Source of the DNA: a virus
Virus record (IMG/VR): IMGVR_UViG_3300045988_025231
Length of the DNA stretch: 36,018 bases
Strand: one strand, 5' to 3'
Position 1 is the stretch's first letter; the number at the start of each line of letters is the position of its first letter. Below the pieces are notes generated by a model. The model worked only from the letters and a program-made list of their open reading frames with translations. It searched no databases and was not told the origin of the DNA. A program made the position numbers and the translations under genes. Shown here piece after piece: positions 1-36,018 of this stretch.

Positions 1-119
1 ATTTTTTTGGTTTTCTATAATTCCTTAAAAAATCTACATACGCTCTTTCCCTAGCCCTCTCGTAGATTGGGTGGTATAGTTCGGCAGTCTTCACTATAAA
101 ATCTTTTATCGGGTATTCA
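1..119. repeat. Exact terminal overlap, left copy (1-119 = 35900-36018). It marks a closed 35,899-bp genome.
   Basis: Read directly. The window opens ATTTTTTTGGTTTTCTATAATTCC..., and the same string restarts at 35900 and runs to the last base. The overlap lies inside one continuous minus-strand reading frame. Confidence 0.95.
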
Positions 120-298
120 AACTCTTCTCCGAAAAACTCTAATACTAGATGCCTTGCAAATACCTCCTTCACTGTGAGGCGCAATGGGGATGAAAACTTA
201 TTAAATGCTTCGATGGCTGACTTGCATCGTGCTATGCCCTCCGTTACAGCATCATAATAAAACTTTTCGAGCGCACATAGATTCACTTTTTTCTCCAT
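1..298 (-). CDS. N-terminal part of the first early gene (HTH DNA-binding protein). It continues at 35899 downwards through the circular junction. The full gene is 501 nt, 166 aa.
   Basis: ATG at 298-296. Hand translation gives MEKKVNLCALEKFYYDAVTEGIARCKSAIEAF...EYPIKDFIVKTAELYHP, which joins in frame to the 35697..35993 track ORF. The track ORF begins only at an internal GTG because the window ends there. Confidence 0.75.
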   Translation of the reverse strand, partial: MEKKVNLCALEKFYYDAVTEGIARCKSAIEAFNKFSSPLRLTVKEVFARHLVLEFFGEEFEYPIKDFIVKTAELYHPIYERARERAYVDFLRNYRKPKK

Positions 299-423
299 TG
301 CTTTCGGTTTTTAAAATTCAGCGAGCCCGTCTATCTCCGTAGTGGTCCTTTGTTCACCACAATTATTTCCTCAGCCAATCGTAGGTGACTGAACGTCTGA
401 TTATCGGTTTACGATTACGCTGA

Positions 424-454
424 CAAAGGTACGGCTTTTATTTTAATTTGCAAC
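424..454 (-). promoter_or_regulatory. Putative early-operon promoter (Bacteroidota type). -7 TACCTTTG at 431-424, -33-like GTTG at 454-451, 19-nt spacer.
   Basis: Minus strand reads GTTGCAAATTAAAATAAAAGCCGTACCTTTG, about 125 nt upstream of the ATG at 298. A CTAATAAACGTTAA box (494-479), shared with the three early cassettes, lies just upstream. Confidence 0.45.
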
Positions 455-505
455 AATCTGCACAAAATAATTTCAGTATTTAACGTTTATTAGCATGAAA
501 AACCT

Positions 506-886
506 ATCAAATCACTGTAACTCACTGATAATCAGATAATATGCGATGCCGTGCATTGATGTGCATAGATGAAAATTGGCATCTATTCCGTGTAACTTCC
601 TGCAGATCAGACCGATGCAGTGATGCATTGATAAAATCGGATTTTTCTATAATATACATAAATATGGTGTGTGCGATAATATATAATTACAATATACCTG
701 TTTTCATATATTTAATAATACCTCATTTTATCTATGCATCAATGCAAATATCTATAAATCAGTTAGTTATCCTGCACAGATACAAAAATATTCAACAATG
801 CCTATCAATGCAGCTTGCGCATCACAATGGTTTGTAGCAACTTACGTGCATACTCGAATCTACGGATATACTATATACCTTACAAA
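506..886. repeat. Non-coding element, copy A (diverged duplicate of 21443-21808). It carries GCATTGAT/ATCAATGC motif arrays around an AT-rich core.
   Basis: Conserved blocks shared with copy B: 506-529, 551-571, 705-781 (about 93% identical to 21628-21703), 804-845 and 860-886. GCATTGAT at 553 and 625; ATCAATGC at 738 and 804. Confidence 0.85.
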
Positions 887-1456
887 TCAGTCGAAATTGG
901 CTGAAAATGTCACGTGAAGCCTGTTTTTAGGGTTTCTGTTAGTTACGGTAGTCAGTATCTTAGGCTTGCCAATCCGGAAGAACAGGAACCGTTTCTGCTT
1001 GACATGGCTGATTACGGCTAGTGAGTCAACCGACGAATTGTTAATTTCTGTAGAATCCGGTGACACTTTCCCTTCTATTCTGTTCCACCCATCATAGTAT
1101 TCGAATCGGTAGATACCTGGAATTGTATCCCGGATAGTCTTGGTAACGGTGTGTATCTCTAGCTTGGTTTCTACGGTGTGTGCTGACTTGACATCCCGTA
1201 GCTTTATCTTTAGGTCCTTCACGGTTTCCTGCAAGTCGGAGTTGAATAGCTCCAGCTCCGATTTCTTCAAGGACAGCGAGCGTATCTGCTCAGCAAACTG
1301 TCCGTTTTCCGTCCTGTACCGCATAGCCTCAATGTTCAAGGCTTCAATGTTACTCTGTTTACGGTCCAATTCGACCTTCTGTCGCTCTACCTTATTAAAA
1401 AGGAAGCCCACTGCTATTACTAGCAGCAGGCATGCGATAATCAAGTACTTTCTCAT
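887..1456 (-). CDS. Membrane-anchored coiled-coil protein; putative spanin-like lysis accessory protein.
   Basis: The ATG at 1456 overlaps the amidase stop (ATGA). N-terminal TM helix YLIIACLLLVIAVGFLF, then a heptad-rich charged segment and a beta-rich C-terminus. It is the last gene of the lysis cassette. The longer track start (1519) lies inside the amidase gene. Confidence 0.45.
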   Translation of the reverse strand: MRKYLIIACLLLVIAVGFLFNKVERQKVELDRKQSNIEALNIEAMRYRTENGQFAEQIRSLSLKKSELELFNSDLQETVKDLKIKLRDVKSAHTVETKLEIHTVTKTIRDTIPGIYRFEYYDGWNRIEGKVSPDSTEINNSSVDSLAVISHVKQKRFLFFRIGKPKILTTVTNRNPKNRLHVTFSANFD

Positions 1457-1959
1457 GGTGTGATTATTACGTCCTTCTTTAGCAGCCCGTACTCGCTTCT
1501 CACATCGAAGCAGGGGCATGCCTTAATATACTCTGCTGGTTCTACTTCCCCATTTCCGTTCAAATCCGGAGATGTATCCCGATGTCCCAGCAATTCGACA
1601 ATCGGATATCGTGCGCAAATATCGTTGATAAGGTTTATCAAGGCTTCTTTCTGCTGCGGTGTGCGGGTATCCTTCGCTTTCCCGTTCTTGCCCAGCCCGC
1701 CTACGTAGCAGATACCGATTGAATGGTGGTTGTATGATTCTTTGGAGGATCCCTTAGTATTACAGTGAGCACCTACGGATGTTTCCTTTCTACCCGGTTC
1801 TACTGTTCCGTCCAAACGGATCACGTAATGATAACCGATTCCGTTGAATCCTCGCTGTTTGTGCATGGCGTCAATTTCCTTTGCGCCTATGTCTTGCCCT
1901 TCACGTGTAGCACTGCAATGGATAATAATTGCGTCTACCTTATTGGTGTTGTTTACCAT
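1453..1959 (-). CDS. N-acetylmuramoyl-L-alanine amidase (Amidase_2/PGRP, T7-lysozyme-like endolysin).
   Basis: Motifs IIIHCSAT, GYHYVI, GAHC, ICYVGG, LLGHRD and KACPCFD fit the Zn-binding His/His/Cys pattern of the family. I prefer the ATG at 1959 (MVNNTNK); the track start at 1986 is a GTG. Confidence 0.85.
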   Translation of the reverse strand: MVNNTNKVDAIIIHCSATREGQDIGAKEIDAMHKQRGFNGIGYHYVIRLDGTVEPGRKETSVGAHCNTKGSSKESYNHHSIGICYVGGLGKNGKAKDTRTPQQKEALINLINDICARYPIVELLGHRDTSPDLNGNGEVEPAEYIKACPCFDVRSEYGLLKKDVIITP

Positions 1960-2212
1960 CCTTAGTTTCCTCCTTCCGGTTTTCACCGATGTTAAAGTTT
2001 TTGAAATAACTCTCTATTTTCCCACGAACGTAGATACTTATGCCAAAGATTGATCCAGCCCATATTAGGCATTGTGCAAAATACCACAACACGGATTCGT
2101 GGATTGAACCATCTTCGGACCTAAAGAAGCCCAAATAACACAATACAACTCCCGAAATCAGCATTCCGACAGCCGTAATGATTTGCAGGTCTTCTTTCAC
2201 CCCCCCTTTCAT
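1940..2212 (-). CDS. Putative holin (two TM helices plus a charged C-terminal tail).
   Basis: 90 aa. Hydrophobic segments IITAVGMLISGVVLCYLGFF and VLWYFAQCLIWAGSIFGISIY, and a Lys/Glu-rich tail. It lies immediately upstream of the amidase gene and overlaps it. Confidence 0.6.
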   Translation of the reverse strand: MKGGVKEDLQIITAVGMLISGVVLCYLGFFRSEDGSIHESVLWYFAQCLIWAGSIFGISIYVRGKIESYFKNFNIGENRKEETKDGKQHQ

Positions 2213-2223
2213 AATTATATGTG

Positions 2224-2760
2224 TTAGTTAATAAAACATATGCGGTACTTTTGAGGCTTGCAGCACTCGTTTTCCTGTGGTTTTATAGATTCTTTGTACT
2301 TTTCGTAAACGGTGTGGAAGTCCTCTAAAAATGCATCCGCTTTCCCTTTTTCTGCCTCGTAGCGTCTACTTTTAGAGTTGTCCGGAACAATCACCGATGC
2401 CGAATAGCCGGGAATCTTGAATCCCGTGGACGTGCTTTTCTGATCAGCGTCCTTGACGTACCGAGCAAAGGCATAATAACACAGGATTGTGGACAGTGGA
2501 ACAATCTCGTAAGACTCCTCGCCCACGTCAACAGTGAGCGAATAGGCGTCATCTGAAGTAGACGAATCCGGAATGTCTCCGCCATCCAAACCACCGCCAA
2601 ACGAAGCGGGAACCTTGATAAAGGTGTCACCGCATAGACCCTGCTTGATGTCGAGTTTATCGGCTTCTTGGATGACCTTGTTGATCTCGGAGTCCTTAAC
2701 ATCAGCAGCGATGCTAAAGATATCCCGGAATTTCTTGATTACATTTGCAAAGTTAGCCAT
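2224..2760 (-). CDS. Hypothetical late protein (possible head-tail adaptor); Cys-rich C-terminus.
   Basis: 178-aa ORF with an ATG start, directly downstream of portal. The N-terminal helical region resembles connector-type proteins only loosely. Confidence 0.4.
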   Translation of the reverse strand: MANFANVIKKFRDIFSIAADVKDSEINKVIQEADKLDIKQGLCGDTFIKVPASFGGGLDGGDIPDSSTSDDAYSLTVDVGEESYEIVPLSTILCYYAFARYVKDADQKSTSTGFKIPGYSASVIVPDNSKSRRYEAEKGKADAFLEDFHTVYEKYKESIKPQENECCKPQKYRICFIN

Positions 2761-2765
2761 ATCGA

Positions 2766-3911
2766 TTAAACATTAGTTATTGTAGCCGTTTCAGTTTCCT
2801 CAAGTTCGTTTCGAATTTCGCAAAATTCTTTCGGAACATCGAAAACTCTAGCTAGTTCACGGCTTATTTTGTTACGCAATTTAACGGTTGACCTACGGTA
2901 TACCTTCTGCATCTCTCGCACCACCTCTCCGGAGGCATTTGAAAATGAGATCAGAGAAGAATCAACGAGCGGGATCGGAATGTTGTAGGCTTGTGAAGCG
3001 ATATCCTTCTTCAATGGTTCGCAATAAGCCTTGTACAAGTTAGAGTCAATCGGTGTGCCCAAGTCATCCACCTTGATAAATGGACGGGATTGCGGGATCA
3101 TCGTGTTGTCATCACGGACCATCACTACCGCTCCTGCACCTTCAGCACCCATGATGTCACGCATACCTTTGACGAATTCATCCTGTTCTTTCTCGTCAGT
3201 AAAGTCACCGTGAGAGACGATTTTGCACATGTGGAATCCTCGTGTAAGAGTGCGTTCCACGTAGGTGGAGTTCATCGCTTCAGCTTGCATCTCTGATTGT
3301 ACCGCGTGGAACGGAGAAAGCGGATAGGGCTTGGTGGTGCAGAAATTCATGTATAGCAACTGACCGGGATGGTTTTCGATGCCACCGTAAAACTCGCATT
3401 CGCTGGCGAAGTTGTCCGGATCGAATGCCGGATAAGTCACCGAGGTTTTTTCAAGAGTCGTGCTTTTGATGTTCTGACGTTCCCAGTTGTTGAATACCAC
3501 GTACTTGTGGATGACGGGATTTGTCAGATAATCCTTGTTCAGCCCCGCACGAACATATTCAAAGGGAACATGGTAGACAGCTTTCGGACGGTAATCACCT
3601 CCGTATTGGACGATAAGCGCAGCACCGCGAAACCTTGCGATATCGTATGCTATGGAATTCAACACATCGTTCAATGTGTCCCCATAGGCGTTCTCTATGT
3701 TTGCGAATTCTTCATGCAAGAATCCTTCGCATTCTATTGCCTCGGACAATCTCTCGGTGCTTAGAGCGGCTGTTTTGCTCGCATAAATGAGTTCAGAAAT
3801 GATTTGGGGATACAGGTTTCCTTCCCCGTATCCCACAACTTTCTCATTTGTGCGTGCGCTCGTCTTTAAAGCCCTGTCTATTACTACATTTACTTTCTTG
3901 TGCGCTATCAT
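2766..3911 (-). CDS. Portal protein.
   Basis: About 381 aa. N-terminal YGEGNLYPQIISELIYASKTAALSTERLSEAI, and a later GAEGAGAVVMV ... DIASQAYNIPIPLV block, match the general portal-family pattern. ATG at 3911; the track begins one codon earlier at a GTG. Confidence 0.6.
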   Translation of the reverse strand: MIAHKKVNVVIDRALKTSARTNEKVVGYGEGNLYPQIISELIYASKTAALSTERLSEAIECEGFLHEEFANIENAYGDTLNDVLNSIAYDIARFRGAALIVQYGGDYRPKAVYHVPFEYVRAGLNKDYLTNPVIHKYVVFNNWERQNIKSTTLEKTSVTYPAFDPDNFASECEFYGGIENHPGQLLYMNFCTTKPYPLSPFHAVQSEMQAEAMNSTYVERTLTRGFHMCKIVSHGDFTDEKEQDEFVKGMRDIMGAEGAGAVVMVRDDNTMIPQSRPFIKVDDLGTPIDSNLYKAYCEPLKKDIASQAYNIPIPLVDSSLISFSNASGEVVREMQKVYRRSTVKLRNKISRELARVFDVPKEFCEIRNELEETETATITNV

Positions 3912-3926
3912 CACTAAATGGTTTGA

Positions 3927-4490
3927 TTACTTTTCTTCGTTCAGTTCTTTCTCAAGGTCTTCAAGCACCTTGTCATCTTCGGGAGCAGCAGGTGTTTCCT
4001 CCTTCGGAGTATCCTCAGTTTCCGGGATCACCGTCGGTGTGTCTTCCGCACCTTCCTCCTCGGTTTCTGCGCCTTCTTCCTCGGTTTCTGCGCCATCCTC
4101 CCCATCTGTTTCCGGGATTACTGTAGGAGTATCCTCAACTACGCTCTGACCGGGAAGAACGAATTCGCCAAGGTCCTCGAAATAATTGACGTATTCCCTA
4201 TTCTCGCGCATCAATCGGGCTGCGATCGCGTCGGTACAGTTGAATGCACGGTAAACGATGCCGTCTCCTACGTGATTGATCGACATCCCCGGCTTCATGA
4301 CGTAACGGGCATGCACACCGTTGATGTAGTGTTCCTTGTACCAGCGTTCCGCATAAGCGCGGTCCATGTGACACACAGGATCGAGTTTCAGATGAGTCAT
4401 CCGCACGCACAGTTTCAGAATTTCTACGCTGTCCGTTAACTGTACCAATTCTCTCATCGGTTGGATATCTTTAGTTTTTCTCTTAGCCAT
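3927..4490 (-). CDS. Hypothetical late protein with a strongly acidic, internally repeated C-terminal tail.
   Basis: 187-aa ORF with an ATG start. The C-terminal 70 aa are Glu/Asp/Thr/Pro-rich with duplicated EDTPTVIPET and GAETEEE units. Confidence 0.55.
   Translation of the reverse strand: MAKRKTKDIQPMRELVQLTDSVEILKLCVRMTHLKLDPVCHMDRAYAERWYKEHYINGVHARYVMKPGMSINHVGDGIVYRAFNCTDAIAARLMRENREYVNYFEDLGEFVLPGQSVVEDTPTVIPETDGEDGAETEEEGAETEEEGAEDTPTVIPETEDTPKEETPAAPEDDKVLEDLEKELNEEK
4011..4136 (-). repeat. In-frame tandem/direct repeats encoding the acidic tail (21-bp unit x2, flanked by a ~30-bp direct repeat).
   Basis: The plus strand shows ccttc(c/t)tcctcggtttctgcgcc twice, flanked by gtttccgggat(c/t)ac(c/t)gt(c/a)gg(t/a)gt(g/a)tc(t/c)tc twice. 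Confidence 0.85.
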
Positions 4491-4498
4491 GTTGATTA

Positions 4499-5026
4499 TT
4501 ACTTTTTAAGATTGTTGTACTGCTCCGCAGTGATGATGTAGCGATAGTCGCCACAAGAACCATCCGGAGTCTTAAGAGTCGCGGTTGTAACACCGTCTGT
4601 TGCGCTGTCAGTTACCATATCGGAAACCTCCATAGGTGAATGTGCCCCTAACAGATAGTATTGGTTGGTCTTGGTTCTGACCGCCAGAAGGAACGATCCG
4701 GACAGCAAACCGTTGATATAGGTTACAACGGGAAGCGCAGAAAGCAACTTGATGTTTGCCGTGATTTCCAACATAGTAGGAGCGTTATCATTCTGACGAG
4801 CAGCCTCAGTAATCTGTACGGAGTTCTTCACGCATTGGATAGTGTAGCCACGGGTCCCGCCCTTCAAGGTGATGGTGACTGTTCCCGCTGTCGGGGAAGC
4901 CGCGATACTTGACACATCCGCGTGGTTGATGATCACAGCCTCTTCTACGCCCGATATCCCGGATATCAGACCAGGATTGTTACAGTCGAAGCCTAGATCA
5001 CTAGATATTTTCTTGATACATGCCAT
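4499..5026 (-). CDS. Structural protein, paralogue 3 of 3 (175 aa); function unassigned (tail tube or head accessory candidate).
   Basis: Shares length, the MAC...C N-terminus and the C-terminal T(V/T)T(M/L)KTPDG motif with the two upstream genes. Confidence 0.6.
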   Translation of the reverse strand: MACIKKISSDLGFDCNNPGLISGISGVEEAVIINHADVSSIAASPTAGTVTITLKGGTRGYTIQCVKNSVQITEAARQNDNAPTMLEITANIKLLSALPVVTYINGLLSGSFLLAVRTKTNQYYLLGAHSPMEVSDMVTDSATDGVTTATLKTPDGSCGDYRYIITAEQYNNLKK

Positions 5027-5028
5027 GA

Positions 5029-5553
5029 TTATCCCGCTTTAGCAATTAATGTATTCCAAGTCGATTCCGTAATGGTCGCTCTAGCCTCGCCAAGAACATT
5101 TTCCGGAGTCGATATGGTGATGGTTGTGAAGCCACCATTTTCGTTAGCCGATTCTTCCAGCGCGGAAACTTCCAAACCATGGTTGCAACCGAAGATACGG
5201 TAAACACCGTTTTCGATCATCTTGGCTACCGCTACAAGTCTTGAGTTGATGATCGTGTTGACAAAGTCAGCCTCCACCTTGGATTTCTTGTAGACTGTAA
5301 AGTTTACGGATTGTTCCAGCGCATTAGGCGCATTCTCGTTTGATCTTACTGCTTCGGTCGCATTAGCTCCCTTCCGGATGGATGCGACTCTCACAGGTTT
5401 TGCGCTGACTACCATCGTGATGGTCGCTTCTCCTGCGTTGATAGCTACTGACTGGACGTCAGAGTAGTTGATCAGCAGCAAATCGGCAATCCCAACAGCA
5501 CCGCCTAAGCAGTCATAGGTGATAGCACCTGTAATATTACTTATACATCCCAT
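5029..5553 (-). CDS. Structural protein, paralogue 2 of 3 (174 aa).
   Basis: MGCISNITGAITYDCLGGAVGIADLLLIN aligns with MACLTKLNKAIVFGCAGGAIGLSELLLVN of paralogue 1. GGFTTITISTP aligns with GGFTTVTMKTP. Confidence 0.6.
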   Translation of the reverse strand: MGCISNITGAITYDCLGGAVGIADLLLINYSDVQSVAINAGEATITMVVSAKPVRVASIRKGANATEAVRSNENAPNALEQSVNFTVYKKSKVEADFVNTIINSRLVAVAKMIENGVYRIFGCNHGLEVSALEESANENGGFTTITISTPENVLGEARATITESTWNTLIAKAG

Positions 5554-5555
5554 AG

Positions 5556-6086
5556 TTACCCGGTTATTTTGTTAGCATTTAGATACGTCCAAGCAGTTGT
5601 GCTTGCCACCATCACAGAGTCGCCTCTTCCCCCGTCCGGAGTTTTCATCGTGACAGTAGTAAATCCTCCTGCTGAGGATGTGTCGGAGTCAGCACTTGCG
5701 GCTTCCAAGCCAGCCAGCCCTCCGGCTACCTTTATAACACCACCGTCTTTCAGCTTGCCGAACGCAACAAACTTGCCATTAAGCAGGGAATCCACGATTC
5801 TTGCGCCATCTTTTGACTTGTCGTAAACAGTAACGGTTACTGTCTGCTCCATGCCATTGGCAGCATCTAAGGATCGTATAGCCTCTGCGATCTTAACACC
5901 GTTCTTGTAGCAGTCGACTGCGTAAGCTTTTGCTCCGGAAACTAAGGCAATCGCTGTTACCTCGTTATCCACTACGGTGATAGATTGTATGTCAATTTTG
6001 TTTACGAGGAGAAGCTCGGACAAACCGATAGCTCCTCCTGCGCAGCCGAAAACGATAGCTTTATTGAGTTTAGTTAGACATGCCAT
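5556..6086 (-). CDS. Structural protein, paralogue 1 of 3 (176 aa).
   Basis: First gene after the capsid gene. Roughly 30% identical by eye to paralogue 2. Confidence 0.6.
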   Translation of the reverse strand: MACLTKLNKAIVFGCAGGAIGLSELLLVNKIDIQSITVVDNEVTAIALVSGAKAYAVDCYKNGVKIAEAIRSLDAANGMEQTVTVTVYDKSKDGARIVDSLLNGKFVAFGKLKDGGVIKVAGGLAGLEAASADSDTSSAGGFTTVTMKTPDGGRGDSVMVASTTAWTYLNANKITG

Positions 6087-6105
6087 TGTTTTCAGTTTTT
6101 AAGTT

Positions 6106-7053
6106 TTAGCCTCTCGCTTTAGTTGCGAGTTTCAAGATCTCCGGAACAGCCACCATTACGTCAGCAGCGAAGACAGTAGTAGAGTAGTACTTACGTGTCT
6201 GAGCGTCCTGCAAGAACGGTTTGATGTTGACATTGCTGTCTTCCAAAACGATTTGGATGTTTGTTTTCGGAGTAAATGCGATGAACGCTTCTGTTTTAGT
6301 AGTGTCAGCGATCATTGACGCAGATACGTGAGGCAGTTCGCTGATCTTGTATCCTTCCAAGTAGTACTCCGGTTTACCGTCCATCATGATCATCTGAGCA
6401 ATGTGGTTGTCCTTCTGTTGAACGAAGTCCTTGAAGATACGCATCACGTTAGATGTAACGAAGAACTCAGAGTTTTCTTTCTGATCCGGACGTTGGCTGT
6501 CGATCAATTTCTTCATTGTGCGAACAACTCCTGTAGTGTCGTTAGTGTCAAGAGTCAAGGTGAGGATATTCTCCGAACTGGTTTCCATCTGTTTCAAGAA
6601 ACCACCATTTTTGAAGATGTTGTACTCTACGGCAGCGTCTTTGTCGCCATCCAGCCAAGCCAAACGCAGCAAGTCAGCTTCCAGCACTTTCAGAACCTCT
6701 GATGCCATGAAGCCCGCCAATTCGGTTTCGCTGAAGTCGTCAGACAAATGGATTCCTTTAGCTACCATCTTGCCCCACAAGTCCTGCAAGCAAACCACGA
6801 TAGGCAATTCGACTGGCTGGAAGTCATAGTACTTCACCTTGTCAGCCATCTCGGTGTATTCGTATTTACCGTCACAGCCAGTAGACTTGCGCAATGCCTT
6901 GTCTTTGGCAGTGAAAGTCACGATAGGAGTTTTATTGTCGATACCAGCGAGCACGGTTGCGCCTCTCTGCATCTCCCCTACCAATCCGACAGTCAACGAG
7001 ATGATCTCGGAAAGACTGTCCATGTTAAGTTTATTCAAATCTGTAAATGTCAT
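6106..7053 (-). CDS. Major capsid protein (HK97-fold type).
   Basis: 315 aa, directly after the protease/scaffold gene. The segment LEADLLRLAWLDGDKDAAVEYNIFKNGGFL fits the conserved D..f..G.G....G.l region of HK97-family capsid proteins. Confidence 0.65.
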   Translation of the reverse strand: MTFTDLNKLNMDSLSEIISLTVGLVGEMQRGATVLAGIDNKTPIVTFTAKDKALRKSTGCDGKYEYTEMADKVKYYDFQPVELPIVVCLQDLWGKMVAKGIHLSDDFSETELAGFMASEVLKVLEADLLRLAWLDGDKDAAVEYNIFKNGGFLKQMETSSENILTLTLDTNDTTGVVRTMKKLIDSQRPDQKENSEFFVTSNVMRIFKDFVQQKDNHIAQMIMMDGKPEYYLEGYKISELPHVSASMIADTTKTEAFIAFTPKTNIQIVLEDSNVNIKPFLQDAQTRKYYSTTVFAADVMVAVPEILKLATKARG

Positions 7054-7082
7054 AGTCGTATAAGTTGTTAGATGTTAAGTTA

Positions 7083-8093
7083 TTACTTCTTTCCGCAATA
7101 TCTCTGCATAGCTTCGTAGGCAGCTTTGCGTCTGTCCTCCTTAGACAATTGCGTTTTGTCGTTCGGTGACTGTTTAGACTTGCTAGCGTCATTGCGCTCC
7201 TGTTGGGCAGGTGTTTTTGTCTGACGTGACAGCAATGTCTTGATCTCGCCCAGTGACTGTTCAACAGCCTGCAAGCGTCTAGAGAATTCGTCCGGAGTTT
7301 TAGACACTTCTTCCTCGGTTTTCACCTCCTCGGTGTACTCCTTGAATTCAGCGATCTTTCCGTCTTTGATCACGAGGATGATTTTTCCTTCTTCGCCAAG
7401 ATCAACGATAACTTCGCCATCTTCGACAGGTGAACCGTCCTCTCTTACTACCTCATCACCAATAGCAGCTTCTTCCCCGCTTGCCTTGATGGTGATCTTT
7501 TCACCGTTCACTGTGCTTACAACTTGGTCAGCCAGCTTGGTTTCATCTTCTTTCTCCGCCTTTTCTTCTGCAAATTTGGAGAACAAACTTGTAAAAAATC
7601 CCATAGATTTACGATTTTGATTGTTATTACTAAATAATGAACTCGTTGCTGCCGGAAGACCTACAAGGTCGCAAGTAATAAGGTCAACGAATTCGGATAC
7701 GTCCCACGTCCCGTTTTTCTCGTTCCAAACCTTATAATCCACATCGTAGACGGATACTCCGAGCATCTCCGGTTCCTTCTCGATCAGTTTTGTCATAAAC
7801 TTCACATCTTCCGGGTACGCTTCCGACGCAGCCTCGGAGATGGTAAGGTCTGCATACACTACACCGTCCTCTTCCACAAAGTTGGAAAAACTTCCGATGT
7901 AGTTATCCAGCATATCCAGTCCGTTGTGTGTCTTACGAGCATGGATGGGTCTAGCATTCCCTAGCGCTACCAATGACGCGAGAGATTCGGGGAGGATGAC
8001 AGTCTTCCCTTCCGTCCATTCACCATTAACGTAGTCGCCCCAGTAGTTAGTGGTAGGTCCTGCTTCTATTATTCTTAATCTTTTGAAAACCAT
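7083..8093 (-). CDS. Prohead protease (S78/HK97-like N-terminal domain) fused to an acidic coiled-coil scaffold-like C-terminal domain.
   Basis: N-terminus has PIHARKTHNG...IGSFSNFVEEDGVVYADL...MLGVSVYDV (His and Ser motifs in the expected spacing). The C-terminal ~170 aa are Glu/Lys-rich. It lies immediately upstream of the capsid gene. Confidence 0.5.
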   Translation of the reverse strand: MVFKRLRIIEAGPTTNYWGDYVNGEWTEGKTVILPESLASLVALGNARPIHARKTHNGLDMLDNYIGSFSNFVEEDGVVYADLTISEAASEAYPEDVKFMTKLIEKEPEMLGVSVYDVDYKVWNEKNGTWDVSEFVDLITCDLVGLPAATSSLFSNNNQNRKSMGFFTSLFSKFAEEKAEKEDETKLADQVVSTVNGEKITIKASGEEAAIGDEVVREDGSPVEDGEVIVDLGEEGKIILVIKDGKIAEFKEYTEEVKTEEEVSKTPDEFSRRLQAVEQSLGEIKTLLSRQTKTPAQQERNDASKSKQSPNDKTQLSKEDRRKAAYEAMQRYCGKK

Positions 8094-8112
8094 AGTTGTT
8101 CCTAATTAATTG

Positions 8113-8146
8113 CAAAGGTATCTATTTACTTAGTTAATTTCTAAAA
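8113..8146 (-). promoter_or_regulatory. Putative internal promoter for the head genes. -7 TACCTTTG (8120-8113), -33-like TTTA/TTTT.
   Basis: It sits in the only sizeable gap (61 bp) inside the late module. The -7 octamer is identical to those of the early and late operon promoters. 19 nt separate it from the ATG at 8093. Confidence 0.4.
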
Positions 8147-8154
8147 CTCCCGTT

Positions 8155-10701
8155 TCAATTTGTCGCGGAGCCTATTACCAGCGTACGTCCCTGCTGAACA
8201 TCGGTGATGTCTTGTACGGATACGACCGGATTCGGGGCATTCTGAACGCCATCCACGAAAGCAAGCGCAATGGCTGCGATCGTCTTGGGTGACAGGTCAA
8301 CATCCTTCTTGACAGCCTTGTTCAGATTAGTCAATGACTGCGCGCTAAGCACATCGAATCCGCCACCATCGGCATACTTGTAAACGTTCGATCCACCGAA
8401 TGACCGTCCACCGTACTGCATGTTCAGCGCAGACAGCGCGTTGATGGCACTGGATGCCTTGCGATTGAGGATGTACATGTTTTCCCCGCCTTCGGCTTCG
8501 AAACGCTGACCGTTCGATCCGACAAAAGTCACGCCACCCTGCGAATGGGAAGGTCCGAATATCTGACCACCCTTGGCGTACTTGCGGACACTGGTGTTGG
8601 TCTTCGGAACATCCTCTTTTACCTTAGCGATAGAGGCTACCTGCTTCAATCCGGCTGCGATAACGATCGCTGCCTGTGCAACGCCCCATATACCGCCCTG
8701 CGCAATAGCCTTGGAAGCACCGAGATATGTATTGATCGTAGCCTGTGCCAGCGCAAACACCTTTCCTGCTGCCGATTCCTGCCCCATGATATTAGAGATT
8801 TGCCCGGCAATATCAGCGGTCATCTGTAACTTGGCGTTGACTAGCTCTTTCTCACGTTTCTCGCGAATCTGAGCGTACTTGGCTTCGATCAGCGTCACAT
8901 CAGCACCGACCTTCTCGGCTGCGGCAACTTCCATCTGATACTGCTGCTCAAGACGGAGAGTCTCGCGTTCAAAGTCGCTGGTGATGTTCTCTTCCTCGAT
9001 AGCACGATGGTTCTCCAGGTCCATTGCTTTCGCTTCTCTACGTTTCGCCTCCTCCTCGGCTTCGATGGCAGCTACCTTCTCCTGGAATGCCACCTGCTGT
9101 TCGTATCGGATGTTGTCGAATTCAGCCTGTGTGATCAGACCCTGTTCCAGTCGGTAGCGTTCCTTCTCCAGAATCGCCTGGTTCAGTTCGTTCTGATCCT
9201 CTAGGGATTTCCGTTTGTCCACGATACCGATGTTTCGCTCCCGTATCCGCAACTGTAATTCCGTTATACCCGTTTCGTAGCTTTTCAGAACCTCCTGCTG
9301 AACTCTCTTCGCGGTCTCCGCTGCCTTTTTGTCGGCATCTTCCTTCGCTTTCTTGGCTTTTTCAGCGGCTTCCTTTTGTGCTTTTGCGTAGTCTTCAGCG
9401 CGTTTCTTGTCGGCAGCAGCCGCATTAGCTCTTTCGGTGTTCTCGAAACCGGAACGCTGACCTATCAGCTCACGTCTCTGCGCCTCGTATTCAGCCTGCT
9501 TCTGCTCCAATGCAGCCAACGCTTCCACTTCCTTACGTCTATCCTCGTCGGATGTGTAAGAAAGGGCATTCTGTGCCTTGATCTGCTCGTATTTAGCCCG
9601 CAAAACACCGAGTTCTGCCTCTTCCATCTGTCGCAGAATCTCAACACCACGGTCTGCAGCCTCGGTACGTTCCTGCAGACTCTTTGTCTGCTCGGCTACG
9701 ATGGTCTTCATCTTCTCCAATTCCCTGCGTTGGCGGGCGAGGACCAGCACATTGTCGGTCTCGGCATTGTAGATGTCACGATGCACCTGCGCCATGCCTC
9801 TAGCGGTTTCGATAGACTTGACGGTTTCGTCCGATATCAGACCCAGCCAATTGTAAACCTTGATATAAGCCTCCGCCAGCCATTCAAAAACCTTTACGAT
9901 CTCAGCGAACAGAGCAGCCACAGCATCCAGCACCTTCGTGATGATCAGTTCGATGGGTGCAAGGATCGTCTTCACTGACACCGCTAACTCGTTGTTGCGA
10001 TCCATCAGTTTACCGATAGCCGAGATGACTGCGAGGATAGCCGATGCGATGGCTACGAACGGATTCGCCATGAGCGCAGCATTGAACGCCTTGATGGACG
10101 CGATGCCTCCGGTCATCCCCTTGATCATCTGTCCGGTCGCACCTGTCATGCCACCAAGATTGGCGGTGGCGGCTTCGATGTCCTCAGCATAGTTACCCAC
10201 GTTTCTCCGCGTGTCTCCTACCCCTTTCTCCAACTCCTTCAGCCTGTCGGAAATCTCCTTGGTCTGAGCGACCATCTGTTTCCCCGACTCGGTGTTGGTG
10301 CGCTGCTCTACCGACATCTTGTTCAGCGCCTTCGTGTTAAGAGCCAGCTGCGCCCGCAACGTCTCGACACTTTCCGCCTCGGAGTTTACAATGGTGGTGT
10401 GTGCCTTGATCTGCGCGGCATTCTCCGATGTGGCTATCTTGTTGTTGTTCAACTGCTTGGTCAGCGCGATGATTGCATTCTCTGATTTCTCTGACTGCTT
10501 CTCGAATGCCGTCTGATCCAGCAGGTTATCCTTGTAGTTCTGACGGATGCCCGCAAGAGCGAGTTTCTCGGCATTAATCTGCTTGACAAGCTGCTTCTTC
10601 TCGTCCGATAGTTCGAGAGACTTCTTTATGAGCGCGTCCAAACCGTCTACGGCTTCAGCCGTGTTGAACGATAGGTCTAATAGTGTAACGTCTTCTGCCA
10701 T
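8155..10701 (-). CDS. Tape-measure-like protein.
   Basis: 848 aa with long Ala/Glu/Lys coiled coils. Two Gly/Ala-rich hydrophobic blocks (GGMTGATGQMIKGMTGG...FVAIASAILAVISAIG and GIWGVAQAAIVIAAGL). C-terminal motif KGGQIFGPSHSQGG. The stop-start overlap with the upstream gene reads TAATG. Confidence 0.6.
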   Translation of the reverse strand: MAEDVTLLDLSFNTAEAVDGLDALIKKSLELSDEKKQLVKQINAEKLALAGIRQNYKDNLLDQTAFEKQSEKSENAIIALTKQLNNNKIATSENAAQIKAHTTIVNSEAESVETLRAQLALNTKALNKMSVEQRTNTESGKQMVAQTKEISDRLKELEKGVGDTRRNVGNYAEDIEAATANLGGMTGATGQMIKGMTGGIASIKAFNAALMANPFVAIASAILAVISAIGKLMDRNNELAVSVKTILAPIELIITKVLDAVAALFAEIVKVFEWLAEAYIKVYNWLGLISDETVKSIETARGMAQVHRDIYNAETDNVLVLARQRRELEKMKTIVAEQTKSLQERTEAADRGVEILRQMEEAELGVLRAKYEQIKAQNALSYTSDEDRRKEVEALAALEQKQAEYEAQRRELIGQRSGFENTERANAAAADKKRAEDYAKAQKEAAEKAKKAKEDADKKAAETAKRVQQEVLKSYETGITELQLRIRERNIGIVDKRKSLEDQNELNQAILEKERYRLEQGLITQAEFDNIRYEQQVAFQEKVAAIEAEEEAKRREAKAMDLENHRAIEEENITSDFERETLRLEQQYQMEVAAAEKVGADVTLIEAKYAQIREKREKELVNAKLQMTADIAGQISNIMGQESAAGKVFALAQATINTYLGASKAIAQGGIWGVAQAAIVIAAGLKQVASIAKVKEDVPKTNTSVRKYAKGGQIFGPSHSQGGVTFVGSNGQRFEAEGGENMYILNRKASSAINALSALNMQYGGRSFGGSNVYKYADGGGFDVLSAQSLTNLNKAVKKDVDLSPKTIAAIALAFVDGVQNAPNPVVSVQDITDVQQGRTLVIGSATN

Positions 10702-12389
10702 TATTTCTGTCTCAATAGATTAATTTTAGTCAATTTTATCTTACATTCCTGCGTGGAAAGGTTGTAATCCGTGATCGACCGGATGTAAAAGAACGCATTC
10801 AACTGCTTGAACCACACCACACCGTTCTCCTTGTATTTGTTTTCGATGTAGTAGTAAGGTATCTTAGCCTTAATTGTCACGTCCAATGCGTCCGAAAACA
10901 GCCCGTAGTACTTCTGTAGCGACTGCGTGTAATTGATCGACTTGAAATATTCTACCCAAGTAGACCCGCTCCCCACCGCTCCTTTACGAATGGCGAATCT
11001 AGGATACGTACCGTCTTGAGGATATGGGACATTGGATTCCACGATGTCGCCCTTAGCCGTGAATGAAGCCTTGGAAACCTGCAGACTCTTGAAGTAGTCA
11101 CCGATCTTGAACACTGCGGTGTTCGGGAAGCCTTCGGAATCCTCGATCTTGTCGGTTGACAGGTAAAAGTCAGACCAATCCTGTCGGGAATCATTGAAGG
11201 TTATCGGACCATTCTGAGCCACGTTGCGCGCCTCGTCAGCAATCAGCTTATACACGTTTACATTGACGTTCGTGTTTCCGTTGACATCCTCAGTAAGTGT
11301 AAACTTCCACCCCCATTGGAATATCTTGCATATGTCGGTGAGAAACGTTATGGCATCCGATACTCCGCAGTTTCCAAACTCTTGTGTAAGTCCTGCGGTA
11401 TTCTGAAGCGATGTTATTTTTCCCGACAGGTTTACGGCTTCATCCGGTGACATAAAGGATGGCGGAAGCGCATTCAGCCTGTTGTAGTCATTGATATCCC
11501 TGCTGATGTAGAATCCGTAGAAGTTGCGGATCGGTATGTTCATGGTCGTGGAAATGTACTTGTAGCGGACCTGCGTGATGTCGTTCTGTTCACCGTCCTT
11601 TTGGAAGATTGCTACCGTCTGATTATTGTACACCGCTTTTAGAACCACATAGTTCGGCACCGTGCCTACTTTAGACATGTCCAGCGTAATGTAAGCGTTG
11701 TTGTCCATAGTGACCACAGCCACGGTTGATTCTGTCACGCCACCCGGTGCTGTCATGGCTGTCCGGGTATCGTACTCCTTGATGTCCAGGGCGTTGCCTC
11801 TGAAATATTTCGTGCCATCGTCCGTCTCGGATGCATACCGCCAAAACACGGTAACTGACTTGCCTACAAGCAGATCAGTGATGCCTATCTGACCCTTGTT
11901 CTCGATGATCAGACCCGGCACGTAACCTCCGTAGTCGATAGCGGGGAATGTCACGGGATTAACGGTTCGCAACGCTTGCTTGATCAGATCGCTAGCTCGG
12001 AAGAACCGAGTATTGTCCACGTTCGAGTCGATGAGCGTAGTCTCCACGACTTCCTTCGGCAACTGCGACATCTTGAGATCGGATTGCGACAGCGCAATGC
12101 TGTAACTCTCCTCATCGCAGGTCACCTTAGCCTTGAACCGCTTGTTGATCGCTATCCCACCTAGGTAGATCTTAGCCTCGTACTTCACATCACGCATCGC
12201 GTAACCAAAGTTTCGCATCTGATAGAAGATACCGTCGTTGACCTGGCTTCTCGGGGCTTTGATGTTGGCTGAGTAAGTACGGGTAGATTCCCCAAACGAG
12301 TAGGGAGATGACGCATTGATGGAGAGTTTGACCTCCGTCTTAGTCAAGCCATCCAGGAATGTGCCGTTTATCTGAATCTTTACGTCCAT
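10701..12389 (-). CDS. Tail/baseplate structural protein (562 aa), function unassigned.
   Basis: Large beta-rich ORF translationally coupled to the tape-measure-like gene. No catalytic motif recognised. Confidence 0.45.
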   Translation of the reverse strand: MDVKIQINGTFLDGLTKTEVKLSINASSPYSFGESTRTYSANIKAPRSQVNDGIFYQMRNFGYAMRDVKYEAKIYLGGIAINKRFKAKVTCDEESYSIALSQSDLKMSQLPKEVVETTLIDSNVDNTRFFRASDLIKQALRTVNPVTFPAIDYGGYVPGLIIENKGQIGITDLLVGKSVTVFWRYASETDDGTKYFRGNALDIKEYDTRTAMTAPGGVTESTVAVVTMDNNAYITLDMSKVGTVPNYVVLKAVYNNQTVAIFQKDGEQNDITQVRYKYISTTMNIPIRNFYGFYISRDINDYNRLNALPPSFMSPDEAVNLSGKITSLQNTAGLTQEFGNCGVSDAITFLTDICKIFQWGWKFTLTEDVNGNTNVNVNVYKLIADEARNVAQNGPITFNDSRQDWSDFYLSTDKIEDSEGFPNTAVFKIGDYFKSLQVSKASFTAKGDIVESNVPYPQDGTYPRFAIRKGAVGSGSTWVEYFKSINYTQSLQKYYGLFSDALDVTIKAKIPYYYIENKYKENGVVWFKQLNAFFYIRSITDYNLSTQECKIKLTKINLLRQK

Positions 12390-12390
12390 A

Positions 12391-13359
12391 TCAGTATTGG
12401 AATTTTAAAGTTGCTGTTTTCGCCAAGCCGGATGCCGTATACTTGATCCCTGTAGTCGAGGAGCAGCGCATCTTGGTATCCCATTGTACACCGTCCAAGC
12501 CTCGCACCGTCACGTCCGGAGACGTTGACAGGACGTCAAGAGCGAACTTGTTAGCCTCAGTCAGTTCGAATACGCAGGTCAATTCCCGCTTGGTTACTGT
12601 GCCACCGTCCAAGCCCTGTGTGATCGTAGGCTGCGTGCTCCAATTATAGCAGGAGATCGCATCGTAGGACCCGCAAGAGTTCAGCCATCGAAGAGTAATA
12701 GCCCCGCATGCGGTTGCTTCTTCCGGGTAGAACTTGGCTGCTACGATATCAGACCCTTTCTTTATAGTAACCTTCCGGTATTGACATGCATCCGCGATCA
12801 TGTCTCCCTGCAAATATGTGAACTCTTCTTTACCCCCATCCCGGTATATGGCTTCTACGGTATAACTGTAGCCGGGGTCAACGGAGTCGATGTAGAAATC
12901 GTCATCCAGCGTATGTGCTAACGGTGCTCTGCGTCCCAATTCATCCCGAAAGTCCGTGTCGGTTTTAGTTACCCGGTTTTTGTTGTTCGGGCTGGCTAGG
13001 TTCATGATCGGCAACCGGAACGTCTGAGTCTTCGCATCAGCAGTCAAGTTAGCCCTGTGAGTTACTACCAGCTCCACTGTGTAATGGCTTATCCGTTTAT
13101 TGAATGCAGGGATGAGCGGGTGGAAGTAGGATGCCAGGTCTATCTCGATGCCGTTGACAGGTTCCAGGTTAGCCACGTAGAACGAGTTTAGGGATGACCG
13201 GCATTGCACATAGAAGTATACTATGATGTCCGTGGGAAGGTCTGTAACGATCATCTTCAACGGGATGTTATTCCATATAGTCAGGCATCCCGGGTAGGTG
13301 TACGTTTGACCGTCCGTGATCCCCACGTTAATATTAGCTCGCGATACTGCTACTCTCAT
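12391..13359 (-). CDS. Tail structural protein (322 aa, Cys-rich), function unassigned.
   Basis: ORF packed between neck-like and baseplate-like genes. Only 1 nt separates it from the next gene. Confidence 0.45.
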   Translation of the reverse strand: MRVAVSRANINVGITDGQTYTYPGCLTIWNNIPLKMIVTDLPTDIIVYFYVQCRSSLNSFYVANLEPVNGIEIDLASYFHPLIPAFNKRISHYTVELVVTHRANLTADAKTQTFRLPIMNLASPNNKNRVTKTDTDFRDELGRRAPLAHTLDDDFYIDSVDPGYSYTVEAIYRDGGKEEFTYLQGDMIADACQYRKVTIKKGSDIVAAKFYPEEATACGAITLRWLNSCGSYDAISCYNWSTQPTITQGLDGGTVTKRELTCVFELTEANKFALDVLSTSPDVTVRGLDGVQWDTKMRCSSTTGIKYTASGLAKTATLKFQY

Positions 13360-13790
13360 TGCGTTAATATTGTTAGAATTTTTGCTTTAATGATCCTGTT
13401 TATATCCAGCGTCAGCCGCTTCACCCTTTCGGGATTGATGATGTCCGAGACTACCCCGCCACCATTGTACCTGTTAGGAACCTTGATGCCGTCCCGTTTG
13501 ATTACGTAGGCTATGGCGTATGCCGCCTCTTCCGGGATGTCCGTTCCTGCTGTCCGGTTCTTGTCTTTGATCCACTGTCTAATAGCAGAAACGGGAGGAA
13601 AACTCCCGGCTTTCCTCCCTTTCTCCATTTGGATAACATGCCTCGGTGCTGTCAGTTTTACGGAGTCACCGTTCTCATGTAAAATAAGATTCCTACCGAA
13701 GTCTCCGGAGGCTACCAAGCCTTTAGACACGTAGTTATCGAATATTTCCTTTCTCAACTGCTCAACTACCGCTACAATTTCCTTATCCAT
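13356..13790 (-). CDS. Neck/head-tail joining protein (HK97 gp10-like pattern).
   Basis: 144 aa. SGDFGRNLILHENGDSVKLTAPRHVIQMEKGRKAG resembles the sG.l..s...........ya...E.G signature of the gp10 family. Low-resolution call. Confidence 0.4.
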   Translation of the reverse strand: MDKEIVAVVEQLRKEIFDNYVSKGLVASGDFGRNLILHENGDSVKLTAPRHVIQMEKGRKAGSFPPVSAIRQWIKDKNRTAGTDIPEEAAYAIAYVIKRDGIKVPNRYNGGGVVSDIINPERVKRLTLDINRIIKAKILTILTQ

Positions 13791-14193
13791 AGTTTAATAG
13801 ATCATTCGTTACCGAAAATGTCACCCTCCATCCGGATTTTTGAGAATCATATAAACCTTGAATCTTGGCGAATCTCAGACCGTCAACTTCGAAATGACAC
13901 ACAAAAGTAGACATTAGACGGTTAATATACAAGTCCGTCCGTTCCAATGTTAGCAATTCCTGCAAGTTATCGGTCATATATTGTGACTCGTCCAAGCATT
14001 GCAGCACTACATCGTACTTCCGGACAGCCGGAGGCAGCTTGTTCATCCCGCCTCCCGGAACATCGAACGTAAGGAACATGCCGTTTATGGCGTTTACCTG
14101 CTCGTTCAGATTATCGTCCGATCCGAAGTAGAGAGGAAGCCCGATCTTCTCGGCTTCCTCGTTCATAAAATTTACTATATCGCTGAATATCAT
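13783..14193 (-). CDS. Hypothetical neck/tail-completion-like protein (136 aa).
   Basis: Size and position next to the gp10-like gene. No specific motif. Confidence 0.35.
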   Translation of the reverse strand: MIFSDIVNFMNEEAEKIGLPLYFGSDDNLNEQVNAINGMFLTFDVPGGGMNKLPPAVRKYDVVLQCLDESQYMTDNLQELLTLERTDLYINRLMSTFVCHFEVDGLRFAKIQGLYDSQKSGWRVTFSVTNDLLNYG

Positions 14194-16871
14194 GGCAATT
14201 TGATTATTGCGTCATCATGACCGTTAGCACATACACAATCACCGGGAGTATTGCCCATTACCGCGTTGTCCTTCAAGACCACATCCTGTCCGCTTGCCAG
14301 TTGCAGAGATAGAACTGCGTTATCATACAGGCGCACCCTTGTCTTTTGGATTGTGATGCCTGTGGAACCGTAAGGTTTCACGATTCGCGGGGTGGGAACA
14401 TAATTGATCCTAAGTTGCGCATCAGCAATATCGGATGGTTGCAGGACACCACTTGGTTCCCGTTGTACCACGAGCGACATAATTGCCGAATTAACCGGTG
14501 AAGATAAACTATAGTAAAACTTCGTATTAGCATCAAAACGATAGCTACCACGGGTAAAACCTTTAGCAATGTAGGTCGTTAAAGTGCTGTTAAGGATGTT
14601 AATGGGCTGCTTTAGTATCAAAGCCTTATCATTCGAGGTCTTAATAGTATCGTAAGGCTTACCATCCGATGCCTGGACGTTGTTTACCAATTTGTTTTCC
14701 CAATAATCCGGACCTAGCAAAACATCACTGGGGCTGACCCTACTCAATTCGTTCGTAATATAGTTTTCGGTCTTGAATTCCGTAACGTAGCGCACCTCTG
14801 CTGCCTGTATATCGGATTCGTCCATGTACCCATCCGATACGAGTCTTAGTACGAGACCCAGGAACGATGCGTTCTCTGGAACCTTGTAACTCTTCACCCA
14901 AGCAGACCTGCTTAAGAATTGTCCATTCCCGTCAAAGGCATTGCATTCTACGTAATACGCATCCTTACAGGTAACGGTGTCTCCCGGTCTTACCCGTATG
15001 GTGTCCACCAATCTTACTCGATGGGGGAGAACCTGTGTTCCTTTGGCTTCTTCCCATGTAGGGGCTTGCGCTCCTGTCGTGCCTCGTTCCCACAAGTTAA
15101 CATCAAGGATTCTGTTCACATATGGTTGCCCGATCACCTCGACATCTCCGCGAACGTTGCATCTTTCACCTACGAATCCATTCCCCGAAATAGTAGGTAC
15201 AGAAGAATAGTCGTAAGAGCGGATATACAGGTTAAGGGCTGCGAAGTCTTTAGGCGTGATGGCGCTGTTATCTGACTTTCCGAATGCCAATACGAAATAC
15301 GGGTAGTCGGGGGATACAGATGTAGGGCCCGTTTTGGCATCAGCCAATATAAAGTTCTCGTCCAGATAGCACGCCACGGCAATCTTAAAGCCGCTAGGCA
15401 TTGTCGGGAGATAGGCGCCTTCAGTGGAAAAAGGAACGCGCGTCCTCACACGGTTGGAAAAGTCAGTCTTAGTATCTTCGTAATACTGACCTACAAGTGT
15501 ATTGTTATACGCTCCCTGCTCGATAACAGACCCGTCCAAAGGGTCGTCTTTTGCGTCCGGACCTATATAAGCCCCATCAGCCGCGTTTTCCGGTCTGCTA
15601 ACGAATCCGACAATTCTGTTGTTGAAAGATGCTGCATAAAGCCCCTGCCTGTGACTTGATGCAAGAGTATTACCGATAAACGTCTTGCCTAGATGTTCTT
15701 GTGCATACGAAAAGTCTATGTCCTCATAGATATTGCCTTCTATCGTGTCATTTCTGAATATACCCTTCGGGACAACACAGTTCCTAAAAGTAGGACCGCC
15801 AGCCGTAAACAATGCACCCGATAATGTATTGTCACGCAATCTTAGCAGCGGGCAGTCATATGCTTGTACGATCGTATCCCGGTCTGCTTTGGCTAAAGAA
15901 TTATCTGGGATGTACCAGATATACTCCAATCTCCCTACATTGCGAAACGTTCCAAACACCTTTAAGTCTTGACGATCAACGGTATACGCATCTGTGTTAA
16001 TAAGTTTGCCAGCCAACCACCGAATCGCGTTAATAGACAATCCGAAGTTACTTGTCTGAATCGTAAGGGAAGAATTCACCATAGCTGCGGTCCCCGATGC
16101 GGACGCAGGTTTAAAAGCGATAGAAAGGTCTCCGCTAACATGTCCGATTATTCTAGCCCCTTTAGTTTCTAGCTGAGCGGGTGTCATTGCATTTCCATCA
16201 GCCTGCGTAATGTGTACCATACACAGTTTATATACCGGATGTTCTAGTTTTGTCAATGCTGTTGAGGTTGCAAAAGATTCTCCCGAATATGCAAACGTAC
16301 CGCTAGAATTAAAGTACCCCCAAAGTACCCGACAACTAAGCCCCGTAGGAATATAAATCTGTGTGCTTCGCCCTACCCGAAGGATAGCAGTCGTTCGGCA
16401 TATGTTCGCTGCTGTTACCTTCATATTATCAAATGCGGTTCCTGCGGCTGCACCGTTGTTAAATGATCCCTGCTCAAATGTGAATGCCGTAGCGGATGCA
16501 CCGCAAAGTACATTCATCTCAGTACCTATGAAGCTGTCTCTCACAAGAAGGTCACTCTTATGTCCTTTAGAAGTATCTACGGATACGGTAAAGACTCCGC
16601 CTACAAAGGTGTCGCCGTCAAATATGAACTCGTCTGCCTGCGTGCTAGCAGGAACATTCAAGTCTTTGACAAAAGCATTATCACAGATACGGACATTCCC
16701 ATTAGTGGAGATATTTCCGCCTCCTAACCAGCATTCGCCATCCTGTGACAGCTGCTTCTCGGACGCGACCTTGCCGCCTACCGAACCTCTAGGGATAAAT
16801 CCACCGAGAGAGTAGATGTCTCTCTCGGCTACGATGTATCCTGCTGAATTAATTGAATACTTCTTTCCCAT
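14190..16871 (-). CDS. Fibre/receptor-binding-like giant protein B (893 aa), paralogue of 16873..18891. Contains four copies of a ~100-aa module.
   Basis: N-terminus KKYSINSAGY...GGKVASEKQLSQDGECWLGG parallels KKYEIIEDGG...GDLGGYVYDERTLAQKGNAWIFSG. Shared core GNIYEDIDFSYAQEHLGKT. The modules end in AMTPAQLETKGARI, AITPKDFAALNLYI, YMDESDIQAAEVRY and VLQPSDIADAQLRI. Confidence 0.55.
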   Translation of the reverse strand: MGKKYSINSAGYIVAERDIYSLGGFIPRGSVGGKVASEKQLSQDGECWLGGGNISTNGNVRICDNAFVKDLNVPASTQADEFIFDGDTFVGGVFTVSVDTSKGHKSDLLVRDSFIGTEMNVLCGASATAFTFEQGSFNNGAAAGTAFDNMKVTAANICRTTAILRVGRSTQIYIPTGLSCRVLWGYFNSSGTFAYSGESFATSTALTKLEHPVYKLCMVHITQADGNAMTPAQLETKGARIIGHVSGDLSIAFKPASASGTAAMVNSSLTIQTSNFGLSINAIRWLAGKLINTDAYTVDRQDLKVFGTFRNVGRLEYIWYIPDNSLAKADRDTIVQAYDCPLLRLRDNTLSGALFTAGGPTFRNCVVPKGIFRNDTIEGNIYEDIDFSYAQEHLGKTFIGNTLASSHRQGLYAASFNNRIVGFVSRPENAADGAYIGPDAKDDPLDGSVIEQGAYNNTLVGQYYEDTKTDFSNRVRTRVPFSTEGAYLPTMPSGFKIAVACYLDENFILADAKTGPTSVSPDYPYFVLAFGKSDNSAITPKDFAALNLYIRSYDYSSVPTISGNGFVGERCNVRGDVEVIGQPYVNRILDVNLWERGTTGAQAPTWEEAKGTQVLPHRVRLVDTIRVRPGDTVTCKDAYYVECNAFDGNGQFLSRSAWVKSYKVPENASFLGLVLRLVSDGYMDESDIQAAEVRYVTEFKTENYITNELSRVSPSDVLLGPDYWENKLVNNVQASDGKPYDTIKTSNDKALILKQPINILNSTLTTYIAKGFTRGSYRFDANTKFYYSLSSPVNSAIMSLVVQREPSGVLQPSDIADAQLRINYVPTPRIVKPYGSTGITIQKTRVRLYDNAVLSLQLASGQDVVLKDNAVMGNTPGDCVCANGHDDAIIKLP

Positions 16872-16872
16872 A

Positions 16873-18891
16873 TCACCAAGTTTTCTTCATAGGTGGTACT
16901 TCCGGTTTATTCACTTCATCGAGGCTGGAGATGCGGTGTTTTCCGTAGATTGTTCGTGATCCTGCGGAAAGGTTGAAGTTTCCTACCAACTCTACATCTC
17001 CGTGAACCGTCAAGACAGCGCCAACAATCTTAGCATTGTCTTTCATCTCTAGAGTACCAAGAACAAGCGGAGAAAGCACTGTGTCACCCTTATACGAGTA
17101 GTAGGCGTTACCTGACATTCTTAATAATCCACGGTCCGTACTAGCTATCGAATCAAGGACGGCATTATCCGACATTTCCAGTTTAACGTGATTGTTCGCT
17201 ACGTCTCTCTGTTTCAGCACCTTTGAGTTACCGCTCATAATCACATACTTAAGAATCACAGGATTCGCTACTTTCGCAGGAATGTACTTCGCATTATCCT
17301 GCATATAGATGTACCCTTCTACTTTGCCGTTCTTCAACTCCGCATTACCTCCGATATACCCGGTTCCCTTCAGCGGTGTATCCACGACCTGCGCGTTTCC
17401 TTCGATGCGGAAGTTACCGTTGATCTCTACAACATCCTGGACAGTGGATTGAACCTTGCTAGCTCCTCCCAGCGTTCCTCCGAACACGTTGCATCCGATG
17501 ATGTTGAACACACCGTCCAGCACGCAGTCAGAGTATACTACAGAGTCGTAGGATGACTCCAATGCTCCGTATCCCATATATTCTACAGAGGCGTAATCCT
17601 GCACCAGCATCCCGAATACCTTGTCATCTGCGTTACGGTACAGACGGTACATCCCTTCTACTGTGGATGATACAAGGATCGTCTGCGCCTGCTTCGGCAA
17701 GGTCTTGCCAAGATGCTCGGAAGCCTTGGTAAAGTCGATGCCTTCGTAGATGTTTCCGCCCGGATTGCGATCATAATAGAAGATACCCACGGGAACGTTG
17801 CATCCCTTGAATACGAGTTTACCGGATCTTATGAATTCAGCTAAATCGGGGATAGTCCCGCTGGATAATGCCAAAACCTTACAGTCGGCAACGTCCAATA
17901 TTTCCCGAGATGATACAGATGTATACCCGCCATTAAAAGTAGAGTCTATTGACACGAGTTCTGTGTCAATAATTTTACCAAGAATAGGCACGATAAATCC
18001 CGGTTTCGCTACGACAGATACGTTTGTCCGGTATAGCTCGCAATTCGTGAGGATCGTGGCTGCGCTGGTGGCAGAGTACGAGACACGGATGTCCGCAGTA
18101 TCAAGAACAGACACTAAGTCATTCGCGTGTAAGACCTTCAGCGCGGTTCCCGGAGTAGCCGCTCTGTCATACGTAACTGACAAAGTGACATCATTCAAGT
18201 CCATCTTTGATGCGGTCGATCCTCGAATCTTGAATCCGGCTGCTGTGATGTCTGCTGGCGTGATATCTCCACCTGCTTTCTTGCGGACGTTAAGGACAAA
18301 TGCGGGTGCATCCGACAGATCGATCGTTACGTCCGGACCGCCTGTTCTCCATGCGGTAGTAGCCAATGTCACGCCATCCTCGTCCAGCTTGTTGCACATG
18401 ATCTCGTATTCTGCGTTAGGCAGGGTAACCTTACCAGCACCTGCGCTCCACACCATCACTTTAGACCGCACCTTATCCGATGCTTCACGTGCTGCCGCCT
18501 CATATGGCACGCCAGCGTAACCTTCGTAGTAGCCCTGCTCGTACATCGCGGGGGTCTGAGTAACTTCTGAAGTCGCAGATGACACGAACTGCATCATACC
18601 CATGATCCGGCTGTTTCCCCGGATGAACACACGATTCATGCGGGCTGCGTTGGCGAACGCCTCGTTGCTGCCCATGTCCACGATAGCCTCGTCAATCACG
18701 TGGATACCGGGATACTCCAATGATCCGGAGAAAATCCAAGCATTTCCCTTCTGTGCTAACGTCCGCTCGTCGTAGACGTAGCCACCAAGATCACCGACGC
18801 ATACGTGACGGTCCTGCACCGTGAAATCACGGAGAGACCGGATTCGCTTGCGTCCACCATCTTCAATGATTTCGTACTTTTTACATTCCAT
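16873..18891 (-). CDS. Fibre/receptor-binding-like giant protein A (672 aa), with C-terminal (G/D)NA-type beta-helix repeats.
   Basis: C-terminal repeats GNAQVV, GGNAELKNG, QDNAKY, SGNSKV, SDNAVL, SGNAYY and KDNAKI. One copy of the ~100-aa module ends in DITPADITAAGFKI. Shared core GNIYEGIDFTKASEHLGKT. Confidence 0.55.
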   Translation of the reverse strand: MECKKYEIIEDGGRKRIRSLRDFTVQDRHVCVGDLGGYVYDERTLAQKGNAWIFSGSLEYPGIHVIDEAIVDMGSNEAFANAARMNRVFIRGNSRIMGMMQFVSSATSEVTQTPAMYEQGYYEGYAGVPYEAAAREASDKVRSKVMVWSAGAGKVTLPNAEYEIMCNKLDEDGVTLATTAWRTGGPDVTIDLSDAPAFVLNVRKKAGGDITPADITAAGFKIRGSTASKMDLNDVTLSVTYDRAATPGTALKVLHANDLVSVLDTADIRVSYSATSAATILTNCELYRTNVSVVAKPGFIVPILGKIIDTELVSIDSTFNGGYTSVSSREILDVADCKVLALSSGTIPDLAEFIRSGKLVFKGCNVPVGIFYYDRNPGGNIYEGIDFTKASEHLGKTLPKQAQTILVSSTVEGMYRLYRNADDKVFGMLVQDYASVEYMGYGALESSYDSVVYSDCVLDGVFNIIGCNVFGGTLGGASKVQSTVQDVVEINGNFRIEGNAQVVDTPLKGTGYIGGNAELKNGKVEGYIYMQDNAKYIPAKVANPVILKYVIMSGNSKVLKQRDVANNHVKLEMSDNAVLDSIASTDRGLLRMSGNAYYSYKGDTVLSPLVLGTLEMKDNAKIVGAVLTVHGDVELVGNFNLSAGSRTIYGKHRISSLDEVNKPEVPPMKKTW

Positions 18892-18897
18892 AATCGA

Positions 18898-19521
18898 TTA
18901 TTTAGTTTTAGTTTTCATTCTCTCTACTTCGTCATGCCGTCTGCTGATAGCGAGAATGGCATCCGAGTAGTTTATCTTCTTGGCTTCCTCGAAGGAGCAC
19001 GACATCAACTCTGCGGTCATCTGAACCATACCCAAGATGTTCTTTGCTTCCGCTATCGGGCTGGTGTCCGCTTTACCCCCGCCTCGTGGAAGCAGCGCAG
19101 CCTCTAGCTGGTCGGCACGATGAAACTCGGATTCAATAAACTTTGACAACTTGATCATGTCGGCTACCGTTTCCGGAACGTATCCGCACCATCCCTTGAT
19201 GCGGTCGATCGCTGTCTCCGCTCTTCGGGCTTCGATCATCTGCCACAGTTCCACATCCTCAAGTTGTGGGATGGCGCGGATGATCCGACCCTTCCGAGTT
19301 ACTAGGTGCGAAGGTACGATTAATTTTGCAAAAGCATCCAACAACGCCCGCTCATCTTGCGACATAGCCATCACGGCATCGGGCTTTAGATTAGAGAGAC
19401 TTAGCAGGGACATGATCCTCTGCTTGCGGCTGATCCTGCGTTTCATGAATCCGTAGAAACGCTTGAAAGGTCTTGCGAACCGGTAAGCTACATAGCTTCT
19501 GAAGTTTTTGAAATTACCCAT
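18898..19521 (-). CDS. Hypothetical late protein (207 aa), basic N-terminus.
   Basis: ATG at 19521 (MGNFKNF) overlaps the terL stop by 8 nt; the track start at 19542 is a GTG. No motif recognised. Confidence 0.5.
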   Translation of the reverse strand: MGNFKNFRSYVAYRFARPFKRFYGFMKRRISRKQRIMSLLSLSNLKPDAVMAMSQDERALLDAFAKLIVPSHLVTRKGRIIRAIPQLEDVELWQMIEARRAETAIDRIKGWCGYVPETVADMIKLSKFIESEFHRADQLEAALLPRGGGKADTSPIAEAKNILGMVQMTAELMSCSFEEAKKINYSDAILAISRRHDEVERMKTKTK

Positions 19522-20686
19522 TTTTCCTTTGATTTTTAGCACCCGGACGGTACTTGGTTATAAGATAGTCGACTGCGTAGCGAAGTGCGTCCATGGCGTG
19601 GTTATTTGCGTCCTGCGGCTTCGTGGTGTCGTACATCCCTGTCATCCTGTCGAGAGTCCACGAGTACTGGTCGAATTCGTCCTGCACGTTCCGTGATCCT
19701 GCGACTACGTGCAACTTGAACTGCTTGACTTCGCTGATCCCCGCAACCACCGATCCTTTGCCCTTGATGCACGGGATGATCTTGCAGCCCAGCCGGGAAA
19801 TCTCGGTGATGCTCTTCTGCTCCGCGGAATCCGCGATGGTGTACGTCCTGTGGAATCCGAGATCATGGAGAACTTCCGAGATGTCCCAGTTGACCATGCC
19901 CGTCCGGTATTCGAGTTCTTGGATGTACAGATCGCTTCCCTTGAAGCCGACACGCACGATTGCCGTGGGGTCTCCGGTGAATCCGAAGTCAAGACCCAAG
20001 CACTGTCCCGTAACATCGGCAGGGAACTCGGGGACCACGTCATAATCCGGATACACGAGTCCTTCGACTCCTCCTGTTTCTCCGAGACCGAAGATACGCC
20101 ACCAGTTCTCGTCCTGCTTGTTTCGCTCGATCTCCTCGATCTGTTCGGGAGTCAAGTACGGATTGTCCTTGTAGGTACTCACGATCTCGACCATCCCCGG
20201 TCCCTTGAAGTAGTCGTGTGCCCAAAACTTCTTGACAGGATTGTAGTCGATGTAGAGCATTAGCCGGGTACGCACCGCCATCTGACGGAACACTTCAAAC
20301 GGGACACGTTGCGCCTCGTTTACGAACAGGATGTCACGGGCAGGACCGAAAATCTTAGACGAGTCCTCGCAGCCGAAGAATTCGATCTGTGACCCGTTCT
20401 CCAGTGAGTAGATGGAATCGGTCAGATTCATGCATTTGTCGTCCCACACGCCTTCGTCTTGCAACATTCGCTTGAAGTCACGGAACATGCCTCGCTTGAT
20501 GCCCGGCATCGTGTCCGTAACGCAGGAGATGAGGAGCGGTGTTTCTGATTCCCTAGCCATGATGTAGAGAAGCTGAAGCATCGACCACGTCTTGGATGAT
20601 CGTGTTCCGCCTCTGCTGGATACGCCCCGGACATCCGGATCGACCGTGGCTTCTAGGAGTTTGTCGAATACGTAGGTTGTCTTCAT
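19514..20686 (-). CDS. terL: Terminase large subunit (PBSX/Terminase_3-like).
   Basis: Walker A-like GGTRSSKTWS, Walker B ILFVNEAQ, and nuclease-domain motifs GLDFGFTGDPTA, ADSAEQKSI and NHAMDALRYA. ATGA overlap with terS. Confidence 0.85.
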   Translation of the reverse strand: MKTTYVFDKLLEATVDPDVRGVSSRGGTRSSKTWSMLQLLYIMARESETPLLISCVTDTMPGIKRGMFRDFKRMLQDEGVWDDKCMNLTDSIYSLENGSQIEFFGCEDSSKIFGPARDILFVNEAQRVPFEVFRQMAVRTRLMLYIDYNPVKKFWAHDYFKGPGMVEIVSTYKDNPYLTPEQIEEIERNKQDENWWRIFGLGETGGVEGLVYPDYDVVPEFPADVTGQCLGLDFGFTGDPTAIVRVGFKGSDLYIQELEYRTGMVNWDISEVLHDLGFHRTYTIADSAEQKSITEISRLGCKIIPCIKGKGSVVAGISEVKQFKLHVVAGSRNVQDEFDQYSWTLDRMTGMYDTTKPQDANNHAMDALRYAVDYLITKYRPGAKNQRKNG

Positions 20687-21294
20687 TCCTTCGGATCGTC
20701 TAGTTTATCGTCACCGTGTTTTTCTCGCTTCTTAGCGACTTTCGCAAGTGCTTGCATACGTTTCGCTGTATCATTGCTTAAAACTTCAACACGCAGCCCG
20801 CCAGTGATCTTCTCGTCGTTGCTGGTGACATCGCTCAATGCCTTAAGCCCGCGAAGCTTCGAAATGTAGTTAGGATCGTACAATCCGACCGATGCACCTT
20901 TGTCCATGTCATCTCTGATCCATTGACGGATCACCCGGATTTCCTCAAGGAACGCAAGGGATTCGTCATCTTGGTATTTCTCGTGCTGCTCCTTGTAAAC
21001 TCGCTCACGGGAATTCAGATAGTCACAGCTTGTACCGAGAAACTGGGTAAAGCCGAATTCCGTTACCAGCAGCTTCTTTCGTACAACATAACTCTGTCCA
21101 GCCATGACACCGCTCTTCACGTAATCGGTCGCTTCGATCGGATGGTTGCGACACCACATCACGTAGTTGTCGAAGACCTCCCGAAGTTGCCCCGGTTCCG
21201 TGAAGAGTGGTGTATGCCCGAACCGCTCCTTGTACAGGGTGTACAGTTCCTCCCCGTAAAAGGGATTATATAAATTCGCTTGGATACTATTCAT
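20683..21294 (-). CDS. terS: Terminase small subunit (putative).
   Basis: Directly upstream of terL and coupled to it. The N-terminal PLFTEPGQLREVFDNYVMWCRNHP segment is typical of small terminases. I prefer the ATG at 21294 because the track TTG start (21324) lies inside the predicted promoter -7 box. Confidence 0.55.
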   Translation of the reverse strand: MNSIQANLYNPFYGEELYTLYKERFGHTPLFTEPGQLREVFDNYVMWCRNHPIEATDYVKSGVMAGQSYVVRKKLLVTEFGFTQFLGTSCDYLNSRERVYKEQHEKYQDDESLAFLEEIRVIRQWIRDDMDKGASVGLYDPNYISKLRGLKALSDVTSNDEKITGGLRVEVLSNDTAKRMQALAKVAKKREKHGDDKLDDPKE

Positions 21295-21321
21295 GCGCAA
21301 AAATGATATTGGTTTCTGAGG

Positions 21322-21353
21322 CAAAGGTAAGCATTATCCCCAGCATCCCCAAA
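21322..21353 (-). promoter_or_regulatory. Late-operon promoter (Bacteroidota type). -33 TTTG (21353-21350), 20-nt spacer, -7 TACCTTTG (21329-21322).
   Basis: Minus strand reads TTTGGGGATGCTGGGGATAATGCTTACCTTTG, 27 nt upstream of the terS ATG. Confidence 0.55.
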
Positions 21354-21442
21354 TTCTACCCATCAAGATGACCTAGCGAATCACGACCCCACAAAATTCC
21401 GCAAATTACCGGATCTCGGAATCTAAGATTGCCAATTCACGG

Positions 21443-21808
21443 TCCTGCATTGATAAACTGCATTGATGCATAGATCATCAATTCACTGTAACTTACTGAT
21501 CGTCAATAAGATGCATTGCTTGTGCATTGATTGCATAGATGTTTTCCTATATTTACCAACGAAATCTTTTGATTGTGTTAAATTGCATATACAATTATAT
21601 ACACTATTTAACAACATCAAAAGAATTCATATATTTAATAATACTCATTTTATCTATGCATCAATGCAAATATCTATAAATCAGTAGGTTATCCTGCATA
21701 GATGAGAAAAATATTATCAATGCACATCAATGCAGCTTGCGCATCACAATGATTTGTAGCAACTTACAAGAATACATAAAACTACGGATGTACTATATAC
21801 TTTACAAA
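21443..21808. repeat. Non-coding element, copy B (diverged duplicate of 506-886).
   Basis: GCATTGAT at 21447, 21460 and 21524 (plus GCATTGCT at 21513). ATCAATGC at 21660, 21716 and 21726. The 21628-21703 core is nearly identical to 705-781. Confidence 0.85.
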
Positions 21809-21924
21809 AACCCTGTTTTCGGGCTATTTTAATCTTATCTAAGCTTACTCTAAGCTTACGTTTAACATTCTACAACTTCTGTTAGGATTTCTTTTGTAAC
21901 AAATTTTCTTAATATTTTTAGTAC

Positions 21925-21978
21925 AAATTTATAAATTCGTGCAAATTGAGAAAATTTATAAATTCGTGCAAATTGAGA
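21925..21978. repeat. Perfect 27-bp tandem direct repeat x2 (AAATTTATAAATTCGTGCAAATTGAGA).
   Basis: Units at 21925-21951 and 21952-21978 are identical. A partial inverted copy follows at about 21985-22013. Confidence 0.9.
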
Positions 21979-22009
21979 GAACTTACGAAATTTGCATAAA
22001 TTCTCTCAA
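21973..22009 (-). terminator. Stem-loop (9-bp stem TTGAGAGAA/TTCTCTCAA, 19-nt loop) directly after the last early gene; candidate early-operon terminator or protein-binding site.
   Basis: Inverted repeat read directly, starting 10 nt downstream of the stop at 22019. There is no clean U-tract. Confidence 0.35.
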
Positions 22010-22018
22010 ATTTCTTTC

Positions 22019-22546
22019 CTACGGAGCTACCTTGTAGCGTTCGCAAATCGATTTCACGAACTGCTTTTTATTCAGTGAACTTCTCTCTCCTTCCACGAAT
22101 TCCCAAGAGTTTCCCGTCCACCGGAAGAAACTCACAGCCCCGTTCACGTAATGCCGGAATTCGTAGATGCGGTGTTCCTCCACATCCCCGACCGTATCCG
22201 TTATATCCGATACGCGGATCAGCCGTTTATTGTGTGACTCCTTAGCCTGTAATTTCTCCTCAAACCGATTAGTTTCGAATCTCTCGTCACTGATCGCGGC
22301 ATTGATCTTAGCGGTACGGGCGCAGCATCTGGTCAGTGGGCTTCTGCGGTCAAACAGCCCGAACACGTACTGCACGAATTCCTCCCGTTTCTTCTCAAAC
22401 AGGTCTGCGGGACCATAGTAGCTGACTTTACCCCGATGGACCCTAGACACGGGCTTCTTCCGGTGCATCCGCAGAAATTGGCACACAGCGAATACGTGTA
22501 CGTTAAACATCATCCCGATATGTCCTAAGTTTACTTGCTTGCTCAT
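22019..22546 (-). CDS. Hypothetical protein (175 aa), last gene of the early region.
   Basis: ATG at 22546 with an ATGA overlap onto the upstream micro-ORF. No motif recognised. Confidence 0.55.
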   Translation of the reverse strand: MSKQVNLGHIGMMFNVHVFAVCQFLRMHRKKPVSRVHRGKVSYYGPADLFEKKREEFVQYVFGLFDRRSPLTRCCARTAKINAAISDERFETNRFEEKLQAKESHNKRLIRVSDITDTVGDVEEHRIYEFRHYVNGAVSFFRWTGNSWEFVEGERSSLNKKQFVKSICERYKVAP

Positions 22547-22647
22547 AATTCTGTTAAAATGGTTACTACTCCTACTAAAAACACTCCTAAGAAAATCCCC
22601 GCAATGGCTGCGAGGATTGTTCCGATAATTATCTCACTTGGTTTCAT
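22543..22647 (-). CDS. 34-aa single-pass membrane micro-protein (MKPSEIIIGTILAAIAGIFLGVFLVGVVTILTEL).
   Basis: ATG at 22647 forms an ATGA overlap with the stop of the 211-aa gene, and its own stop forms an ATGA with the next gene. The 73-aa track ORF is an upstream extension that overlaps the preceding gene. Confidence 0.45.
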   Translation of the reverse strand: MKPSEIIIGTILAAIAGIFLGVFLVGVVTILTEL

Positions 22648-23279
22648 CGCATTAACAAGGCTGTTGTTATTACACCTACCCCTACACCCAACAGGGCTAC
22701 TATGATCATTACTTTGACCAAGCCGTTGGAGAGTTTCCCGTATTCCTTGACTGAGTCCATACACTTCTTTTCGGAAGCATTGTACGCGCTCTTGTAGAAA
22801 TCTAAGTTCTCTCGGGCATTCCCTAGGGATTCTTTCATATATGTATTCTCGATGACTAGCTTTTTCACCCGTCCAGTCAGCTCCGTGTTATCTTTAGACA
22901 ACCGGATATACTTTTCCACCCGGTTGTTGTAGGCTTTCTCTGTGCTTACCAGATCCTCTTTCAGCCTCTTTATAAGATCCATCTTTTTCTTGAGGTCATC
23001 ACGGAGACCCTTAATCTGTTGATCCCGGTGTTTCTTGGCATGGCAGTCTCGACAGCCGTCTTCCGGCTTCCTTGATTCCGGCTTCCTTGATTCCGACTTC
23101 TTTTCAGGTTCATCGTCTTCGAAGACACCAATAGCTCTCTCCATGCAGTCCTTACAGACCCTTACTTCGTTCTCCTTGCCGTTGTTAAAGCACACAACGT
23201 GGGCTACGTTCTTCCGGCACACGTCACACAATAATATGGTCTTAAACGTGCTATCCGGTTTGTTTACTTGATATTCCAT
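22644..23279 (-). CDS. Zinc-ribbon / coiled-coil / C-terminal TM (tail-anchored) protein, 211 aa.
   Basis: CDVC...CKDC N-terminal Cys pairs, tandem SRKPE SRKPE, a long heptad-rich middle, and the terminal hydrophobic helix VMIIVALLGVGVGVITTALL. Confidence 0.6.
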   Translation of the reverse strand: MEYQVNKPDSTFKTILLCDVCRKNVAHVVCFNNGKENEVRVCKDCMERAIGVFEDDEPEKKSESRKPESRKPEDGCRDCHAKKHRDQQIKGLRDDLKKKMDLIKRLKEDLVSTEKAYNNRVEKYIRLSKDNTELTGRVKKLVIENTYMKESLGNARENLDFYKSAYNASEKKCMDSVKEYGKLSNGLVKVMIIVALLGVGVGVITTALLMR

Positions 23280-23686
23280 GACTTTTTCTTTCTTTTGATT
23301 GGTTTTACTTTAGATAATATCTCGGCAGCCAGCAACCGGGCTTCAAGCGGTGACAGGATGATCTTCTGCATTGTCACGCCATTCTCCATACGGGCGATCA
23401 CGTAATCTCCGGTGTTTCCCTTTTCCATGAGTTTCACACCGAAACGGTCTCTCTTGTTGATCGCCTCGCGCATCCTGCGCTGCGCCTCTTCCATACGTTC
23501 GAACTGCTGCATCTTATACTGACGATTGCCGTATCCCCGCTCTTCCTCAAGACCGCTGATGTAGGCATCATCAAGTTCTGCCAGCCTGGCGTTATACTCA
23601 GCCTCGGTCATCCAGCCTTTAGCTCTGTGGTGCTCTAGAGTAGCTCTAGCAGCACTGTATTCTGTGTCAGAAATAATTACAGCCAT
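23264..23686 (-). CDS. Hypothetical soluble protein (140 aa).
   Basis: ATG at 23686 (MAVIISDTEY); the track start at 23701 is a TTG. Helical and charged; no motif. Confidence 0.5.
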   Translation of the reverse strand: MAVIISDTEYSAARATLEHHRAKGWMTEAEYNARLAELDDAYISGLEEERGYGNRQYKMQQFERMEEAQRRMREAINKRDRFGVKLMEKGNTGDYVIARMENGVTMQKIILSPLEARLLAAEILSKVKPIKRKKKSWNIK

Positions 23687-23949
23687 GCGCCCACCAGCCA
23701 ATATAAGTCAATTGCCTTAAGTGTAATTACTCTCAGTGTTCCTCCGACAGCCGCGCCAGCCACGGTCAGCCAGAAGTCTATCCAATCCCATTTGCCACCC
23801 CATTGGGCATCCTTGAACTCCATACCTGCAGCAACTCCACAGGTAAACACAAATCCTGCCAAATATGATAATACGATGGCATAAAGTAAGTGCTTGTAGC
23901 GGTTCGACTTTCCGAACCATTCGATAATCTTTTTAATCATTGTTTTCAT
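23677..23949 (-). CDS. Small integral membrane protein (90 aa, 2-3 TM).
   Basis: Hydrophobic segments LLYAIVLSYLAGFVFTCGVAAGM and WIDFWLTVAGAAVGGTL. ATGA overlap with the upstream gene. Confidence 0.6.
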   Translation of the reverse strand: MKTMIKKIIEWFGKSNRYKHLLYAIVLSYLAGFVFTCGVAAGMEFKDAQWGGKWDWIDFWLTVAGAAVGGTLRVITLKAIDLYWLVGAWL

Positions 23950-24359
23950 TTCTCTATGGCTTTTAGCATTTTCTTCAATTCTCCCTTACTCACTGATATC
24001 CGGTCAGCACCTACGGTATCTGTGATCTCCCAGCCTCCGAATGCCGTGCCTACCCAGATGGCAAAGTTCTCCGTTGAGTTGTTCAAGGCTACCTGTTCGT
24101 TCCGGCTTGCCTCGTAATCTACCATCGACCGGAGAAGAGCTGCTGCCTTCTCCTTGTCGCCCAGCTCCACGTTCATCCTAAGGAACCTGTTGTCTTTGGT
24201 CTGCCCGCTGATCTTGTATTGATCTCCGGTCTTCACCAGCTTGCATGTTCCCATGCGGAACGATGCGATTGTTTCCGGTTTCCCGGCAGTTGTGATCTGA
24301 GAAATTGCGTTCGCAGTGAACGCCAAAACTAGAACTAATAATGTAATAAGCTTTTTCAT
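23946..24359 (-). CDS. Secreted protein with a cleavable signal peptide (137 aa).
   Basis: N-terminus MKKLITLLVLVLAFTANA/ISQ (positive n-region, hydrophobic core, AxA site, no lipobox Cys). It is the first gene behind promoter cassette 1. Confidence 0.6.
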   Translation of the reverse strand: MKKLITLLVLVLAFTANAISQITTAGKPETIASFRMGTCKLVKTGDQYKISGQTKDNRFLRMNVELGDKEKAAALLRSMVDYEASRNEQVALNNSTENFAIWVGTAFGGWEITDTVGADRISVSKGELKKMLKAIEK

Positions 24360-24372
24360 GACTGTTTAATCT

Positions 24373-24470
24373 TAATTGTTACTACTTGTTTAACTTTGAT
24401 GACGCAAATATAAGGGAATTCTTCTGAATTTGCCAAATTTTGAACAAATTATTAATACTCATTAACGTTT
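24373..24470 (-). promoter_or_regulatory. Early promoter cassette 1. AACGTT box, 13-bp palindrome AATTTGGCAAATT over -33 TTTG (24437-24434), -7 TATATTTG (24412-24405), conserved leader.
   Basis: Minus strand reads ...AAACGTTAATGAGTATTAATAATTTGTTCAAAATTTGGCAAATTCAGAAGAATTCCCTTATATTTGCGTCATCAAAGTTAAACAAGTAGTAACAATTAA. It is near-identical to cassettes at 28240-28332 and 33641-33732. Confidence 0.65.
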
Positions 24471-25862
24471 ATACTGCGAAACTAGGTCTTTGATAGCATC
24501 TATTAACGCATCCTGTGTGCTAGACTTGCCTTGCAGGGAGTTGACGACACGTTCATCAAGGGTGTGCCGGGATACTATGTGGTGAATGAACACGGGCTTG
24601 GTCTGACCCTGCCTCCACAGCCGTGCGTTGAACTGCTGGTATAGCTCAAGGTTCCACGTCACCCCGAACCATATAATGTTGTTTCCGCCCTTCTGAAGGT
24701 TCAGCCCGTGACCCACAGATGCAGGGTGGGCGATCAGCACCTTGATCTTCCCGGCATTCCAGTCACGCATGATCTGATTACTGTCTCCTCTAGAGTCACC
24801 TCCGATGCGGACAGGCTTCAGTTTGGACAGGGCTTTCTCGATGCGGTGGGCTTCGTGGAGGAAGTTGTAGGCGATGAGAACAGGAGCACCGTTCAAAGCC
24901 TCTACCATCTCGCACAAGGCTTCGATCTTGGCATCGCTCACATGATGCACGTTTCGCTCGGCATCATAGATCGCACCACTGGCGAATTGGAGCAGCTTGT
25001 TGGACAGGGCTGCGGCAGTCATGGCAGTAATGGTTTCGACATCTCCGTTACCCAGTAGCGATATGATCTGTTCCTTTTCGAATTCCTTGTACATGGACAT
25101 CTCCTTGTCGGACAGGACCACTTTGTCATAGATGTAGTTAACCTCCGGCATGTCTAGGTAATCGACAGCCTTCATGGACATCGTGATGTCCGATATCTTC
25201 TCGGAGAGTACTTGCTCGGTATTCTCGCGGGGCTTGTAATTGTAGACGATCCCGCCATTCTGAGCACCCGGCTTGAAGTAGTTAGCCCGGTAGTCAGTGA
25301 TGGACCGACCAAGCCGTTTTCCGCCATCGATTACGAACATCTGCGCCCACAGGTCGATGAGTCCGTTGGGTGCTGGTGTACCCGTCAGACCGATCACCCG
25401 GTTGGCGTATCGTCTGATCTTCTTCATGGCTTTGAATCGTTCGGATTGGTGATTCTTAAACGAGGACAGTTCGTCCACCACGATGCAGTCATACGGGAGT
25501 TTAACGCCACCGAAATTCTCCAGCAGCCACACCAGGTTATCACGACCCACCGTGTATATGTCGGCATCGGCACGGGCAGCAGCGGCACGGTTCTTTGCGT
25601 TCCCCGCGATCACGGACACCCGCAGGTCATTAAGATGCGCCCAGTTAGCTATCTCGTCAGCCCACGTCACTTCGGCAACGCGCTTGGGAGCTACGATCAA
25701 CGCCTTCTCAACTTCGAAGTACTGGATGAGATCGGACAGGGCAGTCAACGTGGTGACGGTCTTCCCTAGCCCCATGTCAAGGAATAGAGCACATTCCGGA
25801 TTATCCTTGATGTGCTCCACCCCCTGTAACTGATACTTATGTAACTGTGATCTGTTTAGCAT
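24462..25862 (-). CDS. SNF2-family helicase/ATPase.
   Basis: Motif I LDMGLGKT, motif II VVDELSSFKN, C-terminal helicase motifs LIAHPASVGHGLNLQ and ARLWRQGQ. Confidence 0.85.
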   Translation of the reverse strand: MLNRSQLHKYQLQGVEHIKDNPECALFLDMGLGKTVTTLTALSDLIQYFEVEKALIVAPKRVAEVTWADEIANWAHLNDLRVSVIAGNAKNRAAAARADADIYTVGRDNLVWLLENFGGVKLPYDCIVVDELSSFKNHQSERFKAMKKIRRYANRVIGLTGTPAPNGLIDLWAQMFVIDGGKRLGRSITDYRANYFKPGAQNGGIVYNYKPRENTEQVLSEKISDITMSMKAVDYLDMPEVNYIYDKVVLSDKEMSMYKEFEKEQIISLLGNGDVETITAMTAAALSNKLLQFASGAIYDAERNVHHVSDAKIEALCEMVEALNGAPVLIAYNFLHEAHRIEKALSKLKPVRIGGDSRGDSNQIMRDWNAGKIKVLIAHPASVGHGLNLQKGGNNIIWFGVTWNLELYQQFNARLWRQGQTKPVFIHHIVSRHTLDERVVNSLQGKSSTQDALIDAIKDLVSQYKR

Positions 25863-26155
25863 TCCTCTAGGTCCTCTATATCAACATACCAGTAGCTTTG
25901 CATCGGGTCGGTCTCTAGGAGCATCCGGTCATACAAGCAAAGCCCGTCTTCGGGATTCCAGCCACGATTATACATCGGAAGGGTATCGGGCAATTCCACA
26001 ATAACAGAAGGCCTTCCTAAGCCGTTTTGCTCGGTGTACCCGGCTACGGTTACGGTCTCGCCTTCGAAACATCCTCCCTTGATAACGAAGTTCTTTCCTA
26101 AGTTCTCAACCGTGAAGTCTCTCACTTCTCCTAATAACTCATTATATGTTTTCAT
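25856..26155 (-). CDS. Hypothetical early protein (99 aa).
   Basis: ATG-initiated ORF overlapping the SNF2 start by 7 nt. No motif. Confidence 0.5.
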   Translation of the reverse strand: MKTYNELLGEVRDFTVENLGKNFVIKGGCFEGETVTVAGYTEQNGLGRPSVIVELPDTLPMYNRGWNPEDGLCLYDRMLLETDPMQSYWYVDIEDLEEC

Positions 26156-26189
26156 TCTACTTTTCTTCCTGTATTTTCTAATATTCTTT

Positions 26190-26624
26190 TCATAATCCTA
26201 AACTCCTTGCGTAAATTTCTTCCGATAGCTCCTCGATAGTCCAGCGTTCCGGGAAAAGTTTGACTAGCGCCTCCGCAGTTTCCACAAGGTCCGGACGGAG
26301 ACAGTCGGTTCCGAGGAGATTGGCTACGGTGTGCAGCTTGTCATTCTGGTATATCTCCGATCGGAAGGTCTCGAACAGTTCGTCCTTCCCCTGTGTCAGA
26401 CAAGCGTCTTCCAGGTTTCCCAGCTCTCTGCGGGCGTACTCCCTGCGGAGAACCTTGTCGGGTATCTCGGATAGGAGGAACTGCTGGATATTCTCCGGCA
26501 ATGCCTTTATTGCCTCTCCGATGGCGTATCCTCCTGCCGGGGTATCGTTCGCTATCTTGGTGACCACATCGACAAACAGTTTGATGCGGTCGAGTTTTAA
26601 TCTCTTGTTAAAATCTACTTCCAT
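26190..26624 (-). CDS. Hypothetical early protein (144 aa).
   Basis: I prefer the ATG at 26624 (MEVDFNK); the track start at 26636 is a TTG. Helical; no motif. Confidence 0.5.
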   Translation of the reverse strand: MEVDFNKRLKLDRIKLFVDVVTKIANDTPAGGYAIGEAIKALPENIQQFLLSEIPDKVLRREYARRELGNLEDACLTQGKDELFETFRSEIYQNDKLHTVANLLGTDCLRPDLVETAEALVKLFPERWTIEELSEEIYARSLGL

Positions 26625-26645
26625 AATTTTCTGCAAATATAATAA

Positions 26646-26963
26646 CTACTCATTGTAAGGCAAAAGGTTTTTCAAGGAATTCTCCATCTCTTCGGAATAG
26701 CCCTTGATCGCTACCTCCTTAAGCGAATATCTGACGATGATCAGAAACATATTAAAGTCACCCTTCGTGTGCTCATATGGAACGCACATACTCGATACTA
26801 CGTTAAAGGCACTTGAGAATTCTACGAATATCCCGATTCCTCGGAAGTATATGGTCATCCTCCTGGAATCCATTCTTTTCGTCAGCGCGAAGTCACCCGC
26901 CTTTACGAATCCCATATCGAGCAACTTCTTTGTAAATTCTATTCTTATTTCTTCCTTTTCCAT
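26646..26963 (-). CDS. Hypothetical early protein (105 aa).
   Basis: ATG-initiated ORF 2 nt after the VRR-NUC stop. No motif. Confidence 0.5.
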   Translation of the reverse strand: MEKEEIRIEFTKKLLDMGFVKAGDFALTKRMDSRRMTIYFRGIGIFVEFSSAFNVVSSMCVPYEHTKGDFNMFLIIVRYSLKEVAIKGYSEEMENSLKNLLPYNE

Positions 26964-26965
26964 TG

Positions 26966-27277
26966 TTACCTGGTTCTTTTAATTATGTCATCTATAATGT
27001 CTGTTACAAGATAGTAGCTTTCCGGGCTGTCCACTATATAAACGGGGAATCCGATTTCATCGAGTTTCCTGTGCACCCATCTCTGAATAGGTGTGGGCTT
27101 CTTCCCGGTGCTCTTGAACTCTACGAACAGGACCTTTCCGATCGGTATGAGGAACATCCTGTCCGGTAATCCCTTGAAGAATTGGGACAGCAGCTTCACC
27201 GCCATCCCGCCTCTTTCCTCAACGTACTGTGATAGTTCTCTTTCGAAAACCTTCTCACTTGTCTCGTTCTTCCTCAT
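26966..27277 (-). CDS. VRR-NUC domain nuclease.
   Basis: GLPDRMFLIPIGKVLFVEFKSTGKKPTPIQ matches the VRR-NUC PD...(D/E)xK core. I prefer the ATG at 27277; the track start at 27304 is a TTG. Confidence 0.75.
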   Translation of the reverse strand: MRKNETSEKVFERELSQYVEERGGMAVKLLSQFFKGLPDRMFLIPIGKVLFVEFKSTGKKPTPIQRWVHRKLDEIGFPVYIVDSPESYYLVTDIIDDIIKRTR

Positions 27278-27518
27278 CTCTCTTCTGATAATCACATGGT
27301 TCAAACTTCGGAAGATGGATGGTGTGCATCCCGCAGAACTTATCGTTGAATCGGTTTACGAAATTCTCCGCAGCCTTGTAAGCCTTGCGAATGCGTTTTG
27401 CCTCTTCCTTTGTCTCACAGATTCCTCCGGGGATCGTATGGTACAGGTTATCCGATCCCAGACCCTGTACGTGATAACGACCGTCCATCTCTGCACTAAT
27501 CCTTGTTTTCTGTTTCAT
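27255..27518 (-). CDS. Hypothetical early protein (87 aa).
   Basis: ATG-initiated ORF with overlapping neighbours on both sides. No motif. Confidence 0.45.
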   Translation of the reverse strand: MKQKTRISAEMDGRYHVQGLGSDNLYHTIPGGICETKEEAKRIRKAYKAAENFVNRFNDKFCGMHTIHLPKFEPCDYQKRDEEERDK

Positions 27519-27684
27519 CTTCTTCTTCCTCCGTATAATCTAGTAATACCCTGTCGCACTTGAATAGCAACTTTACATGCTCTCTGAACTGCTCTACGTT
27601 CATGATTTCAAGGGCTATCGGACCCTTGTTGATGGATTCCTTAGAATCGCCCTTAATCAATGTTACTCTATTAATTATCAGCAT
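27496..27684 (-). CDS. Hypothetical early protein (62 aa), acidic C-terminus.
   Basis: ATG-initiated ORF. Its tail is EEEEDETENKD. Confidence 0.45.
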   Translation of the reverse strand: MLIINRVTLIKGDSKESINKGPIALEIMNVEQFREHVKLLFKCDRVLLDYTEEEEDETENKD

Positions 27685-27767
27685 ACGAATAGTATATAAG
27701 CGGTTATTAATATGCAGATCAGAACGAATCCGATCGCGTTAAGTATTGTCTTTATTACCTTTTTCAT
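27678..27767 (-). CDS. Candidate 29-aa hydrophobic micro-protein (MKKVIKTILNAIGFVLICILITAYILFVC).
   Basis: Found by hand; it is below the ORF-track size cut-off. ATG at 27767 and TGA at 27680-27678. It fills the otherwise empty 93-bp gap and overlaps the next ATG by 7 nt, like neighbouring coupled genes. Confidence 0.35.
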   Translation of the reverse strand: MKKVIKTILNAIGFVLICILITAYILFVC

Positions 27768-27777
27768 GATTCTATTT

Positions 27778-27975
27778 TTACAAATTGTTTACGAGCAGTC
27801 TGTATGCGGTTTCCTTAGCTGCCAGATGTTTCTCTTTGTTTTCTTCATCATCGCACCAATCCCATATCTCGGAGTCATTACAAGGCACCGATGTGCCTAT
27901 ACCCTTTAATATATACAGCCCGTAGCCTATTTTCTCGATGGTTATTGTTTCATTGTTGATCTCAAATGTTTTCAT
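27778..27975 (-). CDS. Hypothetical early protein (65 aa).
   Basis: ATG-initiated ORF. No motif. Confidence 0.45.
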   Translation of the reverse strand: MKTFEINNETITIEKIGYGLYILKGIGTSVPCNDSEIWDWCDDEENKEKHLAAKETAYRLLVNNL

Positions 27976-27991
27976 AATTTTATTATTTTAT

Positions 27992-28009
27992 GGGGTGGTC
28001 TCCCACCCC
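27992..28009 (-). terminator. GC-rich stem-loop (GGGGTGG / CCACCCC, 4-nt loop) between two small early genes; possible attenuator or RNA-processing signal.
   Basis: Perfect 7-bp inverted repeat in an otherwise AT-rich 49-bp gap. No U-tract on the minus strand. Confidence 0.35.
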
Positions 28010-28024
28010 GGTTAATTATTAGTG

Positions 28025-28225
28025 TTATAGTATCACTTCTACTCCGATAATGTATCCTTCGTAGAATAGCTTGTTTAATCGGGGGTCTATCGTAGCGTAA
28101 ACCTTGTTTACTAATTCAGAGAAACAGGGGAATTCATCTTCCGGGAATTCTACCCCTATCTTAACGCTTTTTGTTTTGTTTGATTCGGTGATTTTAAACT
28201 TAACCTTTAATGTAATTGTCTTCAT
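28025..28225 (-). CDS. Hypothetical early protein (66 aa), first gene behind promoter cassette 2.
   Basis: ATG-initiated ORF. No motif. Confidence 0.45.
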   Translation of the reverse strand: MKTITLKVKFKITESNKTKSVKIGVEFPEDEFPCFSELVNKVYATIDPRLNKLFYEGYIIGVEVIL

Positions 28226-28239
28226 AATCTTTATATTTT

Positions 28240-28332
28240 TAATTGTTACTACTTGTTTAACTTTGATGACGCGAATATACGGCAGTCTTCTGAATTTGCC
28301 AAATTTTGAACAAATTTTTAACGTTTGTTAGT
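28240..28332 (-). promoter_or_regulatory. Early promoter cassette 2. Palindrome at 28293-28305, -33 TTTG at 28303-28300, -7 TATATTCG at 28279-28272 (one mismatch), conserved leader.
   Basis: Minus strand reads CTAACAAACGTTAAAAATTTGTTCAAAATTTGGCAAATTCAGAAGACTGCCGTATATTCGCGTCATCAAAGTTAAACAAGTAGTAACAATTAA. Confidence 0.55.
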
Positions 28333-28362
28333 GGCCAGAAGCCCGTATTAACATCCATTAAT

Positions 28363-28386
28363 AAAAAACCTCCCGTATCGGGCTTC
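28363..28386 (-). terminator. Weak terminator-like signal. Short hairpin CCCG-ATA-CGGG followed by AGG and T6 on the minus strand.
   Basis: Minus strand reads GAAGCCCGATACGGGAGGTTTTTTATT, about 145 nt downstream of the primase stop and just upstream of cassette 2. The stem is only 4 bp. Confidence 0.3.
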
Positions 28387-28530
28387 ACAGCAGGATACAG
28401 GAGGAAAAATATAAATATGTATGACAAACATAAAGAAGTGAAATGTTGACTGCTCTCAGCCTAAAATCTTCTTATCAGTAGTACAAGATACAAATTATAA
28501 CCCTTAAATTCAGTGATGCAAAGATATGTA

Positions 28531-30897
28531 TTAATCTTCGATATCCGAAATAATACGGGTGTAAATTGACTGTCTACCGTAAATATTAACATTTTGCTGT
28601 CCGTTACGGACAAAGCCCAGCCTCTTGAGCGACCCTGCAATCTCCCTAGCCTTAGCTACCGTAAAATCCTTCCGAGGCATCCCAAGACCATCGCACCATA
28701 TCTCGAAGGTGCAGAAATGCTTCCTAGTCTCTGTCCCCTCTTCGAATACGCCTATTCCGTCAACAAAATCCCTCCGGTCAGCGCATACCCAGTTATCCCA
28801 ATCCTTCGGGAATTTCATGTTGACAAACTTCTCGATCAAGCCGTGCATCGAAGATACTTCCGTGTACTCCTCACGAATACCGTTAGCTATGCTTTCGGCT
28901 ACCTTAGATAGTATTAGACTCTCACCAGCATCGTATAGCTCCTTAGCCTCTGCCCATAGCTGGTCGATGGTGTCCTCAAAGGATTTCTCGAACAGGTAGT
29001 GGCTGTTGGCATTCCATTTCACAGCGATCGGAAAGAAACGTCTGTTCCCTGTTTGGTCCTTGAGAAATTCGTCCTCGTTGGTTGACCCGAAGAATACACA
29101 TTGGCGTTTATGTGTCTTGATGCGCTTGGCATAGGCAGCACGATATGTGTCCTCGCGCTTGGACAGGAAGTTCTTCATCACTTCGATGTCTGACTTCTTG
29201 ACGGCTGACAACTCGGCTAGCTCCACCAGCCAAGCATTCTGAATTGACTCGTAAGCCTTCGTGCCTTCCATTGAGGTCATGGAGTCGTTGAACCAACCCT
29301 TCGACAGTCGCTGGACCAGTGTCGACTTACCCGCACCTTGATGGGATACCATGATCAGGGCTGTGTCGAACTTGGTCCCCGGTTCGTAGATGCGGGCAAC
29401 CGCAGCTACCAGCATCTTGCGGAACGCCTCTCTTGTGTAGATCGAATCCTCAGCACCCATGTAGGTTTGAAGGAACATGTCGATACGTGGCTTTCCGTCC
29501 CATACGAGAGAGTCAAGGTATGTCTTGATAGGATGGAAGCCGTTCTTGTTGGCTACGTATTCGATGGCATCGCACATCTTTCCAGTGGAGTAAATACCGT
29601 GGGCTGTCTCAATCCGGTTTCGGATGATTGACTCTGCGGTGTCATCGAAGATGTCCCCCTTGTCCTTGCTGCTGTCGAAAAACGGCTTTCGGGTATACAC
29701 TATGACTCCTCGGAATTGGTCATAGGCGAGCAAGTTGTTGAGCAGAGGATCAGTGCGGAAAGCGTTGACGAAGTTGCGGATGGTCACCTCCTTGCGTCCC
29801 TTGCTGTCAAGATCCCAATCCAGCACTTCTTCTACCTCTTCTACTGATTCATCGGACACTTCATCAAAGTCATCCAAGCAATCATTGGCAGCTACTAGCT
29901 CACGGAGGCATAACTCATCCTCCTGTACCAGTTTAGCCATCGCATGCTCGCTCTCTTCCTTTCCGAGATGCCCGAACAGATGAATGCGCACAAGGTCATA
30001 GGCATTGTATACATGACCGTCCCCGATTGGGTCAGTGGAATGGTGGGAGTACGCGAACTTGTCATCATACACGATCATTCCGGCTGCAGACGACCCACCT
30101 TTATATGTGTAGCGGTCATAGTCGCAATTCTCGTAAACGTCAGACAAGTATTTTTCGATAGCTTCCTGTACGGTGTACACCCGGCAGAACGCACCGATCA
30201 TTCCCGGCTTGCTGGTCGGTTCCCCAGCCTCTGAGACAGTGCTGCGGATCGTGCGCTCCTCGTTATCAGTAAACGCCCATAGACGGACGTCTTTCCACGC
30301 ATCCTCACCTCCGTACATGTCGAGCAACTCGTCTATATTCAACGCCTCGCCATCCTGTCTCTCAAAGTAGAATTCTTGATCTTTGGATACTGATCCCCAA
30401 TACATCAGACGTTCCGCTTGAAAGGTTGTCGGGTCGAACAGTTCGATGCCCATGATCTCCGCTACCTTTCGGCTGGCTGCTTCGTACTCTTCCCGGTTGT
30501 CGATCTCACGGTCCATCGGGATGATAAGACGGTATCTGCGCTTACCGGGGCGGTCTGATCTTGTGCCATATATGACAGCAGCGCATGCGAAGTTCATGGT
30601 GAAATCGAAGAAAAAATCGTCTTCTCCGTAGTCAACGTCTAATGTGATAAGTGATCTGCCTGTTACTGAATTTTTGGTACGTCTTCCGCCAGCTAGAGTT
30701 CCGCCTACGAATCCTCCGACATCCTTGCGGATCGCTTTCTCTGACTTCGCCAGCCTGTCAAACTCCTTCATAGTCTCGCTTCCGACCATCTTGGGCTTCG
30801 ATAGCTCTTCAACTAGGGCTTCCCAAGTATAAGTCTTTCTCTTCCAATTGGTGCTTTTGGAAGAACCTGCAACTGATATAAGATATTTTTCCAACAT
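28531..30897 (-). CDS. Primase/helicase-type replication protein (AEP-like primase N-terminal region plus VirE-family P-loop domain).
   Basis: Walker A SHQGAGKST. The VirE-type block WLVELAELSAVKKSDIEVMKNFLSKREDTYRAAYAKRIKTHKRQCVFFGSTNE...GNRRFFPI. The N-terminal region has an LDVDYG acidic motif. Confidence 0.8.
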   Translation of the reverse strand: MLEKYLISVAGSSKSTNWKRKTYTWEALVEELSKPKMVGSETMKEFDRLAKSEKAIRKDVGGFVGGTLAGGRRTKNSVTGRSLITLDVDYGEDDFFFDFTMNFACAAVIYGTRSDRPGKRRYRLIIPMDREIDNREEYEAASRKVAEIMGIELFDPTTFQAERLMYWGSVSKDQEFYFERQDGEALNIDELLDMYGGEDAWKDVRLWAFTDNEERTIRSTVSEAGEPTSKPGMIGAFCRVYTVQEAIEKYLSDVYENCDYDRYTYKGGSSAAGMIVYDDKFAYSHHSTDPIGDGHVYNAYDLVRIHLFGHLGKEESEHAMAKLVQEDELCLRELVAANDCLDDFDEVSDESVEEVEEVLDWDLDSKGRKEVTIRNFVNAFRTDPLLNNLLAYDQFRGVIVYTRKPFFDSSKDKGDIFDDTAESIIRNRIETAHGIYSTGKMCDAIEYVANKNGFHPIKTYLDSLVWDGKPRIDMFLQTYMGAEDSIYTREAFRKMLVAAVARIYEPGTKFDTALIMVSHQGAGKSTLVQRLSKGWFNDSMTSMEGTKAYESIQNAWLVELAELSAVKKSDIEVMKNFLSKREDTYRAAYAKRIKTHKRQCVFFGSTNEDEFLKDQTGNRRFFPIAVKWNANSHYLFEKSFEDTIDQLWAEAKELYDAGESLILSKVAESIANGIREEYTEVSSMHGLIEKFVNMKFPKDWDNWVCADRRDFVDGIGVFEEGTETRKHFCTFEIWCDGLGMPRKDFTVAKAREIAGSLKRLGFVRNGQQNVNIYGRQSIYTRIISDIED

Positions 30898-30903
30898 ATA
30901 TAA

Positions 30904-32943
30904 TTAACCCTTTTTGTAAAAGTAACTGTTAAAGCCTTCTGCTCTTAGGGGAATGTCGAACGGCTTTGCCCAATCGGGTAAAATAGCCATAGCGATGCAA
31001 ATGTCATCTAGCGTTATGTCGGTATCCTCAACGCATTCGGTTATCAGTTCGTCATGGATATGCCCGACAATTTTAACGGTCTCATCAATATTCAAAACAT
31101 TTCGCATCGCACTGGCTAACAAATCGCGGGATACTGCTTGCACTAGGTTTTCAGTTAGTTTACCTCCGTAGGTATCTAGTTCCACCCATTTTCCGGACGT
31201 TTGATCAAGCCCCATGTAATGTATCGATTCGATCTCCCTGCTGTCACCGTTATCATAACGGATCGTTTTCTTCTTGATCGAAGCATACGGGTAGTGCAGG
31301 GAGCGTCCAGAAGGCAAGCGCAATGCGAGCGTCCTGTACTGTGGTATCCAATAGAAATGGCAGATAATTTTACCATCAATATTGACGGGTACATCCCGCT
31401 TCGCCAAGATAGCTCTTTTAGCCGAATCCTCTAAGATGCGCCACAAAGATACAATTTTCGGTGATGCGTCACGCCATTTAAGGATGATGTTTTTAATATT
31501 TTCTTCCGGGATCGCTCCGTCACGGTCCATAGTCTTGATTGCTCCGACCCATCCGCCATATCCTAGAGCTAGCTCTGTTACCTTTCCCTGCTGGCGATAA
31601 GGGGTCCCTTTTCCGCATTCCGATTCCTTCATATTGAAGGTACGTGCGGCAGATGTTACGTAGATGTCACCACCTCTTCGGAATGTTTCGATTCTCCATG
31701 TTTCGTTCGCCAGTACTGCGATCACACGGGCTTCGATGGCAGAGAAGTCAGCTACCCGGAAGACGTGGTTATCACGGGCAATGAATGCTGTACGGATCAG
31801 TTGTGACAGGATGGACGGGATATTATCGTAGAACAGCATCAATTCGTCTAGGTCCATAATTTTCACGTCCTCACGAACTCTCTCAAGTTCCTCTAGGTGG
31901 TTCTGCGGAAGGTTCTGCTGCTGAACGATTCGTCCAGCCCATCTGCCTGTCCGGTTAGCTCCGTAGAAGCGGTACAAGCCCTTAGCTGATCCGTCTTTGC
32001 ACAGGCAGTTCAGCATGGCAGCGTACTTTGCGATAGATGTCTTGTAGGCGATTTTGCGGGCTGTCAGAACACGAGTCACATCCTTGTCGTTGCATTCCTC
32101 CATGATCTGATTGATGTTGTTTTTGTTGATCGTTTCGTATAACTTCCCGCTACGCTCTTCAATGAAGGCGCTGATCTGCTTGCTTGACTTAAGAGACGTG
32201 ATACCATACTTAGCCTTGACCTTCTCGTTCAGCCTCTTCAAGTATTCCGTGTAGATGGCATCAGCATTCCGGGCTAGTTGGACATCCACCCGTGTCCCAC
32301 GATCATTGATGTCTTGGTCTATCCCGTACAGTTCGATTTCCGATTCCGGCATTTCGATGTGCGCCAGCTTGCGGTCGATCTCACGTTCAGACAATACGTC
32401 ATATCTGAGGTATGTCTTAAATTCTTCCCATTTCTGCGGATATTGTTCCGGATATATGCGTGATCCGTCCTTCTGCGGACACGAGAATAACTTGATCAAT
32501 GCGCTACCCGTGTCTAGCTTTCCGTCTACTAGCTGCATGGCTGCTGATACCTTTCCTAGTGCTTCGGGGAATCCGCAGTATAGGGCTTTTGTGGCGGAGC
32601 AGCGAAACTTGGTAGCGGGGATATCAAATTTGTAGGCACGAAGACACAACCGTTCGAAGGTGGCGTTGTGCGCATGGATCAGAACGTCCGGCTGCTGGAT
32701 CAAGGTAAAGAACGGTAGCGGGTCCTCAAACCTAGCCAAGTCTATTATCTTTGGTTCCTCATCCTCTATGGCATAGCCAATCAACAGGATTTCGAAATCG
32801 GGATGCTCCGTGTACCTGTACATCCCGGCTGTCTTGATCGGTTCGGGAGAGTAGGTTTCGAAGTCTATGTAAACATTTCTCATATGTTGTCCTTTCTTTT
32901 TAAAAAGATAGCGGATGTCTTCTACCCCATCCGCTATCCACAT
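30904..32943 (-). CDS. Family A DNA polymerase with a 3'-5' exonuclease domain.
   Basis: Exo I YIDFETYS, Exo II HNATFERL, motif A ADFSAIEARV, motif B RQQGKVTELALGYGG, motif C GHIHDELI. I chose the ATG at 32943 (the track TTG is at 32952); an alternative ATG is at 32883. Confidence 0.9.
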   Translation of the reverse strand: MWIADGVEDIRYLFKKKGQHMRNVYIDFETYSPEPIKTAGMYRYTEHPDFEILLIGYAIEDEEPKIIDLARFEDPLPFFTLIQQPDVLIHAHNATFERLCLRAYKFDIPATKFRCSATKALYCGFPEALGKVSAAMQLVDGKLDTGSALIKLFSCPQKDGSRIYPEQYPQKWEEFKTYLRYDVLSEREIDRKLAHIEMPESEIELYGIDQDINDRGTRVDVQLARNADAIYTEYLKRLNEKVKAKYGITSLKSSKQISAFIEERSGKLYETINKNNINQIMEECNDKDVTRVLTARKIAYKTSIAKYAAMLNCLCKDGSAKGLYRFYGANRTGRWAGRIVQQQNLPQNHLEELERVREDVKIMDLDELMLFYDNIPSILSQLIRTAFIARDNHVFRVADFSAIEARVIAVLANETWRIETFRRGGDIYVTSAARTFNMKESECGKGTPYRQQGKVTELALGYGGWVGAIKTMDRDGAIPEENIKNIILKWRDASPKIVSLWRILEDSAKRAILAKRDVPVNIDGKIICHFYWIPQYRTLALRLPSGRSLHYPYASIKKKTIRYDNGDSREIESIHYMGLDQTSGKWVELDTYGGKLTENLVQAVSRDLLASAMRNVLNIDETVKIVGHIHDELITECVEDTDITLDDICIAMAILPDWAKPFDIPLRAEGFNSYFYKKG

Positions 32944-33030
32944 TTGCACCAACTTACTTAGTTAAATAATAAAATTTAGTTAATAATAAATGAATAAAAA
33001 TTTAAGTTATAAATTAAAAGTTTCTTTGTT

Positions 33031-33624
33031 TTAGTACGGAAGGTCTTCACCCGTAGGATCATCGAAGATCGGATCATTGTCCGTATCATCGTCTTCTTCA
33101 TCGAAGTCGTTGATAACCGATCCTCCGCCTCCGAAGGCTTCATCGTCTTTCACCTTCTGAACTCCGTTCAAGCCGAATGTGATCCCCTTGTTTGCAATCT
33201 GATCGAATGAGTAGGCATCTATCGAAGCAACTCCCCAGCATCCGGAGTAGAAATCTTCTTTCTGTGTGATCGGTTGTTTGTGCCTGTCGATGATAACCGG
33301 ACGACCTTGAGATTCATTGCGGGAAGCACGAATGTAGTACATTCCTTCGAATCCATCGTATTCAATATTGTCGTCACCGTCTTTGATAGGATTCCATTTT
33401 GACGGGTCACCGGGCAACTTGCCATTGCATTTCGGATGTTCCGCAAGGTATTCCTTCTGCAACTCCTTGATAGCTGCTGCAACCTTCTTGATATTCTCCT
33501 TGTCAGTCTTCGGGATTAAAATGGTCACTTCGTACTTTGATTTGCCTTGGTTGAAACGGTCTTCCGCTTCGAATACTCTCACGAATGAGAATCTTACATT
33601 TTTTAGGATTAATTTCTTTCCCAT
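33031..33624 (-). CDS. Phage single-stranded-DNA-binding protein (DUF2815 type).
   Basis: N-terminus LILKNVRFSFVRVFEAE...KYEVTILIPK and an acidic C-terminal tip DDDTDNDPIFDDPTGEDLPY. Conserved position between the DUF2800 nuclease and the polymerase. Confidence 0.7.
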   Translation of the reverse strand: MGKKLILKNVRFSFVRVFEAEDRFNQGKSKYEVTILIPKTDKENIKKVAAAIKELQKEYLAEHPKCNGKLPGDPSKWNPIKDGDDNIEYDGFEGMYYIRASRNESQGRPVIIDRHKQPITQKEDFYSGCWGVASIDAYSFDQIANKGITFGLNGVQKVKDDEAFGGGGSVINDFDEEDDDTDNDPIFDDPTGEDLPY

Positions 33625-33640
33625 GATTTTTGTTTTTAAG

Positions 33641-33732
33641 TTGTTAATACTACTTGTTTAACTTTGATGACGCAAAAATATAACGTCTATTTGAATTTGC
33701 CAAATTTTGAACAAAATATTAACGTTTATTAG
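33641..33732 (-). promoter_or_regulatory. Early promoter cassette 3. Palindrome at 33694-33706, -33 TTTG at 33704-33701, -7 TATTTTTG at 33680-33673, conserved leader.
   Basis: Minus strand reads CTAATAAACGTTAATATTTTGTTCAAAATTTGGCAAATTCAAATAGACGTTATATTTTTGCGTCATCAAAGTTAAACAAGTAGTATTAACAA. Its upstream end overlaps the stop of the nuclease gene. Confidence 0.65.
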
Positions 33733-34913
33733 CTTTCGACATCGAAATCAGATAGTGAGTTATATTCTGTTCCGGGATGGCTTTCCGGTACTAGTTTAGG
33801 CGCACCGGGCTGACTCTGAAGATATTTGCCGAACCGGGCAGCAAAAACTTTCTTGCCTAATAGCTTCTCAAGATCGGTAATGCCCTTCAAGCTGATGTTC
33901 ATGATCTCGTCCTCAAGATACTCGTCCAGCAGTTCGTTGCGAACCTTGTCGGGGTCGGTGATCTTACGGGAGGATCGTCCTTCCACCAGCTTGTATCCGG
34001 TCCATTTCTTGCCGTTCATAGCCTCTTGGTAGACGAACTGGTCGAACGAGTTGATCCAGCTACGGTAACTGTCTATTTTGCCGATCATTTCAACGATTTC
34101 CTCGTCCGTCATGAGTAACGGTTCACATTCCTCATCGAAGTCACTGGTGATGGCATCATATTGCGCTCTGCACTGTGCCTTGAGCGGGCAGAACTGGCAG
34201 TGGTCTCCGATCTTCTGTTCTCCGCCACCTTCCCAAGCCACTTTAGCCTTCGGTTTTAAGACTTTCTCACCCCACAATAGCAAGTCATTGGCTGACATGG
34301 TGATCGTGTCGTAGTGGTCCAATCTTGGCTGTACGATCGACATACGTACTTCTTTTATGTCGCCTCTTTGGGCTTCCGGGATGGTGTTCAGCATTCCTAG
34401 AGCGTAGATCATCAACTGCGTGTTGCTTTGCGCTGATACCTTCACGCCAGCACCGTATTTCAAGTCGATGACATGCAGGATTGTAGGGCTTAGCAGAGTA
34501 GCATCAGAGCTACCGAAGGATTCCGGGATATACTTGCTCAAGTCAAAGGTCGCTTCCCAATATCCGATTACATTACCACCTGTTTCTTCTTTATGCATGG
34601 CGTGGAATTCGTTTACTACGAAGTCTACGTAGCTTCCGACATGTCTTACCATATCCTCGGAGAAGTAAGGGCTTTTCGCTAGGTCATCGGGAACAGGTAA
34701 TTCGTCTATCTCCGGATAGTACAAGTCTCGGTCCCACAATTCCAGCGCATTCTGAGCTATCTCGTGTGCCAGCGTTCCTTCATCGGCATACACGGTGCTC
34801 TTGTTTTCCACCGATTCGGCTAGTCTAGCGGATGGCGGGCAATTAAGCCACCTCTTTGAACTCGATGGTGAGAGGAGCGCGTGGTCACGATCCCCATGAT
34901 TTATCTTTTCCAT
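33729..34913 (-). CDS. PD-(D/E)XK Cas4-like exonuclease (DUF2800 type).
   Basis: N-terminus LLSPSSSKRWLNCPPS, nuclease core VIDLKYGAG, C-terminal Cys cluster HCQFCPLKAQC. Confidence 0.8.
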   Translation of the reverse strand: MEKINHGDRDHALLSPSSSKRWLNCPPSARLAESVENKSTVYADEGTLAHEIAQNALELWDRDLYYPEIDELPVPDDLAKSPYFSEDMVRHVGSYVDFVVNEFHAMHKEETGGNVIGYWEATFDLSKYIPESFGSSDATLLSPTILHVIDLKYGAGVKVSAQSNTQLMIYALGMLNTIPEAQRGDIKEVRMSIVQPRLDHYDTITMSANDLLLWGEKVLKPKAKVAWEGGGEQKIGDHCQFCPLKAQCRAQYDAITSDFDEECEPLLMTDEEIVEMIGKIDSYRSWINSFDQFVYQEAMNGKKWTGYKLVEGRSSRKITDPDKVRNELLDEYLEDEIMNISLKGITDLEKLLGKKVFAARFGKYLQSQPGAPKLVPESHPGTEYNSLSDFDVES

Positions 34914-34914
34914 G

Positions 34915-35694
34915 TTAGATGGCTTTTACGGCTTCGTAGAACTTAGCGTAATCGGCTTCTCTCAGAGTAGCGAATGTCGAGCATCCACATGACTTGAATA
35001 CTTTGAGAACAGCCTCACGGTCCTTCTTGATCTTGATGCGGGCTTCGTCTCGGCACATGTCGATTGTGACAACTTTTTCTTCCGGTTTCTCAGCGATTTC
35101 CTTGTCGAACGGCATTTCCCCGGCTGCTTCGGCTACCTTATCATTAGCTGCTTCTGCCTTAGTTTCTTCAACGGTCTGTTCTTCCGCTTCTTGGGTAGGG
35201 GCTTCCAGTTCTCCCTTAGATGCGCTCATCAAGAGACGACGCAACTTGGCGTTCGTGTTCTTTCCGGGGTAATCGGATGGGTCTACGTTGTACACTTCGA
35301 CTAGGATTTTAACCAGTTTGTCTGTAGGCATGGCAGCGAGTTCTTTCTCGGACATCTCGGTAACGGCTTTCTTGGCTTCTTCGTTTCCTTCGAATACTTC
35401 CTCTACTGCTGACTTGTTATCAACGATAACTTCAGCCTTGTTTGCCTCGTTGGACGAGTCAATTACGGTTTCTTCAGATTTCACACCGGGAATATCTTTG
35501 GTCAAATTCTCGAACTTCTTCTTGTCTTCTGAAATGTTCGGTTTCGGAGCAGGTGCGAGAGATGAAGGTGCTGGAGCAACAGCAGGATATCCTTCTTCGC
35601 TCGCTTTTCTAGCCGCTAGAGTAGCCGCGAATTCAGCTATGGTTTGCAACTCATAAACTTTTGTTTCTCTGTCAATACTAATTTCTACTTTCAT
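34915..35694 (-). CDS. Acidic Glu/Lys/Ala-rich early protein (259 aa), unknown function.
   Basis: ATG-initiated ORF. It has a low-complexity acidic middle and a structured-looking C-terminal ~60 aa containing KSCGCS. Confidence 0.55.
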   Translation of the reverse strand: MKVEISIDRETKVYELQTIAEFAATLAARKASEEGYPAVAPAPSSLAPAPKPNISEDKKKFENLTKDIPGVKSEETVIDSSNEANKAEVIVDNKSAVEEVFEGNEEAKKAVTEMSEKELAAMPTDKLVKILVEVYNVDPSDYPGKNTNAKLRRLLMSASKGELEAPTQEAEEQTVEETKAEAANDKVAEAAGEMPFDKEIAEKPEEKVVTIDMCRDEARIKIKKDREAVLKVFKSCGCSTFATLREADYAKFYEAVKAI

Positions 35695-35696
35695 GA

Positions 35697-36018
35697 TTAC
35701 TGTTTTTTAAATGTTAAATATTTTTCTGTAATTTCCGCTTTGCTGAGTCTCAACGCACCGTTCCTGTTACGGTAGTGATTGAGATAGCCTTGTTTTACTC
35801 TGTAGCGTACCGCATTCTCGGTAAGGTCCAAAATACGAGCAGCTTCGCTGATCGTGATCAATTCTAACTTCTTTTCTTGATTCTCCATAAACTCAATTAA
35901 TTTTTTTGGTTTTCTATAATTCCTTAAAAAATCTACATACGCTCTTTCCCTAGCCCTCTCGTAGATTGGGTGGTATAGTTCGGCAGTCTTCACTATAAAA
36001 TCTTTTATCGGGTATTCA
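35697..36018 (-). CDS. C-terminal part of the first early gene: HTH DNA-binding domain (excisionase/MerR-like HTH_17 pattern). It is truncated by the window end and continues at 1..298.
   Basis: ELITISEAARILDLTENAVRYRVKQGYLNHYRNRNGALRLSKAEI fits the lt..EaA..Lgvs..tv...v..G.l...k.g....i pattern. The frame is continuous through the terminal overlap. Confidence 0.7.
   Translation of the reverse strand, partial: EYPIKDFIVKTAELYHPIYERARERAYVDFLRNYRKPKKLIEFMENQEKKLELITISEAARILDLTENAVRYRVKQGYLNHYRNRNGALRLSKAEITEKYLTFKKQ
35900..36018. repeat. Exact terminal overlap, right copy.
   Basis: Identical to 1-119 base for base. Confidence 0.95.

Follow-up and report, generated by a model that had tools for sequence, protein, structure and literature searches.

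The window analysed here, a stretch of 36,018 nucleotides of viral DNA (IMG/VR record IMGVR_UViG_3300045988_025231), contains two copies of an intergenic element, one at each junction between the early and the late gene module. The copies are non-coding and ~370 bp long. Several observations together suggest that both are probably replication origins on which a self-loading SF3 primase-helicase acts, namely the 788-aa protein that the phage itself encodes. These are the anatomy of the copies, the homology of this protein, including its C-terminal domain, to known initiators, the conservation of the pair, equivalent elements that adjoin the helicase gene in many distant relatives, and repeats (iterons) that co-vary with the helicase tail in those relatives. 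Within this reading, the copies are best regarded either as two PriRep-type origins or as one origin with a partner similar to crr of phage P4.

The original prediction had named paired regulatory hubs, replication origins and a duplicated structured RNA as candidates, and had placed the element outside all standard feature classes. This last view can be abandoned, since an origin of a self-loading SF3 primase-helicase, with iterons and an AT-rich region as in SaPI and P4, fits. Among the candidates, the replication origin is now favored, the structured RNA is poorly supported, and the regulatory hub is weakened, but may survive as an added role.

Genome organization

The window is from a gut Bacteroides siphophage. 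Its first and last 119 nucleotides are identical (1-119 and 35900-36018), indicating that the assembly is circular, with a length of 35,899 bp. Every long open reading frame is on the minus strand. The nearest relatives in GenBank are the Bacteroides phages BF1-2 and BT2, with about 86% nucleotide identity, and further relatives include the ~37-38-kb B. thetaiotaomicron siphophages of Hryckowian's cluster alpha. Siphophages of ~36-38 kb are among the commonest isolates on human-gut Bacteroides, Phocaeicola and Parabacteroides, and we know of no mapped origin for any of them. The GC skew falls monotonically along the genome, but is uninformative on origins because every gene is on one strand.

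The early module begins with a 166-aa HTH_17-like protein (encoded across the assembly junction), a 259-aa protein and a DUF2800 exonuclease. It continues with a Gp2.5/Enc34-type SSB, PolA, the 788-aa primase-helicase, a VRR-NUC protein and a SNF2 helicase, and ends with small proteins, the last of which has 175 residues. The late module consists of terS (most likely starting at the ATG at 21294), terL, the virion genes, an amidase, and finally a 210-aa DUF6549 protein. The gene for the 210-aa protein had been taken for a lysis gene, but its product is at most a putative lysis protein, and the amidase is encoded by the preceding gene.

The gene for the 166-aa HTH protein is the first early gene and adjoins copy A of the element. 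The protein has a sub-threshold HTH_17/excisionase-like match in searches of Pfam, PHROGs and NCBIfam, and the 175-aa and 259-aa proteins have no match in these collections. A homologue search with the 175-aa protein returned close relatives only. Its AlphaFold model is poor (pLDDT 57), and the Foldseek matches, none with an E-value below 0.3, are weak and point to winged-helix regulators. With low confidence, the protein may carry an N-terminal winged-helix-like fold.

The element occurs twice, at the module junctions

Copy A (506-886) is located between the stop codon of the last late gene, encoding the 210-aa protein (887), and the early promoter, and its polarity follows the minus-strand genes. 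Copy B (21443-21808) has the late promoter and terS on one side. On the other side is a small terminator-like hairpin that follows the gene for the 175-aa protein, the stop codon of which (22019) is 211 bp away from copy B. Both sets of positions agree with the original prediction. The copies are direct repeats in the same orientation, ~15 and ~21 kb apart on the 35.9-kb circle. One copy is ~6 kb upstream and the other ~7 kb downstream of the helicase gene, both at module junctions.

A MAFFT alignment of 440-900 with 21380-21830 showed collinear blocks between the copies, confirming that the duplication is genuine. A repeat search found 86% identity over 165 nt without gaps (722-886 versus 21644-21808). 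In the predicted core of about 75 bp (705-781 versus 21628-21703), the copies differ by three substitutions and one 1-nt indel. The similarity goes beyond AT-rich low-complexity sequence, as TGCATTGATGCATAGAT, GCATTGAT and ATCAATGCA are over-represented in the genome, and the latter two lie mostly or wholly within the copies. The 17-mer TGCATTGATGCATAGAT occurs 5 times when up to 3 mismatches are allowed (0.08 expected), GCATTGAT occurs 13 times (1.6 expected), with 10 of the 13 occurrences inside the two copies, and ATCAATGCA is the most over-represented 9-mer of the genome, with all 10 occurrences inside the two elements.

A coding function was considered and rejected, since neither the 98-aa open reading frame in copy A (541-837) nor the 74-aa open reading frame in copy B (21463-21687) is conserved. 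The former is shortened to at most 39 codons in 7 of 10 other A copies, including all BF1-2-like ones.

Each copy has two arms of opposed iterons around an AT-rich centre

Each copy is a long imperfect palindrome, with arms that carry opposed 9-mer iterons (TGCATWGAT) around an AT-rich centre, and in either strand the complete element folds back into one long imperfect hairpin. The genome contains 16 matches to TG[CG]AT[ACT]GAT, 6 in copy A and 10 in copy B, and thus all within the elements. The iterons of one arm point mainly one way, with one reversed unit, and those of the other arm wholly the opposite way. They are often paired, at a spacing of 8-10 bp. Read in gene sense, the iterons of the first arm are followed by a nearly invariant block including ATTTATAGATATTT, then by the AT-rich centre (~95-110 bp, 80-85% A+T), and then by the second arm, in which iterons are interspersed with an AGTTAC-containing box. 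The accessory motifs are arm-specific, with GTAAGTTGC on one side and AGTTAC on the other. Host DnaA boxes were considered for the iterons and rejected: some iterons resemble TTWTNCACA, but inconsistently within a genome, and iterons differ between phages of the same hosts.

In copy A, the arms contain 4 and 3-4 iterons. The promoter-proximal arm (506-632) has plus-strand iterons at 552-560, 562-570, 616-624 and 624-632, and accessory CACTGTAACT boxes at 506-534 and 581-609. It is followed by the AT-rich centre (633-729), a candidate DNA-unwinding region. The promoter-distal arm (730-886) has minus-strand iterons at 730-738, 738-746 and 804-812, a degenerate one at 794-802, and an oppositely oriented variant at 772-780. 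The family-wide core AAATATCTATAAAT (746-759), which is ATTTATAGATATTT in gene sense, is also located here, and the nearly invariant 77-bp block (705-781) overlaps this arm.

Copy B contains 6 and 4 iterons. Those of its promoter-proximal arm (21443-21540) are on the plus strand at 21446-21454, 21459-21467, 21467-21475, 21512-21520 (with 1 mismatch), 21523-21531 and 21532-21540, and there is one accessory box at 21477-21505. The AT-rich centre (21541-21651) includes an extra internal palindrome at about 21566-21623. In the promoter-distal arm (21652-21808), minus-strand iterons are found at 21652-21660, 21660-21668, 21716-21724 and 21726-21734, and an oppositely oriented one at 21695-21703. 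The family-wide core was placed at 21668-21681 by the 20,922-bp offset from copy A.

Both centres rank second or third among the least stable 60- and 100-bp stretches genome-wide (z about 4). The interval 21587-21687 in copy B is the second and 631-731 in copy A the third least stable 100-bp stretch, and 675-735 in copy A is the second least stable 60-bp stretch.

Transcription signals next to the copies

The -7 box of Bacteroides promoters has the consensus TAnnTTTG. As predicted, the Bacteroides -7 box TACCTTTG is present as its reverse complement, CAAAGGTA, at 424-431 and 21322-21329. The minus-strand -7 box of the early promoter (424-431) is 75 bp from copy A. That of the late promoter (21322-21329, minus strand), which has a TTTG 20 nt before it, is 114 bp from copy B. 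A scan for sigma-70 promoters, the model of which does not cover Bacteroides promoters, yielded no more hits than shuffled sequences did. Three internal early/middle promoters have an upstream box, AAACGTTAA, in common, and do not have iterons; a weaker form of this box is present at the promoter adjacent to copy A.

Directly upstream of copy B in gene sense, a small GC hairpin is followed by a T run (CCCGAAAACAGGGTTTTT, 21805-21824, minus strand). Variants of its stem in relatives preserve pairing, and it is probably the terminator of the early/middle operon. A terminator scan called none around either copy, this hairpin included. Since no terminator was found by the scan between the last late gene and copy A, late transcripts probably run through copy A.

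The primase-helicase resembles self-loading initiators

The 788-aa protein (28531-30897, minus strand) is a primase-helicase of the PriRep type, with an SF3/VapE helicase homologous to SaPI1 Rep1 (PDB 7PDS). It matches the VapE-like family PF05272 with an E-value of 3.3e-76, and its residues 380-701, the helicase, match Rep1 in 7PDS with an E-value of 1.6e-71. For the N-terminal part, matches were found among the PHROGs of phage primases. When a profile was built from the last 149 residues in six phages, it matched Rep1 residues 305-462 with an E-value of 9.2e-7. The C-terminal domain of the putative initiator thus appears homologous in sequence to the domain of Rep1 that bears the winged helix, and we propose that this domain (about residues 640-788, 28534-28980) reads the iterons. 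A word-indexed homologue search with it returned two fragments only. In the window's clade (defined below), the last 40 residues of the helicase are the most diverged part between iteron groups, with 34% identity versus about 67% overall.

In length and domain order, the 788-aa protein matches PriRep5. The latter is a 790-aa primase-Rep fusion, from which residues 676-790 were removed to obtain a delta-CTD mutant, and this mutant was compared with the wild type for origin binding (PMC9371898). In the window, the stretch after the helicase gene contains a terminator and a promoter and no iteron array.

Related phages keep the pair

The original prediction proposed that related phages would have two copies at the same junctions, and this was found in BF1-2, BT2 and further lineages. 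In BF1-2 and BT2, the two copies occupy the junctions at which they are found in the window. In BF1-3, BT681P2 and SJC12, the element is also present at both junctions, with the iteron TGGATAGAT. Both elements are present in the B. ovatus phage BK687P1, with the repeat ATCATTCACA plus a shared block, and in the Phocaeicola phage BV283P1, with the repeat TGTTCC. The Parabacteroides phage PM116P5 has large palindromes at both junctions that have 8-mers in common. A dyad or repeat element is thus found at each of the two junctions in every relative examined among the phages of Bacteroides, Phocaeicola and Parabacteroides, and the iterons are specific to the lineage.

ATTTATAGnnATTT recurs beside the AT-rich centre in 3 of 3 Bacteroides-phage lineages checked (window type, cluster alpha and BK687P1), despite their differing iterons. 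This family-wide core is not needed for an origin.

A search of IMG/VR with a 19-nt core pattern returned 28 stretches. Two exact hits to the core were present in 6 of 7 related genome-size contigs (an eighth contig in the size range was a chance match). All copies that could be typed were either A type, by an early promoter, or B type, by a late promoter. Over the core and the promoter-proximal arm, the copies are 84-94% (A) and 77-92% (B) identical to the BF1-2 orthologue, and 52-72% identical to the paralogue. By these identities, copies A and B are old paralogues. Since orthologues are closer than paralogues, selection on the shared iterons, and not gene conversion alone, would keep the copies alike. 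The promoter-distal arm of copy A in the window is 80% identical to the paralogue versus 61% to the orthologue, showing that this arm has been converted to B type.

IMG/VR was also searched by alignment of the helicase C-terminal domain, and the best 80 of 514 relatives were analysed with 10-kb flanks. They comprise 42 loci of the window's clade (at least 43% identity in this domain) and 38 distant loci (34-42%). Among these best 80 of 514, the A/B direct-repeat pair was found in 15 of the 16 clade loci covering both junctions. One copy was ~7.5 kb upstream of the helicase C-terminal domain and the other 7.5-9.4 kb downstream of it. An iteron cluster right after the helicase gene was present in none of the 42 loci of the clade. 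The candidate binders (the helicase C-terminal domain, the HTH protein, the 175-aa protein and terS) all diverge along with the iterons inside the clade. Because they diverge together, co-variation within the clade does not discriminate between them, and clean co-variation comes solely from the distant relatives.

In many distant relatives, the iterons follow the helicase gene and track the helicase tail

The A/B pair is absent from the 38 distant loci, again among the best 80 of 514 relatives. Instead, a mixed-orientation iteron cluster (at least 5 copies of one 7-mer, in both orientations) directly follows the helicase stop codon in 17 of them, which is the position of the origin in SaPI. 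Several of these clusters have the layout of a textbook origin. In the three distant loci that were inspected, L090, L102 and L114, the iterons flank an AT-rich stretch. In L090, GGGTCAACA occurs twice, followed by about 100 bp of AT-rich DNA and then by TGTTGACC twice. For most of the helicase sequence, L090 and L114 show 95-100% identity; the exception is the last ~25 residues. Their iterons, GGGTCAACA and TGTAAACA, differ at all seven positions shown, whereas the AT-rich centre is conserved. Throughout the 17 loci, the same C-terminal helicase tail goes with the same iteron. By this comparison, the iteron sequence of the distant loci tracks the last ~25 residues of the helicase.

The distant loci retain genes for the exonuclease, SSB, polymerase, helicase and SNF2 protein. 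No homologues of the HTH, 175-aa or 259-aa proteins were detectable in them (among the best 80 of 514).

Comparison with known replication origins

SaPI Reps are self-loading helicase-initiators with a C-terminal winged helix that recognises short iterons, and the SaPI origin has 6-12 iterons and a central AT-rich region, with at least two iterons per side in opposite directions (PMC9371898). The window phage is similar in its homologous SF3/VapE helicase-initiator, with a fused primase as in the 790-aa PriRep5, in the two opposed iteron sets around an AT-rich centre, and in the number of strict iteron matches per copy (~6-10), which is inside the published range. There are also differences, some of which count against an origin. 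The SaPI origin is single and immediately 3' of rep, whereas the element of the window phage is present twice, at module junctions. The iterons are 9-mers at 8-10 bp spacing, and not the penta- or hexanucleotides of SaPI. Copy B adjoins terS, a common neighbourhood of pac and cos sites. The arm-specific accessory motifs and the family-wide ATTTATAGnnATTT core further distinguish the window elements from SaPI origins, and SaPI is a Firmicutes satellite, whereas the window is from a Bacteroidota phage.

P4 provides a precedent for two sites. Its ori and crr are separated cis sites, ~4.5 kb apart and structurally different. The same iteron is found in both, in direct as well as inverted orientation, and the initiator binds the two sites and loops them together; crr is needed in cis, but is itself not an origin. 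The primase of the P4 alpha protein is of the DnaG type. Like alpha, in which a primase, an SF3 helicase and a C-terminal winged helix follow each other (PMC2777425), the window protein combines in one polypeptide a primase, an SF3 helicase and a proposed origin-binding C-terminal domain. Copies A and B have the same 9-mer, found almost nowhere else, and each lineage has its own iteron. Unlike ori and crr, the two sites of the window phage share a complete two-arm anatomy, and they are 15 and 21 kb apart.

A second precedent is the Bacillus phage SPP1, in which oriL and oriR are two origin regions of one siphophage genome, with the same initiator-binding repeats near AT-rich DNA. Initiation in SPP1 is by G38P, which has no relationship to SF3 helicases and requires a loader and a helicase as separate proteins. 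Moreover, oriL is inside gene 38, and the SPP1 origins are not at module junctions, as the window copies are. In SV40 and other polyomaviruses, an SF3 helicase-initiator binds inverted short repeats by an AT tract in the early/late control region, and this binding couples replication to the early/late switch. SV40 differs from the window phage in being a eukaryotic virus with a single origin between divergent promoters, and a transcriptional role of the element in the window phage is a conjecture.

Alternative explanations

The location of the copies 75-115 bp upstream of the early and late promoters, with conserved placement and polarity, agrees with a purely transcriptional role, in which the 166-aa HTH_17 protein or the 175-aa protein would coat both elements and control the early/late switch by repression, activation, looping or roadblock termination, without any role in replication. 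The position of the HTH gene as the first early gene, the possible, low-confidence winged-helix-like N-terminus of the 175-aa protein, and the lack of an intrinsic terminator between the last late gene and copy A point in the same direction. Nevertheless, we consider this explanation unlikely. As read from the sequence by eye, the last iteron is roughly 50 to 160 bp away from the -7 box, depending on the genome, arguing against a fixed operator geometry, and the internal early/middle promoters use their own AAACGTTAA box and no iterons. Among the best 80 of 514 relatives, the 175-aa protein was detectable in 9 and the HTH protein in 28 of the 42 clade loci, compared with 15 of 16 for the pair, and distant relatives have such elements with no detectable homologue of either protein. 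Even with these reservations, the placement upstream of promoters, the polarity and the arm-specific motifs are not required by an origin, and hint at an added or different role. Two short-repeat arms around a cleavage region are also characteristic of known pac sites (P1 pac, SPP1 pacL and pacR). The copies could by analogy be sites at which the small terminase binds the repeats around a central cleavage region and headful packaging starts. Copy B is 120-480 bp upstream of terS, and headful packaging with a pac site is plausible, since fixed ends were not detected by PhageTerm in the related phages of cluster alpha (10.1101/2020.03.04.977157). However, copy A is ~15 kb from terS, and two equivalent sites per genome would have no obvious use, yet the pair is kept across genera. 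In the distant relatives, the architecture directly follows the primase-helicase gene, the iterons track the helicase tail, and a terS homologue was detected within 10 kb in only 1 of the 38 loci (among the best 80 of 514). We therefore judge packaging sites to be distinctly improbable.

The duplicated structured RNA of the original prediction would be made from the 3' end of the late operon (copy A) or from a promoter of its own, and would act in cis or in trans, similar to put or nut sites, which occur in pairs in lambdoid phages. Transcription of copy A as part of late transcripts is probable, and the sense strand folds better than expected, with z-scores of -3.1 for copy A and -5.3 for copy B. 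The antisense strand folds as well (z = -2.5), and both strands would do so because the DNA of the element is a palindrome. A search of the whole window against Rfam at the gathering threshold gave no match. The RNAalifold consensus of 23 copies is weak (-32 kcal/mol over 496 columns), with two-sided changes in 4 of 58 consensus pairs and breaks in 13, and the conserved units are short repeats in both orientations rather than stems. Copy B is moreover preceded by a terminator-like hairpin. Taken together, a structured RNA has become very improbable. We give as little credence to recombination or partition sites, i.e., to targets of a recombinase that splits and rejoins the modules, or to centromere-like sites used in a plasmid-prophage state. 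Such sites would be compatible with the direct orientation of the repeats on both sides of the 21-kb late module, with the patches in which one copy was converted by the other, and with ~21-kb contigs in IMG/VR that are bounded by the element. Contigs of 21 kb are, however, the expected assembler product of a two-copy repeat, and no integrase, recombinase, ParA or ParB was identified by Pfam, PHROGs and NCBIfam in the 20 proteins scanned, which are encoded in the early module or flank the junctions.

A model for the paired elements

For the origin that we favor, the following course of events can be envisaged. The winged-helix C-terminal domain of the 788-aa primase-helicase would bind the TGCATWGAT iterons, and one helicase hexamer would assemble on each of the two opposed arrays. 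The AT-rich centre between the hexamers would then melt, and the primase domain would prime synthesis, after which PolA, the Gp2.5-like SSB and other replication proteins would take over. Either both copies would fire, or one would be a cis-acting partner of the other, as crr is for ori in P4. In an ancestor of the Bacteroidales clade, the origin would have left the side of the helicase gene, and would now be present in two copies at the early/late junctions. We infer helicase binding, melting of the centre, firing of both copies and the reason for having two copies from the features described above.

The origins might in addition act as an early/late switch, although we think this rather doubtful. 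As the primase-helicase accumulates, it would load at both copies and might also pair them, like ori and crr of P4, and firing or occupancy of the origins would then shut off early transcription and license late transcription. This would resemble the action of the SV40 large T antigen at a single bidirectional control region, with the logic split over two copies because every gene is on one strand. It is also a possibility that recombination between the direct copies yields circles of 21 kb and 15 kb with one origin each.

Novelty and implications

Iteron origins of SF3 primase-helicases are already known, and P4 and SPP1 are precedents for two sites. What appears to be new is that an origin-like element has been relocated to module junctions and stably duplicated there, that the pair is conserved in phages from three gut genera, and that natural swaps of iteron and helicase tail occur. 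In the literature that we searched, the coverage of which was incomplete, we found no description of the element in Bacteroides phages and no paper describing the relocation, the duplication, the conservation of the pair or the tail swaps.

In practical terms, the repeat breaks short-read assemblies, as is apparent from the ~21-kb repeat-bounded contigs and from gaps in GenBank records. Completeness checks that rely on repeats could take the ~21-kb contigs for complete circular genomes. One GenBank relative has a scaffold gap of 100 N inside copy B.

If the copies are origins, they would provide a testable origin and a candidate code between initiator and iteron, with swaps of specificity in the last ~25 residues of the helicase. 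This could aid the construction of phage-derived replicons or of origin-decoy resistance plasmids for Bacteroidales. It would also mean that an origin of the SaPI type can leave its rep gene, duplicate, and persist for a long time as a pair at the boundaries of transcription modules. Given the presence of the pair at these boundaries, one may ask whether these phages couple replication to the early/late switch.

A putative iteron swap and conserved motifs beside the AT-rich centre

The phages represented by the loci L090 and L114 are near-identical, yet the last ~25 residues of their helicases differ. The iterons adjacent to the helicase gene differ as well (L090 8584-8850 vs L114 10415-10690): they read GGGTCAACA in the former and TGTAAACA in the latter, at all seven positions shown. 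Judged from these sequences, the difference would be a natural specificity swap, mapping the candidate reader of the iterons.

Other motifs are retained while the iterons differ. ATTTATAGnnATTT, which adjoins the AT-rich centre of copies A and B (window 746-759 and 21668-21681), is found at the equivalent place in four relatives' loci (L003, L004, L005 and L034). It is kept across three lineages of Bacteroides phages with differing iterons, namely the window type, cluster alpha and BK687P1. AGTTAC boxes are conserved on one arm and GTAAGTTGC boxes on the opposite arm. Possible roles for ATTTATAGnnATTT, AGTTAC and GTAAGTTGC are binding of a host factor, a priming signal or a loading signal.

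Early/middle promoter repeats and the region after the primase-helicase gene

Three repeats of ~95 bp on the minus strand (24362-24455, 28229-28321 and 33630-33722) each contain a promoter of the Bacteroides type, TTTG-N20-TAnnTTTG. They also share the upstream box AAACGTTAA, and their leaders are conserved. The early promoter adjoining copy A belongs to this family in weaker form. By their sequence, the repeats look like a co-regulated early/middle set, separate from the iteron elements.

No iteron array was present directly after the primase-helicase gene of the window, the position of the origin in SaPIs and in distant relatives. What lies directly 3' of this gene is a strong hairpin with a T run behind it (about 28365-28405, minus strand), and then a promoter repeat. 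The genome's 60-bp stretch of lowest stability (32958-33018, 93% A+T) falls in the short intergenic space that separates the genes for SSB and PolA, where no repeats were noted.

The junction between the 175-aa protein gene, copy B and terS

The gene for the 175-aa protein (22019-22546, minus strand) is separated from copy B by a repeat region (21880-22010), which comprises a perfect 27-bp tandem repeat (21925-21978) and inverted units containing TCTCAA. Clusters of TCTCAAA in both orientations occupy the equivalent place in other lineages, at seven loci (L051, L054, L055, L058, L061, L063 and L066). The region may serve as an operator or as an element of a 3'-UTR. A family match for the 175-aa protein was not found, and homologues were detectable in the closest phages only. 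According to an AlphaFold model of low confidence (pLDDT 57), its N-terminus may form a helix-turn-helix that carries a beta hairpin.

On the other side of copy B, the mechanical ORF call for terS (20683-21324, minus strand) begins at a TTG that overlaps the late -7 box. Translation most likely begins at the ATG at 21294; the product then has 203 aa, in agreement with the annotation of the GenBank relative BT2.

Genome ends and assembly

Window positions 1-119 are identical to 35900-36018. This terminal identity reflects overlapping ends in the assembly of a circular contig; the genome itself is 35,899 bp long. The gene for a 166-aa HTH protein (minus strand, 298..1 joined to 35899..35697) crosses the assembly junction.

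Short-read assemblies are broken by the two-copy A/B element. The IMG/VR contig 3300045988_015664 (21,028 bp) has the element core at each end, 3300045988_005964 (21,921 bp) holds both copies, and further contigs of ~21 kb terminate at the element (3300045988_009419, _011011 and _002351 among those listed). GenBank entry PQ571261 (BF1-4; 21,110 bp), deposited as a "complete genome", extends from A to B, and a scaffold gap of 100 N lies within copy B of BV283P1 (OP172741, L035). Where completeness is judged from terminal repeats, the A/B repeat could mislead the call.

Follow-up and report, generated by a model that had tools for sequence, protein, structure and literature searches.

Genome organization and location of the two elements

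The DNA analyzed here, referred to as the window, is a stretch of 36,018 bp (IMGVR_UViG_3300045988_025231) whose first 119 bases are the same as its last 119 (1-119 and 35900-36018). As both ends are identical it is a closed circular contig of approximately 35,899 bp, and its sequence indicates that it is the complete circular genome, of about 35.9 kb, of a gut siphovirus of Bacteroides. The Bacteroides phages BT2 and BF1-2 share about 86% identity with it, with more distant kin among the 'cluster alpha' siphoviruses of B. thetaiotaomicron (ARB25/SJC/HNL/BT-P). ARB25-like siphoviruses are the chief cultured model of phage-Bacteroides interplay in the human gut; the genes of their genomes are nearly all 'hypothetical' and, to our knowledge, no origin has been described for these phages.

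The minus strand of the phage holds every gene. Reading with transcription, element B is followed by the small terminase gene terS, terL, the structural and lysis genes, and element A, after which come a gene for a protein with an N-domain and a helix-turn-helix (HTH), a gene for a 259-aa protein, a DUF2800 nuclease, an Enc34-type SSB, PolA and a primase-helicase. Beyond the primase-helicase there is a short AT-rich gap, in which a terminator-like hairpin-plus-T-run and promoter-like boxes can be read by eye, followed by small genes and an SNF2 helicase before element B is reached again. The replication genes identified are thus PolA, the Enc34-type SSB, the DUF2800 nuclease, the SNF2 helicase and the primase-helicase, which is of the VapE type. 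Element A is located between the last gene of the lysis module (887-1519, minus strand) and the HTH gene heading the replication module, and element B between the last gene of the module of small genes and SNF2 helicase and terS, the latter being identified by PHROG 606 (terminase small subunit, 4e-11) and by the annotation of BT2. On the 35.9-kb circle the two elements are about 14.6 and 20.6 kb apart. Their parts, and the genes and promoter-like sites associated with them, are listed in Table 1.

A search of the whole window against Rfam at gathering thresholds matched zero RNA families. GC and AT skew gave no origin signal either way, the cumulative skew being monotonic over the whole genome because all genes lie on one strand.

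Table 1. Coordinates of elements A and B, their parts and the associated genes and promoter-like sites in the window
Feature	Position	Strand	Remarks
5′ part of the 166-aa N-domain/HTH_17 gene	1-298	-	ATG at 298-296; crosses the circular junction, stop at 35697
Promoter-like GTTG-N19-TACCTTTG before the HTH gene	424-454	-	~95 bp beyond the nearest iteron
Element A, second array copy	552-886		6 exact and 2 one-mismatch sites
AT-rich core of A	633-729		GC 0.20; third least stable 100-bp window, z=3.9
terS, small terminase gene (203 aa)	20683-21294	-	ATG at 21294; directly downstream of element B
Presumed Bacteroides-type consensus promoter TTTG-N20-TACCTTTG before terS	21322-21353	-	~90 bp beyond the nearest iteron
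Element B (two repeat arms, AT-rich core and shared flank)	21446-21808		10 exact and 2 one-mismatch sites
B arm nearest terS	21446-21540	+	Exact sites 21446, 21459, 21467, 21523, 21532
AT-rich core of B, presumed DNA unwinding element	21541-21651		GC 0.20; second least stable 100-bp window, z=4.0
B arm far from terS	21652-21734	-	Sites 21652, 21660, 21716, 21726 (minus); reversed site 21695 (plus)
B flank common to A	21735-21808	-	Hairpin TTGTA-GCAACT-TACAA at 21754-21769, read from the sequence
Primase-helicase 'PriRep' (788 aa), proposed iteron reader	28531-30897	-	N-terminal primase, VapE-like ATPase, C-terminal winged helix
3′ part of the N-domain/HTH_17 gene	35697-36018	-	Last 119 bases of the window repeat the first 119

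Repeat unit and distribution of its sites

The initial annotation had described facing arrays of an octamer, GCATTGAT, in both elements. Every one of the octamer coordinates given there is correct, and GCATTGAT is present in 13 copies on both strands against 1.57 +/- 1.22 in shuffled sequence, with none of 100 shuffles reaching 13. The clustering is real and highly non-random; however, the unit that is repeated is not the octamer but the 9-mer TGCATWGAT, which occurs in 16 exact copies genome-wide against 0.88 expected. All 16 lie inside the two elements, six in A and 10 in B, and none outside. The octamer had been thought absent from coding sequence, which is true of the 9-mer but not of the 8-mer, copies of which are found at 12313, 22299 and 32495. 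An apparent variant of the octamer, GCATAGAT, proved to represent the same site, the degenerate base being A. The 9-mer is likewise exclusive to the two elements in BT2 (14 copies) and BF1-2 (15 copies).

The exact sites of A are at 552, 562 and 624 on the plus strand and at 730, 738 and 804 on the minus strand, those of B being given in Table 1. Two one-mismatch sites can be added to each element, namely 616 and 773 (both plus) in A and 21512 (plus) and 21477 (minus) in B. The flip of orientation across the AT-rich core, as first described, is strong, 15 of the 16 exact sites being aimed at the core, but it is imperfect. The exception is 21695, and its one-mismatch counterpart in A, 773, is reversed too; this reversed site is conserved and lies in the arm far from the downstream gene. 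Within the arms the spacing of sites varies (8, 9, 10 and 13 bp).

Structure of elements A and B

Elements A and B are paralogous along their whole length, with 82% identity over 332 aligned bases. The corresponding pairs are 80% identical in BT2 and 67% identical in ARB25. The AT-rich cores reported earlier were borne out, the stretches 21587-21686 and 631-730 (GC 0.20) ranking second and third in duplex instability among all 100-bp windows of the genome (z about 4). In B the core includes an imperfect palindrome with 34-nt arms centered at 21594/21595. The least stable 100-bp stretch of the genome is 32934-33033 (GC 0.18), in the short gap between PolA and SSB; it is without a TGCATWGAT site and has a promoter-like box further downstream, before the next gene (33680 to 33673).

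The 17-mer ATCTATGCATCAATGCA at 21652-21668 recurs, perfectly inverted, at 21459-21475, with 176 nt between the arms.

Outside the arm far from terS is the flank 21735-21808, on the minus strand of which a putative promoter-like TTTG-N20-TAGTTTTA (21808 to 21777), aimed into the arrays, can be read from the sequence. This flank is kept in 10 of 10 aligned B copies. Among A copies it is shared only by the window type (the window and the IMG/VR relative L015) and is absent from A of the BT2 type. The first ~80 bp of the A block (813-886) are B-like in the window and L015 when set against 21735-21808, and BT2, BF1-2 and other members of the clade have unrelated sequence there (compared with L003 3300-3378). 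This suggests a recent gene conversion from B to A in the lineage of the window.

The intergenic region upstream of B (21806-22018) has no counterpart in element A. A perfect 27-bp tandem repeat, AAATTTATAAATTCGTGCAAATTGAGA, occupies 21925-21951 and 21952-21978 and is accompanied by part of a third copy and by several inverted repeats. An 11-bp tandem repeat is found at 21838-21859, the minus strand carries a promoter-like TAAATTTG (21931 to 21924), and from 21825 to 21805 there is a weak hairpin with a T-run. The region could harbor a short transcript or a second protein-binding site.

Two ORFs which cover the arrays, 541-837 and 21463-21687 (both plus), were rejected as spurious, as they lie on the non-coding strand and are subject to 1-nt indels among close relatives. 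In BT2, a 79-aa 'hypothetical protein' (BT2_gp25, L003 23826-24065) is annotated over the terS promoter region and the terS-proximal arm, and the annotated terS of BF1-2 (L004 25472-26335) has a 5′ extension over the same stretch. Both are probably over-annotations.

It is worth mentioning that six IMG/VR contigs, mostly of ~21 kb (L027, L030, L033, L035, L038, and L046), end inside element B, 340-600 bp upstream of terS. The ~180-bp near-identical stretch of A and B is the likely cause of assemblies breaking into such ~21-kb contigs. In the partial genome of BT566P1 (L009), dense 12-15-nt repeats unrelated to the iterons, such as TGAAGGAACAACTG in seven copies, surround a run of N (23075-23510).

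Promoter-like sites and the HTH gene

Downstream of each element a promoter-like site was found with our own pattern, TTTG-N19-21-TAnnTTTG, the one before terS being what we take to be a Bacteroides-type promoter from the consensus. The sites before terS and before the HTH gene are both conserved in relatives. A sigma-70 promoter and terminator scan gave nothing above shuffle expectation, the promoter type being the wrong one for Bacteroides.

The first gene after element A encodes the N-domain/HTH_17 protein, whose HTH_17 match of 25.9 bits is below the Pfam cut-off of 27. It is the counterpart of ARB25_22 and ARB25_23 joined, these being separate adjacent ORFs (102 aa and 62 aa) in the ARB25 clade; the two clades are separated by a fusion or fission of this gene (window 1-298 and 35697-35899; L005 21097-21592). 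Conservation in the protein, which is 49% identical overall, is highest in the HTH helix, TENAVRY..QGYL. Three homologs were found, and the predicted model is poor (pLDDT 59).

A leader of ~125 nt (299-423, minus strand, especially 342-360) separates the HTH start codon from the promoter-like site; it is near-invariant in the window clade and contains a hairpin, GTGGT-N9-ACCAC. The ARB25 equivalent has a different one, GGGGAA...TTCCCC (L005, about 20980-21096). From its sequence, the leader may be a conserved RNA structure.

Conservation of the layout and the switch of motif

The positions of A and B are also taken up by large intergenic gaps in ARB25, HNL05, BT681P2, BT528P1, BT566P1, and a number of IMG/VR contigs. 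The gaps of the ARB25 clade have the same layout, with an upstream arm aimed downstream, an AT-rich core of ~100-130 bp and a downstream arm aimed upstream. The repeat in this clade is GGATAGAT(AG), and in a third subclade it is a mixture of GGATAGG and GGATAGAT. The motif thus changes between phage clades, and does so in concert at both loci. The TGCATWGAT class comprises three isolates and eight IMG/VR loci, and the octamer core was located ahead of the HTH gene in 13 loci and ahead of terS in 20. The positions of sites relative to the downstream gene are roughly kept between clades (-512/-446/-333 vs. -518/-445/-326), and among close relatives in the window clade the fifth base is swapped between T and A at fixed site positions; sites turn over and the arrays persist.

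The replacement of every site of both elements points to one sequence-specific protein that co-evolves with the motif. Phages of the TGCATWGAT class and of the GGATAGAT class have both been isolated on B. thetaiotaomicron, and since both motif classes occur on the same host species the binder is more likely to be encoded by the phage than by the host. It is probably, then, a phage protein. The motifs of both other classes have GGATAG in common, so that the core which is contacted may be shorter than 9 bp. A scan of 185,579 prokaryotic genomes with TGCATWGATGCATWGAT found no host-genome site or satellite; its matches were scattered over unrelated taxa, nearly all single and, by our own estimate, roughly at the level of chance. 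A host factor acting at the DnaA-like box TTATCCTGCA was also considered and rejected, as the box matches the consensus poorly and the motif differs between phages of the same host species.

The motif class, the HTH helix, the N-domain and the C-terminal domain of the helicase all fall into the same three clades (terS being compared with the window protein only). Covariation cannot single out the helicase, as every protein differs across these three clades.

The primase-helicase as candidate initiator

The primase-helicase was identified by the Pfam VapE-like_dom (3.3e-76) and by PHROG primase/helicase families, and its residues 380-701 match SaPI1 Rep1 (PDB 7pds_A) with an E-value of 1.6e-71. 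An AlphaFold (AF2) model of its last 408 residues has a pLDDT of 90.6 and ends in a winged helix made up of a strand, two helices and a beta-hairpin wing. Foldseek superposes this model on 7PDS with a TM score of 0.83-0.84 over about 425 columns (E-value 2.5e-36), and the superposition covers essentially the entire Rep, C-terminal domain included. Judging from the model, the phage protein is a close structural homolog of the SaPI Rep initiator. The final C-terminal alignment block (34 columns) is the part that is most divergent between clades, with 35% identity vs. 67% overall. That the C-terminus of the helicase diverges along with the motif, whereas the HTH helix is conserved, is suggestive of the helicase as the binder.

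Measured along the transcribed direction, element A begins ~7.5 kb before the start codon of the helicase gene and element B ~6.7 kb beyond its stop; directly after the gene (27975-28530) no array was found.

Facing arrays of their own motif around an AT-rich core of ~100 bp are also present in phages whose primase-helicases are only 35-41% identical to that of the window. In L069 an array of GTTGCCA starts ~15 bp short of the stop codon of the helicase gene (9940) and continues downstream, and SaPI origins are likewise found just after rep. L066 and L067 have an array of (G)TAAACAA(T) at the head of the replication module, like element A, and L066 has a further array of this motif 12.3 kb downstream, like element B. 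This second array (L066 12656-12790), just before the contig end, has GTAAACAAT in three tandem copies plus opposed ones, the primase-helicase of this phage being 40% identical. A layout with two arrays may thus predate the ARB25-like group. In L083 there is an array beside the 3′ end of the helicase gene, but it is in GC-rich sequence and the case is suggestive. No homolog of the N-domain/HTH protein was detected in these distant array-bearing phages, and arrays that occur where this protein does not lean toward the helicase as the binder.

Possible function of the elements

Two readings had been offered for the arrays at the outset, an iteron origin or a multi-operator regulatory region, and the evidence favors the former. 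We consider that A and B are, with somewhat better than even probability, two copies of an iteron-type origin served by the phage primase-helicase, the SaPI Rep homolog. For this functional claim the evidence is homology and architecture only, and it is from these that we infer binding of the helicase at the sites and the start of replication at the elements. The C-terminal winged helices of the primase-helicase would recognize the TGCATWGAT iterons in the two core-facing arms, one hexamer per arm would assemble and the ~100-bp core would melt. The helicases would then load themselves, the N-terminal primase domain would prime and the family-A polymerase of the phage would extend. Both copies may be active origins, or there may be one origin and one auxiliary site or fork barrier, for which SPP1 oriL/oriR would be the precedent; stalled forks could be processed by the phage nuclease and SSB.

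Several features count against an origin. Neither element adjoins the helicase gene, the unit, at 9 bp, is longer than the 5-6 bp of SaPIs, there is no skew signal, and both elements lie at operon boundaries, ~90-120 bp upstream of strong promoter-like sites. This placement, together with the HTH gene right after A, suits a regulator equally well. The arrays would on that account be operators or enhancers for a phage regulator, most obviously the N-domain/HTH_17 protein, which, once bound and possibly looping A to B or wrapping the core, would control the replication and the packaging/structural operons and could also stop read-through from the upstream operon. The genome is transcribed from one strand with both elements at its operon boundaries, each element has a strong Bacteroides-type promoter match downstream, an HTH is encoded by the gene that directly follows A (in L067 the gene next to the array, on its downstream side, is also HTH-like by eye, and is unrelated to the HTH protein of the window), and the occurrence of sites at two distant control regions recalls lambda OL/OR. 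However, the site nearest to the -33 box is ~92 bp (window) or ~118 bp (ARB25) upstream of it, so that there is no overlap and no fixed distance, and the HTH helix is nearly unchanged between clades which differ in DNA motif. Moreover, the N-domain/HTH protein is missing from the distant phages with facing arrays, the array of L069 follows the helicase gene within the replication module, and a long AT-rich core between opposed arrays would be unnecessary for an operator. An operator role is accordingly considered rather unlikely, though it is the main rival to an origin.

A decidedly speculative elaboration of the origin, which we regard as unlikely, is that A and B are not redundant. One of them, probably A, would fire, and B, upstream of terS, would be a helicase-bound fork barrier or pairing partner which switches replication from circle-to-circle to concatemer synthesis and so couples it to headful packaging. 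Such a scheme would be the Rep-type counterpart of the SPP1 oriR proposal, with the two-array layout conserved across a wide group of gut phages sharing the primase-helicase module.

It is common for a small terminase to bind repeats close to its own gene, and with element B immediately upstream of terS the arrays could be pac sites bound by the small terminase. Headful packaging would be in keeping with this and is thought likely for related phages, in which no fixed ends were found (bioRxiv 10.1101/2020.03.04.977157). However, there is an equally good copy, A, 14.6 kb/20.6 kb away before the replication genes, where a single terS-adjacent region would be expected, the arrays of relatives adjoin the primase-helicase or head the replication module, and an AT-rich core melted between opposed arrays has no known role in pac; such a function appears very improbable. 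We give still less weight to the possibility that the elements are neutral spacer which was duplicated or gene-converted, possibly a hotspot for module exchange, with the repeats as a by-product. The paralogy of A and B (67-82% identity) and the apparent conversion to B type of the first ~80 bp of A in the window lineage would be compatible with it, but from clade to clade the sites keep their number, orientation and position although the motif has been exchanged at each of them in both elements, and for this drift or duplication alone is insufficient. Least probable of all is an inverton, in which a recombinase would flip the 176-bp AT-rich, promoter-bearing segment between the perfect 17-nt inverted repeats: Bacteroides is rich in invertible promoters, but the core has one orientation in 19 of 19 aligned A and B copies from phages and metagenomes, each element has 8-12 sites and not one pair of repeats, no recombinase is annotated in BT2 or BF1-2, the closest complete relatives, and the architecture persists with other motifs in distant phages.

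The cluster-alpha genome paper (bioRxiv 10.1101/2020.03.04.977157) is silent on intergenic regions and promoters, its uses of 'repeat' and 'origin' being unrelated to A or B, and a full-text literature search for a Bacteroides phage replication origin with iterons returned nothing. An origin with a named candidate initiator provides a directly testable model of replication and a start for phagemid or shuttle replicons in Bacteroides. The motifs TGCATWGAT, GGATAGAT and GGATAGG with their winged-helix variants also form a natural specificity series for the study of initiator-iteron co-evolution.

Comparison with known replication systems

The Rep proteins of Staphylococcus aureus pathogenicity islands (SaPIs) are self-loading helicases as well as initiators, and their C-terminal winged helix recognizes iterons of five or six nucleotides (Qiao et al., 2022; PMC9371898). 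In the SaPI origin, 6-12 iterons lie just downstream of rep around an AT-rich center, two or more of them on either side in opposed orientation; Rep binds and melts the DNA independently of ATP, and each side is probably loaded with one hexamer (PMC9371898). Like these, the phage has a homologous initiator by sequence and fold, C-terminal winged helix included, with primase and helicase in one chain as in SaPI5 PriRep5. Its iterons are within the range in number (six exact and two one-mismatch in A, 10 and two in B), they lie on both sides of an AT-rich center, and at least two on each side are opposed (three plus vs. three minus in A; five plus vs. four minus in B, plus one reversed). In contrast, the phage iterons are 9 bp and not 5-6 bp, there are two dispersed copies instead of one, neither of them next to the helicase gene, and the elements are carried by a lytic siphovirus of Bacteroides, not by a Gram-positive satellite. 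On balance, A and B fit four of the five sequence-level features of a SaPI origin, and the differences in position and copy number are in our assessment more important than that in iteron length.

The Bacillus phage SPP1 has two origins alike in organization, each with repeats and an AT-rich unwinding element, which are ~13 kb apart on its circular map and bound by one initiator. Replication starts at oriL, and the initiator on oriR has been proposed to stall the fork, leading to concatemer synthesis (PMC6316719; PMC3485210). The phage of the window is likewise a siphovirus, presumably with headful packaging, with its genes on one strand and two similar copies of a putative origin. However, SPP1 relies on gp38, a helicase loader and a DnaB-type helicase where the candidate here is a VapE/Rep-type primase-helicase, and its repeats are direct whereas those of the phage arrays are opposed.

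Two further systems are similar by description. The alpha protein of satellite P4 is a single primase-helicase with a C-terminal winged-helix origin-binding domain, and P4 has octamer iterons at two cis sites, ori and crr, several kb apart; unlike A and B, however, crr is an enhancer-like repeat and not a full copy of the origin. Lambda OL/OR, as with A and B, have the same short binding sites clustered at two distant control regions, but the lambda operators overlap their promoters and have no AT-rich core between opposed arrays, the sites here being ~90-120 bp upstream of the promoter-like boxes. Taken together, A and B most likely belong to a kind of system that is already known, unusual in where the copies lie and in how many there are, and do not constitute a new kind.

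Follow-up and report, generated by a model that had tools for sequence, protein, structure and literature searches.

The repeated intergenic cassettes of this phage genome are probably (at a probability of about 0.7, judged from sequence) host-type sigma-ABfr early promoters joined to a Shine-Dalgarno-independent translation leader. They appear to belong to a known kind of element, a host-read early promoter with a translation leader that is also a recombination junction; the notable part is that the leader core is found, by sequence match, also in unrelated Bacteroides phages and before host housekeeping genes.

The stretch of DNA analysed (the window; 36,018 nucleotides) is a complete phage genome of ~35.9 kb, with bases 1-119 recurring at 35900-36018 and nearly all genes on the minus strand. 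Among phages of B. thetaiotaomicron and B. fragilis it falls into the 38-kb "cluster alpha" siphophages, and its nearest relatives are Bacteroides phages BF1-2 and BT2 (~88% identity). Contig L033, considered as a source of the window, proved to be a relative with 88-95% identity. Genes of the early region specify, in this order, a protein whose C-terminus is HTH_17-like, a DUF2800 PD-(D/E)XK exonuclease, an ssDNA-binding protein of the Enc34 type, a DNA polymerase (so named because its orthologs in BF1-2 and BT2 are annotated as such), a VapE-type primase-helicase, a SNF2-type helicase and numerous small proteins without an assigned function; neither a sigma factor nor an RNA polymerase is found among them. 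The paper that describes cluster alpha reports mosaicism among the small genes at the genome 3' end, and the word "promoter" is absent from it.

Cassette anatomy and probable promoter elements

Three cassettes of ~90 bp in the same orientation, placed by an earlier sequence-only reading at 24373-24470 (P3), 28240-28332 (P2) and 33641-33732 (P1), are all confirmed on the minus strand. The start codons that it had given for the genes behind them (24359, 28225 and 33624) also stand, but the distance from cassette end to ATG is 13-16 nt rather than the 15-25 nt it had stated. P1 follows the DUF2800 exonuclease gene, precedes the genes for ssDNA binding/annealing, polymerase and primase-helicase, and comprises a CTAA box (33729-33732, containing the exonuclease stop codon), a GTTAA box (33719-33723), a -33 TTTG (33701-33704), a 20-nt spacer, a -7 box (TATTTTTG, 33673-33680), the leader and the ATG at 33624. 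P2, 3' of the VapE-type primase-helicase gene and 5' of a block of small genes, has a CTAA box (28328-28331), a GTTAA box (28318-28322), a -33 TTTG (28300-28303), a 20-nt spacer, a -7 box (TATATTCG, 28272-28279, with one T-to-C mismatch to TAnnTTTG) and a leader core (AAGTAGTAACAATTAAAAA, 28236-28254) ahead of the ATG at 28225. P3, between the SNF2-type helicase gene and another block of small genes, has a distal GTTAA box (24462-24466, of which TAA is the helicase stop codon), a proximal ATTAA box (24452-24456), a -33 TTTG (24434-24437), a 21-nt spacer, a -7 box (TATATTTG, 24405-24412) and a leader core (AAGTAGTAACAATTAA, 24372-24387) ahead of the ATG at 24359; its transcript would start near 24397-24400. 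The AAACGTTAA boxes are out of register, being the distal box in the cassette at 24373 and the proximal box in the other two, and the AACGTT palindrome once taken as their conserved unit is not upheld, only GTTAA being kept among relatives.

The degenerate fourth copy proposed before the first early gene is real: a profile built from the other three cassettes detects it at 497-413 (nhmmer, E=3.3e-4). This diverged promoter with a long leader (P0, 299-497, minus) carries CTAA/GTTAA boxes at 480-493, one helical turn further upstream than in the other copies, a -33-like TTG (451-453), a -7 box (TACCTTTG, 424-431) and a ~125-nt 5'UTR (299-423), followed by the first early gene.

Profile searching of 10 genomes recovers four cassette copies in every one, always at the same four positions in the gene order, which all nine related cluster-alpha siphophages examined share with the window: P0 ahead of the first early gene, P1 separating the exonuclease gene from the ssDNA-binding gene, P2 behind the primase-helicase gene and P3 behind that of the SNF2 helicase. 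With IMG/VR relatives included, the set grows to 67 cassette copies, 57 of them distinct. Near-invariant across the clade are two GTTAA-type boxes ~11 bp apart, a T-tract, the block TCAAAATTTGG holding the -33 TTTG, and TAnnTTTG, the last of which hardly varies in 55 aligned relatives. A 20-nt spacer is present in 65 of the 67 copies, with a sequence that drifts into several variants.

These elements are those of the Bacteroides primary sigma factor, the published motif of which has TTTG near -33 and TAnnTTTG near -7 with the spacing found in the cassettes (PMC7366714). In the window the -33 TTTG and the -7 boxes are separated by 21, 20 and 20 nt in P3, P2 and P1, and the boxes of P3 and P1 match TAnnTTTG exactly, in keeping with the Bacteroidota consensus that had been claimed for all three. 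The pattern TTTG-N18-22-TAnnTTTG has five matches in the window against 0.56 expected (about nine-fold), two of them within cassettes. The earlier assignment to Bacteroidota promoters is thus borne out by the consensus, by the spacer length and by the location of all copies on the gene strand ahead of gene blocks. The cassettes share the -33/-7 elements and spacing of Bacteroides sigma-ABfr housekeeping promoters (Bayley et al. 2000; Ryan et al. 2020, PMC7366714), but add phased GTTAA boxes and a fixed leader, repeated nearly verbatim.

Other promoter-like sites were noted. Further exact -33/-7 matches lie at 26634-26664 (minus), just before an ORF (26190-26636) inside the P2 unit, and at 21322-21353 (minus), at the start of the small-terminase gene. 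The P2 -7 box differs by a point change from that of relatives (TATATTCG in the window, TATATTTG in relatives), which may weaken this promoter. An E. coli-type promoter scan also flags the cassettes (TTGGCA-17/18-TATATT), but its total is not above that of shuffled sequences and this is not the consensus of Bacteroides, and it was set aside.

As a complete expression unit read by host machinery, each cassette would present to sigma-ABfr, in 5' to 3' order, an upstream element that is UP-like or binds a factor (the pair of GTTAA-type boxes, spaced by one helical turn, and the T-tract/A-tract), the -33 TTTG, the 20-nt spacer, the -7 TAnnTTTG and a transcript start ~5-8 nt further on; promoter activity, start site and the role of the GTTAA boxes are what we infer from these motifs. 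P0 would drive the HTH gene and its neighbours, P1 the replication genes, and P2 and P3 two blocks of small, highly variable accessory genes. Upstream of P2 lies a terminator-like hairpin (28373-28400, with a U-run at 28363-28368; 28363-28400 overall, minus; -19.2 kcal/mol over a 68-nt stretch, z -1.67), which is missed by a simple terminator scan and has a counterpart with a T-run at the matching site in relatives; it would close the replication-gene unit. The division of the early region into transcription units by the cassettes, as the sequence-only reading had it, is plausible, but a hairpin with a U-run precedes P2 only.

The same layout recurs outside the clade. B124-14, a B. fragilis phage of another cluster, has five gene-strand sites that match the alpha-cassette profile (nhmmer, E 8e-7 to 2e-3) and one further, marginal match (E 0.025); one site includes a 19-nt identical leader run. 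Its cassettes likewise consist of paired GTTAA boxes, a -33 element, TAnnTTTG and a leader of the form CATCAAA...AGTAGTAACAATTAAAA...ATTATG, whereas the -33-proximal block TCAAAATTTGG and the palindrome are confined to cluster alpha. Neither the HTH protein nor any of 20 other early-region ORFs tested has a homolog in B124-14.

It is rather unlikely that the cassettes are instead factor-dependent promoters, with the phased GTTAA boxes binding a phage or host activator and P1-P3 acting as delayed-early or middle promoters. The boxes are among the most conserved columns, lie 10-11 bp apart and occur also at P0 and in B124-14, and since they were not found in the few host promoters inspected, a phage-specific factor is conceivable; however, B124-14 shares the boxes with the window but not the early proteins, so that a common phage activator would have to be non-homologous. 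B124-14 is presumably the source of P_BfP1E6, a 'Bacteroides fragilis phage promoter' with a phage RBS that Whitaker et al. reportedly engineered in 2017. Papers that use P_BfP1E6 credit it with UP elements, a -7 consensus and a strong native RBS and call it strong and constitutive in uninfected Bacteroides, which would speak against dependence on a phage factor if it belongs to the same family as the cassettes. Separately, the phased boxes may form an upstream promoter element particular to phages.

The leader and translation initiation

A 25-nt leader sequence is present exactly three times in the window (0 expected), as an invariant leader had been proposed. At least three leader types (A, B and C) occur in the clade, and the window has type A at all three cassettes. 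Adenine makes up 53% of the leader, with a range of 51-58%, and the leaders show no excess structure over shuffled sequences (fold z = -0.1 to +1.8) and no shared fold or covariation; the cassettes as a whole fold with z -0.30, -0.27 and -2.30, again lacking a common structure, and no Rfam family matches leader or cassette. A folded RNA element in either is therefore rejected. Among 51 distinct cassette-leader-ATG units, which cover the three leader types, adenine is found at -13 in 100%, at -12 in 96%, at -11 in 88%, at -6 in 100% and at -3 in 84%, and the 51 units contain in total one internal AUG and two SD-like tetramers.

In Bacteroidia, ribosome profiling and reporters have identified positions -3, -6, -12 and -13, together with low secondary structure, as positive determinants of initiation (PMC6847099). 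The agreement of the phage leaders with this pattern in adenine positions, low structure, absence of a Shine-Dalgarno sequence and scarcity of nearby AUGs means that the leader is best read, on sequence grounds, as a Shine-Dalgarno-independent translation-initiation region: an A-rich, unstructured 5'UTR of ~40 nt in which the adenines at -13/-12/-11, -6 and -3 would draw the ribosome to the first gene or position it there. The initiation regions of Baez et al. 2019 (PMC6847099) have the same adenines, low structure and no SD, but in the cassettes a specific 16-19-nt sequence is common to phages and host genes, beyond composition.

The core of this sequence (AGTAGTAACAATTAAA, a 16-mer) recurs in B124-14 and in host leaders. 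A scan for TTTG-N15-30-AGTAGTAACAATTAAA gave more than 120 viral loci. A large class of matches beside a 335-aa ORF in environmental contigs was judged to represent one coincidental conserved locus and was discounted; the other viral matches examined outside the phage's own clade are cassettes in gut contigs of 31-57 kb, in which the motif follows a -7 box by 17-19 nt and precedes an ATG by 10-11 nt. The same pattern in bacterial genomes gave 64 loci, mostly chance matches. In Bacteroidota/FCB an ORF starts within 25 nt at 14 of 33 sites, 12 of the 14 at 10-14 nt; in other phyla this holds for 6 of 30 sites, scattered in distance, one of which is a Bacteroides-type uL13 locus, and most non-Bacteroidota matches were judged to be chance. 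L039, from a bin labelled Lactococcus garvieae, carries a Bacteroides-type uL13 leader and gene and is probably a mis-binned Bacteroidales contig.

The host genes that have the 16-mer 10-14 nt upstream of their start encode uL13 (in six Bacteroidaceae species), GreA, a TonB-family protein and an HU-like protein, and the motif lies 16-26 nt from the promoter, or >100 nt in uL13 and GreA. Because the host motif is fixed relative to the start codon and variable relative to the promoter, its role is apparently translational rather than transcriptional. Copying of the leader from a host gene was considered and dropped, as the exact 24-mer is absent from 185,579 genomes, although the shorter 16-mer does occur in host leaders. 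A 58-aa ORF (L048, a Bacteroidaceae MAG) and greA of Segatella albensis (L050) have in common ~45 nt of promoter-proximal leader (TTTGTCCCTGT...ATTTTAGTAGTAACAATTAAAA), which points to spread of the leader, or strong selection for it, among host genomes as well.

Repeated conserved leader sequences in several units of one phage are known from lambda nut and HK022 put elements and from the start-associated sequences of cluster K mycobacteriophages, and ribosomal-protein genes are often autoregulated through their leaders. It is conceivable, if improbable, that the leader is some other RNA signal: a nut/put/boxA-like antitermination element, a processing site, or a target of an RNA-binding protein or small RNA. 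The 16-19-nt core is kept beyond what the A-position rule demands, is common to unrelated phages and is found also in the long leader of the host uL13 gene. On the other hand, the leader is unstructured and belongs to no Rfam family, leader types B and C lack the motif yet keep the adenine positions, and the host copies keep register with the start codon and not with the promoter. Unlike lambda nut, HK022 put and the cluster K sequences, the cassettes have no stem-loop and are in register with the start codon; of the features of a nut/put/boxA leader, neither a conserved stem-loop nor, in the host copies, a fixed distance from the promoter is found. The RNA-level signal put forward in the sequence-only reading can thus be retained as a ribosome-binding leader, but not as a structured, covarying or phage-specific element.

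Translation initiation independent of a Shine-Dalgarno sequence remains the preferred role of the leader. Since conservation of the core exceeds the A-position rule, an additional specific interaction may be involved, and it is tentatively proposed that the ~17-nt core (AGUAGUAACAAUUAAAA) with its AnUnnAAGAUUAUG tail is a specific, undescribed Bacteroidales translation enhancer or standby site, used by the host, captured by phages and spread by a mobile cassette.

The palindrome and the first early gene

The perfect 13-bp palindrome AATTTGCCAAATT is present in exactly three copies (24427-24439, 28293-28305 and 33694-33706), overlapping the -33 element, as had been noted. It had been interpreted as the site of a dimeric regulator, and an operator of this kind, bound for example by the HTH product so as to time or shut off early transcription, is very unlikely. 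Its attractions are a perfect 6-N-6 inverted repeat over the -33 element in all three cassettes, different inverted repeats at the same site in other subclades (e.g. TTTGGCAAAACCAAA), and a first early gene that encodes an HTH_17-like protein. This gene (166 aa, HTH_17/MerR-like C-terminus) starts at 298 on the minus strand and runs across the window end to 35697; its 3' part (35697-36018, minus) gives an HTH_17 match of 25.9 bits, with a cutoff of 27. Among early-region genes it alone is recognisable as a DNA-binding candidate, and its product is kept across the clade at ~50% identity.

The palindrome itself is confined to the subclade of the window, BF1-2 and BT2 and to some metagenomic relatives, and is missing from most relatives. 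Its right arm, CAAATT here, is CAAAAC, AAGTTT, AAGATT or CAAATC elsewhere, whereas its left arm, already accounted for by the -33 TTTG with the A-tract, is unchanged across the clade, so there are no compensatory changes. The genome contains 14 perfect 6-N-6 palindromes against 9.05 +/- 2.97 expected, which is chance level, and the three occurrences of this one are explained by repetition of the cassette. The putative recognition helix of the HTH protein (TENAVRYRVKQG versus TENAVRYKIRQG) is nearly identical in subclades with and without the palindrome. With the inverted repeat neither conserved nor co-varying among relatives nor above chance, and with the HTH helix the same whether or not it is there, the operator interpretation is rejected; nor would the palindrome form an RNA hairpin of note (-0.3 kcal/mol only).

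The first early gene and its surroundings have further features. It is one 166-aa ORF in the window (35697-36018 plus 120-298), BF1-2 and BT2; the match to its product is split into two adjacent pieces in BT498P1, ARB14, SJC01, SJC23, BT61P1, BT47P1 and BT16, which in ARB14 (L004, 21182-21677) are an N-terminal ORF and a 62-aa HTH ORF. In the P0 5'UTR (299-423, minus, ~125 nt) there appear to be conserved helices whose changes between subclades are compensatory (GTGGT...ACCAC versus GGGGA...TCCCC, for one), 8 of 19 predicted pairs being changed on both sides in a six-sequence alignment; as an RNA, this UTR may regulate the first early gene in cis. A weak HTH-like similarity to the first early protein (21399-21566, minus; 35% over 62 aa, E 0.055) lies within the supposedly non-coding region upstream of the terminase genes. 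A 165-nt direct repeat (722-886 and 21644-21808, 86% identity) has one copy upstream of P0 and the other upstream of the terminase genes, both in large non-coding regions, and could be a late-promoter, origin or packaging region. A 27-nt unit (AAATTTATAAATTCGTGCAAATTGAGA) is perfectly duplicated in tandem at 21925-21978, in non-coding DNA between the early and late genes.

Cassettes at mosaic junctions

Two of the cassettes coincide with the ends of homology between the window and its nearest relatives. Collinear 88% homology with BF1-2 and BT2 stops 1-22 nt past the 3' end of P3, and collinear homology with the same phages stops 22-23 nt past the 3' end of P2, both breakpoints corresponding to the start codon of the first downstream gene. 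P1 has no homology break against BF1-2 and BT2, and the other early-region breaks fall away from the cassettes; the chance that two of about five alignment ends lie so near a cassette is ~3e-4 by a rough hand estimate. Across the 10 genomes, the first gene belongs to six families after P2 and to seven after P3; the same genes and leader types occur at either position, and in SJC01 one 46-aa gene follows both P2 and P3.

The copies themselves also appear to exchange. Identity between P2 and P3 within a genome is 81-95%, against a mean of 73-77% for the same position across subclades, and the P1 leader in the subclade of the window has been converted to the P2/P3 type. The near-identity of the copies would reflect both functional constraint and homogenisation or exchange by recombination, a mechanism that we infer from the alignments; if copies are homogenised and exchanged, the cassettes would also serve as junctions at which downstream genes are swapped between positions and between phages. 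In ARB14 (L004, 33015-33100) there is a ~83-bp tandem duplication of the upstream half of P3, which is consistent with unequal recombination at the cassette.

The cassettes resemble the PeSL cassettes of T4-type phages (Arbiol et al. 2010, PMC2839356; Comeau et al. 2014, PMC4122927), which are likewise repeated intergenic sequences before small variable ORFs at replacement breakpoints that separate close relatives and contain an upstream stop codon in an AT-rich tract, a strong host-type early promoter, a ribosome-binding region and a start codon. Placement before variable ORFans at breakpoints is found for P2 and P3, but not for P1. In contrast to PeSL, the promoter is of the Bacteroidota -33/-7 type and the leader lacks an SD sequence, the stable G/C-rich stem-loop/terminator of PeSL is not found inside the cassettes, and there are 3-4 copies per genome versus ~50.

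The cassettes thus provide a working map of transcription and translation for common human-gut Bacteroides phages, those of cluster alpha, and explain where the known mosaicism of their small genes begins. The occurrence of a promoter-leader unit in unrelated phages and before host housekeeping genes offers a handle on how Bacteroidia choose start codons without a Shine-Dalgarno sequence, and the unit could supply strong expression parts for the engineering of gut Bacteroides.
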